This document shows positions 1-64,000 of a stretch of DNA of 64,000 nt, piece by piece. This DNA comes from an uncultured Candidatus Saccharibacteria bacterium. Lineage in GTDB: Bacteria > Patescibacteriota > Saccharimonadia > Saccharimonadales > CAIOMD01. How positions within the stretch are numbered: position 1 is the first letter of the stretch; the number at the start of each line of letters is the position of its first letter. The translations under genes and the position numbers were made by a program. Location of the stretch: the NCBI GenBank assembly GCA_964566135.1, contig CAZMHM010000001.1, positions 197,829 to 261,828 on the forward strand. The letters run 5' to 3'. Below the pieces are notes generated by a model. The model saw nothing but the letters and a program-made list of their open reading frames with translations. It did no database searches and had not been told where the DNA came from.

Positions 1-1275
1 CTTAGCCTGTTGCTTGGCAGCAATTGAAAGGGGGCTTTCATAACGATAGACACGATTAAGCTCTGCATCGAAAATCACGAATTTTTTGCCGCTTTGCATA
101 CCAATAAACCGAGCATTATCTGAAAATGATGCAAACTGAGGGCTCTCAAGCAGTAGCGCTAGGCGAGGCGCAATTGGCTTAGTGTTATTCGGCGTAGCTT
201 TATTGAGCGGATCACGATACAAGATTACTTTTTTATCGCTCGCCGAGGCAGTTACGTAATACCAATTATTATCGTATTTCGCGATATCAAGTAAGTAGTG
301 GTTTTCGGCATCGATGGGCAAATCCTGTAGCTTAAACGTATCTGTTTGACTCAGTACCATAACGCTCACATCATTTGCCTTAGCGCCAGCAAGCGTGGTG
401 TACAAAATAAGATTATCTGCAAACGATTTAAATGTAATCGCACCAGTAATGATGGCAGTAGGTTGCACACCATTTTTTAAATCTGCCGTTTGAATGTTAC
501 CGCTAGCTGGATCCTGCAAATAGTATTTATCAAATTTTTTATCTCGAAGCACGAGCTTGATTGGGGATGTTAGCTTAATTTTTGTCGTGATATTTTGAGT
601 TTGAGCAACATCTTCACGATCGAACGCAATATACGCTTCTTTGCCACTCGGAAGTGTCTGTTTAAGAATAAGATGCTTATTGTCATCGGCCCATTCAACC
701 GGTGTAATTGTTCCATAGGCGCCTTTTTCGTTGGCAATTTGCGCAAGTGGGATTGTCATCGAAACTGGTTCGGCGGCTGGCTTAAGCAAATCATATACAA
801 GGACAGTTGGTGCGTCCGCTTTTGGTTGCATGAGTAACCAATGTCTATCAAGACTCTGGCTTACCCAAACCGGAGGGGTAGTGTACGCCTGCGTAATACC
901 AAGCGTTATATCAACCGGAAAAAGCCGCGGGTATGACAGGTAAACAACTGAACCACCCTCAACGTTAATACTCTTAGTCCAGTCACGGTATTTATCTTTC
1001 TTAAGGACAACCTGATGTTGACCTTCGGTTAATGTTAATTTTGTATCAGTTTTACCTTTTTGCTGATTATCAATGTATATGTCGGCTGATACCGGTTTAG
1101 CCGCAAAAAATCCAAGTGCATTATGGGATACACCTTTGTTTGGGTCGTAGCCATATCCTTGTGCAAGATATACAAGTATCGTCGTTGCTAAGCCAATAAG
1201 CACGACAATTAATGCGTAGCCTACGAACAATCGAGTTGTTCGCGCACGTTTGTCTTCTGGGTTTGGAAATTCCAT
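1..1275 (-). CDS. PEGA-domain-like membrane-anchored protein (C-terminus runs off the left edge)
   Basis: Minus-strand frame is open from ATG (1275-1273) to position 1 with no stop. It is absent from the ORF track because it is truncated. My translation begins MEFPNPEDKRARTTRLFVGYALIVVLIGLATTILVYL (TM helix), then PVSADIYIDNQQKGKTDTKLTLTEGQHQVVLKKDKYRDW, which resembles a PEGA beta-sandwich. Confidence 0.6.
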   Translation of the reverse strand, partial: MEFPNPEDKRARTTRLFVGYALIVVLIGLATTILVYLAQGYGYDPNKGVSHNALGFFAAKPVSADIYIDNQQKGKTDTKLTLTEGQHQVVLKKDKYRDWTKSINVEGGSVVYLSYPRLFPVDITLGITQAYTTPPVWVSQSLDRHWLLMQPKADAPTVLVYDLLKPAAEPVSMTIPLAQIANEKGAYGTITPVEWADDNKHLILKQTLPSGKEAYIAFDREDVAQTQNITTKIKLTSPIKLVLRDKKFDKYYLQDPASGNIQTADLKNGVQPTAIITGAITFKSFADNLILYTTLAGAKANDVSVMVLSQTDTFKLQDLPIDAENHYLLDIAKYDNNWYYVTASASDKKVILYRDPLNKATPNNTKPIAPRLALLLESPQFASFSDNARFIGMQSGKKFVIFDAELNRVYRYESPLSIAAKQQAK

Positions 1276-1425
1276 AGTGTTATCTACTATTTTGTCATGC
1301 TTGGCCGTGAATTTCCACCAAGAGTCGTTTGCAGACAAAAAATACTTGCGCTCGAGGCGTAAAAAAGCGTACTATTATACGTAAGCAATAAAAGAAAGCA
1401 TTTGTAAAAAATTGGTGGCTAATCA

Positions 1426-2589
1426 GTGAAAACTGTCATTGAAATAAACGGAAGAAAATACGACGCTCGAACAGGTGAATTACTCAGTAATGCGAGTGTC
1501 GTTTCACAACCTACGCAGGCAACTTCATCGACTCCAAAACCAGCTCGTGCTACACCCGTTTCTATTGACGGGGTCAATCGCCGCAGGCAGACTCCAGCGG
1601 CTGTGCCTGTACAGAAGCCACAACCCGTAGCGCAACCCACATCGACCAAGAAGCCTTCGGCAGGCCGCTCGCTTGATATAAAGCCGAACCATCCAAAGCC
1701 ACAGCGCGCTAAAACCTTACTGCGCGCAGCTGTGAAAAAGCCACAAAAGGTAGCCCCACAGATTCACGGAACTTCAACAATGGCTGAATCAAAGGTTGAA
1801 CGTAGCGCGACCGGGAGAGGGCTGCTGCTTCGCCGTACACCTGACAGTCGACTTTCACGCGCAGCCCAAACCGCAAAAAGTATGACCATCCAGAAATTCA
1901 GTGCTGCCACGAGCCCTAAGTCGCCAAAATTAAGTAAAGATTTAGCCGTTGCAAAGGCACCGATAGACAAAAAAAGTGCCCCGGCTCACGCTCCAGCTAT
2001 TACCAAACCTGTTTTAGGAAACACGCAAAAACAAGAGGTCTTCCAGCACTCAATTGCTTCTGCATCGAGTCATAAAGCGTCAAAAGTTAAAAAAGAACGA
2101 TTACACAAGCGCATCGCTAAAAAGCTACAGGTTAGCCCGCGCGTTATTTCTATTAGCGCGGCAGTGCTGGCAGTTGTGTTTTTGGCTAGCTTCTTGGCAT
2201 ATCAGAACGTACCGTCTGTCGCCATGCGCGTAGCCGCCAATCGCGCAGGTTTTAGTGGTCATCTGCCATCTAACACACCCGCTGGTTTTGCGTTTAAGGG
2301 TCCTATCGAATATTCGAAGGATAACATCGTACTGAAGTTCCAATCTAATAGTGATACACGTAAATTTGCAATCGTACAAAAACCAACAGATTGGACAAGC
2401 GAATCATTATTAGCAAATTATGTCTTGGCGACAAAATCTCGATATCAGACATACCATGACAAAGGTTTGACAGTCTTTATTTATAACGATGGCAACGCAA
2501 CTTGGGTAGACAAAGGTGTTTGGTATAGCCTTAACGGCGAAGGCTCGCTTTCTGCCGATCAAATATTGGCAATTGCCGGCAGTATGTAG
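1426..2589 (+). CDS. membrane-anchored protein: basic Pro/Lys-rich N-terminal region, one TM, DUF4367-like C-terminal domain
   Basis: GTG start preceded by GGTGG. TM segment VISISAAVLAVVFLASFLAY. The C-terminal ATWVDKGVWYSLNGEGSLSADQILAIAGSM resembles the DUF4367 ending. Confidence 0.55.
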   Translation: MKTVIEINGRKYDARTGELLSNASVVSQPTQATSSTPKPARATPVSIDGVNRRRQTPAAVPVQKPQPVAQPTSTKKPSAGRSLDIKPNHPKPQRAKTLLRAAVKKPQKVAPQIHGTSTMAESKVERSATGRGLLLRRTPDSRLSRAAQTAKSMTIQKFSAATSPKSPKLSKDLAVAKAPIDKKSAPAHAPAITKPVLGNTQKQEVFQHSIASASSHKASKVKKERLHKRIAKKLQVSPRVISISAAVLAVVFLASFLAYQNVPSVAMRVAANRAGFSGHLPSNTPAGFAFKGPIEYSKDNIVLKFQSNSDTRKFAIVQKPTDWTSESLLANYVLATKSRYQTYHDKGLTVFIYNDGNATWVDKGVWYSLNGEGSLSADQILAIAGSM

Positions 2590-2621
2590 CTTGTAGCTAC
2601 CTCTGTTATATGACATACTAG

Positions 2622-4064
2622 TTGCTAATGGAAAAAAACGTACGAACTCGATTTGCGCCGAGCCCAACAGGTGCCTTGCACCTTGGGGCCGTCAGAACTG
2701 CTTTATTTGCATGGTTATTTGCGCGTCATACGGATGGCGACTTTATTCTACGCATAGAAGATACTGATCAAAACAGGGAAGTTGCCGGTTCGAGCGATGT
2801 TATTAAAGAAACGTTGCGGTGGCTAGGCCTCACATGGGATGAGGGTCCAGATGTCGGCGGTGATGTTGGTCCGTATATTCAAAGCGAGCGACTTGCATTT
2901 TATCGTCAATATGCCGATGAGCTACTAGCAAGCGGTAAAGCATATCGCTGTTGGTGTACCCCAGAACGACTCGATGCCTTGCGCCAAGAAGCGCAAAAGA
3001 ATAAGGTTGCCTTTAAGTATGACAGATACTGTTTGCAGAACCCCGGTGATATAAACCAACCCCATGTAGTGCGCGTTTTAATAACAGACGGTCCAGCCAT
3101 AACCTGGACAGATCTTGTTAAGGGCAATATGAGTGTTGAGCGAAAAGACGTAGACGATTTTGTCGGTTTAAAAAGCGATGGGTTCCCAACCTACCATCTT
3201 GCAAGTGTTATCGATGACCATCTGATGGCTATTAGCCATGTTATCCGTTCTGACGAGTGGCTTGCTTCGACACCAAAACACATCGCTCTGTACGAGGCTT
3301 TTGGTTGGGAACAGCCTTTTTTTGCGCATGTGCCAAATGTACTTGGCGAAGATGGTAGGGCAAAATTGTCAAAGCGCAGAGGCGCAAAAGCGGTACTTGA
3401 ATATAAAGATTTAGGGTATTTGCAAAGTGCGCTGATAAATATGATGGCGACCCTTGGCTGGAACGATGGTACCGAACAGGAGCTATATAGCGTTGATGAA
3501 CTAATTACTGCGTTTTCGCTCGAGCGAGTGCAAAAGTCTCCAGCCGCCCTCGACGAGCGACGGTTATTGTGGCTCAATGGTGCTCATATCCGAGAGCTCA
3601 GCATCGACGACCTCTTTGAGAAATCCAAGACATTTTTACCACCAACCGCCGACGATTATGACGAAGCATACCAGAAGCGAGTACTTGGCCTCGTGCAAGA
3701 ACGCTTAAAGTTTTTTGCAGAGCTGCCGGAATTAACAAGTTTCTTTTTTATAGAACCAACACCAAATAGCGAGCTTATTACATCAAACAAGCAACTCTCT
3801 AAACTTTCAACTCAAGAAATCTCAGATTTGCTTAAAGCCACACAGGCCAAGCTTCAAAACTCAGACTTTTCTGTAGAAAACCTAACTGTTTCGCTTAACG
3901 AGCTCCTTGAGGAGACAGGTCAAAAACCTGGTACGTTATTTAGCCTTATACGTGTTGCTACAACCTGGGCACCATTTAGCCCAGCACTCGCAGACTCGTT
4001 AAGCGTACTCGGAAAAGACGTGGCACTACGCCGCATCTCTGCAAGCATCGACATAGTAGCCTAA
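2622..4064 (+). CDS. gltX: glutamate--tRNA ligase
   Basis: Class I aaRS signatures: RFAPSPTGALHLGAVRTALF (HIGH-type) and KLSKRRG (KMSKS-type). Length of 480 aa is typical of GltX. Confidence 0.95.
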   Translation: MLMEKNVRTRFAPSPTGALHLGAVRTALFAWLFARHTDGDFILRIEDTDQNREVAGSSDVIKETLRWLGLTWDEGPDVGGDVGPYIQSERLAFYRQYADELLASGKAYRCWCTPERLDALRQEAQKNKVAFKYDRYCLQNPGDINQPHVVRVLITDGPAITWTDLVKGNMSVERKDVDDFVGLKSDGFPTYHLASVIDDHLMAISHVIRSDEWLASTPKHIALYEAFGWEQPFFAHVPNVLGEDGRAKLSKRRGAKAVLEYKDLGYLQSALINMMATLGWNDGTEQELYSVDELITAFSLERVQKSPAALDERRLLWLNGAHIRELSIDDLFEKSKTFLPPTADDYDEAYQKRVLGLVQERLKFFAELPELTSFFFIEPTPNSELITSNKQLSKLSTQEISDLLKATQAKLQNSDFSVENLTVSLNELLEETGQKPGTLFSLIRVATTWAPFSPALADSLSVLGKDVALRRISASIDIVA

Positions 4065-4139
4065 AGCCTAGCCAAACTACCCCTTTACGGTGTACAATAA
4101 CAACCATTAGCGTTATTCGAAAATAAACGAGAAATTTGT

Positions 4140-5387
4140 ATGGATTTTAAGCAACCACCACGGCGTAACTTTAACTCTGGGATTCCGAACAGAGCACCAC
4201 AAACCGACCCAAATCTAGCCCAAACGCCGGTAGCCGAGGAACCTGCTAAGCCAGCTGAAGTTCCTGTTAACGATGCTCCCGAGCCAGCTAATCCCGATGC
4301 TCCAAAACAAGATTTTCATATAACGCCTTCACCCGAACATCGCTCAAAGAAGAAAAAGATACTGATTATTATCGCAATTGTGCTGGCCTTACTGCTTGCA
4401 GCCGGGGCGGGGTATTGGTTCTTTTTAAAGCCAAAACCAGCCAAACAGTCAAACAACGCACCAGTGGCTGTTGTCGTCAAAAAAGAAACGCCAAAGGCTA
4501 AGCCAACGTCGCCACTGACAGGTGTCGAGCTTGCAAACGAAGATCTTTCGACCCGACCCGTAACGGGCATAATGATTGAAAACAGCCCAGAGGCTCGCCC
4601 GCAAAGTGGCCTTACGGATGCAGGGGTAGTATATGAAGCAATTGCCGAAGGCGGTATTACGCGCTTTTTAGCAGTTTTCCAGGAATCGCAAGCTAATTAT
4701 ATTGGGCCAGTCCGTAGCGCGCGCCCATATTATCTTGATTTTATCGCACCATACGATGCAGGCTATGCCCATGTTGGTGGCAGTCCTCAGGCATTAAGTG
4801 ATATCAAGACGCTTGGTATAAAAGACCTCGACCAGTTTTATAATGGTGACTATTACACACGTGTCAGCGACCGATATGCGCCTCATAATGTTTACACTGG
4901 TTTTGACAAGCTCGATAAGCTCAACAAAAACAAAGGCTACACCAGTAGTAAATTTACCGGTTTTGTTCGTAAGCCAGATGTTGCCCAGACTCCAACGGCT
5001 AAGATAATCGATCTTTCGATTTCTTCTCCGCTATACAGCCCACGCTACGAATACGACGCAAGCACCAACACCTATAAACGATTCCAGGATGGCCAAGCAC
5101 ACATCGACCAAAAGTCTAAGGTACAAATCGCACCAAAGGTTGTTATTGCGCTTGTAATGGATAAAAGCTACGACCCAGACGGTTACCACACCGACTACAA
5201 GACGGTTGGCAGTGGCAAGATGTACGTTTTTCAGGATGGTATTGTCAGCGAAGGAACATGGCAAAAATCAGACCGCAAAAGTCAGTTCGTTTTCACGGAT
5301 AAAAACGGCCTACCAATGAAACTCAATGCCGGTCAGACATGGATTTCTCTTGTTGCCAATCAAAGTGACGTAAGCTACAAGCCGTAG
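4140..5387 (+). CDS. DUF3048-domain secreted/membrane-anchored protein (YerB-like)
   Basis: N-terminal TM KKILIIIAIVLALLLAAGAGYWFFL. Core GIMIENSPEARPQSGLTDAGVVYEAIAEGGITRFLAVFQ and PVRSARPYYLDF are typical of DUF3048. Confidence 0.8.
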   Translation: MDFKQPPRRNFNSGIPNRAPQTDPNLAQTPVAEEPAKPAEVPVNDAPEPANPDAPKQDFHITPSPEHRSKKKKILIIIAIVLALLLAAGAGYWFFLKPKPAKQSNNAPVAVVVKKETPKAKPTSPLTGVELANEDLSTRPVTGIMIENSPEARPQSGLTDAGVVYEAIAEGGITRFLAVFQESQANYIGPVRSARPYYLDFIAPYDAGYAHVGGSPQALSDIKTLGIKDLDQFYNGDYYTRVSDRYAPHNVYTGFDKLDKLNKNKGYTSSKFTGFVRKPDVAQTPTAKIIDLSISSPLYSPRYEYDASTNTYKRFQDGQAHIDQKSKVQIAPKVVIALVMDKSYDPDGYHTDYKTVGSGKMYVFQDGIVSEGTWQKSDRKSQFVFTDKNGLPMKLNAGQTWISLVANQSDVSYKP

Positions 5388-5399
5388 GTCAGTAATCCT

Positions 5400-6932
5400 A
5401 TGGTGCCATTTCTTGATCCATTAAAGCAAAGCATTTGGCTACGCGTAACGATGCTCGCGCTACTATGTGGAACATTTAGTGTTGGTACTTGGATACTAGG
5501 TAACGAATTTCTACCTATTGAATCAGGTTATATCGCGCTCGCGGTTGGCGGCTTTACACTAGCAATCGCTGTTTTAGTCGGCAAACTAGTGGCCAATTAT
5601 GCAATTACGGCTACTGATTTCTTGGCACGAGCAATATTGCTCGTCACGCATGATGATAATCAGGTCGAAGCACCGAACGATGGTGCGCTTAATTCATCTA
5701 AAGCATTTTTAGTTGGGCTTGCAGAAAGTATCTACAACCTTACATCTAATACAGCAAGTGGCTCGACCGAAAGCCAGCCCGGCGAGCTCCCGTTTTATAA
5801 GACCTTAGCTAACAATGTACCGTTACCAGTTATTGTGCTTGATAAAGAACAGCGAATTACATTCGCTAACGAAATTGCGCTACATTACATTGGCCGGGAT
5901 GTCCCAGAAGTAATCAATCAACCCATCTACGATGCAATGAACTTATCGTTTGTAAGTAGTCAAACCCTTGAGGCCTGGATTGCCGAAAACGCGGAAAGTG
6001 CTGTTATTAACAGTGAGGTTTGGGAGCGCGTACGGCTAACATTGCCCGACGAAACGCGCAAGCAGTTTGATTTAGCAGCACACTACAGTAATAACGATGC
6101 TAATGGAATCGAGACGATTTTGGTGTTATTTGACCGCACCCGACAGTACGAACGCGACGATCACGATCTAACATTTGTTGCACTTGCTGTTCACGAACTC
6201 CGTACGCCACTTACCATTATGCGTGGATATGTAGAGGTATTCGAGGATGAGCTGAGCGATAACTTAAACCCAGAGCAAACAACCTTTATGCATAACATGG
6301 GTGCCAGTGCTCAACAACTAACGTCATTTGTTTCCAACATTCTTAACGTGGCACGCGTTGAAGAAAATGCATTAATGCTAAGGCTCAAAGAAGAAAAATG
6401 GAAAGAAGTGCTGCTTGGTGCCTGCAAGGATATGGAACTGCGTGCGCATGTACACAACAAAAAGCTCGTGTATGATATCGCCGACAATATGCCAACCATT
6501 GCAGTTGATAAGGTAAGTATTTACGAGGTTATAGCGAATCTTATCGATAACGCCATTAAATATACGCACACCGACGAAGAAATTATCGTTAAATCTTACG
6601 AGAAAGATGGCATGATAGAAACCACCGTAACTGATAAGGGTGTTGGAATTGCTCAGGGGCTTATTGCGCATGTGTTTGATAAGTTTTACCGTGCCCACCA
6701 AAGTAAAAATAGTGTTGGTGGCACCGGGCTTGGTTTATATCTCAGTCGGGCGATTATTACTGCGCACGGTGGTACAATTTGGGTACAAAGTAAAGAGGGT
6801 GAGGGTAGCACGTTTGGGTTTACGCTCCCCATATACGCGACGGTTGCAGATCAAATTAATAATGATGATAATGGACAAATAATACGCGGCGCACATGGTT
6901 GGATTAAAAACCATTCGCTGTACAGGGAGTAA
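5400..6932 (+). CDS. membrane sensor histidine kinase (2 TM, PAS-like, HisKA, HATPase_c)
   Basis: H-box HELRTPLTIMRGY, N-box IDNAIKYT, G-boxes DKGVGI and GGTGLGLYLSRAIITAHGGTIWVQSKEGEGSTFGFTLP. Confidence 0.9.
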   Translation: MVPFLDPLKQSIWLRVTMLALLCGTFSVGTWILGNEFLPIESGYIALAVGGFTLAIAVLVGKLVANYAITATDFLARAILLVTHDDNQVEAPNDGALNSSKAFLVGLAESIYNLTSNTASGSTESQPGELPFYKTLANNVPLPVIVLDKEQRITFANEIALHYIGRDVPEVINQPIYDAMNLSFVSSQTLEAWIAENAESAVINSEVWERVRLTLPDETRKQFDLAAHYSNNDANGIETILVLFDRTRQYERDDHDLTFVALAVHELRTPLTIMRGYVEVFEDELSDNLNPEQTTFMHNMGASAQQLTSFVSNILNVARVEENALMLRLKEEKWKEVLLGACKDMELRAHVHNKKLVYDIADNMPTIAVDKVSIYEVIANLIDNAIKYTHTDEEIIVKSYEKDGMIETTVTDKGVGIAQGLIAHVFDKFYRAHQSKNSVGGTGLGLYLSRAIITAHGGTIWVQSKEGEGSTFGFTLPIYATVADQINNDDNGQIIRGAHGWIKNHSLYRE

Positions 6933-6934
6933 CT

Positions 6935-7351
6935 ATGGACGTACAACCAAGCAATGGCCTAAAAGTGTTGTGTATCGAAGATGAGCATTTTATTAGCGAA
7001 CTCTACGCTCGTGCTCTTAGGCGAGCAGGGTACGATGTCACCACAATGCTTAGCGGCGAGGACGGACTTCGCGCTGCAGAAACAAACCAATATGACATTA
7101 TTTTATTGGATTTGATGATTCCGGGCATCACAGGTTTCGAAGTACTGCGAAAATTACGCGAAGACACACCAGATTTGAAAGCAAAGGTAATTATTACGAC
7201 CAACCTCGACCAAGAAGACGATTCTCGTGCAGAAATCGAAACCAAGGCCGATGGATACCTTATTAAAGCTGAGTTTACACCCCGACAACTTGTACAGATT
7301 ATTAACGATATTGCCGCCGGCAAAGAACCAAGTGATAATTACCTAGAGTAA
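6935..7351 (+). CDS. single-domain (CheY-like) response regulator
   Basis: Receiver motifs VLCIEDE, IILLDLMIPGITGFEVLRKLR, and K in ADGYLIK. No output domain. Starts 3 nt after the kinase stop. Confidence 0.9.
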   Translation: MDVQPSNGLKVLCIEDEHFISELYARALRRAGYDVTTMLSGEDGLRAAETNQYDIILLDLMIPGITGFEVLRKLREDTPDLKAKVIITTNLDQEDDSRAEIETKADGYLIKAEFTPRQLVQIINDIAAGKEPSDNYLE

Positions 7352-7360
7352 CCACCCCTG

Positions 7361-8377
7361 ATGACCCGCAAAAAAGTTCGTGACACACAAACATTTCAAT
7401 ACGTAGAAGCCCATTCGGCTTTGCTACTGACGTCGCTTGGTATTTTATTTGTGTTATACGTCTTTGTGCCCCAGCTTGGAAGTCTAAAAGAAGGTATTGC
7501 CGCTATGAAAAGTGCCGACCCATGGTACGTTTGCGCAGCGATATTTGTATTTTGCCTTGGCTTCCCAATATTAGCCCTAAAATACGTCAAAATAAGCCAG
7601 CGGCAATTGCTATATTGGCTAACGCTTAAGGTGCAATTCGCCGGGGCTTTTGTTTCAAAACTGTTACCGCAAAGTATTGGGTCGCTAACAGTTAATACGT
7701 ACTATCTGACTGCAGCAGGCCACACAGTAGCACAAAGTGCATCAGTCATGGCGCTTAACGCTCTGACGAGTAGCATAGGCTTTGGCTTGATAGTTATAAC
7801 AGCAATCCTGCTAGGGGGCGACTCGATGCTTGGTAGCTTGCAGCACAAAGACCGCAATAGCCTAGCAATTATTGGTATTATTGTGGCCATCAGCCTTGGG
7901 CTCTGGTTTGTCGTACATATGAAATTCTTTAAGCAAAAAGTTGTTGGTTTTATGCGTAGCCTGTGGGATAACTTTAAAACCTACAAGGAACAACCCAAAA
8001 AAGTAATTTGGGGCATCGTAACCAATGGCGCAGGTTCAATGACAGGCATTACAGCCCTATATCTATGTGGCCACGCGGTAGGCATCCCGATAACAATGCC
8101 ACAGGTAGTAATGTCGTACGCTTTTGGCAGTATTATGGGCAATCTCGTGCCAACCCCGGGTGGTTTAGGTGGTGCAGAAGCAGGCTTGTATGCAGGATTT
8201 GTACTTGCCGGTTACGACGAGAGCGCCAGCTTTGCAGCTGTCATGATTTATCGCATGATTACCTATTGGATGCCGATTATCCCTGGATATTTATTCTTTA
8301 GAAACTTACGTAAAACTACCTTTTCGGGTTTTCGCATTAGAAGTTCTAAGCCTGTAGGAAAAGGTAGCACCGCATGA
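7361..8377 (+). CDS. flippase-like / lysylphosphatidylglycerol-synthase TM-region family membrane protein (UPF0104)
   Basis: Polytopic membrane protein with VPTPGGLGGAEAGLYAGFVLAGY, typical of the LPG_synthase_TM family. Confidence 0.7.
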   Translation: MTRKKVRDTQTFQYVEAHSALLLTSLGILFVLYVFVPQLGSLKEGIAAMKSADPWYVCAAIFVFCLGFPILALKYVKISQRQLLYWLTLKVQFAGAFVSKLLPQSIGSLTVNTYYLTAAGHTVAQSASVMALNALTSSIGFGLIVITAILLGGDSMLGSLQHKDRNSLAIIGIIVAISLGLWFVVHMKFFKQKVVGFMRSLWDNFKTYKEQPKKVIWGIVTNGAGSMTGITALYLCGHAVGIPITMPQVVMSYAFGSIMGNLVPTPGGLGGAEAGLYAGFVLAGYDESASFAAVMIYRMITYWMPIIPGYLFFRNLRKTTFSGFRIRSSKPVGKGSTA

Positions 8378-9405
8378 ATATTTTCCACGCACATTCGCCG
8401 TACCGAATTTTTGGATTTTCGACCATTGCAACGCTTGCAATCCTACTGGCGGTGTTTTTTGGTCTTGGCACAGCAGCGCTGGTCACAACGCTTATTTTGC
8501 TAGTGATAGAAGTAACATTTAGCTTTGAAAACGCCATAATCAACGCCAAAATCCTCACAACCATGAGTAAGTTTTGGCAAACTATGTTTTTGACCGTAGG
8601 CATCGTAATTGCTATTTTTGGTATGCGGATTATCTTTCCAATTGCGATTGTCGCCATATCCACAGGCTTACCATGGCGCACAATCCTTGACTTGGCACTC
8701 AATAACCCCGATGCCTATGCAGCAAAACTTGCCGAAGCCCATCCAAGCATCGCTGCATTTGGCAGTGCGTTCTTGTTTATGCTAGCGTTTAGCTTCTTTT
8801 TTGATAGTGATCGCAAAGTTCATTGGCTCAAGAGACCAGAGCTTTTTATGCAACGCCTTAATTCGCGTTGGCTGCCCGCAGTGTTGACCGCAGGGATTAT
8901 TGGTTTAGCCGCAGTCCTAAGCGAACACACCTCACAAATGCTTACAGCTGGCGCAGTTGGTATCGTTACCTACATAGCTATCCATGGGCTTGCTGACGTT
9001 TTTGAGAAACTCCAATCATCACCTACAAAGAAGAAGACCGCTCATAAAGTCGGTATTGCCGCATTTATTAGCTTTATGTACCTTGAGCTACTCGATGCAA
9101 GCTTTAGCCTCGATGGTGTTATTGGGGCATTTGCGATTACCGATCAAGTTTTGCTGATAGCCGCTGGCCTTGGCGCAGGCGCACTCTGGGTACGATCAAT
9201 GACGGTATACATGGTACGCAAAGGGACATTGCAAAGCTACCAGTATATCGAACATGGAGCACACTATACTGTGCTGATATTAGCATGTGTCATGGTTTTA
9301 TCCGACACAATTCATGTTCCTGCCGCCACAACCGGCATCAGTGGGGTTATTATTATCATATTATCAATCCTAAGCTCAAAGTCAGCAGGCAAACTACACA
9401 AATGA
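8374..9405 (+). CDS. DUF475 (TerC-related) integral membrane protein
   Basis: ATGA start/stop overlap with the upstream gene. FSFENAIINAKIL and SLDGVIGAFAITDQVLLIAAGLGAGALWVRSMT match the DUF475 repeat pattern. Confidence 0.7.
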   Translation: MNIFHAHSPYRIFGFSTIATLAILLAVFFGLGTAALVTTLILLVIEVTFSFENAIINAKILTTMSKFWQTMFLTVGIVIAIFGMRIIFPIAIVAISTGLPWRTILDLALNNPDAYAAKLAEAHPSIAAFGSAFLFMLAFSFFFDSDRKVHWLKRPELFMQRLNSRWLPAVLTAGIIGLAAVLSEHTSQMLTAGAVGIVTYIAIHGLADVFEKLQSSPTKKKTAHKVGIAAFISFMYLELLDASFSLDGVIGAFAITDQVLLIAAGLGAGALWVRSMTVYMVRKGTLQSYQYIEHGAHYTVLILACVMVLSDTIHVPAATTGISGVIIIILSILSSKSAGKLHK

Positions 9406-9527
9406 ACAAGAAGCCAACCGACGAACAGTTCGAAGCCATTAATCGTAAACTCATGATGGCAATCGTGACCCTTACTAGCACATTCATTTTTGTTGCGATT
9501 AGCTTATATTTTTTGATTGGTCGATAG
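9402..9527 (+). CDS. 41-aa single-TM mini-protein (tentative)
   Basis: ATG at 9402 overlaps the TGA of the upstream gene (ATGA coupling). Translation: MNKKPTDEQFEAINRKLMMAIVTLTSTFIFVAISLYFLIGR. Confidence 0.35.
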   Translation: MNKKPTDEQFEAINRKLMMAIVTLTSTFIFVAISLYFLIGR

Positions 9528-9853
9528 CCACAGCCTTGTTGTATTTAAAGCACTAGCAATATTAGATTTTGGGCGTACAATTGAGCGTAGTCATGTGAGT
9601 ACTGGTGCTATCGCGTCTTTTCACTTACAGGCTTTTACAAAAGAAGCACTCTTTTATACAGGTGAAGTATACAAACCAGCCCGAGCGGCCAGGCGTCACT
9701 GCAATCACCAATTCAAGCAAGCTATTTGGCTTAACGATAGTAGTTAGAATACGGCTAACTAACATCGGTCAGATAACTCCATACATCATCCGTTATAGAC
9801 AAACGAACTCTCGTAGGTCTTTTTTCTCTTTTAACTAACCTGGAGCTTGAATC

Positions 9854-10117
9854 ATGGCAAAGTGCGAACAAATCGATAAAGAAGTAAATGTAACTGCAGT
9901 TTATTTTGGTGGAAGTAAGCAAGCCCTCAAAACATTTCCTCGCCGCATTGAATGTGATGATACAACATATACATTTAGCGAGGGCTTACAGCTCGTCATT
10001 CAAAAGGGTCAAGATCTGATTAAGATTTTTGATATGACCGACGGGCAAGCACATTACCGCTTGCGTAACGACGTAACGGCACGTAGCTGGCGGCTTATGA
10101 GCATTACACAGAATTAG
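9854..10117 (+). CDS. hypothetical 87-aa protein
   Basis: ATG preceded by GGAG. No recognisable motif. Non-repetitive, soluble-looking sequence. Confidence 0.4.
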   Translation: MAKCEQIDKEVNVTAVYFGGSKQALKTFPRRIECDDTTYTFSEGLQLVIQKGQDLIKIFDMTDGQAHYRLRNDVTARSWRLMSITQN

Positions 10118-10204
10118 GTATCTGGTTTACGGCGAGACTCATACGTGTATGTATTGCTCCAAGTTCTATTTACAGGTTTTGTACGAAAGAGCATACTTGT
10201 TAGT

Positions 10205-11329
10205 ATGTTATACGCCGCAAGCAAAATAGGCGGTAAAACCTATAAAAAAATTGCTAAACCGATTCTCTTTAAATTCTCGCCTGATTCGGTCCATACAAGC
10301 ATAACTAAAGCAGGTAAGATAACGGCTGCACTTCCTCCGGCACGGCTGGCCCTCAGACGCCTACTGGCATATAGAAATGATGCCTTTTTAGGACAGACAA
10401 TTAGTGGAGTATATTACAAGAACCCAATCGGCTTATCAGCCGGTTTTGACAAAAATTTCGAATTGCTTAAACTTCTGCCGAGCTTGGGGTTCGGCTTCGT
10501 AGAAGGTGGTTCGTTAACATATGGCGCGTCCCCGGGGAATAGTCGGCCACATTATCACCGACTACCCGAAAGTAAGTCGATTCTGGTCAATGCTGGGCTT
10601 AACAACGATGGCGTAAAAGTTATAATCGAGCGAATCAAAAAACAGAGCAAGCTAGAGTATCCATTAAATATTTCAGTTGCTAAAACTAACTCGACTGCCG
10701 CCAATACAGAGCAAAAGGGGATAGATGATTATTGTCGAAGTCTTGCGGAGCTACAAAAGGCTAGCGTAGGCGATCTTATAACCCTCAATATATCGTGCCC
10801 AAACGCATTTGGCGGGGAACCATTCACTGACGCGACGAAGCTTGAGCATCTACTCACGCGGGTCGACGCACTAGCGTTAGATAAACCAATCTATGTCAAA
10901 ATGCCTATTGATAAACAATGGCCCGAGTTCAAAAAGCTGCTCCAGGTCATCGTCAAACATCGTGTTGCAGGAGTAACCATCGGCAACCTTGCAAAAAACC
11001 GTAATAACCCAGCACTCACGTCACCAATACCGGATGAATGGGCAGGCAATATGAGCGGTAAACCAACATGGGAGTTAAGCAATGACCTTATATATAACAC
11101 CTATAAACATTACGGGAAGACACTGGTTATCGTTGGCGTTGGAGGTGTCTTTAGTGCTCAGGATGCGTATGAAAAAATCAAGCGAGGAGCTAGCCTCGTT
11201 GAGCTCATAACTGGTCTTATTTTTGAAGGACCGCAACTAATTGGCCAGATAAACAAAGGGTTAGTAGAGCTTGCAAAAGCTGATGGCTACCAGCATATAT
11301 CTGATGCGATTGGTAATTACCACCGATAA
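10205..11329 (+). CDS. pyrD: dihydroorotate dehydrogenase, class 2 (quinone-type)
   Basis: GLSAGFDKNFE, GFVEGGSLT, LVNAGLNNDG, NISCPN, GVGGVFSAQDAYEKIKRGASLVELITGLIFEGP. Start chosen at the internal ATG (MLYAAS); the track start at 10145 is GTG. Confidence 0.85.
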   Translation: MLYAASKIGGKTYKKIAKPILFKFSPDSVHTSITKAGKITAALPPARLALRRLLAYRNDAFLGQTISGVYYKNPIGLSAGFDKNFELLKLLPSLGFGFVEGGSLTYGASPGNSRPHYHRLPESKSILVNAGLNNDGVKVIIERIKKQSKLEYPLNISVAKTNSTAANTEQKGIDDYCRSLAELQKASVGDLITLNISCPNAFGGEPFTDATKLEHLLTRVDALALDKPIYVKMPIDKQWPEFKKLLQVIVKHRVAGVTIGNLAKNRNNPALTSPIPDEWAGNMSGKPTWELSNDLIYNTYKHYGKTLVIVGVGGVFSAQDAYEKIKRGASLVELITGLIFEGPQLIGQINKGLVELAKADGYQHISDAIGNYHR

Positions 11330-11391
11330 CGGTATTTCATCAGAAATCTCTCAGTTTTATCTTGTATTATGCGTGGGTAGGAGGAAAAATA

Positions 11392-11661
11392 ATGTTACAC
11401 CAAGGCTCACAGTACTACCGCGGAGATTTTCCGATGGAGCATGTGCGAGTTGACGATAATCATTGGTTTACCCTTGTCAGTTTTGTCGTCTTCATAGCTA
11501 TAGTTAGCGCAACGCTACTAGTAGTCTATAAGATTGCGACAAAAAACACTGCTGCGAGCCAGGGTAAAGCCCCCATTGATATCGCCAAAGAACGCTATGC
11601 GAAAGGCGAAATCAACAAGGAAGAACTGGCTGACATTAAAAAAGAACTCGCTAGTAAATAG
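11392..11661 (+). CDS. small membrane protein with C-terminal SHOCT domain
   Basis: AGGAGG lies 6 nt upstream of ATG 11392. One TM (WFTLVSFVVFIAIVSATLLVVY). C-terminal KERYAKGEINKEELADIKKEL is SHOCT-like. Confidence 0.6.
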   Translation: MLHQGSQYYRGDFPMEHVRVDDNHWFTLVSFVVFIAIVSATLLVVYKIATKNTAASQGKAPIDIAKERYAKGEINKEELADIKKELASK

Positions 11662-11709
11662 CACGAGCCTTCACTTAATGTAATTGTCCCAACACCCTCC
11701 GGGATAATT

Positions 11710-11740
11710 AAAAAACCGCATCATACGATGCGGTTTTTTG
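11710..11740. terminator. bidirectional intrinsic terminator between convergent genes
   Basis: AAAAAACCGCATC-ATAC-GATGCGGTTTTTT: perfect stem flanked by an A-run and a T-run. Confidence 0.75.
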
Positions 11741-11759
11741 TATGCAATAAATTTACGAA

Positions 11760-12290
11760 TTATTTGCGCTTTTTAGCAACTTTTTTTGCAGGTTTCTTAA
11801 CCGAAGTTAGGCTAACAGCGTAAAGATATGCGACAAGCGCAACTGCTGCAGCTGCAAATAAGCCTAGTGCAGACCAAAAGGCGATAACACCCATGAGACC
11901 CCAACCATATGCGCTCAACAATAGTCCACGAAGCGTCTCGCCCATGAACAATGTCTGGCGTTGTCCGGCCAATGTTTGGTTAGTCTTATCTTTTTGGAAT
12001 TCACCACTGACTTCTGAATATGTCTTGCCGTTAGCAACTTTTGCTAGGTGACCTTTGATGTACTGCGAGTAAGCGTACGCCTCGGTACCAGTATCTACCG
12101 CTTGGCCGCCATATTTAGCTAAGTCTGCATCGCCTTCAGCCTTAAGTTGGTCTGCTGATGGAAATGTAATTTTTTGCTCGGCTAAATTATCATGAACCAT
12201 ATTCCTGGCAAACGAACTGCCCCAAAAAACTAGCCCACCCGCTACCGCCAGCACAATTGCCGCTATTAGTAATACGTACCTTTTAAACAT
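11760..12290 (-). CDS. hypothetical membrane protein (N- and C-terminal TM, Lys-rich tail)
   Basis: Start moved to the ATG at 12290, which is preceded by AAAAGGAGCAATCCAC. The track ORF extends upstream without an RBS. Confidence 0.6.
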   Translation of the reverse strand: MFKRYVLLIAAIVLAVAGGLVFWGSSFARNMVHDNLAEQKITFPSADQLKAEGDADLAKYGGQAVDTGTEAYAYSQYIKGHLAKVANGKTYSEVSGEFQKDKTNQTLAGQRQTLFMGETLRGLLLSAYGWGLMGVIAFWSALGLFAAAAVALVAYLYAVSLTSVKKPAKKVAKKRK

Positions 12291-12430
12291 GTGGATTGCT
12301 CCTTTTATTTTTATACTTATAAGCATAAGCGTACACCAAAGACCCATTGTTGTAAATATGACCATTACTTAATAAGGCTAAGTAATGCCTTTGCTTTAGA
12401 AAAACAGATAAAAGGGGTACTATATAGGTC

Positions 12431-13171
12431 ATGGCACTTAAACATCTAGCTATACCAGTAAAGCTAACGTTTAAAAACAAAAAAGAAATTACACCGGGTG
12501 TTTACGCATTTTCGTTTACGCCTGATGAACCGCTGCACTGGAAGGCGGGGCAACATGGCATTTTTGAAATTACACTTATAAATGGCAAGACAGGCCGCAA
12601 ACCTTTTTCGATTTCATCAGCACCGAGCGAAAAAGAAGTTACGCTAACCACCAGGTTCAACCCGGTATATGCGAGCGTATTCAAACAGTCACTTATGAAA
12701 TTAAAAAAGGGTGACCCCGTAAAACTACGAGGACCAATTGGTGCGCTCCATGCTAGGCGTCCCAACCATAAGTACGCACTCCTCGCAACGGGTATCGGCA
12801 TTACGCCATTTCGATCATTGCTTGTACAGCTAAATCATGAAGATAAACAAAACAAAGTAACTCTGTTCTATGTTGGCAATAAGGATAATCATTTTTACAA
12901 AGAAGATCTTGCTGAAATTAAAAGCAAAATGCCAAACGTCACTATCTGCTACATATATAAACCTGAACGCATAACAGGACATATTATCGAAGAGCAGCTG
13001 GGGACGGAAATACAAGATACAATCTTTTTACTATCAGGCTCTAAGAGTATGGTAAAGAGCTACCGACGCACTCTGCAAGGACTTGGGGTGTCACGCAAGA
13101 GAATCAAAAGCGATACATTCTTAGGTCTACGTTCAAGCGCACAACTAGCTGAGCTTGAAGAGCAAAAATAA
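12431..13171 (+). CDS. FNR-like FAD/NAD(P)-binding oxidoreductase
   Basis: RKPFSISS (RxYS-type flavin motif) and LLATGIGITPFRSLL (NAD(P)-binding GxGxxP). Confidence 0.75.
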   Translation: MALKHLAIPVKLTFKNKKEITPGVYAFSFTPDEPLHWKAGQHGIFEITLINGKTGRKPFSISSAPSEKEVTLTTRFNPVYASVFKQSLMKLKKGDPVKLRGPIGALHARRPNHKYALLATGIGITPFRSLLVQLNHEDKQNKVTLFYVGNKDNHFYKEDLAEIKSKMPNVTICYIYKPERITGHIIEEQLGTEIQDTIFLLSGSKSMVKSYRRTLQGLGVSRKRIKSDTFLGLRSSAQLAELEEQK

Positions 13172-13172
13172 A

Positions 13173-13195
13173 ATGCCCCGCAAAATGCGAGGCAT
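13173..13195. terminator. hairpin between convergent genes (probable terminator)
   Basis: ATGCCCCGCA-AAA-TGCGAGGCAT (one mismatch), followed by a T-rich tract. Confidence 0.5.
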
Positions 13196-13214
13196 CGTAT
13201 TTAGTTTAGATTTT

Positions 13215-13631
13215 TTACTCTAAGTGAGCAGCTTCATCACCATGAACAATCAAAGCGTAGATGACTAGTACATCTAGCACGATGACCACTGCTGACCACC
13301 ATGGGTATGCAGAAAAGAACAACAGGTTAGCAAGCATACTAAGACCTGCAAATAGAACACCGACTACGCGACCCCATGCCTTGCCAGAAAACAGGGCCAG
13401 GCCTGCGCAAAAGACAACCGCACCAAGCACTAGATGAATCCAGCCCCACTGCGTTACGTCAACTTTGACAATCCATTCTGGCAATACGACGTAGTATGAG
13501 TCTTTTAAGATTGCTGTTAATCCCTGGAGCATTTGGAAGAATCCAACAAACACCATGATAAACGCCGCAAAATAGACCCAGCCTATCCAGCCAGATACAT
13601 CCGCTGCACTAGTTGTTTTTTTTGCCATACG
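13215..13631 (-). CDS. 4-TM membrane protein (DUF7144-like, actinobacterial type)
   Basis: AAAGGAGG upstream of ATG 13631. WIGWVYFAAFIMVFVGFFQMLQGL and WGWIHLVLGAVVFCAG pattern. Confidence 0.6.
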   Translation of the reverse strand, partial: RMAKKTTSAADVSGWIGWVYFAAFIMVFVGFFQMLQGLTAILKDSYYVVLPEWIVKVDVTQWGWIHLVLGAVVFCAGLALFSGKAWGRVVGVLFAGLSMLANLLFFSAYPWWSAVVIVLDVLVIYALIVHGDEAAHLE

Positions 13632-13697
13632 CACCAACCTCCTTTAGTTGTAATACTAGTTATGCGCCTGATAAAAGCTAATGTCAATAACAATTTT

Positions 13698-13976
13698 TTA
13701 GAACTGAGAGGTGGGGGAAGTCTGAACTATTTCGACGATTTTTTCGACGAATGGCCCAATGACGGGAACTTGATTGAACTGACTAAGTACCCAGATAACG
13801 AGTGCGACAACAATAGTACCACCAATGAAGATACCGAGTCCGTAAACGATACCGCGCAAGAATCCAAACCACAGGAATCGCTTAGGGTTCGCGTAGCCAA
13901 TTAGGTAAACCTCTTCAAGAGCTTTACCAAGTTTTTCGTAATCTTTGGGGGTCATTTTCTTTGCAGATTGTGTCAT
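13698..13976 (-). CDS. small 2-TM protein (DUF5665-like)
   Basis: PKRFLWFGFLRGIVYGLGIFIGGTIVVALVIWVL. Confidence 0.5.
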   Translation of the reverse strand: MTQSAKKMTPKDYEKLGKALEEVYLIGYANPKRFLWFGFLRGIVYGLGIFIGGTIVVALVIWVLSQFNQVPVIGPFVEKIVEIVQTSPTSQF

Positions 13977-14026
13977 ACCATTATTGTAGCGCGTAGTCGT
14001 TACTATAGTGCTAAAATTAAGTTCTT

Positions 14027-14404
14027 ATGCTCGATATTCCAGATTCACAGTTCGAAACGCTTGTTTCGCAGGCGATAGACTCGCTACCCGAAAGTTACAC
14101 GGATAACATGAAGAACGTTGCGATAGTCGTTGAGCATGATCCGTCGCCCGAACAAAGACAGAAGCTACATCTTGTCGACGGCGTAACGCTCTATGGCTTG
14201 TACGAAGGTATCCCGTTAACACAACGAAATGGTAATTATAGTCTAGTCTTACCAGATAAGATTACGATTTTTAAAAATCCAATAATCGACAGCAGTGTCG
14301 ACATGGCTGCGCTTGCCGAACAAATCAAGCGTACGGTTTGGCATGAGATTGCCCATCATTACGGGTTAGACCACTCCCGAATTGCCGAACTCGAACATAA
14401 ATAA
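14027..14404 (+). CDS. zincin-like metallopeptidase-family protein (DUF1025 type)
   Basis: C-terminal HExxH motif WHEIAHHYGLDH. Confidence 0.8.
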   Translation: MLDIPDSQFETLVSQAIDSLPESYTDNMKNVAIVVEHDPSPEQRQKLHLVDGVTLYGLYEGIPLTQRNGNYSLVLPDKITIFKNPIIDSSVDMAALAEQIKRTVWHEIAHHYGLDHSRIAELEHK

Positions 14405-14407
14405 ACA

Positions 14408-15166
14408 TTAGTCAACGAGCACGATACGACTCAGCTGCTTTGATAAGCCGCTGCGTGGATCTTCGCCCTGATAGGTTTTAATGCCAATCCAAATCGCATA
14501 GCCAACCAGCATAGTTACCTCACCAACAAGCGCGACATTAAACCAATGGATTGCCTGGGACGAACCAAACGTTAGCCAGCCGCCAACGATAATCATGACA
14601 AAGGATGTCATTTTAACGAATCTCGTTTTATTAGTGTTTTGGTTTTTGCGCGTCTTGCTAAGCAAAATATCAAAAATTACCGTTAGAGCAATACTGACAC
14701 CCGTAATCGTGACTCCCAAAAAATGGATGCGATACGGCCATGGATACCAGCTAACAGGGAATAATGCCACCATATACAGACCGAGTATCGTACATGTTAT
14801 AAGTGCCAAAATAGGGCGAGTTCGCTTTAATGTTCGTGCTAAATAATTGCGCCAGCGCCACAACCCGTAAGCGGCAAAGAACACAGAACCAGCAAAATAC
14901 GGTGCAGTTCGCACATCCATGCCAAAGTCACTAATCGCAGTCGAAAAATGTACCAGGTCCGGGCGAATTGCAAAGCAAACCAATATACCAATAAGCAGCA
15001 CTAAGATTGCTGCCAAGCCCCAAAAACGACCGTGTAGACGCCGAAAAAACCGAAAAATTAAGACATCATCAAGCAGTACCTGAAATCGATGCTTACGAAA
15101 CGTAAAATGATAGATTTTACCAGTGAATGATTTTGGCTTTTTAAGAGTTTTTCGTTTGCTAGCCAT
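14408..15166 (-). CDS. polytopic membrane protein, unknown function
   Basis: Start moved to MASKRKTLKK (ATG 15166). About 6 predicted TM helices. Confidence 0.55.
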   Translation of the reverse strand: MASKRKTLKKPKSFTGKIYHFTFRKHRFQVLLDDVLIFRFFRRLHGRFWGLAAILVLLIGILVCFAIRPDLVHFSTAISDFGMDVRTAPYFAGSVFFAAYGLWRWRNYLARTLKRTRPILALITCTILGLYMVALFPVSWYPWPYRIHFLGVTITGVSIALTVIFDILLSKTRKNQNTNKTRFVKMTSFVMIIVGGWLTFGSSQAIHWFNVALVGEVTMLVGYAIWIGIKTYQGEDPRSGLSKQLSRIVLVD

Positions 15167-15333
15167 AAGCGTATTGTAGCAGTAATAACAGATATAAAAC
15201 AAATACGACCCACAGATATGCAGGTCGTATTTTTTTGGTTTCGTTTGTGCCGGTAGGCTTACGCCCTCAACACAAGCATTGATTATACGCCCCTTATGCT
15301 TGCTCGCAAAACGATTGCAACAGATACGAATAT

Positions 15334-15362
15334 TTGATTATTATCGTAATTCGTTGTATAAT
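15334..15362 (+). promoter_or_regulatory. sigma70-type promoter
   Basis: TTGATT - 17 nt - TATAAT, located 25 nt upstream of ATG 15387. Confidence 0.5.
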
Positions 15363-15386
15363 TTGCTCATTATTTAGTGAGATTAC

Positions 15387-17300
15387 ATGGCCAACAATCA
15401 GCGAAGCAGATCATCACGAGTGGGAGCTTTCTTAGCCGCGGCGTCTCTTCCGCGCACTTTTCAACGGTCATTATTGCCACGTGATTCTGTAGATCAAGGT
15501 ATTGCAAGCGGGTTGGTACTTGCAATTGTATACGCCCTTGGCGTGGTCATCCAGGATGGCGTCGATATTAGTGCGGCTGCGATAGCCAAAGACGAATCTG
15601 GCCATATTAACGACAAAAAGCAGGGCAACTATTCGTTTTTACTGAGTCTCGCAGCTATTGGTACTGGCATCGCCCTCCAGCAAGCCTTTAAGCAAAAAGA
15701 CGAAGAGAACATTAATCGTGCACGAGCACGTACGGCAGGCTATTGGCTGACAGCTGTTGGTGCTGCAGGTGCTGCAGTAGATGCAATCGAGCAAGTGCCA
15801 AAGCTACTCAAAGAAGATGAGAATGAAACGGCTCACGAGTTACCGGCGCTTGTTATTCCTCTGATTGGGGCATTTATTGCAATTGTTAGTGAAAAAACTC
15901 GGCCAAAAATCGAGGAACGACCAGACCTAGCAGATGAAAATCAATCAATCGTAAAGTTGAAAGCACTTGGTATCGGCGCAGCGGTTGCAATTGTTATTGG
16001 AGTACTCTCGTTTGCCGAGGAGCGCGTCGCTCACAACATTGATAAACTCGCAGATAAATACGCACCACGAATTAAGCGCCGCTGGTTGCCAATCGGACAT
16101 GTTATCGCGCTAGGTGGCCTCGTGACCGGAATTACTTTCTTAATGCGGCGAACCTATCGCAAGATTGAAAGTGGTGCCGAACAATTAGAAACTGCAATCA
16201 GCGCTATGCCAACTTCGCGGTACGTCAGTGGTAGTGCCGAAAGTTTTGTTCAATGGAATACAATGTCAGTACAGGGCAGGCGCCATATCGCAAGCCAACG
16301 CACGCCAGAAGATATAAGCGACGTTATGGGTGAATGGGCGCAAACTCCAATTAGAGTATTTGTTGGGCTAGATAGCGCACCGACAGAGCAAGAACGTGTT
16401 GATCTCGCACTTGCTGAACTGCGTCGAACGAATGCTTTCGAGCGCGAATTCCTTATCGTGGTTTCGCCGACTGGGACTGGGTACGTGAACTATATCTTTA
16501 GTGAATCAGTAGAATATCTCACCCGAGGTAATTGCGCATCTGTCACGATTCAATATTCAAAGCGACCATCACCACTTTCGCTCGACCAAGTGCCCGAGGG
16601 CCGTCATCACTATCGTATGCTGCTCAATGGCATCCGTCGCGAGCTAAAAAATCGCCCCGCAGATCAGCGTCCAAAAATAATTATGTTTGGCGAAAGCCTT
16701 GGCGCTTGGACAAGCCAAGACGCATTTATGAACGAAGGAACTGATGGCTTTGAAGCCCTTGGCATTCATCGCGCACTGTGGATTGGCACGCCGGCTCGCA
16801 GCAAGTGGAAAGAGCAAGTACGCCCCGAACGACATCGACTCAATGTTACACACGAAGAAATTGGTGTATTCAACGATTACGGTCAGTACATGGCACTTTC
16901 ACAAGACGCAAAAGATAAACTTAAGTACATTATGATTACGCACTATAACGATCCCGTTGCTCATTTTGACAGCTCATTGCTCGTGCAAGCACCTGCGTGG
17001 CTTGCAAGCGACAGAAGCAAACGCCCAAGCAGTGTACCCAAGACAACTCGTTGGAGAACACCAACAACGTTTATTCACACGCTTATCGACATGAAGAATG
17101 CACTAAAGCCGATTCCGGGGCAATTTGTCGCTACTGGCCATGATTATCGTGGCGATTTAGCGAATTTCGTAAATAGCACTCTGCAGGTGCCGACAAGTGC
17201 CGAGCAGCTTGCTAATGTCGAAGCAGCGCTCAGGCGAAACGAAAAACAACAAGCCGAAATGCTTGCAAAGCACGCACAAAACGAATCCGAAGACGTATAA
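15387..17300 (+). CDS. membrane-anchored alpha/beta-hydrolase family protein (Abhydrolase_9-like)
   Basis: N-terminal multi-TM region, then a C-terminal hydrolase fold with nucleophile elbow MFGESLGAWTS. Confidence 0.7.
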   Translation: MANNQRSRSSRVGAFLAAASLPRTFQRSLLPRDSVDQGIASGLVLAIVYALGVVIQDGVDISAAAIAKDESGHINDKKQGNYSFLLSLAAIGTGIALQQAFKQKDEENINRARARTAGYWLTAVGAAGAAVDAIEQVPKLLKEDENETAHELPALVIPLIGAFIAIVSEKTRPKIEERPDLADENQSIVKLKALGIGAAVAIVIGVLSFAEERVAHNIDKLADKYAPRIKRRWLPIGHVIALGGLVTGITFLMRRTYRKIESGAEQLETAISAMPTSRYVSGSAESFVQWNTMSVQGRRHIASQRTPEDISDVMGEWAQTPIRVFVGLDSAPTEQERVDLALAELRRTNAFEREFLIVVSPTGTGYVNYIFSESVEYLTRGNCASVTIQYSKRPSPLSLDQVPEGRHHYRMLLNGIRRELKNRPADQRPKIIMFGESLGAWTSQDAFMNEGTDGFEALGIHRALWIGTPARSKWKEQVRPERHRLNVTHEEIGVFNDYGQYMALSQDAKDKLKYIMITHYNDPVAHFDSSLLVQAPAWLASDRSKRPSSVPKTTRWRTPTTFIHTLIDMKNALKPIPGQFVATGHDYRGDLANFVNSTLQVPTSAEQLANVEAALRRNEKQQAEMLAKHAQNESEDV

Positions 17301-17330
17301 TTAAGCTAATGGCAAAACGCGGGGGACTGT

Positions 17331-18059
17331 ATGGTTAGCGAAAGCTTGGCGCAAGAACTTGTGCTGGTTATTCTGATTTTGTTGTACGGTACGGTACTCG
17401 CGCGGCTTGTGCCACGTAAATTTCATGTATATCTCAATATTTCTATCGCTCTTGTAGCAATTCTACTTGGTATCGCCTTCAACGTTACGCTCGAGCAAAT
17501 GGGTCTTGGGCTACAGCATATATTGCCAGGTATTTACGTTGCGATTGGAGCATCGCTTATCATTACGGTTGCGACACTTATTATCTCTGCGATTCCGCCG
17601 CTGCGACATTATTTTTTGGGTGATGATTTGGCGCATGCAAGCGGTAAGCTCATCGCATTTGAAGCGGCGATTCGTATTCCGCTGAGCACAGCGCTCATAG
17701 AAGAAATACTCTTCCGTGGTGTACTGCTCGGTTTATTGCTACTTAACAATAGTACGTTTGTTGCGGTACTTGTATCGGCAATCATTTTTGGGCTATGGCA
17801 TGTTTTTCCAACTATCAATACCATCGAAAGCAATGATGGTGTTGCTGACAAAATCCAAAATATAAAATCGCGTAAAGCCGGTTCGGTCCTTGGCGTAATT
17901 ATCGTCACGACGATTGCCGGTCTGTTTTTTGGATGGCTCAGAATTGCCGCAAATAGCGTACTGGCACCATGGCTACTCCATTGGTCTATCAACGCAAGTG
18001 GCGTACTTGGTATTGCTGTAGCCCGTAAGCTTGAGCATAAAAAAACCACCGATGGCTAA
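17331..18059 (+). CDS. CPBP family intramembrane glutamic endopeptidase
   Basis: EEILFRGVLLG, FGLWH and HWSINA motifs. Confidence 0.85.
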   Translation: MVSESLAQELVLVILILLYGTVLARLVPRKFHVYLNISIALVAILLGIAFNVTLEQMGLGLQHILPGIYVAIGASLIITVATLIISAIPPLRHYFLGDDLAHASGKLIAFEAAIRIPLSTALIEEILFRGVLLGLLLLNNSTFVAVLVSAIIFGLWHVFPTINTIESNDGVADKIQNIKSRKAGSVLGVIIVTTIAGLFFGWLRIAANSVLAPWLLHWSINASGVLGIAVARKLEHKKTTDG

Positions 18060-18080
18060 AACTTGCTATAGTAAGGTCAT

Positions 18081-19877
18081 ATGAGTTGGGCAAAACGGCT
18101 ACTTGCTATTGGTATAATGTGTTCGATTTTTGGGATTGTCGCACATACGCACGCCCAAAACACCCAAAACTTTACGATTTCTACATTCAATGCCAACTAC
18201 GTCTTATCTCGCTCAACAACTGGTGTCAGCGACATGCTCGTTAACGAATATATCACGGCACAATTTCCGAACTTCGATCAAAATCACGGCATTATACGTT
18301 CGATTCCCCAAACATACGGCGATAATAAGCTAAATTTGCGTATACTAGGGGTCGACAAATCAAGAAATGCTAACGACATAAATGTGCAGCAATGGCCATA
18401 CAGCACCAGCACCGATAACAGTAATGAAGTACTAAAAATCGGCGATGCTAACCAGTTTGTACGTGGACAACAAACATTTCATATCAGCTACCAACTCAGC
18501 AATGTTATTAAAAGTTACCCGGACCACGACGAACTCTATTGGGACATTAATGGTGATGCCTGGCAACAACCAATCAATAGTGTAACCGTTCAGCTTGGCA
18601 TGTCACCAGACGTAGCCGAGGCATCTGGTGAGCTAAAGTGTTTTACTGGCGAATTTGGTAGCAAAGCTCAAAACTGTACAATCAGCAAACAAGGTAACGT
18701 TGTGCTCGCAAGTGCCAACCAGCCCTTGTCTGCAGGCGAGAATCTAAGCATTGTCGTTTCGTTCAAGGCTGGAACGTTTACCGTTCATAAGCAAACGTTT
18801 CTCGAAAAATACCTCATCACAATTATCGCGCTCGGCGTGCTATTTCTATTGCCATTAGCTACATTTTTGTTCATGTTTAACAAATGGCGCAAATATGGCC
18901 GTGATCCAAAGGGGAGGGGGACTATTGTTGCGCAATATGACCCACCAAAAAATACATCTGTACTTATCAATGATTTAGTCCTGAAAGAAAAGGGTAGGCC
19001 GCTTGCTGCAACTGCACAGCTTATCAACCTTGCTGTTCGTGGTTATGTCCGTATTATTGATAACGCCGAAGAGCCTGGCGGCTCATCGTCGGACTTTACC
19101 CTTGAACTCGTGAAGGCCCCTGCAGATCTAGCCGCAGAAGAGCAAGAAGTACTCGCAATGTATTTTGGCAGCACGAGTACTGTCGGAACTACCGTTAATG
19201 TCAAGGACCTCAAAAATTCACTCAGCAAAAAGCTTACTGATGTGAACAATGCAGTTAATCAACTTGCAAGCGACAAAGGTCTATTTGCAACGAACCCACA
19301 AAAAATCAGTCGTAGATATTACGGCTCGGCTACGTTTATGATGACCATTGGGTTCATTGGGTTCTTTATTGGATTATATTTTGCTGTAATTGGTGCCAGC
19401 CTCATTATTGCTGGAGTTGTAGTGCTTATTTTTGCCAGAATCATGCCCGCCAGAACGCAAGCAGGTGTTGAGTTACACGATTACTTACTTGGTCTGAAGC
19501 TTTACATACAAATGGCCGAGCAAGAACGCATTAGGTTTCATCAAACCCCCGATAGAGCCGAACGACGTCGCATTGACGTTAAAGACCCAAAGCAAATGGT
19601 TAGGTTATTTGAGGATTTGCTGCCGTACGCCATGCTGTTTGGCATGGAAAAAGAGTGGGGTAAACAGTTTGAGCAATTGTATACCGCGCCACCAGATTGG
19701 TATGCCGGTAATTGGACTGCATTTAACACAGGGTACCTAGTCGGTAGCCTGGGGGATTTCAATACCGCAAATGCACTAAGTTTTTCGCCACCCGCTAGTA
19801 GTGGAGGCAGTGGCTTTAGTGGTGGCGGTGGCTTCTCCGGCGGTGGCGGCGGTGGCGGTGGTGGCGGTGGCTGGTAG
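18081..19877 (+). CDS. DUF2207-domain membrane protein with Gly-rich C-terminal tail
   Basis: Signal peptide, extracellular N-domain, TM cluster, and terminal SGGSGFSGGGGFSGGGGGGGGGGGW typical of DUF2207 proteins. Confidence 0.8.
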   Translation: MSWAKRLLAIGIMCSIFGIVAHTHAQNTQNFTISTFNANYVLSRSTTGVSDMLVNEYITAQFPNFDQNHGIIRSIPQTYGDNKLNLRILGVDKSRNANDINVQQWPYSTSTDNSNEVLKIGDANQFVRGQQTFHISYQLSNVIKSYPDHDELYWDINGDAWQQPINSVTVQLGMSPDVAEASGELKCFTGEFGSKAQNCTISKQGNVVLASANQPLSAGENLSIVVSFKAGTFTVHKQTFLEKYLITIIALGVLFLLPLATFLFMFNKWRKYGRDPKGRGTIVAQYDPPKNTSVLINDLVLKEKGRPLAATAQLINLAVRGYVRIIDNAEEPGGSSSDFTLELVKAPADLAAEEQEVLAMYFGSTSTVGTTVNVKDLKNSLSKKLTDVNNAVNQLASDKGLFATNPQKISRRYYGSATFMMTIGFIGFFIGLYFAVIGASLIIAGVVVLIFARIMPARTQAGVELHDYLLGLKLYIQMAEQERIRFHQTPDRAERRRIDVKDPKQMVRLFEDLLPYAMLFGMEKEWGKQFEQLYTAPPDWYAGNWTAFNTGYLVGSLGDFNTANALSFSPPASSGGSGFSGGGGFSGGGGGGGGGGGW

Positions 19878-20406
19878 CAATACGATTGTTATTGGTGGTG
19901 GTTGTTTCTGGTGCCTAGATGCGCTTTTTTCACTAGTAAACGGAGTTCACGACGTAACCTGTGGGTATGCAGGTGGCAAAACCGACAACCCAACCTATGA
20001 AGCAGTATGTTCGGGTTCAACGGGTCACGCCGAAGTGGTTAAAATAACGTTCGATGAAACAGTTATCTCGCTACATGAAATCTTTGCCATTTTTTGGGCA
20101 ACGCACGACCCAACCACTCCAAATCAACAAGGCGCAGATATCGGCACCCAGTACCGTTCTATCATTTTGTATGCAGACGAAGCACAAAAAAACAGCGCAC
20201 AAGATGCCTTAGCGCAAGCGCAGCAATGGTGGGCTCAGCCAATTGTTACTGAAATACAGCCTTTGCGTACTTTCTACGAAGCCGAACCGTACCACCAGGA
20301 TTACTTTTTACATAACCCAAACCAAGCTTACTGCCAGATTGTCATCAACCCAAAATTAGCTCATTTTCGTAGTAGCTTTCGTAAGTATCTTAAAACCGAT
20401 CAATAA
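19861..20406 (+). CDS. msrA: peptide-methionine (S)-S-oxide reductase
   Basis: GGGCFWCLDALF catalytic motif, GHAEVVKITFD, YHQDY. Start assigned to an in-frame GTG (19861 or 19867). The track ATG at 19801 would add a poly-Ala/Val extension read from the Gly-codon repeat. Confidence 0.9.
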   Translation: MAVAGSNTIVIGGGCFWCLDALFSLVNGVHDVTCGYAGGKTDNPTYEAVCSGSTGHAEVVKITFDETVISLHEIFAIFWATHDPTTPNQQGADIGTQYRSIILYADEAQKNSAQDALAQAQQWWAQPIVTEIQPLRTFYEAEPYHQDYFLHNPNQAYCQIVINPKLAHFRSSFRKYLKTDQ

Positions 20407-20420
20407 TTTATACTTGAGCT

Positions 20421-21683
20421 ATGCAAGATTCTACAACTCCTAAAAAAACATTCTCACGATACATATTGAGCGCACTATTTGGTATTATTGGCGGCTTACT
20501 AACCATTGGTACGATTGCAGTACTCGATGAAATAATAAAAGTAATTTGGGAACAAGGCTTTGGCATGGATATTAATGATCCACAGCGAGGCGTGGTTTCG
20601 CTAGCAATGTTGCTGATAGTTGGTCTAATAATCGGCTTACTTAGTATGAAATTCGGCCCAGCAAAAGGGAATATCGAGAGTGTCGTGGAGGATTCACTCG
20701 AGAATGGCAAGATTGATTGGCGCAATGCGCGCAAGAACGTCATGTTCGGCCTATTGTCTATCGGCAGCGGGGCAAGCCTTGGCCCTGAAGCACCAGCAGC
20801 GATGATATCCGGTGGTACCGCATCATTCATAGCAGAAAAAGCAAAAGTAGAAACCGAAACAAGCCGCGCAATAAATGTAGCCGCAGTATCGGGAATGCTC
20901 GGGGCACTGCTTTCAAGTCCATTTGTCGGCATCGCAATGATTATTGAATCGTCAAAACAGCACGTCAAAAACTTATCTAACGTCATTGGTTACTCATTAA
21001 TCGCTGGCTCATTTGGTATAGCAACATTTTTCGTACTCTTTAATAAGTTGTATTCGTTTAATTTTGGTATTCCAGCATACGTAGGCCCAACCACGGCAGA
21101 TTTAGCAAAAGCGTTTTTGTTTGGCATTATTGGTGCGTTATTTGCGGTTATCGTTGGTATTATCATGAAACTTATCGAACCATCGATGCAAAAACTTGAT
21201 ACAAAACTAGTTCTAAAAAGTATAGTCGGGGCAACGGTAGCAGGGCTTATTGCGGTTGCCTTACCGCTCACTATGTTTAGCGGACAACACACCATGTCTC
21301 AACTGTTGGCCGAAGCCGCGACAACCGGTTTTGTAATGCTTTTTCTGCTTGCATTAGGGAAATTGCTAGCAACGGCAGTATTGCTCCGCACGGGCTTTTT
21401 TGGAGGACCAATTTTTCCAGCAATTTTTGCTGGTGCCGCACTCGGCCTTGCCTTTAGTAAGTTTATTGACGCCCCCGTCGCGCTGGCGATTGCGAGTACG
21501 ATTGCTGGCATGATTACCGTCATGCACCGGCAGCCGCTCACGGCAGCGCTTATCACTATAGCTATAGTAGGTACGTCATGTGTAGCACCAGTAAGTTTAG
21601 CGGTAGCGGCAGGGCTCCTTGTATTGTCAATCATCTCAAAGCGTATGCAAGCACCATCGAAACATTCTCAACATGGCTCATAA
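20421..21683 (+). CDS. ClC-family voltage-gated chloride/anion channel protein
   Basis: GSGASLGPEAP and GFFGGPIFPAIF selectivity-filter-type motifs. About 10 TM helices. Confidence 0.85.
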   Translation: MQDSTTPKKTFSRYILSALFGIIGGLLTIGTIAVLDEIIKVIWEQGFGMDINDPQRGVVSLAMLLIVGLIIGLLSMKFGPAKGNIESVVEDSLENGKIDWRNARKNVMFGLLSIGSGASLGPEAPAAMISGGTASFIAEKAKVETETSRAINVAAVSGMLGALLSSPFVGIAMIIESSKQHVKNLSNVIGYSLIAGSFGIATFFVLFNKLYSFNFGIPAYVGPTTADLAKAFLFGIIGALFAVIVGIIMKLIEPSMQKLDTKLVLKSIVGATVAGLIAVALPLTMFSGQHTMSQLLAEAATTGFVMLFLLALGKLLATAVLLRTGFFGGPIFPAIFAGAALGLAFSKFIDAPVALAIASTIAGMITVMHRQPLTAALITIAIVGTSCVAPVSLAVAAGLLVLSIISKRMQAPSKHSQHGS

Positions 21684-22323
21684 TATTATCGTATTTGGCG
21701 GCCAGGGCAGAACGGGCAGTGAAGTGGTCTTGCAAGCCCTTGAAGCCGGCCATAGGGTTAGCGTGTTTACATTCCACGATAGCCATATATTTGAACCGAA
21801 TGAAAACCTCCGTATCATCGAAGGTAATGCTCGCGATGCAGAAAGTGTCACGTCGGCAATTCGGGGCCACGACACTGTTATAAATATTGTGGCGCCACGG
21901 CTCGGCGATAGCAAAAATTATGATATCAGCGTCGTTGCAACCAAGCACATCATTACAGGCATGCAAGATAACGGTATTCGCAGATACTGGGGTCAATGTG
22001 GCGCCTGGGCAACCGAAGATTTAGGAGATGCCAGCCTGGTAATGCGCCTTGGCTTTATTTTCTTTTTACCGCTCAAGCATATTTATGCGTATAAGAAACA
22101 AGAGGACGAGATTGTCAAAGCCAGCGGGCTCGATTGGACCATAGTTCAAGCCGCACTATTGTCAGATGGGGCACTTCAGTGGCCTATCCGCGTGTTCGTT
22201 GATGGGTATAAGTGCAAGTTTTACGAAATACCTAAAATATCACGTAAAAGTGTTGCTAAATTTTACATCGAAAATCTCGATAATAATGAGCTTATCGGAA
22301 AGTGTCCCGTTGTTCTCGGGTAA
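21673..22323 (+). CDS. NAD(P)H-binding (NmrA/atypical SDR-like) protein
   Basis: Start at MAHNIIVFGGQGRTGSEVV (Rossmann GxxGxxG). Overlaps the ClC gene end by 11 nt. Confidence 0.75.
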   Translation: MAHNIIVFGGQGRTGSEVVLQALEAGHRVSVFTFHDSHIFEPNENLRIIEGNARDAESVTSAIRGHDTVINIVAPRLGDSKNYDISVVATKHIITGMQDNGIRRYWGQCGAWATEDLGDASLVMRLGFIFFLPLKHIYAYKKQEDEIVKASGLDWTIVQAALLSDGALQWPIRVFVDGYKCKFYEIPKISRKSVAKFYIENLDNNELIGKCPVVLG

Positions 22324-22327
22324 TGAT

Positions 22328-23146
22328 ATGTTCGAACGTTTCATTCATAAAACTCTTCGTATACCTTACAAGCTACGCATCGTTGAAGATACGGGCGGTA
22401 GCGGAACCCCAATTGTTTTTTTACACGGCATAGCAAGTAGTAGCCTTACGTGGCGCAATGTCGTGCCACTCCTTGATTCTACTGTACGAGTAATCACTAT
22501 TGATTTACTCGGCTTCGGCGATTCACCTAAGCCTGATTGGTCCGAATATCAAATGTCCGACCACGCCGACGCCGTCGCACGCACCATCCAATCACTTTCA
22601 CTAAAAAACGTAGTGGTCGTTGGCCACTCAATGGGTAGCTTAATTGCGGTTGATCTTGCAAAACGACATCCAAAGCTCGTCGCAAGGCTCGTGCTGTGTA
22701 GCATGCCGTTATACATTAACGAGGACCTGCATGGCATCATGGGCGAGTACACTAAAACTGATCGCTACATTAATAATGCCTACTTTAACGTCTACCAGGC
22801 TGTTATCGACCGCCCGGACCTCACGCTAAAAAACGCTAAGCGAGTCGTGAAGCTTGCGGGCAACGAAACAAGTTTTCGGCTCGACGAGACTACCTGGAAT
22901 CCATTTAAATCCAGCCTAAAAAATACCATCGAAAACCAAACCACACTACACGATATCCAACAGCTCACTATACCCATTACGATAGTGTACGGACGATTCG
23001 ACGTCTTTGTCATTAGTCGCTATTTTAAACAGCTTGCGAAAGAATATAGCAACATTACCGTTATTGCTGTAGCTGGTAGGCACGAAATTAGCCCAAAATA
23101 CGCACAAGTGGTTGCCCCAATCATTATGGCAGGGCCAAAAGCATAG
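22328..23146 (+). CDS. alpha/beta hydrolase
   Basis: Start at MFERF. HG oxyanion motif (VFLHGIASS) and nucleophile elbow VGHSMGS. Confidence 0.8.
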   Translation: MFERFIHKTLRIPYKLRIVEDTGGSGTPIVFLHGIASSSLTWRNVVPLLDSTVRVITIDLLGFGDSPKPDWSEYQMSDHADAVARTIQSLSLKNVVVVGHSMGSLIAVDLAKRHPKLVARLVLCSMPLYINEDLHGIMGEYTKTDRYINNAYFNVYQAVIDRPDLTLKNAKRVVKLAGNETSFRLDETTWNPFKSSLKNTIENQTTLHDIQQLTIPITIVYGRFDVFVISRYFKQLAKEYSNITVIAVAGRHEISPKYAQVVAPIIMAGPKA

Positions 23147-23182
23147 CTCGATTTTTCGAACACAACAGGGTACGATACTTAT

Positions 23183-23590
23183 ATGAAACGGCGGTTATCA
23201 AAACACCCTAAAATTGCACTCATCTATGCGGTAATGGCACTATTTATGCTGCCTTGGGCTTTCAATCTAGCTCGGGTATTACCAGAACGACATATCGTCA
23301 CCAACTGGAGCCTTGTCTGGACTGGTTTTGACTTAATTATGGCGATTATTTTTATGATTACAGCCTATGGCCTGTATAAGCGTAGGTACTGGGTGCCGGT
23401 CAGTGCGTCTATGGCGGCAACAATGGTTTTCTGCGATGCATGGTTCGATATCGGCACAGCCCGAACATCATCACAACTAACAGGTGCATTAACATTGGCA
23501 CTACTCGTAGAGATACCAATTGGCCTCTTATCATTATGGCTTGCGCTTGAAAGTCTCGGTCAAGAAGTACCCAAGTCGTTTAAGGATTAG
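23183..23590 (+). CDS. 4-TM membrane protein, unknown function
   Basis: Hydrophobic segments throughout. No known motif. Confidence 0.5.
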   Translation: MKRRLSKHPKIALIYAVMALFMLPWAFNLARVLPERHIVTNWSLVWTGFDLIMAIIFMITAYGLYKRRYWVPVSASMAATMVFCDAWFDIGTARTSSQLTGALTLALLVEIPIGLLSLWLALESLGQEVPKSFKD

Positions 23591-23606
23591 CTCTTTTACC
23601 CTAAAA

Positions 23607-23635
23607 TTGTTAAATTTGACATTTTGTGATATAAT
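23607..23635 (+). promoter_or_regulatory. extended -10 promoter
   Basis: TTGTTA - 17 nt (ending TGA) - TATAAT, upstream of the 23665 gene. Confidence 0.5.
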
Positions 23636-23664
23636 CTTGCCATCAAGAGAGTGGAGAAGATTGT

Positions 23665-23865
23665 ATGACTCTAGGTACAATACGAATCAAACAGAATAGC
23701 TTTACTGCTGCCATGTTAGTGGCGGTTATTAGTGTTGCTATTTGGTTTGTGTTTAATCTTATGGTTGACGCATACCCACAACGAGTCACCACATTCCAAA
23801 CTCCGCAACAGACAACCCCAGCAGCTGTCGAACCGCTCGATTATCACTACAGCTCGCAGCCATAA
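23665..23865 (+). CDS. small single-TM protein
   Basis: GGAG upstream. TM segment AAMLVAVISVAIWFVFNLMV. Confidence 0.4.
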   Translation: MTLGTIRIKQNSFTAAMLVAVISVAIWFVFNLMVDAYPQRVTTFQTPQQTTPAAVEPLDYHYSSQP

Positions 23866-23926
23866 GGGTTATTGCCCTTATACGGCTTTCATACTATAGT
23901 CAGGTCATAGCATCTGGCTATTTTTT

Positions 23927-25423
23927 ATGACAGCAACAAAACGCAAACGCACAAACAAATCATCCTCCTTTAGGCTTGACCCAAAAGGCATAACGCTCAT
24001 TGTGTTTGCGGTACTGTTTGCTGCAGTTGGCTCATACTTTGTGTTCTTTTCTAAGGCCGCAACCTCATTAACGTGGGCACCACCAAGTGGCTATGCAAGC
24101 TACCCAGTGTTTAATGTTGGTGTTACGACGGCTAGCAACACTAATCTCGATGGTAAGGGTGGGGATATGTACATTAAACTGCCAATCCAGCCAACCGGCC
24201 CAATCTCTATTAAGAACTGTCGCAATGCAGTAGTGATTGGTGGGCAGATTACTATCCCAGCAGGGACTGGTCCAGCTGTCCCAGACGTACGAGGTATTTA
24301 CATAAATAACTGCTCTGGTACCGTACACATCGAAGGCGTATATATTGACGGTAGTACTCCCACGGCTGAGGCTGATGGCATAGCCATTAGTTCGCCGAAT
24401 GCGATTGTACAAGTAGAGAACGTTCGCATAAACAAACTGTATGGTGGTCAAGACACTGCTATCCATAACCACTCTGACATTATCCAACCATGGGGTGGCG
24501 TTAAAGAACTACGGGTTGATCGTTTAAGTGGCACAAGTAACTTCCAGGGTTTCCAGATTAATGATGACCAAGGCCATATTGGTAAGGTAACCATCAAGAA
24601 CACCAATATTGGCGACTCAGGCGTTGCGCCACCTACGAGTAATGGCGGCTACTATTTATGGGTAAAGTGTGGCACTGGCACTACATATAGCTTTAGTAAC
24701 TTTTACGTACAACCACGGAGTGGTCGTAACCTTGGTAACAGCCTATGGGATGGTGGTTGTGGCTTAAACCCAGGTAGCACAAGTGCAACCTACAGCAATA
24801 GTGCGGTCACTGGCTCAATTCTTAACGGTAAACCAGCCACAGGTGACTTTGTGCCTGCTGGTAGTGTAGGCATTGGCTACACTAGTACTGGTTATGCAGT
24901 AGATAGCGGTACGACGACACCTACAACACCGCCTCCCACAACGCCGACAACACCGACTACTCCTACGACACCAACCACCCCCACGACGCCAACAACACCG
25001 ACTACTCCTACAACACCACCGGTTGTTATCACTGGCGGATCAACAGGGGGTAGCGTTAGTTCTGGTACGGTCAGCGGTACCGTTACGGTGCAACAACCTA
25101 CTGTTGCAGACCCAGTTAAAACCGAAATTTATGTTGATGGAAAACTCAAAACGACCACTAGTGGTAGCGCCGCTAATATCGACACGTCACAATTAAGTAA
25201 CGGCGACCACACTATAACCGTGAAAACAACAGGGGTAAACGGCGAATCAGCCGAGGCAACCACGAGTATCGAGGTTAATAACCCGCTGTGGCGACAGATT
25301 CTTGGCCAGCTAGCTACACCAACCGGCAAAGTAATTATTGGCTCAGTAACTGCAGTCATCGTTTTTGGGCTACTAATAGCGTTTAACGTGATAAAACTGC
25401 CACTACTGCGACCACGGTTTTAA
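23927..25423 (+). CDS. surface protein: signal anchor, parallel beta-helix-like domain, (TPT)n linker, Ig-like module, C-terminal TM anchor
   Basis: Repeating IKNCRNAVVIGG / IYINNCSGTVHIEGVYIDG / AIVQVENVRINK turns suggest a right-handed beta-helix. TPTTP repeat lies at 24911-25020. C-terminal TM VIIGSVTAVIVFGLLIAFNVI. Confidence 0.65.
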   Translation: MTATKRKRTNKSSSFRLDPKGITLIVFAVLFAAVGSYFVFFSKAATSLTWAPPSGYASYPVFNVGVTTASNTNLDGKGGDMYIKLPIQPTGPISIKNCRNAVVIGGQITIPAGTGPAVPDVRGIYINNCSGTVHIEGVYIDGSTPTAEADGIAISSPNAIVQVENVRINKLYGGQDTAIHNHSDIIQPWGGVKELRVDRLSGTSNFQGFQINDDQGHIGKVTIKNTNIGDSGVAPPTSNGGYYLWVKCGTGTTYSFSNFYVQPRSGRNLGNSLWDGGCGLNPGSTSATYSNSAVTGSILNGKPATGDFVPAGSVGIGYTSTGYAVDSGTTTPTTPPPTTPTTPTTPTTPTTPTTPTTPTTPTTPPVVITGGSTGGSVSSGTVSGTVTVQQPTVADPVKTEIYVDGKLKTTTSGSAANIDTSQLSNGDHTITVKTTGVNGESAEATTSIEVNNPLWRQILGQLATPTGKVIIGSVTAVIVFGLLIAFNVIKLPLLRPRF

Positions 25424-26599
25424 TTAAAAAAGGTTTAAATCCTTGAGTTCTTCGGGCAAAAAACCATCTTTGTGTTTAAAATCGGCTTGCCATTCATAGC
25501 CCTTGCCGTATCCTAAATCCTTCATCAGTTTAGTGGGTGCATTACGGATTTGCAGCGGTACCTGCGCAGTTGGCGTAGCTTTTGCGGTTGCGATGGCTTT
25601 GTTCATGGCATCAGCAACTACTCTCGATTTTTTGCTTGCACTCAACACGAGTGCGCAATGGAACAAGTTGTATTGGCATTCTGGCATACCAATACGTTCT
25701 ACGGCCATAAACGTGCTTACCGCTAAATTGAGCGCCGGACTTGAGGCGATGCCGATATCTTCGCTCGCAAAAATTACCATCCGCCGGGCGATAAATTTTG
25801 GGTCTTCGCCAGCATCAAGCATACGCGCAAGGTAATATAATGCCGCATTACTATCGCTGCCACGCATACTTTTTATAAAGGCACTAATGATGTTGTAGTG
25901 CTGCTCGCCAGCCTTGTCGTAGCCAGGTAGTTTGCGTTGTGCGGCCATTTTAGCCGTTTCTACTGTGATTTTGCCGTTACTTAGTTCAAGACACAGCTCT
26001 AGGTTACCAAGCGCAACACGGGCATCTCCGCCCGAAAGTTCGGCAATATAACCAAGCACTTTTTTATCTGCGCGCTTGGCATCGCCAAGTTTTTTTAAGG
26101 CCCGCCGTAATATCTCAACAATATCGTCAACGCTCAGTGCTTCTAAAACCAGCACACGGCTTCGTGATAACAGGGGAGTAATCACCTCAAAACTCGGGTT
26201 CTCGGTAGTAGCCCCAATTAACGTAATCAGCCCACTTTCAACATGCGGCAAAAAAGCATCTTGTTGTGCCTTGTTAAACCGATGAATCTCATCCACAAAT
26301 AATACTGTTCGCATGCCTAGCCGACGATTTTCACCAGCGTGTTTAATGACTTGCTTCACGTCGGCAATACCGGCTGTAACTGCACTAATCTCAATAAAGT
26401 CCGCCTCGACATCTTTTGCAATAATGCGGGCAAGGGTAGTTTTACCACTGCCGGGTGGACCCCACAATATAAGGCTAAATGGTTGTTTATTCTTAACTAT
26501 TTGGCGCAAAATCTCGCCATCACCCAAAAGATGGGTTTGCCCAATAACCTCATTAAGCGACTGTGGCCGCATGAGCTCCGCAAGAGGAATGTCTGCCAT
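25424..26599 (-). CDS. rarA: replication-associated recombination protein A (AAA+ ATPase)
   Basis: Walker A GPPGSGKTT, Walker B LFVDEIHRFNKAQQD, C-terminal MgsA domain (YDKAGEQHYNIISAFIKSMRGSD). Confidence 0.92.
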   Translation of the reverse strand: MADIPLAELMRPQSLNEVIGQTHLLGDGEILRQIVKNKQPFSLILWGPPGSGKTTLARIIAKDVEADFIEISAVTAGIADVKQVIKHAGENRRLGMRTVLFVDEIHRFNKAQQDAFLPHVESGLITLIGATTENPSFEVITPLLSRSRVLVLEALSVDDIVEILRRALKKLGDAKRADKKVLGYIAELSGGDARVALGNLELCLELSNGKITVETAKMAAQRKLPGYDKAGEQHYNIISAFIKSMRGSDSNAALYYLARMLDAGEDPKFIARRMVIFASEDIGIASSPALNLAVSTFMAVERIGMPECQYNLFHCALVLSASKKSRVVADAMNKAIATAKATPTAQVPLQIRNAPTKLMKDLGYGKGYEWQADFKHKDGFLPEELKDLNLF

Positions 26600-26627
26600 A
26601 CTGCAGATAAGTATAGCTAAAGTGTTG

Positions 26628-26990
26628 CTAGTTTACGACTACAGCGGGTACTTCTTTAGCGACCGTCAGCGCAACCGCTGTCTGAACGATAACTAAAATA
26701 AGTAATATCCAATATACTTTGTTGCCAATTACAGGCTTTTTACGTAGTGCTTCGCAGATGCCCAAAATAACTAAAACGATCCCGAGCTTTACTCCAACAG
26801 CGGTCATGTTATAGTCGTCTGGCGCAATACCCACGAGCGTCAAGCCGCTAATTATTTGCCAGCGCGCTCCGTTTAAAATCACGCCAGTAATTTTATGTGT
26901 TTTAGATGTTAGCTGCGCAAGCAAGCCACCGGCAACAGCCGCAAATCCAAGCAAGTGCGAATAAAACAAAATGTGTGTCAGTAGTTCCAT
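26628..26990 (-). CDS. 4-TM membrane protein, unknown function
   Basis: Hydrophobic 120-aa ORF in an operon-like position behind the BI-1 gene. Confidence 0.5.
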   Translation of the reverse strand: MELLTHILFYSHLLGFAAVAGGLLAQLTSKTHKITGVILNGARWQIISGLTLVGIAPDDYNMTAVGVKLGIVLVILGICEALRKKPVIGNKVYWILLILVIVQTAVALTVAKEVPAVVVN

Positions 26991-27001
26991 AACCCCCCTT
27001 A

Positions 27002-27742
27002 TTAGCTACGCGTCTTTGCTAGTAAGCGTAACACTTCTAGGTATAGCCAGACAAGTGTAACCATAAGCCCGAACGCGCCATACCACTCAAAGACTTTTGG
27101 TGCTTTATTGGTGGCAGCAGTTTCTACAAAGTTAAAATCCAACAACAAATTAAGGGCAGCGATAAAGATAATTACTAGGCTAAAAATAATGCCAAATGTG
27201 CCACTATCGTAAATGAGCGGTGCAGTGATGCCAAACAATCCAAGCACAAAACTTAAAAGGTAATACAAAAAGATGCCGAGGGTCGCAATCATTACGACAG
27301 ACTTAAACTTCTCGGTTACTGTAACAATACGTGCTTGGTATAAAAACAGCGTTGAAAAGAAAATAACACCTGTTAAGGCAATCGCCTGAAGTACTATGCC
27401 GCCATAAGCATCATTTGCCCAGCGCGAAATAGCACCTAGCAAAAAACCCTCTGCAAGCGCATAGAGAGGTGCCGTTATGGGCGTCGATTTCGGTACAAAA
27501 CTCGCAATAAGCGCAAAAACTAGGGCAGCGATTGCCGAAGCGCCAATCAGCACCAGCATAGAAACTGACGCCGACCCAGCCATATTCCAACCAAAGATTC
27601 CGGTCGCGATAACAAGAAATAATAATAGTACCGTTTTAATAACCGTTCCTGTAACCGTAGCATGGCTCGTTGATTCAACTGCCATTACTCGTTCCATCGC
27701 ACCCTTGCCCAGGGCAGGATTACCACTTTTGTCTTGTTGCAC
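27002..27742 (-). CDS. Bax inhibitor-1/YccA-like membrane protein (BaxI_1 type)
   Basis: Start moved to the GTG at 27742, 9 nt after AAGGAGG. SGNPAL N-terminus, 7 TM, C-terminal WLYLEVLRLL. Confidence 0.75.
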   Translation of the reverse strand: MQQDKSGNPALGKGAMERVMAVESTSHATVTGTVIKTVLLLFLVIATGIFGWNMAGSASVSMLVLIGASAIAALVFALIASFVPKSTPITAPLYALAEGFLLGAISRWANDAYGGIVLQAIALTGVIFFSTLFLYQARIVTVTEKFKSVVMIATLGIFLYYLLSFVLGLFGITAPLIYDSGTFGIIFSLVIIFIAALNLLLDFNFVETAATNKAPKVFEWYGAFGLMVTLVWLYLEVLRLLAKTRS

Positions 27743-27806
27743 GTTCAGCACCCTCCTTAACTTCAATTACGCATATGGTAGCGTTAATGACGATTAGGTG
27801 CAATAA

Positions 27807-28433
27807 CTAGCGATTATAGTCAGCAAAATGCATTGTCGTATACGTGCAGCCACTGTTTGTATCTTGCACTTCAGAAACACCAAAGTTCGTATAATCGCCA
27901 ACCATAATTGCATAGTGGGTTGGGCTGGCTAATAATGCATCAAATGCCGCCTGTCGAGTATCGTAACAACGCGCCAAATTCTCGCCAACACGATCAGCTT
28001 TGGGTGATAGCCGCCAGATATAGTCCGAGAAACTCATGCCGTTTGGCGCATAATGCGCCCAATAGTTCTGCAGTACCATATCGTTACCCTTTTGCGTCGC
28101 ACTTGTTGATAAGCGAGCATCAATAAGCAATGCTGACAGCCCTTTGCTGGCACGTAGTGTATTTATCGCACCAAGATAATACTGCTCGGCGTCGGTTCGT
28201 GTGATAACGATCGCAGCAGGAGTTCCGGCCGCGCTTGCCACAGGCGAGGATGCAAGCATTGTGAGTGATGGACTTGTAACTGTAACAATAAAAAGCAATG
28301 CCGCCAATATATACCTGCTAGCGAGTACGGTCTGTTCTATACTACGAGCAAACACACCAGCACTATGGCGAAATTGATTACTATTGCTATTCTTATCAAG
28401 TAAAAATGCCTGCGGCATTAGCACATGATTCAT
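27807..28433 (-). CDS. secreted CAP/SCP (PR-1-like) domain protein
   Basis: AAAGGAGG RBS, signal anchor. C-terminal domain with YWAHYAPNG, GENLARC, LASPTHYAIM. Confidence 0.75.
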   Translation of the reverse strand: MNHVLMPQAFLLDKNSNSNQFRHSAGVFARSIEQTVLASRYILAALLFIVTVTSPSLTMLASSPVASAAGTPAAIVITRTDAEQYYLGAINTLRASKGLSALLIDARLSTSATQKGNDMVLQNYWAHYAPNGMSFSDYIWRLSPKADRVGENLARCYDTRQAAFDALLASPTHYAIMVGDYTNFGVSEVQDTNSGCTYTTMHFADYNR

Positions 28434-28476
28434 TACACACCTCCTTTAAGGTAGAAGCACAGATGTAGTGTAAATA

Positions 28477-28654
28477 AAAAACCGGCCAACTACTGACCGG
28501 ACAAATACAAACAGATTGCTGTTGCAGGCCCGGTTTCGCTACTAACTCCCCCAAAAGCCAAGCGACCACATACAGCTTTTAGGATCAACGCTTACACTAC
28601 AAGTACACACGTTACTTATAATCCAACAAGGTCCATAAGTGACTCACACTTAGT
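28477..28654 (-). ncRNA. candidate ~180-nt noncoding leader or sRNA ending in an intrinsic terminator
   Basis: Bounded by the promoter at 28661-28689 and the hairpin CCGGTCAGTAGTTGGCCGG + TTTTTT (28501-28477, minus sense). No ORF of 60 aa or more. Several internal hairpins. Confidence 0.45.
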
Positions 28655-28660
28655 GAACAT

Positions 28661-28689
28661 ATAATACATCTTTATTGCATTATTGTCAA
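28661..28689 (-). promoter_or_regulatory. near-consensus sigma70 promoter
   Basis: Minus sense: TTGACA (28689-28684) - 17 nt - TATTAT (28666-28661). Confidence 0.6.
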
Positions 28690-28723
28690 TAGTATTTATG
28701 CGTACAAACCAACCATAAGCTAT

Positions 28724-28752
28724 TTGGTATCAACGCGAATTCGCCGTATAAT
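28724..28752 (+). promoter_or_regulatory. sigma70-type promoter for the pilin-like gene
   Basis: TTGGTA - 17 nt - TATAAT. Confidence 0.5.
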
Positions 28753-28787
28753 TACCCGTAATAGCATTAATAAAAGGATTCTCTTAC

Positions 28788-29123
28788 GTGAAAAAAGCGC
28801 AACAAGGCTTTTCGGTTGTAGAGGTACTCATAATCGTCGTCGTACTTCTTGTTGTTGGGGGCGTTGGGTATTTTGCAGTGTCGAAAATCACTAAATCTAC
28901 AAAGAAAACAGATACGACCACAAGCACACAATCTAAATCTGGCTCTTCGTCTGCTACGCCAGCAGCCGGTACGAGCGCGAGCATTGACTTATTAACAGCA
29001 CAAGACGCAAGTAGTGAAGCAGCGATTGATAGTAAGTATGCTCAGGGCGAACAAACAACAGCAGCAAGCACGAATACTGCAGTATCAAATGTAGGAGGCT
29101 CAATTGATGAAACGTCTCTCTAA
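28788..29123 (+). CDS. type IV pilin/pseudopilin-like protein
   Basis: N-terminal MKKAQQGFSVVEVLIIVVVLLVVGG fits the prepilin cleavage/methylation motif (G|FxxxE plus hydrophobic helix). GTG start. Confidence 0.7.
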   Translation: MKKAQQGFSVVEVLIIVVVLLVVGGVGYFAVSKITKSTKKTDTTTSTQSKSGSSSATPAAGTSASIDLLTAQDASSEAAIDSKYAQGEQTTAASTNTAVSNVGGSIDETSL

Positions 29124-29898
29124 AAACCGTATTGCTTCAATTATTTCATCTGTTGTTGCCGTACCGTTGTTTGCAATTGCTCCTGCTGCTGCAGCACTCT
29201 CTACTGGCGGTCCATCAGTAGCACAGTCGGTAAAGGAAACCAGCCCATTTTGTACCAACATTGTTAGCAATGTTGGTAAAATTAATTCGAGCTTGAACGC
29301 TGCAAAACTTAAAGTTGATGAAGCTCGCACCGAACGTGTCGCCACGCAAACCGCTAACCGCGCTAAGTGGGACCAAGAACTAGCAGCTAACCGCGCTAAG
29401 TGGGACCAGCAACGTCAGGAAAACTTTACAAAGCTAGAAGCAAAAGCAACGACGGATGCCCAGAAAACTGCGGTTCAAACCTATAAAAAAGCCATTACTG
29501 ATGCAATCAGTACTCGACGGGCAACAAACGATAAGGCTCGAGCCGATTTTCGATCCGCAGTTGATAGCCTTATATCTGGTCAGAATTCGACTGTTAACGC
29601 ACAATCGGTTATCTTAACAACGACAATCTCGACAGCAATCTCGACAGCACAAGCCGCTTGTTACGCCACGCCAGCTGAAGGCGCAACAATCCGCACCACT
29701 CTACAAGCAGGCATCAAGACTGCTAAAGAAACGTTTAATAACGCCCGAAAGTCAGATTCAAACCTTGGCGATCAAATCCAAAAACTGGCCGAAACTCGTA
29801 ATACCACTATCAAAGCCAATGACAGTGCCTTTGAAGCAGCAGCAAAAGCAGCCCGCGATACGCTTAAGGCTGCCTTTGGCACTAATGCCACAATATAA
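29107..29898 (+). CDS. secreted alpha-helical repeat protein, unknown function
   Basis: AGGAGG lies 8 nt upstream of ATG 29107. Signal peptide ending AIAPAAAA. Tandem ANRAKWDQ units. Confidence 0.55.
   Translation: MKRLSKNRIASIISSVVAVPLFAIAPAAAALSTGGPSVAQSVKETSPFCTNIVSNVGKINSSLNAAKLKVDEARTERVATQTANRAKWDQELAANRAKWDQQRQENFTKLEAKATTDAQKTAVQTYKKAITDAISTRRATNDKARADFRSAVDSLISGQNSTVNAQSVILTTTISTAISTAQAACYATPAEGATIRTTLQAGIKTAKETFNNARKSDSNLGDQIQKLAETRNTTIKANDSAFEAAAKAARDTLKAAFGTNATI
29353..29408 (+). repeat. 23-bp perfect direct repeat with 33-bp period (coding)
   Basis: GCTAACCGCGCTAAGTGGGACCA occurs at 29353-29375 and 29386-29408. Confidence 0.9.
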
Positions 29899-30453
29899 AT
29901 GTCAGATACGTTGTTTATACCAATTATAGAAGGCACCACGCGCCCTAAGCGGCAATCTATGCTGGCAGCACAGCTCATACAGAACATGGCGAACATGCGT
30001 GAGGATATTACGGTCCAACTTATTCAGCCAAGTGACTTTACCTTGCCATTTGATGGTAACGATTATGAAAACCGAGACCCTGCATATACCGATATTACCG
30101 CCCGCGCAGATGGCTTTATTATTGTCGTACCCGAATACAACCACAGTTATCCGGGTAGCTTAAAGCGACTTTTAGATAGCGAATTTGATAACTACAAGCA
30201 CAAGCCTGTCATTTTTGCCGGTGTATCAAATGGCGGATGGGGCGGGGTACGAGCTATAGAATCACTCCTGCATCCGGTACGCACCATGGGGCTTATTACT
30301 ACGAGTACCGACATTCAGTTCCCGCGTATCCAAGACCTATTTGATGAAAATGGCGAACTAAAAGCCGAACATTCCGAAAAATATGATCGGACCATTCATG
30401 GCGCCATAGACGAACTTGTTTGGCTAGCCACCGCACTAAAAAACGCCAAGTAG
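29899..30453 (+). CDS. NADPH-dependent FMN reductase family protein
   Basis: FIIVVPEYNHSYPGSLKRLLD is the FMN_red core motif. Confidence 0.85.
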   Translation: MSDTLFIPIIEGTTRPKRQSMLAAQLIQNMANMREDITVQLIQPSDFTLPFDGNDYENRDPAYTDITARADGFIIVVPEYNHSYPGSLKRLLDSEFDNYKHKPVIFAGVSNGGWGGVRAIESLLHPVRTMGLITTSTDIQFPRIQDLFDENGELKAEHSEKYDRTIHGAIDELVWLATALKNAK

Positions 30454-30478
30454 TCTTACACACTACTAATTTGATATT

Positions 30479-31126
30479 TTAGAGCTCTGATTCGTCATCA
30501 AAGTAGTCTTCGGCATCTTCACGTGTATCTGGGTCCAAAAACATAGGAATACGAGTTGCACCATCGGCACGGGCACGTATTACTGCACGATAATGTCCAA
30601 ATCTTTCTGTTTTGCCATGAACAAGAATAGAATGGTCAACCAACTTATGTGCTTTTTCACCCCATTCGGCATCCCCAGTCGCTTGCCTACGTGCAGCATA
30701 CATATCGGCACACGTCAGCAGCACAGGCTCCTGGTGATAGGTAGCCACAAAAGCATCATCTTTTATTAAATCAAGAACTTGCTCTACCATATTCGCTTCT
30801 GCTGCCGCTATACCATAATCGGCAAGCAACGAGCTCTTGTTGTGGCTAGTACTAATAGTGAGATTTACTAAACCAAACCCTTTGCTAAATAAATCATCAG
30901 CTTCAAGCCCAATACTCTGCAAAAATGCCAAGATACCCTTTAATACGCCCCGTCTACCGGTATCTTCATTTGGCTCCATGCTGCGCGTTCTATCATCTAA
31001 ACCCCTGATAATATCCATTGCAACCCTGGTCCAATTATCACCGGCGTCGGCTAATTGCTGGGCAGTACGATCCATTATTGGTTGTGCAGGATCCTGCCAC
31101 ACTCGTGATTCTAACGTTTCTGTCAT
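30479..31126 (-). CDS. hypothetical cytoplasmic protein with acidic C-terminus
   Basis: 215-aa ORF, GGAG upstream, no recognisable motif. GC is somewhat above baseline. Confidence 0.55.
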   Translation of the reverse strand: MTETLESRVWQDPAQPIMDRTAQQLADAGDNWTRVAMDIIRGLDDRTRSMEPNEDTGRRGVLKGILAFLQSIGLEADDLFSKGFGLVNLTISTSHNKSSLLADYGIAAAEANMVEQVLDLIKDDAFVATYHQEPVLLTCADMYAARRQATGDAEWGEKAHKLVDHSILVHGKTERFGHYRAVIRARADGATRIPMFLDPDTREDAEDYFDDESEL

Positions 31127-31273
31127 GATTACTCCTTTGGATTGTAATTATTAGTGTTTGGCGCCTGTAATGCAAGCATGAGCACTACTGTTTCAATATG
31201 TAAGTAATATTGACTTTATGCAATATTTATATAATAGTATTTTTGTTATCGGTAACTCCAACGTGGAGGTGGC

Positions 31274-31456
31274 ATGCCCAGGACTACGAAGGGTAGGGGC
31301 AAGCATCGCGAACCCATCAATTACGACGCACTGATGGCGGAGCTCCAGAGCAAGAGCCCCAGACAGGGCGAACGGGACGGCATTCCGCCGCAGTACCGCC
31401 CAGACACCGACGATGCACAAACCAGCCAGCAGGAGGCACACGAGTTCGCCGGCTAG
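31274..31456 (+). CDS. 60-aa highly charged, probably disordered protein in a high-GC patch (tentative)
   Basis: GGAGGT lies 4 nt upstream of the ATG. About 65% GC. Followed by the CCCCGCCC...GGGCGGGG inverted repeat. Confidence 0.4.
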   Translation: MPRTTKGRGKHREPINYDALMAELQSKSPRQGERDGIPPQYRPDTDDAQTSQQEAHEFAG

Positions 31457-31555
31457 CCCATCAAGGGCCCGCGAATCACAACCCCGCCCAATCGCCGTAA
31501 TTCACGACGAGAGGGCGGGGCTTCGCATTTTACGTATAATTCCCAACAATACCAA

Positions 31556-31590
31556 AATAAAAAACACCCTCACGAGGTGGGTGGCTTTAT
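31556..31590 (-). terminator. terminator downstream of tRNA-Glu
   Basis: Minus sense: CACCCACCTCGTGAGGGTG hairpin followed by TTTTTTATTTT. Confidence 0.6.
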
Positions 31591-31591
31591 T

Positions 31592-31666
<75 letters not shown>

Positions 31667-31731
31667 AAACGGTTGATAAATCAGAGTGAATTTTAGCAAA
31701 TAACAGATAAAAAGTCTACAGAGTCAGTCGT

Positions 31732-33741
31732 TTAAAAGAACAGTTTGCCAATGATTACATAGCGAATAGCAAGGCCAGCAGCAGCAACGATGCCCATAAA
31801 ACCGCCGCCATACACAGCGGGTTTTGACTTAACTTCGTTCACTGCCGCGCGGGGAAAAGGATTCTCAATTGCTATGTCCTGGGTTTTTATAACACCATCT
31901 TCTTCGACGGTAATAGTGTGTTTACCATTTGTTAAATCCGACGCGTTTACGGTATTAGAAGGCTGAATTTTGCCATCAATCTTTACGGTAATTGCATTAC
32001 CTTCTTTTGCTGGAGCAATAACAAGGTTACCGCCCTTAACTGGAATTGGCTCTGCTGTTGGAGTTGATCCAAGTGTAATTGTAGTAGTTGGCGTGCCACC
32101 GCCAGTTGGTACAGTAACAACCGGTTCTGAAGGACCAGGTGTTGGCGACGGGGTGGGACTAGGTGTAGGTGTTGGCGACGGGGTGGGAGCTGGGGTGGGA
32201 GCTGCTGCGGCGAATGTAGTACCGTTTCGTAAAGTCGACACAAAATGGTACTGCAAATCTTGTACAGCAGGTGTATTTGTAACGGTAAACGTAGAGGTTA
32301 CATCCTGAATTTTATGACTATTACGATCCAAGCTCGCATACACGCTTCCATTCGCAAGAGGATATGTTTTGGCGCTGATGCCGGCAGGGGCATTATATGT
32401 GTATACGTTTGAACCAATCTTGACCGTGACATCACCAGCTGCAAGCAAGATACTTAAAATCTCTACAGTATCCCGTGCCGGGCTCGAGCCACCTCTTAGC
32501 GCCATAAGTTTCGTCTGCCCGCCCGTAGGTTTAGCGCTAACAGGTTGTGTACGGTGTGATACATATAGCACATCACGTTTCAGCGCGGGCCAACTACCCG
32601 TTTTAAAGCGCGTAAGATAGTACGATGTTATATCAAGTGGTGCCCAGTTGTTATGAAGAGAAGGCGATACCTGCGCTCCTTCAGAATAGTCATTCCATGT
32701 AGGTATCTGCACCCAGTCTGCTCCGCTTATTGCGGCATTCCATGTAAGGCGCAAGTTTTCGGTATTGTTTGCCTCGTCATAAATACTTTGATTTGGGCGT
32801 TCATCTTGTACGCTCACAGGTTGCATCCAGATCTTTCCTTTTGCATGTGCGTCATTGATGGTTCCTGTTAGGCTGGCGTTTGAGGCAGGGCTACGATTAC
32901 CCCAGTTGCTAAACCCATAGCTAAATGGAGCAAAAGCGGCCGCATTGGCGCCATAATTCAGAAAACATGGCACAAGTGCAACATTCATGCCATATGAGTT
33001 TTTCATAGTATTCACAAAATTCTGCCACCACGCCGCCCCTTGTTTCTCGGGTGCAAATGGCGAAATTACAACTCTGCCATCTGACAGTTTAAATAGCGCC
33101 GAAGAATCTTTGACACTCCCAATTGCTGCTGCTAATGCATTACTATCGCTTGTCGCCGACGCGGTACCGTCTGGCATTAGAATCATCTTAAAGTTAGCGT
33201 CAACTTGAGGTGCCGCCTGAAGCAACAGCTGTACCCGTTGCCAGTGTGTACTCGTACTACCAACACTTAGCAAATCGACCGTAAAACCATCTAAGCCCGC
33301 TTCTGTTGCACGCCTAATTTCTGTCTTCATATCCTCTAATTGATAGTTGCTTGCAATCGGCGACCGGGCAAGAGGCCTATCACGCAATAGTCCTCCATAT
33401 GCCGCGTGCTTACCACTCTCACCGTTAGGGTTTAAGTACCCATTCGTGTAGTAATCTGATGCAGAAGCTTTATTGTCTAGCGAAATAGGATACGAAGTAA
33501 AATAGTGTGCGAAAACTTTTTTGCTTGACCCCTTTAGCGTCGCATTAGCAGGCAAATCAAACGGAAGTGCAGCACTTGCCGCACCTGAGTTAGGTGGTGC
33601 ATTTCGCCACGCTGCATAAAAGGCAAAGCTTGCAACAAAAATAAGTCCTGCAAATAACCACCAGTGTGATTCTAACCACGCTAAACGGCTAGTTTTCTGC
33701 ACTGACCTGGGCGAACTTTTTAGACGATTTTTACGGGCCAT
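31732..33741 (-). CDS. surface-anchored glycoside hydrolase, GH71-like (alpha-1,3-glucanase-like), with PT linker, Ig-like module and C-terminal TM
   Basis: N-terminal TM. VFAHYFTSYPISLDN, GLDGFTVDLLS and IPTWNDYSEG resemble GH71-type glucanases as I recall them. Linker APTPAPTPSPTPTPSPTPSPTPGP. C-terminal TM. Confidence 0.55.
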   Translation of the reverse strand: MARKNRLKSSPRSVQKTSRLAWLESHWWLFAGLIFVASFAFYAAWRNAPPNSGAASAALPFDLPANATLKGSSKKVFAHYFTSYPISLDNKASASDYYTNGYLNPNGESGKHAAYGGLLRDRPLARSPIASNYQLEDMKTEIRRATEAGLDGFTVDLLSVGSTSTHWQRVQLLLQAAPQVDANFKMILMPDGTASATSDSNALAAAIGSVKDSSALFKLSDGRVVISPFAPEKQGAAWWQNFVNTMKNSYGMNVALVPCFLNYGANAAAFAPFSYGFSNWGNRSPASNASLTGTINDAHAKGKIWMQPVSVQDERPNQSIYDEANNTENLRLTWNAAISGADWVQIPTWNDYSEGAQVSPSLHNNWAPLDITSYYLTRFKTGSWPALKRDVLYVSHRTQPVSAKPTGGQTKLMALRGGSSPARDTVEILSILLAAGDVTVKIGSNVYTYNAPAGISAKTYPLANGSVYASLDRNSHKIQDVTSTFTVTNTPAVQDLQYHFVSTLRNGTTFAAAAPTPAPTPSPTPTPSPTPSPTPGPSEPVVTVPTGGGTPTTTITLGSTPTAEPIPVKGGNLVIAPAKEGNAITVKIDGKIQPSNTVNASDLTNGKHTITVEEDGVIKTQDIAIENPFPRAAVNEVKSKPAVYGGGFMGIVAAAGLAIRYVIIGKLFF

Positions 33742-33864
33742 TTGTTTTATATATTTACGTTATCTACACTTAGCATAGCATATTCGGTAACACCCCTGTT
33801 TTTTACTTGCTTTTTATTGCGTTAGCATCGATAATAAATATTAAGTTAGCATAAGAATAAAAGG

Positions 33865-35151
33865 GTGGGTATTCAAACTATAATGTTTGGACTTGGAAAA
33901 AACGAAAATGCAAAAACTCCGTCTGGCACCAGCCTGGCGAGTAGTTTGCATGACGAAAAAGCCAAATCAGAAATAATTCTTAATTCAATCGATGACGGCG
34001 TCATACTACTGGACACAAATCGGACAATTCAATTATTTAATAAAGCTGCCGAAAAAATAACTGGTTGGCCACAAAAAGACGCACTCGGGCTCGATTACAA
34101 ATCTGTCATCAAAATGATTGATGACAAAAATGAGCCTTATACCCCCGAACAAGACCCGCTTGAGCGTATCTTTAGCGAGATTGCGCCGATTCGTGACAAT
34201 ACCGGTAACTTAAAGACCCAAGGCGAAAAAACGGTTGCAATATCAATGAGCGTCAGTCCACTTATTAGCCAAAATAATGAGATTACCGGCGCCGTAGCAG
34301 TCTTTCGTGATGTCACCAGCGAACGTCAAGAAGAAAAGCAACGTGCCGAATTTATCAGTACTGCAAGCCACGAGATGCGCACACCCGTGGCTGCGATAGA
34401 AGGTTACTTAGCGCTTGCCATGAACGAACGTGTTGCCCGTATCGATAGCAAAGCGCGCGAGTATCTTGAAAAAGCACATGCTAGCACCGAACATCTTGGC
34501 AAATTATTCCAGGATCTATTGACTAGTGCCAAGGCAGAGGATGGTCGCCTACAAAACCATCCTGTAGTTGTTGAAATGGGTGAATTTTTGCAGCAACTCA
34601 CCGAAGATATGCGCTTTACCGCCGAAAAAAAGGGCTTGGCTGTCGACTTTTTAATCGGCGCGAGCGCAGAGGATGCACTCAGCTCAAAAGCGGGTGGCTC
34701 GATGAAATTGGTACGACCGTTGTACTACATTCATGCTGACCCAGATCGTTTGCGAGAAGTTATTGTTAACCTGTTTGATAACGCCATTAAATACACCGAA
34801 GCGGGTAAGATTACCATTGGCCTAGCAGGCGATGATAATGTCGTGCAAGTACGAGTACAAGATACAGGTAATGGCATCCCCTCAGAGGACGTCCCACATC
34901 TATTCGAAAAATTCTACCGTGTCGATAACACCGCAACTCGTACCATTGGCGGTACGGGTCTTGGTTTGTTTATTTGTCGTAAAATTGTCGAGCTGTACAG
35001 TGGCCGAATCTGGGTAACAAGTGAGTTAAATAAAGGTAGTACCTTCTTTATTAACTTACCACGAATTTCCTCAGAACGGGCACGAGATTTACAGATTAAA
35101 GAAGCTGCACAAAGCCAACCAACCGGCATAACGCAAGCCACAAAAGTTTAA
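33865..35151 (+). CDS. cytoplasmic PAS-domain sensor histidine kinase
   Basis: PAS (ILNSIDDGVILLD...), H-box SHEMRTPVAAIEGY, NAIKYT, GGTGLGLFICRKIVELYSGRIWVTSELNKGSTFFINLP. The start could instead be ATG 33883. Confidence 0.9.
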   Translation: MGIQTIMFGLGKNENAKTPSGTSLASSLHDEKAKSEIILNSIDDGVILLDTNRTIQLFNKAAEKITGWPQKDALGLDYKSVIKMIDDKNEPYTPEQDPLERIFSEIAPIRDNTGNLKTQGEKTVAISMSVSPLISQNNEITGAVAVFRDVTSERQEEKQRAEFISTASHEMRTPVAAIEGYLALAMNERVARIDSKAREYLEKAHASTEHLGKLFQDLLTSAKAEDGRLQNHPVVVEMGEFLQQLTEDMRFTAEKKGLAVDFLIGASAEDALSSKAGGSMKLVRPLYYIHADPDRLREVIVNLFDNAIKYTEAGKITIGLAGDDNVVQVRVQDTGNGIPSEDVPHLFEKFYRVDNTATRTIGGTGLGLFICRKIVELYSGRIWVTSELNKGSTFFINLPRISSERARDLQIKEAAQSQPTGITQATKV

Positions 35152-35229
35152 GTAGTAACAAAGTGTTTGCCATCATGCTACAATACAATCAAATTAAGCA
35201 AAAGCGTTAAACAGGGGTAGTAACGAGAT

Positions 35230-36663
35230 ATGCCAAAAATTATGCTTGTCGAGGACGACAATAATCTACGAGAAATATACGGCGAACGGCTCATGGCCGA
35301 AGGTTACGAAATAGTGTCAGCCGGAGACGGCGAGGAAGCACTTGCGCTTGCAGTTAAAGAAAAACCAGATCTTATTATTAGCGATGTTATGATGCCGAAA
35401 ATTAGCGGCTTTGACATGCTAGATATTTTGCGCCAAACGCCAGAAACCAAAGATACTAAAGTTATCATGATGACCGCACTGAGCCAAAGCGAAGATAAAG
35501 ATCGCGCCGATAAGCTCGGTGCCGATAAATACTTAGTCAAATCGCAAGTTACCCTAGAAGACGTCGCCCGCGTCGTGCATGATTTACTATACGGCGCCGA
35601 AGAATCAACCCCTGAAACAGCTAGTGCCGGTCCAGAGACAGCTACCCAAGCACCAGTCGTTACTGCACCCGCACCCGTTGCCGAAGCACCAGAAGCCGAG
35701 ACTGCTGTTGTCGAGCCAACAGTTGTTGCTCCACAAGCAGTAGCCGAACCACCAGCTGATCCGGTAGTCACAGATACTGCTACGCCCGCCGTAGCTGCCC
35801 CTACAGCCGATAATCCCATTCCTGCAACAGAAGAACCCGACAATGATGGAGAACCTGTTGTTCTACCACCAGCTGCGCCCGAAGCCGCACCCGTTGCCGA
35901 AGCACCAGAAGCCGAGACTGCTGTTGTCGAGCCAACAGTTGTTGCTCCACAAGCAGTAGCCGAACCTGAAGCAGCGCCGGCAGAGGCACCAGTCATTAAT
36001 CCAATTGTCGGAGTTGCAGCAGAGGCGGTAGCGCCAGCAAGCAATGGTGTTGAATCCGCAACCGCACAAAGCACCGAAGACGAAACGCAACAGATAACCG
36101 ACCAAATTAACCAATTTGTAAATGCACAATTAGCCGAAGAGCCAAAACACGAAGAACCACTCGTAGAGCCAAGCGAACAAGATTTAATTCACGCCCAGAA
36201 CGAGGTAGAAGCACCAACTGTTATTCAACCTGCCGTTGACCCAACAGTTCCACAAGTCGTTACTGACGACAGTGATGCAAGCAATCCAGAGCCAGCTAGT
36301 GCCCGCAAGAAAGTAATCTCACCACTGAATGATCCTACTACGAGCGGACCAAACATCAACGAACTATACGAACAAGAAATGGCTAAAGAAGCCGCTGACA
36401 GCCCAGTAATCAACCCTGGGGCAGGCGCAACACTTGATGCGCCCGTAACAAATAACCCTATCGTGGGCAACCCAGAAGCAATCCAAGCGCCAGCAGCGCT
36501 CGAAACAATTGATGTAAGCCAAATAGAAGGCCTTAGCGTTGGCGAAGAGCAGCCATTAGCACCACCACCATCTCCAATTGCGGCAGCAACAGTTACGCCA
36601 CAAGCGCCAGCAGCAGAAGAAAAGCCAGTTGACCCTAATGACCCAGCTAGTTTTGCTCTATAA
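35230..36663 (+). CDS. response regulator receiver fused to a ~350-aa Pro/Ala/Glu-rich low-complexity tail
   Basis: Receiver: IMLVEDD, DLIISDVMMPKISGFD, KYLVKS. The rest has no recognisable output domain. Confidence 0.85.
   Translation: MPKIMLVEDDNNLREIYGERLMAEGYEIVSAGDGEEALALAVKEKPDLIISDVMMPKISGFDMLDILRQTPETKDTKVIMMTALSQSEDKDRADKLGADKYLVKSQVTLEDVARVVHDLLYGAEESTPETASAGPETATQAPVVTAPAPVAEAPEAETAVVEPTVVAPQAVAEPPADPVVTDTATPAVAAPTADNPIPATEEPDNDGEPVVLPPAAPEAAPVAEAPEAETAVVEPTVVAPQAVAEPEAAPAEAPVINPIVGVAAEAVAPASNGVESATAQSTEDETQQITDQINQFVNAQLAEEPKHEEPLVEPSEQDLIHAQNEVEAPTVIQPAVDPTVPQVVTDDSDASNPEPASARKKVISPLNDPTTSGPNINELYEQEMAKEAADSPVINPGAGATLDAPVTNNPIVGNPEAIQAPAALETIDVSQIEGLSVGEEQPLAPPPSPIAAATVTPQAPAAEEKPVDPNDPASFAL
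35671..35750 (+). repeat. 80-bp perfect direct repeat, copy 1 (coding)
   Basis: Identical to 35887-35966. Encodes APVAEAPEAETAVVEPTVVAPQAVAEP. Confidence 0.95.
35887..35966 (+). repeat. 80-bp perfect direct repeat, copy 2 (coding)
   Basis: Identical to 35671-35750, offset 216 bp (72 codons, in frame). Confidence 0.95.
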
Positions 36664-36686
36664 GCAAAATACTTTACTCTTAGTAC

Positions 36687-37361
36687 GTGAGAATCAACAA
36701 ATACATTGCAGCCCGTTTGGGTATCTCTCGGCGTCGTGCCGATGAAATTATTAAAGCCGGACGCATAACCGTCGATGGGCTAGATCCATCACCCGGAACA
36801 GATGTAACTGATTCCAATACCGTGCTTATTGATGGTCGCGCACTGCCACAAGAAAAATCGTTTACATATCTGTTACTAAACAAGCCAATCGGCTATGTAT
36901 GTAGCAAAGACGGGCAGGGAAGCCGAAGCATTTATGACTTACTGCCACATACCTACGACCACCTTAACCCTGTCGGCAGACTCGATAAAGATAGTTCGGG
37001 CTTGTTGCTTATGACCAATGACGGCGAAATGCATAATAAGCTGACACATCCCTCGTACGAGAAACTCAAAGAATATCATGTGACGCTTGCAAGGCCACTC
37101 GACCCAAACGATCAAGCGCTTATTAAAAATGGCGTCCTACTAGCCGATGGCTCGAGTAAGCTCGACTTAACCGTGTGGCAACCAGGCGGTAGACACTGGA
37201 TAGTCCGCATGCACGAAGGTCGCAACAGGCAAATACGCCGTACATTCCACGCCCTAGGCTATAAAGTACTTGCGCTACACAGAACAGTATTTGGCGATTA
37301 CAGCCTTGACGATTTAGAATCTGGAAAATATAAAGAAGCTGTAGCCCCTAGCTCGCCATAA
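36687..37361 (+). CDS. S4-domain pseudouridine synthase (RsuA/RluB family)
   Basis: S4 motif INKYIAARLGISRRRADEIIKAGRITVDG. Catalytic GRLDKDSSGLLLMTNDG. GRNRQIRR. Confidence 0.88.
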   Translation: MRINKYIAARLGISRRRADEIIKAGRITVDGLDPSPGTDVTDSNTVLIDGRALPQEKSFTYLLLNKPIGYVCSKDGQGSRSIYDLLPHTYDHLNPVGRLDKDSSGLLLMTNDGEMHNKLTHPSYEKLKEYHVTLARPLDPNDQALIKNGVLLADGSSKLDLTVWQPGGRHWIVRMHEGRNRQIRRTFHALGYKVLALHRTVFGDYSLDDLESGKYKEAVAPSSP

Positions 37362-38127
37362 TGGGCGTTACTTCTTCTATCTTTTGCCCTGTATTTTTTA
37401 TCACATAGCCAAATTCACGTAAGATTTGCGCATTCGCCCAGGCATCAGCGCAATATCTCGTTAGCTCTTCGGGGCGCAATTGACGGGGGTCGCCATTGGC
37501 GTCCACGTATCGTGTTTCGGGGTCATCAGCAGTTGGCCTAAAATAATGAATGTTACCATGCGAATAACCATATTTGTCACCGAGCATGCATTCGCGATGT
37601 TGGTTATAGCCTTGTGCTTGTCCATCAGATAGCTCAAATGGCTCTATGCGAATATCGGCGCCAGAAAGTTCAAACGCGTTTCGAACGCGGCTCCTAAAGT
37701 CGTCCCCGTCAACAACCATATCGTAATCTTGTAAGGTCTTAAGCCTGTCTAGCTCATACCGTCCAGCTTGATGGTAGTCGGTAGGCCCAGAAACCTCAAG
37801 CGTGGCGCGTAAAAGCCCTTGGTGCCACTGGCCGGCAGCCAACGGCGGCACATAACTCGTAAACCACTGCTCGATACTTGGTTGTGCAATAGCTTCAATT
37901 GGAGCCTCATCGAGCAACACACCAAGTGTCATTTGCCACGCATCGTAATAATCAGGGTAAATGCGCTCTTTGTAATATGCGAGGAGCCATGGCACGAGTA
38001 CGGCTTCGTCATTGGGTATTGCCTCGAGCTCAGAATCTTTTTCTATGTGTAACATCGCTCGCCGAGCAAGAACACCAGGGGGTTCAACGCCAAATTCTAT
38101 GCCTGAAATCGGTGTTTTTTCACTCAT
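37348..38127 (-). CDS. hypothetical 259-aa cytoplasmic protein
   Basis: GGAGA upstream of the ATG. No recognisable motif. The 3' end overlaps the convergent pseudouridine synthase gene by 14 nt. Sampled GC lines range 43-65%. Confidence 0.55.
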   Translation of the reverse strand: MSEKTPISGIEFGVEPPGVLARRAMLHIEKDSELEAIPNDEAVLVPWLLAYYKERIYPDYYDAWQMTLGVLLDEAPIEAIAQPSIEQWFTSYVPPLAAGQWHQGLLRATLEVSGPTDYHQAGRYELDRLKTLQDYDMVVDGDDFRSRVRNAFELSGADIRIEPFELSDGQAQGYNQHRECMLGDKYGYSHGNIHYFRPTADDPETRYVDANGDPRQLRPEELTRYCADAWANAQILREFGYVIKNTGQKIEEVTPIMAS

Positions 38128-38199
38128 TTTTGTGTTCTCCGTCTATGTACCTGGTATACGCTCATAACGTAAAAAAAGCAATAAAAAAGAGCCGGGGCG

Positions 38200-38221
38200 G
38201 GCGTGTTGCAAGCAACACGCC
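38200..38221 (-). terminator. GC-rich perfect hairpin (possible terminator/processing site)
   Basis: GGCGTGTTGC/GCAACACGCC. A T-run follows on the minus strand, but about 11 nt away. Confidence 0.4.
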
Positions 38222-38265
38222 ACACCTCCGACCTTGCATACCCCTGATAGCATGAGTCCATAGGG

Positions 38266-38403
38266 CTACTGACGATAGGGATACTCGTCAGGCCTGTCAC
38301 GCCACGCCTCATCCAAGGCAGGCTCACGGTAGTAGCGCACCGCAAGCGCAACTGCGGCCGCACAAGCAACAGCAGCCACACCAACGTACAACAGCTTGCT
38401 CAT
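38266..38403 (-). CDS. 45-aa single-TM mini-protein (not in ORF track)
   Basis: My translation: MSKLLYVGVAAVACAAAVALAVRYYREPALDEAWRDRPDEYPYRQ. GAGG upstream. About 60% GC. Confidence 0.45.
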   Translation of the reverse strand: MSKLLYVGVAAVACAAAVALAVRYYREPALDEAWRDRPDEYPYRQ

Positions 38404-38437
38404 GGTCATACCTCAGCTCTCGTAGTTGCCAGCCGCC

Positions 38438-38584
38438 TTACTCAGAAGGCTGATCGTCGTTCCATGAGCTGGCGAACTCCGCCCACTTGTCGAGCAACTG
38501 CTCACGGCGGACGTAGGCCGTCGCAACGATGGCAATCGAACTAACTGCCGCCACTGCAGTTCCGATCAGAAGAACCTTTTTCAC
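38438..38584 (-). CDS. 48-aa single-TM mini-protein (not in ORF track), paralog-like to 38266..38403
   Basis: GTG start 6 nt after AAGGAG. My translation: MKKVLLIGTAVAAVSSIAIVATAYVRREQLLDKWAEFASSWNDDQPSE. Confidence 0.5.
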   Translation of the reverse strand: MKKVLLIGTAVAAVSSIAIVATAYVRREQLLDKWAEFASSWNDDQPSE

Positions 38585-38627
38585 AGAATCTCCTTACTTC
38601 GACATACCGGTTTCGTGCAGAATGAAA

Positions 38628-38655
38628 ATTATATACTAGTAATGGTGCTTGTCAA
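38628..38655 (-). promoter_or_regulatory. sigma70 promoter driving the mini-protein operon
   Basis: Minus sense: TTGACA - 16 nt - TATAAT. Confidence 0.55.
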
Positions 38656-38703
38656 TATTATGCTGGCTTTTTACCTCTGTAAATGTTACAATTTAATCAA
38701 GAG

Positions 38704-40053
38704 ATGAGTAAGAAAGTACCAATCGTTGCAATTGTTGGACGTGCCAATGTAGGCAAGTCTAGTTTGTTCAACGCGATTATTGGCCACCGCGAAGCAATTG
38801 TTGCCAACGAGCCAGGAACTACGCGTGACAGTATTATGGCTAAAGCCAATTATGGCTCACACGACTTTTGGCTAATTGATACCGCAGGTATGAAAGATGC
38901 CGAAGACGAATTTGAATTTACGATTCAAGAGCAAATTATTCAAGCATCCGATAGCGCCGATGTCATTATGGTTGTCGTAGAGGCAAACGTCATGATTACC
39001 GAAGAAGACCGTCGTGTTGCCAAGCTTGCGCTTAAAAGTCGTAAGCCTGTTATGTTAATTGTTAACAAGGTTGATAAAAATACTCGCGTTAACCTCAACG
39101 ATTACCTCCGCCTTGGCATTAAGCCGGTGATTGCCACCAGTACCACACAGCGCACCGGTATCGATGATTTGCTAGCCGAACTTGTGGTTGATTTACCAAA
39201 AGCAACTATCAAAGAAGACGATGGCCGCTTGCGCATAGCAATTTTAGGTCGCCCAAACGTAGGTAAGAGTCAGCTATTTAACACTCTCGCCAAAAAGCAA
39301 CAGGCAATCGTTGCTGATAGGGCAGGTACTACGCGAGATGTTAACCGCACGCTTGTAAAATTTAAGGGCCGTGAAATCGAACTACTCGATACTGCTGGTA
39401 TCCGTAAAAACGGCAAAATCGAAGTTGGCATAGAACGCTTTAGTGTTATCCGTAGTTTATCTGCTATCGAACAAGCCGATATTTGCTTTTTACTTATCGA
39501 TGTCAATGAAGTTGGCGTACAGCTCGACCAAAAGATTGCCGGCATCATCAAAGAAGCAGGTAAGGGTCTTGTACTTGTTGTCAGCAAATGGGACAGCGTT
39601 TTAGATAAAGACGCCTACACCCGTGACGCACTAGCGCCAAAAATTAAGCACGAATTTGAATTTGCACCGTGGGCGCCGCTAGTATTTACGAGTAGCGTCA
39701 CTGGACAGAACGTATCGAAATTATTTGAAATTGCGTTTGAAATAGAAGAAAACCGTACCAAAAAAATTACGACAGGCGAGCTTAACCGCTGGTTGCGCGC
39801 TTGTGTAGACGCACACCCACCCGCAGGGCTCAAAAACAGCTATCCACGGCTTAATTACATTACGCAAACAGATGAAGCAACTCCAACCTTTAAGGTATTT
39901 GGCAGCCACACGAAGCTTCTGCACTGGAGCTATAAGCGATATCTAGACCGACAACTACGCGAGAAGTATGGCTACGAAGGCACGCCGCTCAAGTTCTACT
40001 TCAGCGAAAAGCACGAACACCAGCCCAACGCCCCAAAGCCTCGCGGCCGCTAA
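38704..40053 (+). CDS. der: ribosome-associated GTPase Der/EngA
   Basis: Two G domains (GRANVGKSSLFN ... DTAG ... NKVD; GRPNVGKSQLFN ... DTAG ... SKWD) plus a KH-like C-terminus. Start moved to the second ATG because the first lies inside a TGtTACAAT -10 box. Confidence 0.93.
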   Translation: MSKKVPIVAIVGRANVGKSSLFNAIIGHREAIVANEPGTTRDSIMAKANYGSHDFWLIDTAGMKDAEDEFEFTIQEQIIQASDSADVIMVVVEANVMITEEDRRVAKLALKSRKPVMLIVNKVDKNTRVNLNDYLRLGIKPVIATSTTQRTGIDDLLAELVVDLPKATIKEDDGRLRIAILGRPNVGKSQLFNTLAKKQQAIVADRAGTTRDVNRTLVKFKGREIELLDTAGIRKNGKIEVGIERFSVIRSLSAIEQADICFLLIDVNEVGVQLDQKIAGIIKEAGKGLVLVVSKWDSVLDKDAYTRDALAPKIKHEFEFAPWAPLVFTSSVTGQNVSKLFEIAFEIEENRTKKITTGELNRWLRACVDAHPPAGLKNSYPRLNYITQTDEATPTFKVFGSHTKLLHWSYKRYLDRQLREKYGYEGTPLKFYFSEKHEHQPNAPKPRGR

Positions 40054-40070
40054 AAATAAAGACTACTTAC

Positions 40071-42410
40071 TTAGTACTTTGGCTTTGCGGCAGTATTACC
40101 TGGACCTACACATATGTGTCCATTAACAATTGCCCAGTCCGAGCCTGATGGTCGGCGTGAATCTGTTGCCGAAATGTAGGTATATCCGCTATCACAGTGA
40201 GAATCACCACTTGCAGTACTGGTGCTACTATTTGGCACGCATTGTGGTGCACCGTTCGAAGTATTTGACCAATGATAGCCGCTTTGACAGCTTGAAGGAC
40301 TCGATGGAATGCCAGCTCCTGCGCCAGATGCAGATGAACCACCCGAGCTACTACCGCCGGTACTAGAGCCTGATGATGGATTATTACTCGTAGGGCTGAT
40401 CGTGCAGGTGTATGTCGAAGTATTGAATGTACCATCTTTATTTTCACAATCCGTTCTAGCAATCTGCACAATCTGATTAACGGCAGAAGATTCATTGTAA
40501 TCAAGGACAAGGTTTTCGCCATTCACAATTTGGCTTACATAGCCTGCATGCGATAGCACAATTTTAGTCTGCGCAGTTTTCAAATCACCAGCACGCAACT
40601 TAGCAATGTCGGCCTTAGCCTCACTCTTGCTTAGATACGTATCTGCTTTTGCCTTAGATAGGATGCTCTTAAAGAAGTTGCTAACAGACTTTGCAGTCGA
40701 CTGGAAGAACGACTGGTTGTAGTACACAATCGTACAATCGTAGGTGACTTTCTTGCCGTTCACAACCACCTCGCGTGGCGCACAGCCAGTTACTGTACCA
40801 AAATGATCAGTAGTGTTACGACTTACATCAACGCCATAGCTAAGCTTGTTACGTGGTATAACCGAGTTGTCTTTGCCGCTAACGGTCAAAATCAAGGTGT
40901 TAGCTTGTGCACATGGTACTGCAGTAAATACAGCAGCTTTGCCAGTGCCCTTACGCGAGATACATTGTAAATTTAAGTTGTCGCCATAACCAAGGTCAGC
41001 AACTTTTGGCTTTGGTGCGTCTTTAGGTGGCAAGGGTGGGGGAGTAGTTGCAACAGGAGTAGCGGCACCAGTGCCTTTACCAAGGTCATATGTGACCGCA
41101 CCAAACTTGCTACAAGGTACGTTTGTTTTTCCGTCCTTAGAACGTAGCGAAACAACTAGGAGCAGTTTGCTCTTGTCTTTTTTCGCATAGGTGTTTACGT
41201 CACCGTAAACAAATACGTTATTCTTTGCGCCTACCACCGGCACTTCTTTTGTCTGGACAATCTTAGGCATACCATTATCTATCTTCTCGGTAAGGATAAT
41301 CTCATACTTATTCGCATCAGAAGCAACATCAGTATTATTGATAATCCGCGAACCAAAGCCTTGCTTATTCTCTGGACTTACAGCTTGTGGCAAGTCGGCT
41401 TCACACGTTAATGTAGCGACCTTAGGCACTGGTAACGTGGTAACTTGTGGAGCACTTGACGAGCATGGGTAGGATTTACCAGCGATAACGAGCGTCCAAT
41501 CACCTTGGTCAACACCGGCAGGAGTAACTGGCTTGCGAATCTGACCCAAAACTGTAGCGTTATTGTTGATTGCAACGCCACTGAAGCCAGATATCCATTT
41601 AAAGTAGGTGCTATTGGTACTACCATTCCATGTAAAGGTCGAATTTGGCGCCTTGCCAGTGAAGTTAATATCGGCAAGTGTTTTTGTAGCAGTACCTGTC
41701 TTATTTACAATCGTAACCGGATACCACTCTAAGCCAGCAGTATCTTTTAATACTGTTCCAATGTTACACGAAAACGTGCCCGTAGCCGTCACTGGCGCGG
41801 GCGTAGGGGTAGAAGTTGTTGGCGCTGGCGTAGCAGGAGTCGCTGGGGTTGGCGCTGGCGTAGTTATCGGAGTCGCAGGTGGTGCTGCGGCATCTTTTAC
41901 GAGCTGATTATAGGTAGTTGTAATGTTAGTTGTCGTATTACAGGTATAGGTAACACCCTTTACGATCACTTTCCAGTTTGCCTGGCCAACACCCGCAGGC
42001 GTAGTCGGCTTACGCACTTGACCCTGCACGGTAGCATTATTCAAAATCTTTACACCGCTAAAGCCTTTAAGCCAGTCAATATATTTGCCATCATACGAAA
42101 GCGCATTCCACGTAAAGGTTGTGCCACTCGATGATTTGCCCACAAAAGCAATATCATTAAGTGTGTCCGTTTGTGTACCGGTACGATTTTGGAGCACCAC
42201 AGAGTACCACTGCTGGTTATCGTTCATAACGCCGCCATCAGTGGTTCCAGCAACATCTTTAAATTCGGGACCAATCGTGCACACAAAACCGCCACTTGCG
42301 CGAGAACTATTAACCACATATGCACCAATCGCGGCGACTGCAAATAAAGGAATTAATAAAAAGAGCAGGTGATGAGAGAAACCTTTAGAGTTAAGTTTCA
42401 AAATGCGCAT
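40071..42410 (-). CDS. large secreted protein with two copies of a Cys-bracketed ~110-aa module, PT linkers and a Cys-rich C-terminus
   Basis: Start at MRILKLNSKGF. Signal anchor LLFLLIPLFAVAAIGAYVV. The internal duplication is described in the findings. Confidence 0.7.
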   Translation of the reverse strand: MRILKLNSKGFSHHLLFLLIPLFAVAAIGAYVVNSSRASGGFVCTIGPEFKDVAGTTDGGVMNDNQQWYSVVLQNRTGTQTDTLNDIAFVGKSSSGTTFTWNALSYDGKYIDWLKGFSGVKILNNATVQGQVRKPTTPAGVGQANWKVIVKGVTYTCNTTTNITTTYNQLVKDAAAPPATPITTPAPTPATPATPAPTTSTPTPAPVTATGTFSCNIGTVLKDTAGLEWYPVTIVNKTGTATKTLADINFTGKAPNSTFTWNGSTNSTYFKWISGFSGVAINNNATVLGQIRKPVTPAGVDQGDWTLVIAGKSYPCSSSAPQVTTLPVPKVATLTCEADLPQAVSPENKQGFGSRIINNTDVASDANKYEIILTEKIDNGMPKIVQTKEVPVVGAKNNVFVYGDVNTYAKKDKSKLLLVVSLRSKDGKTNVPCSKFGAVTYDLGKGTGAATPVATTPPPLPPKDAPKPKVADLGYGDNLNLQCISRKGTGKAAVFTAVPCAQANTLILTVSGKDNSVIPRNKLSYGVDVSRNTTDHFGTVTGCAPREVVVNGKKVTYDCTIVYYNQSFFQSTAKSVSNFFKSILSKAKADTYLSKSEAKADIAKLRAGDLKTAQTKIVLSHAGYVSQIVNGENLVLDYNESSAVNQIVQIARTDCENKDGTFNTSTYTCTISPTSNNPSSGSSTGGSSSGGSSASGAGAGIPSSPSSCQSGYHWSNTSNGAPQCVPNSSTSTASGDSHCDSGYTYISATDSRRPSGSDWAIVNGHICVGPGNTAAKPKY

Positions 42411-42522
42411 ATTTTGACTACCTTGTTGTGTTTTAGTTTTTAGAATATCTAATTGCAATTAAATACTACTTATATGCAAAGCACAAGCACTGTGGCGGTA
42501 GTTATCCACAGTGAAATCTCAG

Positions 42523-43137
42523 CTAAACCTCTTCGCTACTACCAAACACTCGGGGTTTAAGCGCAATAATTCGTACTAAAATTGCGAAAAGATACAGACT
42601 AGCCGCAAACAAGACAACCGAAAGCACAATCCATAACCATGATGCCGGATCATCTAGCGTAGTAGCAGATGTAAAAAATAATTTAGTTAAGCTTGGGTTG
42701 ATATTTTTTAAGAAAATAGCCAACCAAATAACAATTCCCACGACACCCGCTAATCGTACAGCTATCTTTGTAATAAAAGCGTTAATCTCGTGCGCACGCC
42801 CTTGCGGGGAACGGTAATAGTGAACCAACTCTACCTCATCACTGGCGCTTTTATAGGCTGCAAAAACATATGAAAACAGCGCAAAGACTACGCTACCAAC
42901 TAATACCCACACCAAGAAATCTGCAACACGAGGGTCAACGCGCGCCTCTAGGTTAGTAAAGAAATTAGATACTTGCGTATCGAGACCGCCTGTCTCAGAT
43001 AAGGCATTGACGCTTGTGCCGTCAAAAAACACCCAAAACCGTTTTATGTTTTGCACAAGTAACAGCAAAAATCCGATACTGACGAATACGACGACTTCAG
43101 CTTTTTCGGGCAAAATCAATTTCAATAATGGTTTCAT
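42523..43137 (-). CDS. 4-TM membrane protein, unknown function
   Basis: Start moved to MKPLLKLILPEK (ATG 43137). Confidence 0.55.
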   Translation of the reverse strand: MKPLLKLILPEKAEVVVFVSIGFLLLLVQNIKRFWVFFDGTSVNALSETGGLDTQVSNFFTNLEARVDPRVADFLVWVLVGSVVFALFSYVFAAYKSASDEVELVHYYRSPQGRAHEINAFITKIAVRLAGVVGIVIWLAIFLKNINPSLTKLFFTSATTLDDPASWLWIVLSVVLFAASLYLFAILVRIIALKPRVFGSSEEV

Positions 43138-43212
43138 ATGTGTGTTTACTCTTATGCCGATACTACTACAGACATCATATATATAGCAAACACTGGTACA
43201 ATATAGTCTGTT

Positions 43213-43866
43213 ATGGCACTTTTCCAACGACAACCAATTCAGTTAAATCAAAATCTACCGTACAGCATATCAATCGCAACCGTCACGGTCCTTATTGTCG
43301 GGCTTGGTAATCCTGGCAAAGAATACAACCTTACTCGGCATAATATTGGCTTTATGGCGCTCGATAATTTTGCGGCTGCTAACGACTTCGGACCATGGCA
43401 AGACGACAAGAAATTTAAGGGCCAAATCGCCGAAAAAACCATGGGTGCCGTGCGCGTCCTGTTATTAAAGCCGTCTACATTTATGAACTTAAGCGGCGAA
43501 TCAGTGCAGGCAGTAGCCCATTTTTACAAGGTAGAGCCTGAACGCATCGTGGTTGTGCACGACGAGCTTAGCATCGCCTTTGGGCAAATTCGTAACCGCG
43601 TAGGCGGACAAGCTGCCGGCAATAATGGTATCAAGTCAATTATCCAACATATGGGCGCAAATTTTGGCCGAGTCCGTATTGGTATAAAAGATGTGTTTTC
43701 TAAGATTCCCGATGCCAGTAAGTTTGTACTTGGCAAATTTAGCGAGGTAGAGCAGAGCTATCTAGAAGATATTTATACCGAGGTAAATAGCGTGCTTACC
43801 GAGTACATTTACGGCGGGGAACTACCAAAGGATACCCGCAGTATCATGTTTGAATACGACGATTAA
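43213..43866 (+). CDS. pth: aminoacyl-tRNA (peptidyl-tRNA) hydrolase
   Basis: LIVGLGNPGKEYNLTRHNIGF, MNLSGESV, VVHDELS, GNNGIKS. Has an unusual ~25-aa N-terminal extension if ATG 43213 is the true start. Confidence 0.9.
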   Translation: MALFQRQPIQLNQNLPYSISIATVTVLIVGLGNPGKEYNLTRHNIGFMALDNFAAANDFGPWQDDKKFKGQIAEKTMGAVRVLLLKPSTFMNLSGESVQAVAHFYKVEPERIVVVHDELSIAFGQIRNRVGGQAAGNNGIKSIIQHMGANFGRVRIGIKDVFSKIPDASKFVLGKFSEVEQSYLEDIYTEVNSVLTEYIYGGELPKDTRSIMFEYDD

Positions 43867-43871
43867 TTACT

Positions 43872-45539
43872 ATGCTACTCAACGTTGATATTAGAGATAA
43901 ACATTTTGGCGATAAGGTGCTGTATAGCGACCTGCAGTTTGCGTTAGATAAAAACGAGAAGGTCGGCGTGATTGGCCGTAACGGTGCAGGTAAAAGCACG
44001 CTGTTTGCAATGCTGGCTGGCGACGATAGCGAATTTGACGGTGAGATCCAAAAAGCGCGCGGCACTATTATCGTCAGCACCCGCCAAGAGCACCACGGCC
44101 TACTCGACACGCCAGCCGTCGACTATATCCTGAGCGAACTACCGAATTATTCGAAACTAAAGCACATTATCGATACCTATCCAGAAACGATGGGGACAAG
44201 TCATCACAAAATGAACATTTACAGTGATGCGCTCGAACAATTCAGTAGCCTAGGCTACTACACGATTGAAGATTCGGTACTGCAACAACTTGCTACGTAT
44301 CAGATTGACGAGGCCAAAGCTCGCTCGCCATTAGGCAATTTAAGCGGGGGCCAGAAACGCTTTGTAGAACTTGTGAAAATTGCCCACGCCAATGCAGATT
44401 TAGCCCTTATTGACGAGCCAACAAACCACATGGACTATGTCGCCAAAGACGCCTTTATTAAATGGCTCGAGGGCGTCAGTGGGCTCACAGTTCTCGTTAT
44501 CACGCACGACCGAGATGTGCTTAAAACAGTGGATAGAATCATCGATATACGCGATGGCCAAGCCTATAGCTATAAAGGGAATTATGATGCTTATTTAAAG
44601 CAAAATAGCACGAGCACCGTTAGTGCTATTCAAAGCTATGGGGTTGCACAGGCAACAATTGCTAATCTTAAAAAGCAGATTTTGTACGCCCAACGTATGA
44701 AGCCAAGCGCGAGCACCGCCGGTGGCAAAAAGAATCCGTTTATCGTGATGGAAGAACGCCTAACGCGCGAGCTTAAAAAATTAGAGGCCGCCAATCCAAA
44801 GCCTAACTTCTGGATTGACCGCGAATCAGTCAATCAAATGCATAGTAAAACTGCCGCCAGCTACGATAAGTACAAGGCCAAGAACATCCGAATTAGCTCG
44901 GTTGATACTGTAAATAAAGGCGCTCAGCTGCCAATTATCGACGTGCATGATTTATCTCTTGGCTACAGCGAGCCATTGTTTAGCGGCGTGTCGTTTCAGC
45001 TGCCCGAGGGTGGCCGAATCCGTTTGCACGGCCGTAACGGTGCCGGTAAAACCACACTTATTAAAAGTATTGTCGCGACCGCAGAGGGCAAAACGAGTGA
45101 TGCTACCTCTTTTGCAGGCTATATAGATGTGCGCGCAAAGCTAACCATTGGTATGTACGAACAAGAAATTGCCGATAAATACTTTGATTTGCCCCTCGAA
45201 CTAGCACTCGAGCGCTTGTATCTAGACCAAGGGTTTTCAATCAGCGACCAACGGATTAGACAACTAATGGGCGATTATTTATTTGACCCAATCGGCGATG
45301 GCCGCATACCGCTTAACACACTGAGCGGTGGCCAAAAGGCGCGATTCCAGATAATTGCCATGCTGTCTAATAATCCGCAATTGCTTATCTTAGATGAACC
45401 AACGAATCACCTAGATTTACCAAGTATCGAAGAACTAGAAAACGCCCTTCATAAATATAAGGGCGCTGTCATCTTTGTAAGCCACGATGGCTATTTTGTA
45501 AACGGCTTTGAACACGAAACCGTCAAAATCGGCGAATAG
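43872..45539 (+). CDS. ABC-F family ATPase (two ABC domains, no TM)
   Basis: GRNGAGKSTLF / LSGGQKRFVEL / LIDEPTNHMD, and GRNGAGKTTLIK / LSGGQKARFQ / LILDEPTNHLD. Confidence 0.9.
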   Translation: MLLNVDIRDKHFGDKVLYSDLQFALDKNEKVGVIGRNGAGKSTLFAMLAGDDSEFDGEIQKARGTIIVSTRQEHHGLLDTPAVDYILSELPNYSKLKHIIDTYPETMGTSHHKMNIYSDALEQFSSLGYYTIEDSVLQQLATYQIDEAKARSPLGNLSGGQKRFVELVKIAHANADLALIDEPTNHMDYVAKDAFIKWLEGVSGLTVLVITHDRDVLKTVDRIIDIRDGQAYSYKGNYDAYLKQNSTSTVSAIQSYGVAQATIANLKKQILYAQRMKPSASTAGGKKNPFIVMEERLTRELKKLEAANPKPNFWIDRESVNQMHSKTAASYDKYKAKNIRISSVDTVNKGAQLPIIDVHDLSLGYSEPLFSGVSFQLPEGGRIRLHGRNGAGKTTLIKSIVATAEGKTSDATSFAGYIDVRAKLTIGMYEQEIADKYFDLPLELALERLYLDQGFSISDQRIRQLMGDYLFDPIGDGRIPLNTLSGGQKARFQIIAMLSNNPQLLILDEPTNHLDLPSIEELENALHKYKGAVIFVSHDGYFVNGFEHETVKIGE

Positions 45540-45605
45540 ATTCGTTGACAAAATTACTACTGATTGCTTATGCTTAAGTCATACGCATAACAAAGGAAAC
45601 AGTCC

Positions 45606-46517
45606 ATGAAAATATCGCTGAAAAAAATTAACCAGATTGGTGTATTAAGCCTGCATGCAGTCATTCCGCTCGTGTTGGTTGTCACCGCTGTTGGCGGTGT
45701 CGGTGCCTATGTAATTACTAAAAGCAAAGCTTACGGTAGTAACGTTTGCTACATTAGCTCAAGTACAGTAACGGTTAATGGCATGACCGGTGATTATTAT
45801 CATGTCATGGTACAAAACCGTACCGATGCAGCGCTACAGCTTGCTAACATGAAGTTTCAAGCAAAAGGTACCAATGGTACTGCTACGATAGGCTACTACG
45901 ATGCAAACGGCAAACCTACTGCAAACTTACTAAAATGGGCATCAGGTTTTAGCGGTACTCAACTTGATAAGTATGGCACCTCTACAGGTTTTGTGCGTAA
46001 GCCCGTAAATCCGAATAACGTTGGTGCAGCAAACTATAAATTTGCGGGTGATGGCAAAACATTTGATGCAAGCTGTCAGGTGATACCAGCAGGCACAAGT
46101 TTTGACTCCAGATACAGTAGTTTAGTTAGTAGCGGCGAAAACAAACAATATGCAATATCATGCGAGATAATTGGTCCAGAAAAAGTAGTTGGCGGCCAAC
46201 CAGCAAACTTTACCGTACGTATAAAAAATGCGGGAACTGTCAATTATGGAGGTTACACTCTCTCGTCTTGGAGCGTTGCAAGCAAGTCAGGCCAAACTAT
46301 TTATGCCATGAGTAGCGCTGATAGTTATAGTGATTATGCAACATTTCCTGAGATAAAGGTTGGTGATACAAAAGATATTACGATTAACTCCGTTGTATCG
46401 CCTAAATTTTCTGGCACCGAACCTCTTATTTACTCATACAACATATTAGCTATGTCAACAAAGGATGTCGGGGCCGTTGCCTACTCCAGCTGCAGCAAAA
46501 ACTGGACACTAAACTAG
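45606..46517 (+). CDS. secreted protein: third copy of the Cys-bracketed module plus a CARDB/Ig-like domain
   Basis: Signal anchor similar to that of 40071..42410. GQPANFTVRIKNAGT is CARDB-like. Confidence 0.65.
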   Translation: MKISLKKINQIGVLSLHAVIPLVLVVTAVGGVGAYVITKSKAYGSNVCYISSSTVTVNGMTGDYYHVMVQNRTDAALQLANMKFQAKGTNGTATIGYYDANGKPTANLLKWASGFSGTQLDKYGTSTGFVRKPVNPNNVGAANYKFAGDGKTFDASCQVIPAGTSFDSRYSSLVSSGENKQYAISCEIIGPEKVVGGQPANFTVRIKNAGTVNYGGYTLSSWSVASKSGQTIYAMSSADSYSDYATFPEIKVGDTKDITINSVVSPKFSGTEPLIYSYNILAMSTKDVGAVAYSSCSKNWTLN

Positions 46518-46526
46518 ATAAGAACT

Positions 46527-46888
46527 AAAAAGAGCCTATAGAGGGGGTGGGCACCGCTATAGGCTCATGTTAGCCTTCAACCCCGTACAACAAGTGCACA
46601 ACGCTTTGAATGCCCACCTCAATGAAAACGAGGGGTTAAAGCTTACGGTTAAAGGCGTTAGCTTGTTTTAGAACGCCTGTTAGCTAGCACTTTATCAGTA
46701 CAAGTACTGATACGACTAGCGGGCGCGAGCTGCGTGGAGGGTAACAACGTAGAACGCACGTTCTAAAACAATCTAACAGTGTAAGACCAATCAGTTTACG
46801 TATGCACAAGGCACTTGCGAACTATCTGGTCCAACGTTAGAATTTGGGGGTATAAGGTGCGTAAAGCGTAAGAGTTTCACGCTTACGT
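46527..46888 (-). ncRNA. candidate ~360-nt structured noncoding RNA, class unknown
   Basis: Lies between the promoter at 46894-46922 and the terminator GAGCCTATAG-15 nt-CTATAGGCTC + TTTTT (46566-46527, minus sense). No ORF of 60 aa or more in six frames. Many internal helices. Confidence 0.5.
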
Positions 46889-46893
46889 TGCAA

Positions 46894-46922
46894 ATAATAG
46901 CATTTGTTTTGTTTTTTGTCAA
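46894..46922 (-). promoter_or_regulatory. near-consensus sigma70 promoter
   Basis: Minus sense: TTGACA (46922-46917) - 17 nt - TATTAT (46899-46894). Confidence 0.6.
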
Positions 46923-46942
46923 TAATATTTTAGTAGAGGTTT

Positions 46943-47809
46943 ATGCTTATGCTTCATACCACCCCTGATAAAAAGAATTATCCTAAGGTGTTATTACAGC
47001 TTGCGCAACCACCTAAAAATTTGTTTATAGAAAGCAAAAATTGGCCCGAACTAGCCGAAAAACCTATGCTTGCTGTTGTCGGCAGCCGTAAAGTTAGTAC
47101 CTACGGCCGTAGCGTAACCGAACAACTAGTGCGTGGGGTAGTAGCGCGGGGAATAGTGATTGTGAGCGGCCTAGCGCTCGGGCTTGATGCGATAGCGCAC
47201 CAAACCGCACTTGATGCCGGTGGACAAACCATTGCCGTACTACCCAGCGGGCTCGAAGCGATATACCCAAGTACGCACCACCAACTTGCACGCAACATCG
47301 TTGCGCAGGGCGGGGCGCTCATTAGCGAATACCCACCGCACGAAAAAATCGCGTTTAAGGGTAACTTTATTGCCCGAAACAGAATCGTGGCGGGACTTTG
47401 CGCAGCAATACTCATACCAGAAGCTGCCGAAAAAAGCGGTAGTTTGCATACCGCAAACTTTGCTTTAGAGCAAGGCAAAGACGTTTTAGCTGTGCCGGGC
47501 CCAATTACCAGCCCGTTAAGTGCGGGATGCAACAATCTTATTAAAATTGGCGCTACACCCGTTACGAGCCTCGATGATATTTTGGCAGTCTATCAGTTGC
47601 CAGCAACGGCAGGCGAAACACATCACGTACAAGCTGCAAACGCCGCAGAACACGCCATTCTAGAGCTCATCGCCAGCGGCGTAACCGATATCGATACCTT
47701 ACAGACTTCTTCGGGGCTAACCCCACTAGAGTTCCAGCAAACCCTTAGCATGCTAGAGATTACCGGCAAGGTTTCTGCGCAAGGCGGCGGCAGCTGGACG
47801 TTGCGATAA
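46943..47809 (+). CDS. dprA: DNA-processing protein DprA (Smf)
   Basis: AVVGSRKVSTYG, VSGLALGLDAIAHQTALDAGGQTIAVLPSGL, SGSLHTANFALEQGKDVLAVPGPI. Confidence 0.9.
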   Translation: MLMLHTTPDKKNYPKVLLQLAQPPKNLFIESKNWPELAEKPMLAVVGSRKVSTYGRSVTEQLVRGVVARGIVIVSGLALGLDAIAHQTALDAGGQTIAVLPSGLEAIYPSTHHQLARNIVAQGGALISEYPPHEKIAFKGNFIARNRIVAGLCAAILIPEAAEKSGSLHTANFALEQGKDVLAVPGPITSPLSAGCNNLIKIGATPVTSLDDILAVYQLPATAGETHHVQAANAAEHAILELIASGVTDIDTLQTSSGLTPLEFQQTLSMLEITGKVSAQGGGSWTLR

Positions 47810-47814
47810 AGTAA

Positions 47815-47853
47815 ATTTTATGGCATAATTTGCTAGTCTTTGTCGCCCTACAC
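47815..47853 (+). repeat. left copy of a ~40-bp imperfect direct repeat flanking the high-GC cassette
   Basis: ATTTTATGGCATAATTTGCTAGTCTTTGTCGCCCTAC versus the right copy ATTTTATGGCGTAAGCATATAGTCTGTTGTCGTTGTAC. The first 14 nt match 13/14. Confidence 0.6.
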
Positions 47854-47873
47854 TAGGAAAGGAGGGGTGACGG

Positions 47874-48281
47874 ATGCACACTAACAACCCGAACTTGCTG
47901 TCATTTCTGGTGTTTCTTGTCGGAGTGATGTGTGGCGCAATCGCGTTGCTCGCCTTTTCTGAGGGCTTGCAAGAGTGGCGCGCCTACCGCACCCGTCGAG
48001 ACCCCGCAATCCTCTGCGACACTACCCGACGATACGTCGACACCAAAAAGAGTGCACACAAGACTCTTTTCTGGAGCGGCATCGTCAGCTGGGCTGGCTT
48101 TGCAGTCGGTTTTACTGTCGACATCGTCGTTGCCAGCTTGCTTCTCAGCGTTGCGCTCAGCGCGACGATTGGGAAGCTTTGGCAGCAGAGCCGTAGATTG
48201 GTCAACGTCGAAATCCGGCGCACCGAGCTACACGACGACAACGTCCACGAGCGAGACCGCAGGGATGGGGACGGCTCATGA
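47874..48281 (+). CDS. 135-aa 3-TM protein (high-GC cassette gene 1)
   Basis: AAGGAGG lies 8 nt upstream. 62-70% GC in sampled lines. No known motif. Confidence 0.55.
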   Translation: MHTNNPNLLSFLVFLVGVMCGAIALLAFSEGLQEWRAYRTRRDPAILCDTTRRYVDTKKSAHKTLFWSGIVSWAGFAVGFTVDIVVASLLLSVALSATIGKLWQQSRRLVNVEIRRTELHDDNVHERDRRDGDGS

Positions 48282-48574
48282 TCCTGTACAACCAGGTCGT
48301 TCAGGCGCTACTGATATACGGAGGTGGAATCTTCGTGGCAGTCGGCTACTGGATACCCGAAATCACTCGACAACAAGGCATCGAACTTCAGAGCTGGCAA
48401 ACCCTAAGGCTTCACGCCATCAGGATAGTCGCTCTGACATGCTTCCTCGCGGGACTGGCCTCGGCTATCCTGACGACACGATGGTGGATTATCATCATCG
48501 GGCTCGTTGGTGTGGCCGTTACGTTCATCTCGCTTCGACCCAAATACGACGAAGGAGACGATCAGCATGACTGA
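48278..48574 (+). CDS. 98-aa 3-TM protein (cassette gene 2)
   Basis: ATGA overlap with gene 1. Confidence 0.55.
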   Translation: MILYNQVVQALLIYGGGIFVAVGYWIPEITRQQGIELQSWQTLRLHAIRIVALTCFLAGLASAILTTRWWIIIIGLVGVAVTFISLRPKYDEGDDQHD

Positions 48575-48881
48575 CGAAGCGATGTTTCTCTGTGCGGGAA
48601 TCGCATGGGGCATCCTGATGGTGACGCTGACCCTCATGCGCCGCATCGCCAAGGGCGAACAGCGTGGTTGGGCGGCGGCCTTCTGGAGCTTCTTCGGCGC
48701 CGGTGGCTTCGTGCTCGCTGGTGTCAGCTACTACTACCTCGCGACCAGCGGACACGCCAAGTTCGCGTTCTGGACAGCGCTGGGCATGTCCACGTGTTGT
48801 CTGATGATTCTGCTCGCGCAGTATCGCCAGACCATCACGCCGCACGGCAGCAAGAACCAGGCAAGCAACCAGCTGCCGTGA
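48567..48881 (+). CDS. 104-aa 3-TM protein (cassette gene 3)
   Basis: Start at MTDEAMFLC, GAAGGAG upstream, 8-nt overlap with gene 2. Confidence 0.55.
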   Translation: MTDEAMFLCAGIAWGILMVTLTLMRRIAKGEQRGWAAAFWSFFGAGGFVLAGVSYYYLATSGHAKFAFWTALGMSTCCLMILLAQYRQTITPHGSKNQASNQLP

Positions 48882-48961
48882 CTACGTGTCACACCACGTC
48901 CTTTCCGCCTCAGCCTCGCCGCGTTGCCCCCACACAGGGGGCGACCGGCGGGGCTGCTTGC

Positions 48962-49001
48962 ATTTTATGGCGTAAGCATATAGTCTGTTGTCGTTGTACC
49001 C
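48962..49001 (+). repeat. right copy of the ~40-bp imperfect direct repeat
   Basis: See 47815..47853. Confidence 0.6.
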
Positions 49002-49023
49002 GTAAAAAGTACGACCTATATAT

Positions 49024-51321
49024 ATGAGTAAAAAGAATCTAGTAATTGTAGAGTCCCCAGCAAAAGCCAAGACGATTGAGAAATTTTTAGGCAAAGATTA
49101 CACCGTTAAGAGTAGCTTTGGTCACATCCGTGACTTACCTAAAAAGGGCTTAAGCATTGCGCTTGATGATAATTTTAAGCCAGACTACGAAATCCCAGCT
49201 GATAAAAAGAAAGTTGTAACAGAGCTCAAAAAAGAAGCAAAACTTGCCGAAACCGTTTGGCTCGCAAGTGATGAAGACCGCGAAGGGGAGGCTATTGCAT
49301 GGCACTTAGCCGAAGCATTGGGCCTTGATACCAAAAAAACCAAACGTATTGTATTCCACGAAATCACCGAAGGTGCTATTAAGGATGCCATTGCCAATCC
49401 TCGTACCATTGATATTGATTTAGTAAACGCCCAGCAAGCGCGCCGCATACTAGACCGCTTAGTAGGCTACGAACTTTCACCCGTATTATGGAAGAAGGTA
49501 CAACCTGGCCTGAGCGCCGGCCGCGTACAATCTGTTGCAGTACGTTTAATCGTAGAACGCGAGCGCGAAGTTAATGCGTTTACCCCCGAAAGTAGCTTTA
49601 GGGTACAGGCTATCTTTTTGAAAAATGGCGAGGAAGTTCCCGCCGAACTCATTTTGCGTATGCCAGACGAGGCGCATGTAAAAGAGTTTTTAGATGACTG
49701 TATTACCGCCACCTTTACCGTGCACGAAGTAGCGCAAAAGCCAAGCGTGCGCAATCCATCTGCACCATTTACTACCTCTACACTGCAGCAAGAAGCAGCT
49801 CGTAAACTAGGCTTTAGCGTTAAGCAAACTATGACTGTTGCACAGCGTTTGTACGAAAATGGACACATTACCTACATGCGTACCGATAGCACTAACTTAT
49901 CTGGCCAAGCGATTGCTGCCGCTGGTGCCTACATCGAATCGAACTTTGGTAAAAAGTATCATCAAGTACGCCAGTACAAAACCAAGAACTCATCTGCCCA
50001 AGAAGCTCATGAAGCCATTCGTCCAACCAATTTTAACGCGCTTTCAGCCGGCAGTGATGCAACTCAAGAAAAACTGTATCAGCTTATCTGGAAGCGAGCC
50101 CTCGCGAGCCAAATGGCTGCCGCCGAAACAGACCGGACCGAAGCTACCATTAGCATCAGCGGTCGTGCATCAGTATTTATCGCTAAGGGCGAATCACTTA
50201 AGTTTGACGGTTTCCTAAAAGTGTATGGTGGCGGTAAAGAAGATGCCATTTTGCCACATCTTGCAGTTGGTGATGTCTTGCAGCGCCAGACAATTAGCGT
50301 CCACGAAACCTTTAGCCGTCCACCAGCTCGATATTCAGAGGCGAGCCTCGTTAAGGCGCTCGAAGAGCTTGGTATCGGTCGCCCGAGTACCTATGCTCCA
50401 ACAATTAGCACCATCCAGACCCGTGGGTACATCGAAAAGGCTGATTTAGGGGGCATAGAGCGTAATGCGGTGCATTATGAACTTGTAGACGACACTGTTA
50501 CTCGAACCGAAGCTATCGAGGTCTACGGGGCCGACAAGGGCAAATTATTACCAACCCACCTCGCAGACGTTACGACCGACTTTTTAGTTAAATATTTCGA
50601 CACCATTATTAACACTGGATTTACTGCTCAGGCAGAGTTACAACTCGACGAAGTTGCCGAAGGCACGCTCGTTTGGCAAGATGCCATGAAAGAGTTCTAT
50701 AGCCAGTTCCATCCACTGGTCGAAAAGGCCGGTGATGCAACCCGCCAAGAGACTTCACAGGCACGCCTATTAGGTGAAGACCCTAAGACAGGCAAGCCAA
50801 TTTACGCCCGTTTTGGTAAATACGGCCCTATGCTACAACGCGGCGAACCGACCGAAGATAAAACCATTAAGCTTGAGTTTGCACCGATGCCAGCCGGCGT
50901 TCGCCTCGAAAACGTTACGCTCGAAGAAGCTCTTACTATGTTTAGCTTGCCTCGAGTCGTAGGCGAAACAGCTGACGGTAAAGAAATTAAAGCTAACATT
51001 GGCCGCTTTGGACCATACATCCAGATAGATAAGCTCTTTGTCTCTATAAAACCGTTAGACCCATTTAGTATCACCGAGGCAGAAGCACTCGATTTATACA
51101 CCAAAAAACTCGAGGTCCTTGCAAACCGCGAAATTAAAATCTTTGAAAAAGAAAAGATTAGCATCCTTAACGGTCAATACGGACCATACATTACCGATGG
51201 TAAAAAGAATGCACGTATCCCTAAAACGACTGACCCTAAAACAATTACGCTCGAACAAGCGGTAACGATGCTCAAAGACGCCAAACCAGCCCGCAAACGT
51301 ATCGTCCGGCGCAAAAAATAA
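49024..51321 (+). CDS. topA: DNA topoisomerase I (type IA)
   Basis: Toprim LVIVESPAKAKTIEKFLG and ASDEDREGEAIAWH. Active-site region GHITYMRTDS. C-terminal repeats. Confidence 0.95.
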   Translation: MSKKNLVIVESPAKAKTIEKFLGKDYTVKSSFGHIRDLPKKGLSIALDDNFKPDYEIPADKKKVVTELKKEAKLAETVWLASDEDREGEAIAWHLAEALGLDTKKTKRIVFHEITEGAIKDAIANPRTIDIDLVNAQQARRILDRLVGYELSPVLWKKVQPGLSAGRVQSVAVRLIVEREREVNAFTPESSFRVQAIFLKNGEEVPAELILRMPDEAHVKEFLDDCITATFTVHEVAQKPSVRNPSAPFTTSTLQQEAARKLGFSVKQTMTVAQRLYENGHITYMRTDSTNLSGQAIAAAGAYIESNFGKKYHQVRQYKTKNSSAQEAHEAIRPTNFNALSAGSDATQEKLYQLIWKRALASQMAAAETDRTEATISISGRASVFIAKGESLKFDGFLKVYGGGKEDAILPHLAVGDVLQRQTISVHETFSRPPARYSEASLVKALEELGIGRPSTYAPTISTIQTRGYIEKADLGGIERNAVHYELVDDTVTRTEAIEVYGADKGKLLPTHLADVTTDFLVKYFDTIINTGFTAQAELQLDEVAEGTLVWQDAMKEFYSQFHPLVEKAGDATRQETSQARLLGEDPKTGKPIYARFGKYGPMLQRGEPTEDKTIKLEFAPMPAGVRLENVTLEEALTMFSLPRVVGETADGKEIKANIGRFGPYIQIDKLFVSIKPLDPFSITEAEALDLYTKKLEVLANREIKIFEKEKISILNGQYGPYITDGKKNARIPKTTDPKTITLEQAVTMLKDAKPARKRIVRRKK

Positions 51322-51344
51322 ATTATATACCCATACCGTGAGTA

Positions 51345-51373
51345 TAGACATTATATGTTTTTTATGATATAAT
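51345..51373 (+). promoter_or_regulatory. extended -10 promoter only 9 nt from the start codon
   Basis: TAGACA - 17 nt (ending TGA) - TATAAT. ATG at 51383. Confidence 0.5.
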
Positions 51374-51382
51374 AGTTTTATT

Positions 51383-53011
51383 ATGACTACCGGTGAGTTG
51401 GATTCTGGACACTCAATCGCCCAAAGCTATGCTAATTTGTGGCGTTCAATAGAAGCCGCCCCAACACGTGAAAATGCCGAAATTGTTTCTAATGAAGCTG
51501 TAAGATTACTTGGTGAATTACGTGATGGTATCGAAGACAGCGTTGAAAGATCTCTTGTTTTTAGCGCAGACAAGTTCTATAAAGAATTTGATTGGATAAA
51601 CGGTGCCTTTGATGAGCTTGTAACGTATGAAAGCGACTCTGGAATCACCGATGAGGTATTCGAAGCATTCTTTAGTGGCCGTATAAATGGCTACAAAAAT
51701 GCACAACTAACTTGCCAGGCGATTTTAGATAACTTTGAGTTGGGTTGGTTCAAGGATATGTATACCAAGACTGCAGACCAAGATGTGGACATAAAAGCCA
51801 CGCCAGATTGGATACGAAAACTCACCAAACACGATTACATAGATATATTAGATGCGATATTTACTATGATACAAGAAAAGAGTAATCAACCCATAGAATT
51901 TGGTAGTAGTAAATATGATTCACAAGCGTTTGGTGTTATAGCTACAATAATATCTGCAACTGACTTTGCACTCATTTCCGGTAGCCCAGATGTTATCGTC
52001 CACTTAAAGCAAAAGCTATCTGATTTAAATAAAAGTGTTAAGGATCGTTACCGAACTACCCCAAGTACTATTGCCACGGCAGATATGCTATTTCAAAAAA
52101 TCTTAATCGAAAATAAGCCCATCGACCAATCAAAAGAACTTTTACAATTTATTAAAGAAGAAGACCCCCAGGAGTGGCAGGGTGCCCAAGAAATATTAAC
52201 CTTTTATATGTTATCTTCAATGGCATCAATTGCCATACGTAATTATGAATCGTTAGATTACCCGGGACAGCAACGGGTAAAAAATAATATGCTCTTGCGT
52301 TTTCAGCTTACTTTACTTAAACAAATACCAGATGCACCCTTTATTGTTCAAAATTCTTATGAAGCAGAGCTCGAAACTCCCACATCGGTTAAAGATGTTT
52401 TAAAAGAAACTGAGCTTGACTGGACTGTTTTGCCTAAGGGCGAAGATGAACTACGAAAGTCGGCCGAAGAAATTATAGATGCTGCAATGGCACGGTTAGA
52501 AGACGGCGTTGAACCTACGATTGATTTAGAACGGCTAAATATTTTAACCGAAATACGTAGCCGATGGGGCGAAGATATGTGCTATTTTGCCCGAGGCAAA
52601 TTAAAGCGTGGTGCTAGCATTGCTAGCGAAGATGGTACTCGCCAGCCAGATGAATATATTGTATTGGTGCTTCAAGAATACCGCGATGGCAAATTAATAG
52701 AACATGCTGTTGCCGAAAGCCCAATTGCAGGGCCAAATGCCTTGTATGTATGTCGCGCAGATGTATCACCAAAATCATGGCGCGAAGTCTATTCTATCCC
52801 TAAAAAAGATGCACGTGCGCTAGGTGCCCGCAGGGTAAAACATACCTGTGCAGTAGGCGATTCGCTTATAAGCGTAATGGCAAATAAGGTAGAAACGCTT
52901 CTTACGGCAACACCAACAGAATTTGCTACATTACAGTTTAACGGCAGAAACAAGGGTTTTGGTATTCGTATTATTGACCTAGCTGTTCTGCAATCTGCGC
53001 AGCCTAAATAA
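51383..53011 (+). CDS. 542-aa orphan cytoplasmic protein in a low-GC islet
   Basis: Long uninterrupted ORF. No TM segment and no motif I recognise. Sampled lines are 27-42% GC. Confidence 0.6.
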   Translation: MTTGELDSGHSIAQSYANLWRSIEAAPTRENAEIVSNEAVRLLGELRDGIEDSVERSLVFSADKFYKEFDWINGAFDELVTYESDSGITDEVFEAFFSGRINGYKNAQLTCQAILDNFELGWFKDMYTKTADQDVDIKATPDWIRKLTKHDYIDILDAIFTMIQEKSNQPIEFGSSKYDSQAFGVIATIISATDFALISGSPDVIVHLKQKLSDLNKSVKDRYRTTPSTIATADMLFQKILIENKPIDQSKELLQFIKEEDPQEWQGAQEILTFYMLSSMASIAIRNYESLDYPGQQRVKNNMLLRFQLTLLKQIPDAPFIVQNSYEAELETPTSVKDVLKETELDWTVLPKGEDELRKSAEEIIDAAMARLEDGVEPTIDLERLNILTEIRSRWGEDMCYFARGKLKRGASIASEDGTRQPDEYIVLVLQEYRDGKLIEHAVAESPIAGPNALYVCRADVSPKSWREVYSIPKKDARALGARRVKHTCAVGDSLISVMANKVETLLTATPTEFATLQFNGRNKGFGIRIIDLAVLQSAQPK

Positions 53012-53103
53012 TCAAATTTGTTACTATATTTTATCGTCGTGGCCCCTTGTCAAAACGCTTAAGCTAGTACATGATAGCTTTTGATGCAGTATATATGCAC
53101 AAG

Positions 53104-53128
53104 TGTCTATTTTGTGCTAAAATAGACA
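53104..53128. repeat. 10-bp perfect inverted repeat (operator or hairpin)
   Basis: TGTCTATTTT-GTGCT-AAAATAGACA. Confidence 0.6.
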
Positions 53129-53143
53129 TAGATAGCCATATTG

Positions 53144-53172
53144 TTGACTAACAATAAGATTTATTGTAAAAT
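53144..53172 (+). promoter_or_regulatory. sigma70-type promoter
   Basis: TTGACT - 17 nt - TAAAAT, upstream of 53230. Confidence 0.5.
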
Positions 53173-53229
53173 ATATTAAGTATTACCATTTCTAGTGGTA
53201 CACCGTATTTGTAAGGAGATTCCGAACCC

Positions 53230-54285
53230 ATGGCAACTAAAACACCTACTATCGCAAGCAGTTCATTAGATTTGGACGTCGTTTTAAAGGGTGTTTTGGG
53301 TTCTATCGAACGAGAACGTGAACGAGAGATTGTTTCGCGTCGTTTTGGCCTGTATGACCGCAAGGAAACTCTCGAGCAAATTGGTGAGCTCTTGGGCATT
53401 ACCCGCGAACGCGTTCGTCAGCTCGAAAAGGTTGTCGTAACACGCCTTAAAAGCACTGCAGCAAGCGGTAATTTGCCACATATTAAAGAAGTTGAAACAG
53501 TAGTTCTTGAAATTTTAGCCCAGAACGGCAATGCAATGCGCGTGAGCGAACTTGCCGGCTTGCTAACCAAGCAGGGAAGCAAGATAGATCAAGCTCGTAT
53601 TTCGTTTTTAGCTGAACTTTCACCAGAGATTAGTGTTATAGAAGAAAGCGACCATTTTTATAACGCCGTTGGTACCCGTAAGGTCCACGACGAAAAGAAG
53701 ATGCGCGAACTTACTAATAAAATTGTTGAAGCAGTCAAGAAAATTGGCAAACCTACTGATATCAAGAGCATCGCTAACGGTGTTGGCGACGAAGACGTTA
53801 GCCATGTAAGCGCGCTGGCAAGTATTTCTAAGCACCTTGCAGAGCTCAACGATCGTTGGGGTCTTACAAAATGGCCAATGGTTAACCCAAAGAACATCCG
53901 CGACAAAATCTATGTTATCTTGCACGAAAACGGCAAGCACATGCACTTTAATGAAATTGCCGAATCTATCCGTATTTCTGACTTTAAGCGCAAAGACGTT
54001 ACTACCCAAGCAATTCACAACGAACTTATAAAAGATAAGCGCTTTGTTCTTATCGGTCGTGGTATTTATGCACTCCAAGAATGGGGCTATAAAAAGGGTA
54101 CTGTAGCCGACATGATAACAGAGGTACTTACAGAAGCTGGCGAGCCACTTCACCGTGATGAAATCGTAAAGCGCGTGCTAAAATCACGTCATGTCAAAGA
54201 AACTACTATTCTTTTGAACCTACAAGGCAAACCACAATTCAAGCGCGTTGCAAAAGCAACCTACACACTTGCTGAAACCGCCTAA
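53230..54285 (+). CDS. sigma-70 region-4-like HTH protein with C-terminal HARE-HTH-like domain
   Basis: TLEQIGELLGITRERVRQLEKVVVTRLK (region 4.2-like). C-terminal MHFNEIAESI...VLIGRGIYALQEWGY resembles a HARE-HTH domain. Confidence 0.7.
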   Translation: MATKTPTIASSSLDLDVVLKGVLGSIEREREREIVSRRFGLYDRKETLEQIGELLGITRERVRQLEKVVVTRLKSTAASGNLPHIKEVETVVLEILAQNGNAMRVSELAGLLTKQGSKIDQARISFLAELSPEISVIEESDHFYNAVGTRKVHDEKKMRELTNKIVEAVKKIGKPTDIKSIANGVGDEDVSHVSALASISKHLAELNDRWGLTKWPMVNPKNIRDKIYVILHENGKHMHFNEIAESIRISDFKRKDVTTQAIHNELIKDKRFVLIGRGIYALQEWGYKKGTVADMITEVLTEAGEPLHRDEIVKRVLKSRHVKETTILLNLQGKPQFKRVAKATYTLAETA

Positions 54286-54290
54286 ATAAA

Positions 54291-54306
54291 AAGCCCAGCA
54301 GGGCTT
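54291..54306. terminator. short hairpin after the 53230 gene
   Basis: AAGCCC-AGCA-GGGCTT, with an A-run before it and no T-run after it. Confidence 0.35.
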
Positions 54307-54356
54307 GCAAAACAGATGTATAATAATGCTTGTGACTAAAAACACGGTTATTACCT

Positions 54357-56918
54357 ATGGCAACTAATTCTTCTACTCACACGCTTTTACTCCTTGAGAT
54401 TCCTCGTACCAACGACAAGAAAGAACTTGCGGCCGAGCAGATGTTTGCCGCGCTCCACGGCATATTAAAGCCCCGCCGCGAACTATTAGGCGGAGCCCAA
54501 GATCATATTAGTTTTGAAATTGCCGCTATTGGTCAGCGTATTAAGTTTTATGTATGGCTTCCAAAAAACCTTCAGTCTTTTGTCGAAGGACAGATTTACG
54601 CTCAATACCCAACAGCACAGATTTCAGAATTAGAAGAAGATTACGCGCAGCGCCCTATGCCACAACCTGTAATCTACACTACCGAACTCACTCTTACCGA
54701 TCACGAAACAATCCCCATCAAGACATTCCCAAGCTTTGAGGTTGACCCCTTGGCGGCCATTACCGCTACCTTTGCCAAACTAGAGCAACCCAACGAAGAA
54801 ATGTGGATTCAAATGATTGTACGGCCAATTAGCGATGATTGGCACAAACAAAGCTCACGCATGGTGAGTCGCATTACGTCAGGGCGGGGCAGTTGGGGCA
54901 GTGCTGGTATCGCCTCTGGAATAAGCTATGTTGGGCAGGCTTTTGGGGCACTTGTACGGCCTCCGTCAGAAACAACAACTGCCTATGTGCCGTCCGAACG
55001 CGAAAAGACCCGTATAACTGCTATAGAAGAGAAGAGCCGAAAACTTGGATACCAGGTTAAAATTCGTATTGTATACGCAGGTAACGACCAAGCAACTGCG
55101 CGCATGCGTATGCAAGCAATGGTCGGCACCTTTAAGCAGTTTAATACCACCAATCTCAACGGCTTCCAGAGTAAGTTCGCAAGTTTTGAGCCTTCAAAAT
55201 TAGCGCCATACGCCGCACGCACGTTCCTCGACAAGGGGTTTATCTTAAATATCGAAGAAGTCGCTAGCGTATATCACTTACCACACACCAGCGTAGAAAC
55301 ACCAAATATCGTTTGGGCAACCACCAAAACTGCCGAACCACCCGCCACGTTGCCGTCGTTTGGTCAATATCCCGAAAATGAGCTCAGCCTGTATGGCACG
55401 ACCAATTTTAGAGGTAGTAATACAATGTTTGGCTTATTACGCGCTGACCGCGGACGTCATGTGTATATTTTAGGTCAAACTGGTACCGGTAAATCAGGTT
55501 TGCTCGAGCTGCTCACACTTTCTGATATTTATTATGACCAGGGCATGGCCGTTATCGACCCACACGGCGATTACGCCACTAGTATCATGCGCTACATACC
55601 CGAACGTCGCATAAAGGACGTTATTTACTTTAACCCGGCAGATGTCGACTACCCAATTGGCTTTAACCCACTCGAAGTTACCGATTCGGTCAGTAAAGGC
55701 CAGGTGAGTAGTGAGCTTGTAGGCGTGCTCAAGCGCATGTTTGATAGCTGGGGGCCACGGCTCGAATATATCCTTCGATTTACTATTTTAGCCCTGTTGG
55801 ACTACCCAAATGCAACCATGCTTGATATTACCCGCATGCTTACCGAAAAGCGCTTTCGTGATGATGTTATTAGCTATATTGACGATCCGGTCGTTAAAAA
55901 CTTCTGGGTTACCGAATTTGCCAGCTGGAACGAAAAATTTGCATCAGAGGCCGTTGCGCCGGTGCTTAACAAGGTTGGCGCGTTTACCGCTAACCCGATT
56001 ATTCGTAATATCATTGGTCAGCCAAAAAGTACCTTTAGCATTAGACGCGCCATGGATGAGGGCAAGATTATTGTTGTTAACCTCTCCCGTGGCCTTGTCG
56101 GCGAAGATAACGCTGCTATCTTAGGCGCCATGTTTGTAACCAAAATACAATTAGCCGCCATGAGCCGTGCTGATATTCCACGGCTTGAAGACAGGCGCCC
56201 ATTCTATCTATATGTCGACGAATTCCAGAACTTTGCCACTGATAGTTTTGCGGTTATTTTAAGCGAAGCGCGTAAATATGCGCTTAATCTAACGATTGCC
56301 AACCAATACATCTCGCAGATGGAAGAAACGGTTCGTGGCGCCGTTTTTGGCAACGTCGGTACAATGATTACATTCCGCGTAAGCCCAGATGATAGCCCAT
56401 TCTTAAGCAAGTACTATGAGCCGCAGTTTGAGGCAGCAGATCTATCGAACTTCCATAATCGTCACTTTGTGACGAGCATGAGTATTAATGGCGAAAAAGC
56501 AGCCGCGTTCTCTGGTATAACGTTAAATATACCCCAGCCCCAGCACAGTAATATCGATGAAATCATCGCCCATTCGCGCCGCGAATACGCAGCCGACTTA
56601 CATACAGTTGAAGATATGATTAGAGCCGCAACACTGCCCCAGCAGCACGCTGCTGCTGCGCCACAACAGGCTCAACAGCAGCAATCAAGACAATCACACG
56701 ATGGCAAGAGTCATACCATCGTTGCACCATTACCTATTGCTCGCCCATATCCGCCCCAAGAGCAGCCCAAGATAGTCGAAACTGAATCCCAAAAACGTCG
56801 ACGTCGCCGCAAACGTGCAGCACAAGCACAAGAGCAGGCGACACCAAGGGTAGCGCCACCACCGCCACCAGTCCACAACCAACCCGATGATGATTCGGGC
56901 GTCCTAAAGATACGCTAA
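54357..56918 (+). CDS. VirD4/TraD-like (type IV coupling protein family) P-loop ATPase with CPR-type N-terminal domain and Q/R-rich tail
   Basis: Walker A GQTGTGKSGLLE, DPHGDY, Walker B LYVDEFQNF, TIANQY. C-terminal QQQ and RRRRRKR tracts. Confidence 0.75.
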   Translation: MATNSSTHTLLLLEIPRTNDKKELAAEQMFAALHGILKPRRELLGGAQDHISFEIAAIGQRIKFYVWLPKNLQSFVEGQIYAQYPTAQISELEEDYAQRPMPQPVIYTTELTLTDHETIPIKTFPSFEVDPLAAITATFAKLEQPNEEMWIQMIVRPISDDWHKQSSRMVSRITSGRGSWGSAGIASGISYVGQAFGALVRPPSETTTAYVPSEREKTRITAIEEKSRKLGYQVKIRIVYAGNDQATARMRMQAMVGTFKQFNTTNLNGFQSKFASFEPSKLAPYAARTFLDKGFILNIEEVASVYHLPHTSVETPNIVWATTKTAEPPATLPSFGQYPENELSLYGTTNFRGSNTMFGLLRADRGRHVYILGQTGTGKSGLLELLTLSDIYYDQGMAVIDPHGDYATSIMRYIPERRIKDVIYFNPADVDYPIGFNPLEVTDSVSKGQVSSELVGVLKRMFDSWGPRLEYILRFTILALLDYPNATMLDITRMLTEKRFRDDVISYIDDPVVKNFWVTEFASWNEKFASEAVAPVLNKVGAFTANPIIRNIIGQPKSTFSIRRAMDEGKIIVVNLSRGLVGEDNAAILGAMFVTKIQLAAMSRADIPRLEDRRPFYLYVDEFQNFATDSFAVILSEARKYALNLTIANQYISQMEETVRGAVFGNVGTMITFRVSPDDSPFLSKYYEPQFEAADLSNFHNRHFVTSMSINGEKAAAFSGITLNIPQPQHSNIDEIIAHSRREYAADLHTVEDMIRAATLPQQHAAAAPQQAQQQQSRQSHDGKSHTIVAPLPIARPYPPQEQPKIVETESQKRRRRRKRAAQAQEQATPRVAPPPPPVHNQPDDDSGVLKIR

Positions 56919-56950
56919 CGAGCAGGCAACCAGCCTGCTCGTTATTATTT
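56917..56950 (+). terminator. intrinsic terminator
   Basis: 11-bp perfect stem AACGAGCAGGC-AACCA-GCCTGCTCGTT, followed by ATTATTT. Confidence 0.7.
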
Positions 56951-57328
56951 ACTGTTGTTTGTAAATATGAACATTTTACGAACATTATTGCATGTAGAAG
57001 CACCAGCATACAAGTACCGAGCCATAAAGACAAATATCGGATAAATGAACGGCATAAGCCAAAAACAGGGTTTATGACAAAAAACAGAAAACAACAAAGC
57101 GGCATGAGTGAACGAAGCCAAAAATTCGAGAGCCAAAACACATGTTAGGGTACTCCCCCCGCAGCTCTACCCAATGTCGCACAATATATCTTTTACGACT
57201 TAAATATAGGTATTACAGATGATTAACTATACGTCCCTCTACAGGGGAGTTTTTACGTTTGGACGTATATTTCGCATTGTTTACCCGTGCCGCACCGTCG
57301 ATGCCGTCGGTTTATTGAGTTCTAATGC

Positions 57329-57370
57329 TTATACACATGAGATTCGAAATCCACATACAAGTTATCCACA
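57329..57370 (+). promoter_or_regulatory. cluster of three co-oriented DnaA-box-like 9-mers
   Basis: TTATACACA (57329-57337), AAATCCACA (57347-57355), TTATCCACA (57362-57370), compared with consensus TTATNCACA. An AT-rich tract follows at 57371-57470. Confidence 0.5.
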
Positions 57371-57539
57371 GCTATTTGCATTTTACGAACTTTGATATTT
57401 TTATATACTTTTACCCTACCTGCTATGTTGTCGTAAAAATATTTGCTTTTTTTACTTTTTGATATAATAGTATGCTTTTCCCCTCTCCTGCCTCATACCA
57501 CAATATAAGAACAAAATACGAACAAGAGTGTAAGAGGGG

Positions 57540-58445
57540 CTATTTATAGTAGACTTTGTCTACAAGCCGCACATCAATATATTCTGATGGTTTCTGTGAT
57601 ATCTCATTAAGCTTTTTTTCTGTAGCTCTTAGCGAACCGTATTGGGAGGTAATAGTATCTGTTAGCAAGAACTTGACGGTGTATCCCCCCCGCCCTGACT
57701 CTTTTGCCAAGATTTCATGTGGTGTTGTATTTAACGTAAATACTGGCTTGCTCTTATCGGCTGAAAATTGCGCGAGCAGGCGAGTAAACGCTTGCGTCTC
57801 ATCTGGGCGCATGAACTGCTCCCCCGCTTCCCCTTTTATCCCTGTTAAATTCTCGATTATCGGCAAGTTGCCGAGTGGTACATCCGACTGGCCAGCGGGC
57901 AGTAGCAAACGGCCCCGCGTACTTAAAACGAGATCTGATGAACCAGGTTGCGAAAAGACAGCCACAGCGTCATCAGTTACAATCTTTACCTCTGGTCGAT
58001 GACCCAAAAAACTACTCGTAACGGTTACGGTTCGTGCCTCTGGTATTGCCTGGCTTACCGCTTGCTCAAGCTTACTTGAGGGCAATAGCGGTTTTACTCT
58101 ACTTCGTAAATCATTACCAAACGCTTTTTGCGTTAGCTCGGTATACTCACTGAGGCTTCGATATTGCGTACCCTGAAGTGTTACATGCGGTTTACTTCCT
58201 AAACTAGCAAGGTAACCCACGACCAAAATAACCACCACCGCAATAAGCAACGTAAACCACGAAGATCGCACTCGCTCAATACGACGATATGCCAGGCTTG
58301 TTTCGGATTGCGGAGATGTGCGCTCAAAGTTGTCTAATTGGCGCCTGCTAGCGGTGTAATATGAGATTACCCTCTGTTGCGGAGCATCACTCCGGGCTCT
58401 GTCTGCCTGCTGGTTTTGTTTTTTCTTACGGCCAAAAAACCTCAT
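57540..58445 (-). CDS. FtsQ-like cell-division protein (bitopic, POTRA-like)
   Basis: Basic N-terminus, single TM WFTLLIAVVVILVVGYLA, periplasmic beta-rich domain. Sits directly downstream of murG. Confidence 0.55.
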   Translation of the reverse strand: MRFFGRKKKQNQQADRARSDAPQQRVISYYTASRRQLDNFERTSPQSETSLAYRRIERVRSSWFTLLIAVVVILVVGYLASLGSKPHVTLQGTQYRSLSEYTELTQKAFGNDLRSRVKPLLPSSKLEQAVSQAIPEARTVTVTSSFLGHRPEVKIVTDDAVAVFSQPGSSDLVLSTRGRLLLPAGQSDVPLGNLPIIENLTGIKGEAGEQFMRPDETQAFTRLLAQFSADKSKPVFTLNTTPHEILAKESGRGGYTVKFLLTDTITSQYGSLRATEKKLNEISQKPSEYIDVRLVDKVYYK

Positions 58446-59609
58446 TTACCGCACCGCCTCTTGTAGTACTGCAACGATATTAGCTGCAGCATTTGGTTTG
58501 GCAAGTGTATGAAGATTTTCGCTGAGTGTTTCACGTTTTTTAGGATGTGCTTCGAGGTCTTCAATCGCATCAAGTAATGCTTGATTATGTGACTCGGTAA
58601 TCTCCTTTTCGGATACTGATACGGCTGCTTGCTGTTCGGATAGAACGCGCGCATTAATTGTCTGGTGACCACCCGTCAAAACCGGATTCGGTACCAAAAT
58701 AACTGCTTTCTTTTGCACGCCGAATTCAAACGAGCTACTACCTGCACGAGAAACAATAACATCTGCAGCAGCCGTCACAATATGACTATCGTCGACAAAT
58801 GGCCACGATTGGATTCGTTGCTGCATACCTGGCGATAAAGATGCATAATAGTCTTTAACATCATCATACTGAGCTTTGCCCGTTTGGTGTAATAGCCATC
58901 GCTGTGAGTCTTTTGCCAGAAAACCTTGTGCTATTGCAACAATTGCATTATTTAGGCGAACCGCACCAAGGCTACCGCCAAAAACCGCAACCACAAAGGC
59001 AGATTCTGGAATACCAAGCTTTTGTCGCGCTTGGCTTTGTAGCGCTGGCGTCACCGTCGTAAACTCTTCGCGAATCGGTAATCCAGTGTAACGAATTTGA
59101 TCTTTAGGATAGGTATAGTATTGCTCAGGCATAGCGACCGCCATGTACCGCGCATACCGTGCTAGTACGCGGTTCGTAAGCCCAGGTACAGTATCAGAGT
59201 CATGAGTCACTAAAGGAATCCGCAAAAAGGCCGCAGCAAGCCCTACAGGCAAACACACAAAGCCACCTTTAGCAAACACTACCTGCGGTCTCCACCAAAT
59301 TAGCAACCAAAGACTTTGCAAAAGTCCAAAACTAAAGTAAAAAAAGTCCCGGATATTGCGGAGCATAATCCGTAAATCACGCACATATACCCACTTACTA
59401 ATGCCATGATACCGACGAAACTTACCAGCTACGATACGCCACGTACCATCAATATCGCTCGAGTCTTGTGCGATTGTGGCAAACCTATCGCCAACGTTGC
59501 CGATATAACGAATTTCAGCCTTAGGATGCTGGCGTTTAAGCTCAGATGCTACGGCGAGTAACGGTGTAACGTGGCCGGCTGTCCCGCCGCCAGTGACGAC
59601 TACCCTCAT
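58446..59609 (-). CDS. murG: UDP-N-acetylglucosamine--N-acetylmuramyl-(pentapeptide) pyrophosphoryl-undecaprenol GlcNAc transferase
   Basis: Start at MRVVVTGGGTAGHVTPLLAV. GGSLGA. C-terminal GT28 domain. Confidence 0.92.
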   Translation of the reverse strand: MRVVVTGGGTAGHVTPLLAVASELKRQHPKAEIRYIGNVGDRFATIAQDSSDIDGTWRIVAGKFRRYHGISKWVYVRDLRIMLRNIRDFFYFSFGLLQSLWLLIWWRPQVVFAKGGFVCLPVGLAAAFLRIPLVTHDSDTVPGLTNRVLARYARYMAVAMPEQYYTYPKDQIRYTGLPIREEFTTVTPALQSQARQKLGIPESAFVVAVFGGSLGAVRLNNAIVAIAQGFLAKDSQRWLLHQTGKAQYDDVKDYYASLSPGMQQRIQSWPFVDDSHIVTAAADVIVSRAGSSSFEFGVQKKAVILVPNPVLTGGHQTINARVLSEQQAAVSVSEKEITESHNQALLDAIEDLEAHPKKRETLSENLHTLAKPNAAANIVAVLQEAVR

Positions 59610-60780
59610 CCTCTGTCCTTTCGTTATCAAACCCGATCGAGGTTTTACGCATAGAAGTATAGCTAGAGATATTAAACACAACGCCAAGCGCAGCCATAGC
59701 AAAAATAAGACTTGTACCACCGTAGCTAATAAACGGCAGCGTGATGCCTTTAAGCGGCAACAAGCCAACCATCGCACCAATGTTTACAACTGCCTGCACG
59801 CTAAACCACGTAAAGACCGCCACACACATCAGCAAAGCAGTTCTATTGGGTGCTCGCTGCATAATGTTTAGAATCCTCAGTAATAACGAACCAAATAAGC
59901 CAATTAATACCACCACACCAACAAATCCAAACTTTTCGGCATAGATTGCAAAGATTGAGTCATTTGCCGCCTCTGGTAAATAGCCATATGCCTGCACGCT
60001 ATGCCCAAGCCCTAGTCCAAACACTCCCCCGCTACCGACAGCAATTAATGCCTGGCATGCATGATAGCCTGCATCTGCACAATCGCGTTCAGGCTGTAAA
60101 AATGTCAGGAACCGATCACGTCGATACGCAGTACTACTGATTGCAGCAACACCAAGCATCACCGCGACAATGCCAAAGATAATTATGCGCTTTAGGGGAA
60201 CTCCAGCCATAAATGCCATCGCAAACGCCATACCAAACAACACAAACGCAGAACCTAAGTCACGTTGCAAGACAACAACAATAAAGCTAAATACAGCAAA
60301 GGCAATGATGAGAGGTTTTAAACCTTTTAGGGTGTTTGCTCTGCCTTCGTTTGCGATACCAGCTAAGAATATTGAGCCAACAATAACTAGGGTAAATTTA
60401 AGAAACTCTACTGGTTGGAACGAAAACGCGCCGAGCTGAATCCATCGGTTCGCAAGGTGCGTGCCAAAAGCCAGCGTAGCTAGGCTCAAAACAAGCGCTG
60501 CAACGAGTAGTGGCTTCTGCAGTAGCTTCCAGGTATCGATTGAAATACGCGAAGCAATAAAAAAAGCTATACAGCCTAGAATTATCGCGATGAATTGTCT
60601 TGATACAAAATAATTATCGCCAACGTTGCCGCCAAGCGCAGCAAGCGCCGGGCTAATAGCAAACATGACAATAAGCCCAATCACGAGCAAAATACTTGCA
60701 ATCACTACCAGACCGTAATCGGGGCGATGCTTGCGCACCGTGGGGTCAACAGAGTGTTGCCGCGCGGTGCGCGGGTTCAT
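59542..60780 (-). CDS. ftsW: SEDS-family protein FtsW/RodA
   Basis: Start at MNPRTARQ (ATGA overlap with the mraY stop). 10 TM. FQPVEFLKF, LPEAANDSIFA, GLLPLKGITLPFISYGGTS. Confidence 0.9.
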   Translation of the reverse strand: MNPRTARQHSVDPTVRKHRPDYGLVVIASILLVIGLIVMFAISPALAALGGNVGDNYFVSRQFIAIILGCIAFFIASRISIDTWKLLQKPLLVAALVLSLATLAFGTHLANRWIQLGAFSFQPVEFLKFTLVIVGSIFLAGIANEGRANTLKGLKPLIIAFAVFSFIVVVLQRDLGSAFVLFGMAFAMAFMAGVPLKRIIIFGIVAVMLGVAAISSTAYRRDRFLTFLQPERDCADAGYHACQALIAVGSGGVFGLGLGHSVQAYGYLPEAANDSIFAIYAEKFGFVGVVVLIGLFGSLLLRILNIMQRAPNRTALLMCVAVFTWFSVQAVVNIGAMVGLLPLKGITLPFISYGGTSLIFAMAALGVVFNISSYTSMRKTSIGFDNERTEDEGSRHWRRDSRPRYTVTRRSI

Positions 60781-61817
60781 ACAAAGCCCCCAAGAATTGC
60801 CAACAATAGGCCAACAACGGCTGCTACCTGGCCAATAACCCAAAATCGCATGGTAACTTTTGTTTCCGGCCAGCCGATAGCTTCAAAATGATGATGAATC
60901 GGGCTAATCCTAAATATCTTTTTGCCATTGCGTAACTTCTTAGAAGCGATTTGCAAAATAACTGAACCTGCCTCTGCCACGAACACAAAACCAATAACCG
61001 GCAAAAGTACGAGCGTGTCGGTCATCATAGCAACAACACCCAGCGCTGTGCCTAGCGCAAAGCTACCGACATCACCCATGAAGAACCGAGCCGGAAAAAT
61101 ATTGAACCAAACATACGCCAGTAGAGAGCCAACCATGGTTAGACAAAATGCTGCAATACCGTAGCTACCCTGTAAAAGTGCGATAACTGAATATGCACCA
61201 AAAGCAGTCGCCAATAGCCCTCCAGCAAGCCCATCAAGCCCATCCGACATGTTCACAGCATTGGCAGTAGCAACAACGACAAGGACAAATAACGGAATAA
61301 TAAGCCAGCCAATTGCAACCGCACCTACCCCAGGTACGTGAAACGAATCAATGCCGTTTTTTGCAAAAAACCACCAACCACCAATAAGCGCAACAGTTGC
61401 GATAAGCGCAAACTTAAGCTTAGAACGTAAGCCAGCAACACCACTACCATCCCCTTTAATGTTGATGTAATCATCAAGCAAACCAACCGCGCCCGCACCT
61501 ACCATTGCCGCAAGAGGAAGCCACGTTTGACCCCTGTCAAGATTGAACAATAGCGTCACAACACCAACACCAACTACCATAATAAGGCCTGCCATTGTTG
61601 GAATATGACGAGCATGCTTTGCCTTGTGCAATTTTTGGAACTCTGTCGCCTTTTCACCGGTTACGGCTGTTGTACGGGGGCGCTTCCACCACTGATATTT
61701 ATACGCAAGTGTCGTATAGATTGGGGTAATAAGCATGCTCAGCGCAAACCCTAGGAATCCTAAAATAAGAATGTGTTCGAGTGTTGATGATTGAATAGAC
61801 AGATTGATTGTAGACAT
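60777..61817 (-). CDS. mraY: phospho-N-acetylmuramoyl-pentapeptide transferase
   Basis: PTMAGL, NAVNMSDGLDGLA, FMGDVGSFALG, HHHFE. Confidence 0.93.
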   Translation of the reverse strand: MSTINLSIQSSTLEHILILGFLGFALSMLITPIYTTLAYKYQWWKRPRTTAVTGEKATEFQKLHKAKHARHIPTMAGLIMVVGVGVVTLLFNLDRGQTWLPLAAMVGAGAVGLLDDYINIKGDGSGVAGLRSKLKFALIATVALIGGWWFFAKNGIDSFHVPGVGAVAIGWLIIPLFVLVVVATANAVNMSDGLDGLAGGLLATAFGAYSVIALLQGSYGIAAFCLTMVGSLLAYVWFNIFPARFFMGDVGSFALGTALGVVAMMTDTLVLLPVIGFVFVAEAGSVILQIASKKLRNGKKIFRISPIHHHFEAIGWPETKVTMRFWVIGQVAAVVGLLLAILGGFV

Positions 61818-61890
61818 GGTAATTGTGTTCCGTTTTTACGTGTATTTATTTTCTTTCTACCTCTGTTTAGTATACCATAATTTGCTAATA

Positions 61891-63648
61891 TCAAGAGCTT
61901 TTTGGCTTAAGGGCAAAATTATCGATTATTTTATTACTTATCTCCGCCCAGACTTTGGCGGCTTCGCCACTCGCAAAGCCTGAAGTCTTTGGCTCGTCAA
62001 GGCGAACAACCATAACATACTGGGGTTTATCACCACCAATAAAGCCTGCATATGCACCGTTATAGGCGTCTTCTTTGTAGTTACCGTTACTGTCCGCCTC
62101 TTGAGCGGTGCCGCTCTTTGCGCCGAGCGTATAACCGCTACGTAATGCGGCTTTATTATTTATAGATAGCGAGTCGGTTAGTAGCCCGCGCACTTGCTCG
62201 CTCGCTTTTTCACTCACAACACCCTGCTTTATTACCGTTGGTTTAAATGTAACTGTCTTGCCATTAACCTCTTGTGTAGCAACTAAAGTCGGTTTGTAGT
62301 AGGTGCCGCCATTAACTAGTGCAGTATACGCTGCTGCGAGCTGTAGCGGTGTCACCGTCAATCCCTGGCCAAACGCCATATTGGCATACCGCACATTAAG
62401 CCCGTCGCCGTCATTCGGCCCGCTAACAACACCGGCTACTTCTCCACTTTGCTCAACGCCGGATGCCTTACCGAAAAAGTAATGGTCTGTTAAATATGTA
62501 AACCACGTTTGGCGCGCTTTTTCGTTAATATCGCCACCACCTAATGTTTTCAGTACAAAAACTGCCCCGGTATTGAGTGACTTATTGATAACATCGTGTA
62601 TCGACATATTCTGAGCACCCCAGTTAACGGAGTTTTTAATAGTACGATCGCTAACGGTTACAAAACCCGGGTCGTAATAACTCGTTTCTGGGTTAGCAGT
62701 TCCCTCGGTAAATGCCGCACCAATAATAAGCGGTTTAATCACCGAGCCCGGTTCCCAAGCGCCAGTCACAGTATTATTTGTAAAGATGCCAATGTCGGAT
62801 ATTTTATCGAACTGACTTGGGTCGTAGGTCGGATAATTTGCCATGGCCTTGATTGCACCATTCGTAACGTCAATAACCACTACGCTACCTCGTACAGATT
62901 TCGTCCTCTCGATGCCACTCTTTAATGCCTCTTCGGCGATACGCTGCATGCCAATATCTACCGTTAACGTAACGTCTTTACCAGGCACTGCTTTGCGTAA
63001 AATCGTATCGTTATTCACGGCGAGCGGAATACCCCTAACATCGGTTACTGCTTTCTCGAGCCCAGTGATGCCGCCAAGCTCTTCGTCTAGATAACCCTCC
63101 ACCCCGTACTGGCCCTTACCATCATCATTTACAAAGCCCAACAGCTGAGATGCTAGTGTCCCTTGCGGATACGTACGAGTACTGACTTCTTTCTGTCCAA
63201 TACCCTTAAGCTGCAACGCATCTACCCTACCCGCTTGGTCTTTGGTCAATTTTTTTGCCAGTACAACATATCTACTTGTTGGGGATTTCAGCTTTTTGGC
63301 TAGTGCATCTTTATCGCCGCCGATTAAGGGTACTAGCTTTGCTGCCGTTTCCTCTGGGTCGGTCACAAATTTAGGGTCAGCATAGATAACATACAGTTGC
63401 TCGTTCAAGACAACTGGTACCGACGCAGAACCATCCGATAAGCGTATAATTCCCCGCGGTGCCGTAATCTCAAACTTCTTTATATGCTCGGCAAGTGCCT
63501 GAGCCTGATAAAAATCATGACGAATAATCTGCACGTAAAAAAGGCGTGCAATTAATATGCCGCCAACAATTATCAATATAACTCTTAAGACCGCTATGCG
63601 ATCAAAGGATTTGTGCGAGTCATTTTGTCTTGGTTTTATATAGTTCAT
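61891..63648 (-). CDS. ftsI: class B penicillin-binding protein (FtsI/PBP2-type transpeptidase)
   Basis: TM anchor, dimerisation domain, SxxK (GSVIKP), SxN (KSLNTG), K[ST]G (AKSGTA). Confidence 0.88.
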   Translation of the reverse strand: MNYIKPRQNDSHKSFDRIAVLRVILIIVGGILIARLFYVQIIRHDFYQAQALAEHIKKFEITAPRGIIRLSDGSASVPVVLNEQLYVIYADPKFVTDPEETAAKLVPLIGGDKDALAKKLKSPTSRYVVLAKKLTKDQAGRVDALQLKGIGQKEVSTRTYPQGTLASQLLGFVNDDGKGQYGVEGYLDEELGGITGLEKAVTDVRGIPLAVNNDTILRKAVPGKDVTLTVDIGMQRIAEEALKSGIERTKSVRGSVVVIDVTNGAIKAMANYPTYDPSQFDKISDIGIFTNNTVTGAWEPGSVIKPLIIGAAFTEGTANPETSYYDPGFVTVSDRTIKNSVNWGAQNMSIHDVINKSLNTGAVFVLKTLGGGDINEKARQTWFTYLTDHYFFGKASGVEQSGEVAGVVSGPNDGDGLNVRYANMAFGQGLTVTPLQLAAAYTALVNGGTYYKPTLVATQEVNGKTVTFKPTVIKQGVVSEKASEQVRGLLTDSLSINNKAALRSGYTLGAKSGTAQEADSNGNYKEDAYNGAYAGFIGGDKPQYVMVVRLDEPKTSGFASGEAAKVWAEISNKIIDNFALKPKSS

Positions 63649-63700
63649 ACAAATATGAGTACATTGCCATAAGCGCTGTACCAATACCTGATATTATACC

Positions 63701-63985
63701 TTAATTTGCGGCAAAAGCGGTTGGCTTTGCATCTGTCATTGCAGATGCGACCGAACTAGCTTTTACGCGTTCGAGGCTTTGTAGTCGAGTTGATTCTACT
63801 TCGAGGCTTGCATACTCTTCTTTGAGCTGCGTTTGCTTAACATTAAGCTCGCTCACCTTATAGCCAAGAGCATTCGTCTTGGTTACTTGCGTGAGATACA
63901 TGAGCCCGAGCAGACACATCACGAGAATAAGCACAATGGCGTTCGAAACAGGTCCGAGCCCTGCCTTGTTTGCACTCATTGTCAC
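63701..63985 (-). CDS. FtsL-like small bitopic division protein
   Basis: Single TM plus a coiled-coil segment (KVSELNVKQTQLKEEYASLEVESTRLQSLE). Sits immediately upstream of the PBP gene. Start is GTG 63985 or ATG 63979. Confidence 0.5.
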   Translation of the reverse strand: MTMSANKAGLGPVSNAIVLILVMCLLGLMYLTQVTKTNALGYKVSELNVKQTQLKEEYASLEVESTRLQSLERVKASSVASAMTDAKPTAFAAN

Positions 63986-64000
63986 GACGTTGCGATTGCG

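What the first reader, a model, noticed from the sequence alone, without database searches (positions are those of the whole stretch)
51345..53229. Low-GC islet with a 542-aa orphan expressed from a near-leaderless extended -10 promoter
Seen in sequence:
- The ORF 51383..53011 sits between topA and the sigma-r4-like gene.
- Sampled lines are 27-42% GC, below the local baseline.
- The protein is soluble and has no motif I can place.
- Its promoter (TAGACA-17-TGATATAAT) ends 9 nt before the ATG and there is no SD, implying a leaderless or very short leader mRNA.
- A 218-bp spacer follows, containing a perfect 10-bp inverted repeat (53104-53128).

Inference: single large AT-rich orphans between conserved genes are often defence/abortive-infection or mobile-element cargo genes. 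No catalytic motif supports a specific function.
Basis: inference. Interest (0 to 1): 0.55.

Follow-up and report, generated by a model that had tools for sequence, protein, structure and literature searches.

The report
Single-gene insertion of unknown function after topA
A 1.7-kb piece of DNA carrying one self-contained gene has been dropped between two core genes of a Saccharibacteria (TM7) genome; its protein belongs to an uncharacterised family, also found on mycobacterial plasmids, that may work in phage or plasmid conflict, though this is unproven.

Summary

**The insertion.** ORF 51383-53011 is the only gene in a 1,724-bp insertion (51322-53045). A related genome (L093) has an exact empty site: 1 nt separates the topA stop codon from the conserved region upstream of the sigma-r4 gene. 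Three other relatives carry unrelated DNA in the same slot.

**Composition.** The insert has 39.7% GC against 45.8% for the window, which is 3 SD below 35 other windows. Its GC3 of 31.7% is the lowest of 43 ORFs.

**Promoter.** TAGACA-17-TGATATAAT ends 9 nt before the ATG and there is no Shine-Dalgarno (SD) ribosome-binding site. About 10 of 12 Saccharimonadia homologues have the same geometry.

**Protein family.** About 400 cluster representatives share a roughly 180-aa C-terminal domain behind a variable helical N-terminus. Pfam, NCBIfam, PHROGs, PADLOC, the PDB (sequence and fold) and BFVD gave no significant match.

**Distribution.** Distant members lie on Mycobacteriales plasmids and islands. 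Some are next to type I restriction-modification (R-M), Pycsar, toxin-antitoxin or relaxase genes. Most Saccharimonadia copies have housekeeping neighbours.

**Inverted repeat.** The 10-bp repeat is real but belongs to the conserved upstream region of the sigma-r4 gene.

**Verdict.** Mobile cargo is shown. A defence or conflict role is plausible but unproven.

The parts
51322..53045 (+). The islet: a 1,724-bp insertion (39.7% GC) holding a promoter, one ORF and a 34-bp tail. No integrase, target-site duplication or terminal repeats.
   Evidence: blastn against relative L093: homology ends at 51321 (L093 9819, the topA stop) and resumes at 53046 (L093 9821). L094 breaks at the same points around an unrelated 1,649-bp insert. 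GC. No boundary repeats.
51345..51373 (+). Sigma-70-type promoter TAGACA-17-(TGA)TATAAT with an extended -10. It ends 9 nt before the ATG and no SD follows, so the mRNA is predicted to be leaderless or nearly so.
   Evidence: Sequence. Scan gave 11/12 matches with TG. About 10 of 12 Saccharimonadia homologues have the same geometry, with the -10 ending 6-10 nt before the ATG. The transcription start site was not measured.
51383..53011 (+). ORF542, member of an uncharacterised protein family (about 400 cluster representatives at 50% identity).
   Evidence: No match in Pfam, NCBIfam, PHROGs or PADLOC.
51383..52399 (+). Variable, all-helical N-terminal region (residues 1-339). Residues 140-295 are modelled confidently; residues 49-140 and 298-343 have low confidence.
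   Evidence: Alignment A1: no column conserved across the family before residue 345, and lengths vary from 230 to 800 aa. AlphaFold2 model.
52415..52942 (+). Conserved C-terminal alpha/beta domain (residues about 345-520). R384 and R458 are invariant in 93 diverse members. D381, E440, S446, P447, W466, K474 and R483 are nearly invariant.
   Evidence: Alignments A1, A2 and A4. AlphaFold2 model of the domain alone: pLDDT 86, pTM 0.82. No significant Foldseek match in the PDB or BFVD. No PDB sequence match.
53046..53229 (+). Conserved upstream region of the sigma-r4/HARE-HTH gene, not part of the islet. It holds promoter-like sites (53096-53123 and 53144-53172) and an SD-like AAGGAG.
   Evidence: 76-78% nucleotide identity to L093, L094 and L095 starting at 53046. 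Promoter scan. Sequences.
53104..53128 (.). Perfect 10-bp inverted repeat TGTCTATTTT-GTGCT-AAAATAGACA, a candidate operator or 5' hairpin of the sigma-r4 gene.
   Evidence: Sequence. Chance 0.36% in shuffles. The 7-bp core CTATTTT/AAAATAG is kept in L094 and is 6/7 in L093, both of which lack ORF542. Partly kept in L007.
49024..51321 (+). topA, the left flank. The insertion begins immediately after its TAA stop codon.
   Evidence: Pfam Topoisom_bac, Toprim and Toprim_C_rpt. Synteny in L093, L094, L007 and L008.
53230..54285 (+). Sigma-70 region 4 + HARE-HTH gene, the right flank. It is a core gene of Saccharibacteria.
   Evidence: Pfam and NCBIfam. At least 7,998 homologues at E<=1e-30.

Best explanation
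ORF542 is the sole cargo of a 1,724-bp insertion that sits exactly between the topA stop codon and the conserved upstream region of the sigma-r4 gene. Related Saccharimonadia genomes leave this slot empty or fill it with unrelated DNA.

The insert is a self-contained expression cassette. A near-consensus extended -10 promoter abuts the ATG, so the mRNA is predicted to be leaderless and to need no host-specific ribosome-binding site. This suits a gene that moves between genomes.

It has no integrase and no terminal repeats. I therefore infer that it arrived by DNA uptake followed by homologous recombination through the conserved flanks (the genome encodes DprA). This step is inferred, not shown.

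The protein is cytoplasmic and has two parts. The N-terminal region is fast-evolving and all-helical, and I infer that it acts as a recognition or sensor module. The C-terminal alpha/beta domain of about 180 aa is conserved and has no detectable relative of known structure or function. It carries invariant Arg, Lys, Glu and Ser residues. In distant relatives it is fused to RNase III plus a dsRNA-binding motif, or to IF2_N/helix-turn-helix (HTH) modules, so I infer that it binds or acts on nucleic acid.

The most likely role is a stand-alone conflict protein, either defence against phage or plasmids or a counter-defence or establishment factor. This rests on the patchy, non-syntenic distribution, on plasmid carriage in Mycobacteriales, and on repeated adjacency to R-M, Pycsar, toxin-antitoxin and transposon genes.

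Shown: the insertion, the cassette anatomy, the family and its distribution. Inferred: the leaderless transcript, the route of acquisition, nucleic-acid targeting and the conflict role.
For: - **Empty site and alternative cargo.** Searches cover L093 and L094; searches cover L007 and L008.
- **Composition.** The insert has 39.7% GC, 3 SD below the rest of the window. GC3 is 31.7%, the lowest of 43 ORFs, and is uniform across the gene. Family genes elsewhere match their host GC (difference -3 to +6 points), so the deviation is specific to this copy.
- **No close homologue.** Nothing above 39% identity exists among 5.8 billion proteins, although many relatives with sigma-r4 at 85-92% identity are sampled.
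- **No synteny.** About 16 family loci show no shared context.
- **Promoter geometry.** Conserved in the family.
- **Plasmid carriage.** The window's C-domain hits seven Mycobacteriales plasmids by tblastn, at E 7e-7 to 7e-14.
- **Conflict-type neighbours.** Type I R-M directly upstream in M. gilvum and M. alvei. Pycsar effector and cyclase on either side in M. farcinogenes. NYN and a restriction endonuclease on pDF02. RES-Xre in R. pyridinivorans. MutH plus two methyltransferases, MazE/PIN and a DDE transposase in CPR loci.
- **Domain fusions.** RNase III plus dsrm in P0160; IF2_N plus an AbiEi-type HTH in P0162.
- **Confident model with no match.**
Against: - No hit to any PADLOC model for eight family members.
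- None found on viral contigs.
- At six further Saccharimonadia loci the 28 neighbours are housekeeping genes (GroEL, FtsH, TilS, FolD, FtsEX, PGI). The only PADLOC hits there are generic ATPase cross-matches.
- R-M systems are common in these genomes, so adjacency at 4-5 of 16 loci is weak evidence without a background rate.
- No catalytic motif could be assigned. The acidic pair at D423/E424 is lost in some distant members.
- The leaderless geometry is also present at about nine other genes in the window, so it is not special to mobile genes here.
- The closest available relatives are only 72-77% identical in flanking DNA. Loss from relatives, rather than gain here, cannot be excluded by parsimony alone.
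Confidence: 0.42

Rival explanations
1. A non-conflict accessory protein: a lineage-specific nucleic-acid-binding regulator or nucleoid/RNA-associated factor. It is dispensable and patchily retained, and it happens to sit in a variable slot.
For: - Most Saccharimonadia copies lie among housekeeping genes.
- Family genes are compositionally at home in most genomes.
- The promoter is strong and looks constitutive.
- HTH and IF2_N fusions occur.
- No defence model matches.
Against: - No synteny between loci, apart from L101 and L105 which share a context.
- Plasmid and island carriage in Actinobacteria beside R-M and Pycsar.
- A hypervariable N-terminus is unusual for a regulator.
- No close orthologue exists in any sampled relative.
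Confidence: 0.28
2. A translocated effector or transfer-associated protein. It would be exported through the type IV secretion (T4SS)-like machinery into the actinobacterial host, or into a conjugation recipient as an establishment or anti-restriction factor.
For: - A VirD4/TraD-like coupling ATPase lies two genes downstream (54357-56918).
- Mycobacterial plasmid copies sit between the conjugal-transfer and ESX clusters or near MobF relaxases.
- A basic R-x-x-R tail follows the conserved domain in most members.
- The family is shared between Saccharibacteria and Actinobacteria. That Actinobacteria are the hosts of cultivated Saccharibacteria is my own knowledge.
Against: - The coupling-ATPase gene is core and is present in L093, which lacks ORF542, so the adjacency is incidental.
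- Other Saccharimonadia copies are not near secretion genes.
- No recognised secretion signal was tested.
Confidence: 0.12
3. An ancestral gene at this position that was lost or replaced in the sampled relatives. The low GC would reflect amino-acid and codon bias rather than foreign origin.
For: - The nearest relatives are still only 72-77% identical in flanking DNA.
- The C-domain's overall GC (44%) is near the genome mean.
Against: - GC3 is uniformly low (31.5-31.9%) in both halves.
- Four relatives hold four different states at the slot.
- The L093 empty site is clean to 1 nt, with no remnant.
- tblastn finds no relic in L007 or L008.
- The nearest homologue anywhere is 39% identical.
Confidence: 0.06

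Closest known systems
Variable cargo slots ('hotspots') between conserved core genes, such as the defence and accessory-gene hotspots described in E. coli, Pseudomonas and Vibrio (named from my own knowledge, not tested against a catalogue)
   Same: The boundaries are fixed between two core genes (topA and sigma-r4). Related genomes show an empty site, ORF542, or unrelated cargo. The cargo has atypical composition.
   Different: The islet holds a single gene and is only 1.7 kb. It has no integrase, tRNA, target-site duplication or terminal repeats. None of the alternative cargos matches a known defence gene.
LdgA and DdgA, Patescibacteria-restricted anti-phage proteins recovered by functional metagenomic selection (PMC12366544)
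   Same: The paper describes them as almost exclusive to Patescibacteria, with no sequence or structural similarity to proteins of known function. LdgA is a single-gene defence that works in E. coli from a small insert. ORF542 is a single gene with its own sigma-70-type promoter and likewise has no match.
   Different: The paper says they lack homologues in other clades, whereas the ORF542 family has distant members in Actinobacteria.
TnsE C-terminal domain (PDB 5d17) and E2/UEV-like folds (UFC1, Vps23 UEV)
   Same: These are the best, though non-significant, Foldseek matches to the C-terminal domain. They share a helix, a four-stranded meander and further helices in general outline.
   Different: E-values are 0.09 or worse, TM-scores 0.24-0.40 and rmsd 7-14 A. 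There is no conserved catalytic Cys: C457 of the window protein is F, Y or L elsewhere. These are not family members.
Leaderless genes of mobile elements and phages, such as lambda cI and transposon-borne resistance genes (named from my own knowledge)
   Same: The -10 element ends 6-10 nt from the start codon and there is no SD. The geometry is conserved across family members in different genomes.
   Different: The transcription start site is not measured. The same geometry occurs at about 9 of 50 other genes in this window, so it may be a habit of the genome rather than a mark of mobility.

Membership tests
Known anti-phage defence systems (PADLOC-DB v2.0.0) | Significant match of the protein to a defence-system HMM | tested here: not met
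   No families at E<=1 for ORF542. None at E<=0.1 for seven other family members, including actinobacterial ones.
Known anti-phage defence systems (PADLOC-DB v2.0.0) | Consistent location in defence islands, next to known defence genes | tested here: inconclusive
   Adjacent to R-M, Pycsar, toxin-antitoxin or transposon genes at about 8 of 23 loci, mostly actinobacterial. Neighbours are housekeeping at the rest. No background rate was computed.
Any curated protein family (Pfam-A, NCBIfam, PHROGs) | Match above or near the curated cut-off | tested here: not met
   No Pfam or PHROGs hit and only noise in NCBIfam (15 bits against a cut-off of 587). No recurrent Pfam family in 93 diverse members.
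Genomic islet / insertion in a core-gene hotspot | An empty site in a related genome with conserved flanks | tested here: met
   In L093 the topA stop is followed after 1 nt by the sequence that resumes at window 53046. Flanks are 72-77% identical over 2.4 and 3.5 kb.
Genomic islet / insertion in a core-gene hotspot | Different cargo at the same site in other genomes | tested here: met
   L094 has an unrelated 1,649-bp insert with 142-aa and 60-aa ORFs. L008 has a 220-aa ORF. L007 has a 93-aa membrane ORF.
Genomic islet / insertion in a core-gene hotspot | Atypical base composition | tested here: met
   39.7% GC against 45.8%, z = -3.0, below all 35 other windows. GC3 is the lowest of 43 ORFs.
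Transposon or integrative element | Integrase or transposase gene, terminal inverted repeats, target-site duplication | tested here: not met
   The insert holds one ORF and no recombinase. No direct or inverted repeat pairs the two boundaries.
Leaderless mRNA | Promoter -10 element placed so that transcription starts at or within a few nt of the start codon, with no SD | tested here: met
   The TATAAT ends 9 nt before the ATG and no SD is present. The same holds in about 10 of 12 Saccharimonadia homologues.
Leaderless mRNA | Mapped transcription start site at the start codon | not testable with these tools
   Needs 5' RACE or differential RNA-seq.
PD-(D/E)xK nuclease fold | alpha-beta-beta-beta-alpha-beta core with conserved D ... 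(D/E)xK residues | tested here: not met
   A 'PDEY ... EHAVAE' pattern suggested it. However, no nuclease appears among the Foldseek matches, there is no Lys at the xK position, and D423/E424 is replaced (IR, NE) in distant members.
E2/UBC/UEV-like fold; TnsE C-terminal domain | Significant structural superposition; a catalytic Cys for active E2 enzymes | tested here: not met
   Best E-value 0.09 and TM-score 0.33-0.40 for TnsE; TM below 0.3 for UFC1. No conserved Cys.
LdgA / DdgA (PMC12366544) | Sequence similarity to the published defence proteins | not testable with these tools
   No sequences are given in the text and no supplements are held. They are deposited under PRJNA1262520 and Zenodo 15758252.

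The most novel reading that the evidence does not exclude
The ORF542 family is a new single-protein immune, or counter-immune, module. A previously unseen effector fold would be coupled to a hypervariable helical sensor. It would spread as a promoter-plus-ORF leaderless cassette by recombination into core-gene slots. It would also be exchanged between Saccharibacteria and the plasmids of Actinobacteria, the phylum that hosts them as epibionts.
Probability: 0.25. Interest if true: 0.75.

Novelty: new variant of a known kind. Interest (0 to 1): 0.5.

Why it matters
Very few defence or conflict systems have been recognised in Patescibacteria/CPR genomes, according to PMC12366544. Their accessory genes are almost all 'hypothetical'.

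This finding provides three things:
- a cleanly delimited, single-gene insertion with an empty-site control;
- a protein family of about 400 clusters with a confidently modelled domain that matches nothing known;
- an unexpected distribution that links Saccharimonadia chromosomes with Mycobacteriales conjugative plasmids.

If the family proves to be an immune or anti-immune module, it would add a new effector fold. It would also give a tractable example of gene flow between epibionts and the phylum of their hosts.

The cassette can be tested directly. It carries its own sigma-70-type promoter and needs no ribosome-binding site.

If the family turns out to be a mundane accessory protein, the result still documents a recombination hotspot after topA in this lineage.

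Tried and rejected
- **Family libraries.** Pfam, NCBIfam, PHROGs and PADLOC on ORF542 gave nothing.
- **PDB by sequence.** Profiles of the full-length family and of the C-domain returned only noise, such as RapA, uL30 and designed helical repeats.
- **Fold search.** The full-length model against the PDB was dominated by helical-repeat noise. The C-domain model gave nothing significant against the PDB or BFVD.
- **PD-(D/E)xK nuclease reading.** Considered because of 'PDEY...EHAVAE'. Rejected on fold search and on loss of the acidic residues in distant members.
- **HEPN reading.** Considered because of R483-x3-H487. Rejected because the spacing is wrong, the segment is a beta strand, and H487 is F in distant members.
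- **E2/UEV and TnsE resemblance.** Too weak to use.
- **Second word-indexed homologue search with the C-domain profile.** It returned only short fragments and added nothing.
- **Viral contigs.** No relatives.
- **Metagenome contig scan.** Only 10 loci.
- **Rfam.** Nothing in the islet or spacer and nothing in L094's alternative insert.
- **Boundary repeats.** A search for a target-site duplication or terminal inverted repeats at the insert boundaries found none.
- **LdgA/DdgA sequences.** Not held in the library.
- **Literature on leaderless genes in Saccharibacteria.** Nothing relevant found.
- **Family-wide low GC.** Rejected as an explanation, because other members match their host genome's GC.
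Full report
**1. The observation**

On its left is topA (49024-51321; Topoisom_bac, Toprim and Toprim_C_rpt domains). On its right is a gene with sigma-70 region 4 and HARE-HTH domains (53230-54285), followed by a VirD4/TraD-like coupling ATPase.

The GC dip is real when computed properly.
- The ORF has 40.5% GC and the finding's span has 39.0%, against 45.7% for the window.
- The lowest 1.6-kb sliding window in the whole 64 kb lies inside this ORF.
- The delimited insert (39.7%) is 3.0 SD below the mean of 35 non-overlapping windows and below every one of them.
- GC3 is 31.7%, the lowest of 43 ORFs of at least 200 aa. It is equally low in both halves of the gene, at 31.9% and 31.5%.

The promoter is TAGACA (51345-50), a 17-nt spacer, then TATAAT (51368-73) preceded by TGA. 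It matches 11 of 12 consensus positions and ends 9 nt before the ATG. No purine-rich SD is present.

The 10-bp perfect inverted repeat at 53104-13 / 53119-28 exists. It arises in only 0.36% of shuffles of the spacer.

**2. The protein is not an orphan**

A word-indexed search found 41 homologues besides the protein itself. All are unnamed or labelled Candidatus Saccharimonadales. An exhaustive profile search with the C-terminal 200 residues found 397 cluster representatives at 50% identity, of which 123 scored E<=1e-30.

In every hit the conserved stretch is at the C-terminus, behind 230-800 residues of unalignable sequence. Across 93 diverse members two arginines are invariant (R384 and R458 in window numbering). 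D381, E440, S446, P447, W466, K474 and R483 are nearly invariant.

The start codon is supported by homologues that begin MTTGE, MTSGE or similar.

**3. The protein matches nothing known**

Pfam, NCBIfam, PHROGs and PADLOC give nothing for ORF542. PADLOC gives nothing for seven other members. Pfam shows no recurrent hit in 93 members. Profile searches of PDB sequences return only noise.

AlphaFold2 with the family alignment models the parts as follows.
- Residues 140-295 form a helical domain at pLDDT around 85.
- Residues 345-520 form a compact alpha/beta domain at pLDDT around 90.
- Modelled alone, the C-domain reaches pLDDT 86 and pTM 0.82.

Foldseek finds no significant match in the PDB or in BFVD. 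The best are the TnsE C-terminal domain (E 0.09, TM 0.33-0.40) and E2/UEV-like folds (TM below 0.3).

Two rare fusions hint at nucleic acid as the substrate. P0160 carries RNase III and a dsRNA-binding motif. P0162 carries IF2_N and a weakly matching AbiEi-type HTH motif (E 0.0011, below Pfam's cut-off).

**4. It is an insertion in a variable slot**

I searched for relatives of the neighbouring sigma-r4 gene, which is a core Saccharibacteria gene with at least 7,998 hits. This found organisms at 85-92% protein identity.

*Empty site.* L093 (89% identity) has the gene order dprA, small ORFs, topA, sigma-r4, coupling ATPase, then MurG, FtsW, MraY and PBP. The window matches it by homology at dprA, topA, sigma-r4 and the ATPase. 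In L093, topA is followed by sigma-r4 after only 181 bp. blastn places the break precisely. Homology ends at window 51321, the topA stop (L093 9819), and resumes at 53046 (L093 9821). One nucleotide in L093 therefore stands where 1,724 bp stand in the window.

*Other cargo in the same slot.*
- L094 (also 89%) breaks at the same two points around an unrelated 1,649-bp insert with 142-aa and 60-aa ORFs.
- L008, a more distant relative, holds a 220-aa ORF there.
- L007, also more distant, holds a 93-aa membrane ORF.
- None of these alternative cargos matches Pfam or PADLOC.

No recombinase, target-site duplication or terminal repeat marks the window's insert. The best ORF542 homologue anywhere is only 39% identical, although close relatives are sampled. 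This fits acquisition from an unsampled donor. Family genes in 13 other loci differ from their surroundings by only -3 to +6 GC points, so the low GC is a property of this copy and not of the family.

**5. The spacer belongs to the neighbour**

From 53046 onwards the sequence is conserved in L093, L094 and L095 at 76-78% identity. This block includes the inverted repeat. Its 7-bp core is kept in L094 and is 6/7 in L093. It also includes the TTGACT-17-TAAAAT promoter-like site and the AAGGAG before the sigma-r4 start codon. The repeat is therefore a candidate operator or 5' hairpin of the sigma-r4 gene, not part of the islet.

**6. The leaderless arrangement**

Of 12 Saccharimonadia family members whose start region I could read, about 10 have a good -35/-10 pair whose -10 ends 6-10 nt from the ATG, with no SD. 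Examples are TTGACT-17-TATAGT-7-ATG and TTGACC-17-TATAAT-8-ATG. The two actinobacterial members have ordinary SD sequences.

Within the window, 12 of 50 genes have a TAnnnT hexamer 5-11 nt upstream of the start, against 12.6% at random positions. SD-like motifs occur at 15 of 50 genes, against 6% at random. Leaderless starts therefore seem a normal option in this genome. What stands out is their near-universality in this family, which makes each copy an autonomous promoter-plus-ORF unit. The transcription start site itself is not measured.

**7. Where the family lives**

Saccharimonadia loci are not syntenic with one another. The exception is L101 and L105, which share a GroEL ... family ... 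PGI context.

*Saccharimonadia neighbours.*
- Several loci have conflict-type or mobile neighbours: MutH plus two DNA methyltransferases, MazE/PIN, a DDE transposase and Mrr_cat three genes away.
- Six further loci have only housekeeping neighbours, and the only PADLOC hits there are ATPase cross-matches.

*Actinobacterial members.* The window's C-domain hits seven Mycobacteriales plasmids directly by tblastn, at E 7e-7 to 7e-14.
- In M. gilvum Spyr1 the gene lies directly after a type I R-M system and before Tn7-like TniQ/TniB genes.
- On the M. alvei plasmid it also lies directly after a type I R-M system.
- In M. farcinogenes it lies between a Pycsar effector and its cyclase.
- On Rhodococcus pDF02 an NYN-domain gene is upstream and a restriction endonuclease is nearby.
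- In R. pyridinivorans it lies beside RES-Xre and a large helicase.
- On pCBMA213_2 and pMYCCH.01 it lies near MobF relaxases; on pMYCCH.01 an IS1380 transposase gene sits directly upstream of a short (242-aa) copy.
- In M. paragordonae the match is split into four tblastn pieces under three small annotated ORFs, suggesting a disrupted gene, and it lies between the conjugal-transfer and ESX clusters.
- No member was found on viral contigs.

**8. Interpretation**

Shown:
- a single-gene cassette inserted at a recombination-prone slot;
- a widespread but patchy, uncharacterised two-part protein family;
- plasmid and island carriage in Actinobacteria.

Inferred:
- The mRNA is leaderless.
- The cassette arrived by DNA uptake and homologous recombination through the conserved flanks. 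The genome encodes DprA and the insert has no recombinase.
- The conserved domain acts on nucleic acid. This rests on the invariant Arg and Lys residues and on the RNase III and HTH fusions.
- The protein works in genetic conflict, as defence or as a counter-defence or establishment factor, with the variable helical part providing specificity.

I put about 0.4 on the conflict role. About 0.3 goes to a non-conflict accessory nucleic-acid-binding role, about 0.1 to a translocated effector, and little to an ancestral gene lost elsewhere.

**9. Comparison with what is known**

The phenomenon is of a familiar kind: variable cargo between fixed core genes. Here the cargo is one gene, with no mobility genes and with a domain that matches nothing.

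A functional metagenomics study reports two Patescibacteria-restricted defence proteins, LdgA and DdgA, that have no sequence or structural similarity to known proteins (PMC12366544). That comparison is the cheapest decisive test.

**10. Verdict**

The 'defence' part remains a reasonable but untested hypothesis.

Interest is moderate (0.5). The structure of the locus is of a known type, while the protein family is uncharacterised by every library searched and can be tested directly.

Noticed in passing
window 47554-48954: A second variable islet lies between dprA and topA. It has 57% GC against the window's 45.7% and no nucleotide homology to L093 or L094. It encodes small membrane-type ORFs (47874-48281, 135 aa, GC3 0.70; 48278-48574, 98 aa) with no Pfam match. 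The high GC suggests a high-GC donor.
   Followed up: partly
window 28520-28604 (-): Rfam match to the c-di-GMP-II-GAG riboswitch at 40.4 bits, just above the gathering score of 40. It lies upstream of the 208-aa ORF 27807-28433 (-).
   Followed up: no
L007 12833-12886 (+): A hammerhead type III-like motif sits in the topA/sigma-r4 slot of a related genome. It has CUGAUGA, a perfect GCCG/CGGC stem II, GAAA, and plausible stems I and III. The Rfam score is only 22.4 bits against a gathering score of 48.5 (E 0.05 in 1 kb).
   Followed up: partly
L094 8230-8830: The alternative insert in the same slot of another relative contains about 600 bp of GC-rich, structured-looking sequence. It has no ORF of note and no Rfam match.
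   Followed up: partly
window 53050-53084: An imperfect inverted repeat, TCAAAACGCT...AGCTTTTGA, lies immediately to the right of the insertion boundary. It is conserved in L093 and L094. It is a candidate topA terminator or a conserved element that marks the slot boundary.
   Followed up: no
window, several gene starts (e.g. 12431, 14408-, 18081, 20421, 23183, 25424-, 43213): About nine other genes have a TAnnnT -10-like hexamer ending 5-10 nt before the start codon and no SD. Leaderless mRNAs may therefore be common in this Saccharimonadia genome. Only 15 of 50 genes show an SD-like motif.
   Followed up: partly
window 49024-51321 (topA) versus genome collection: After two Saccharimonadia genomes (63-66% identity), the next-best topA relatives returned were almost all Bacteroidota, at 51-57%.
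   Followed up: no
L087 (M. gilvum Spyr1 CP002385.1 5457514-5479679); L106 (Rhodococcus pDF02): In Actinobacteria an NYN-domain gene recurs upstream of the family gene. In Mycolicibacterium a type I R-M system lies between them. A second IF2_N-domain gene follows in M. gilvum. This may be a multi-gene system in that branch.
   Followed up: partly
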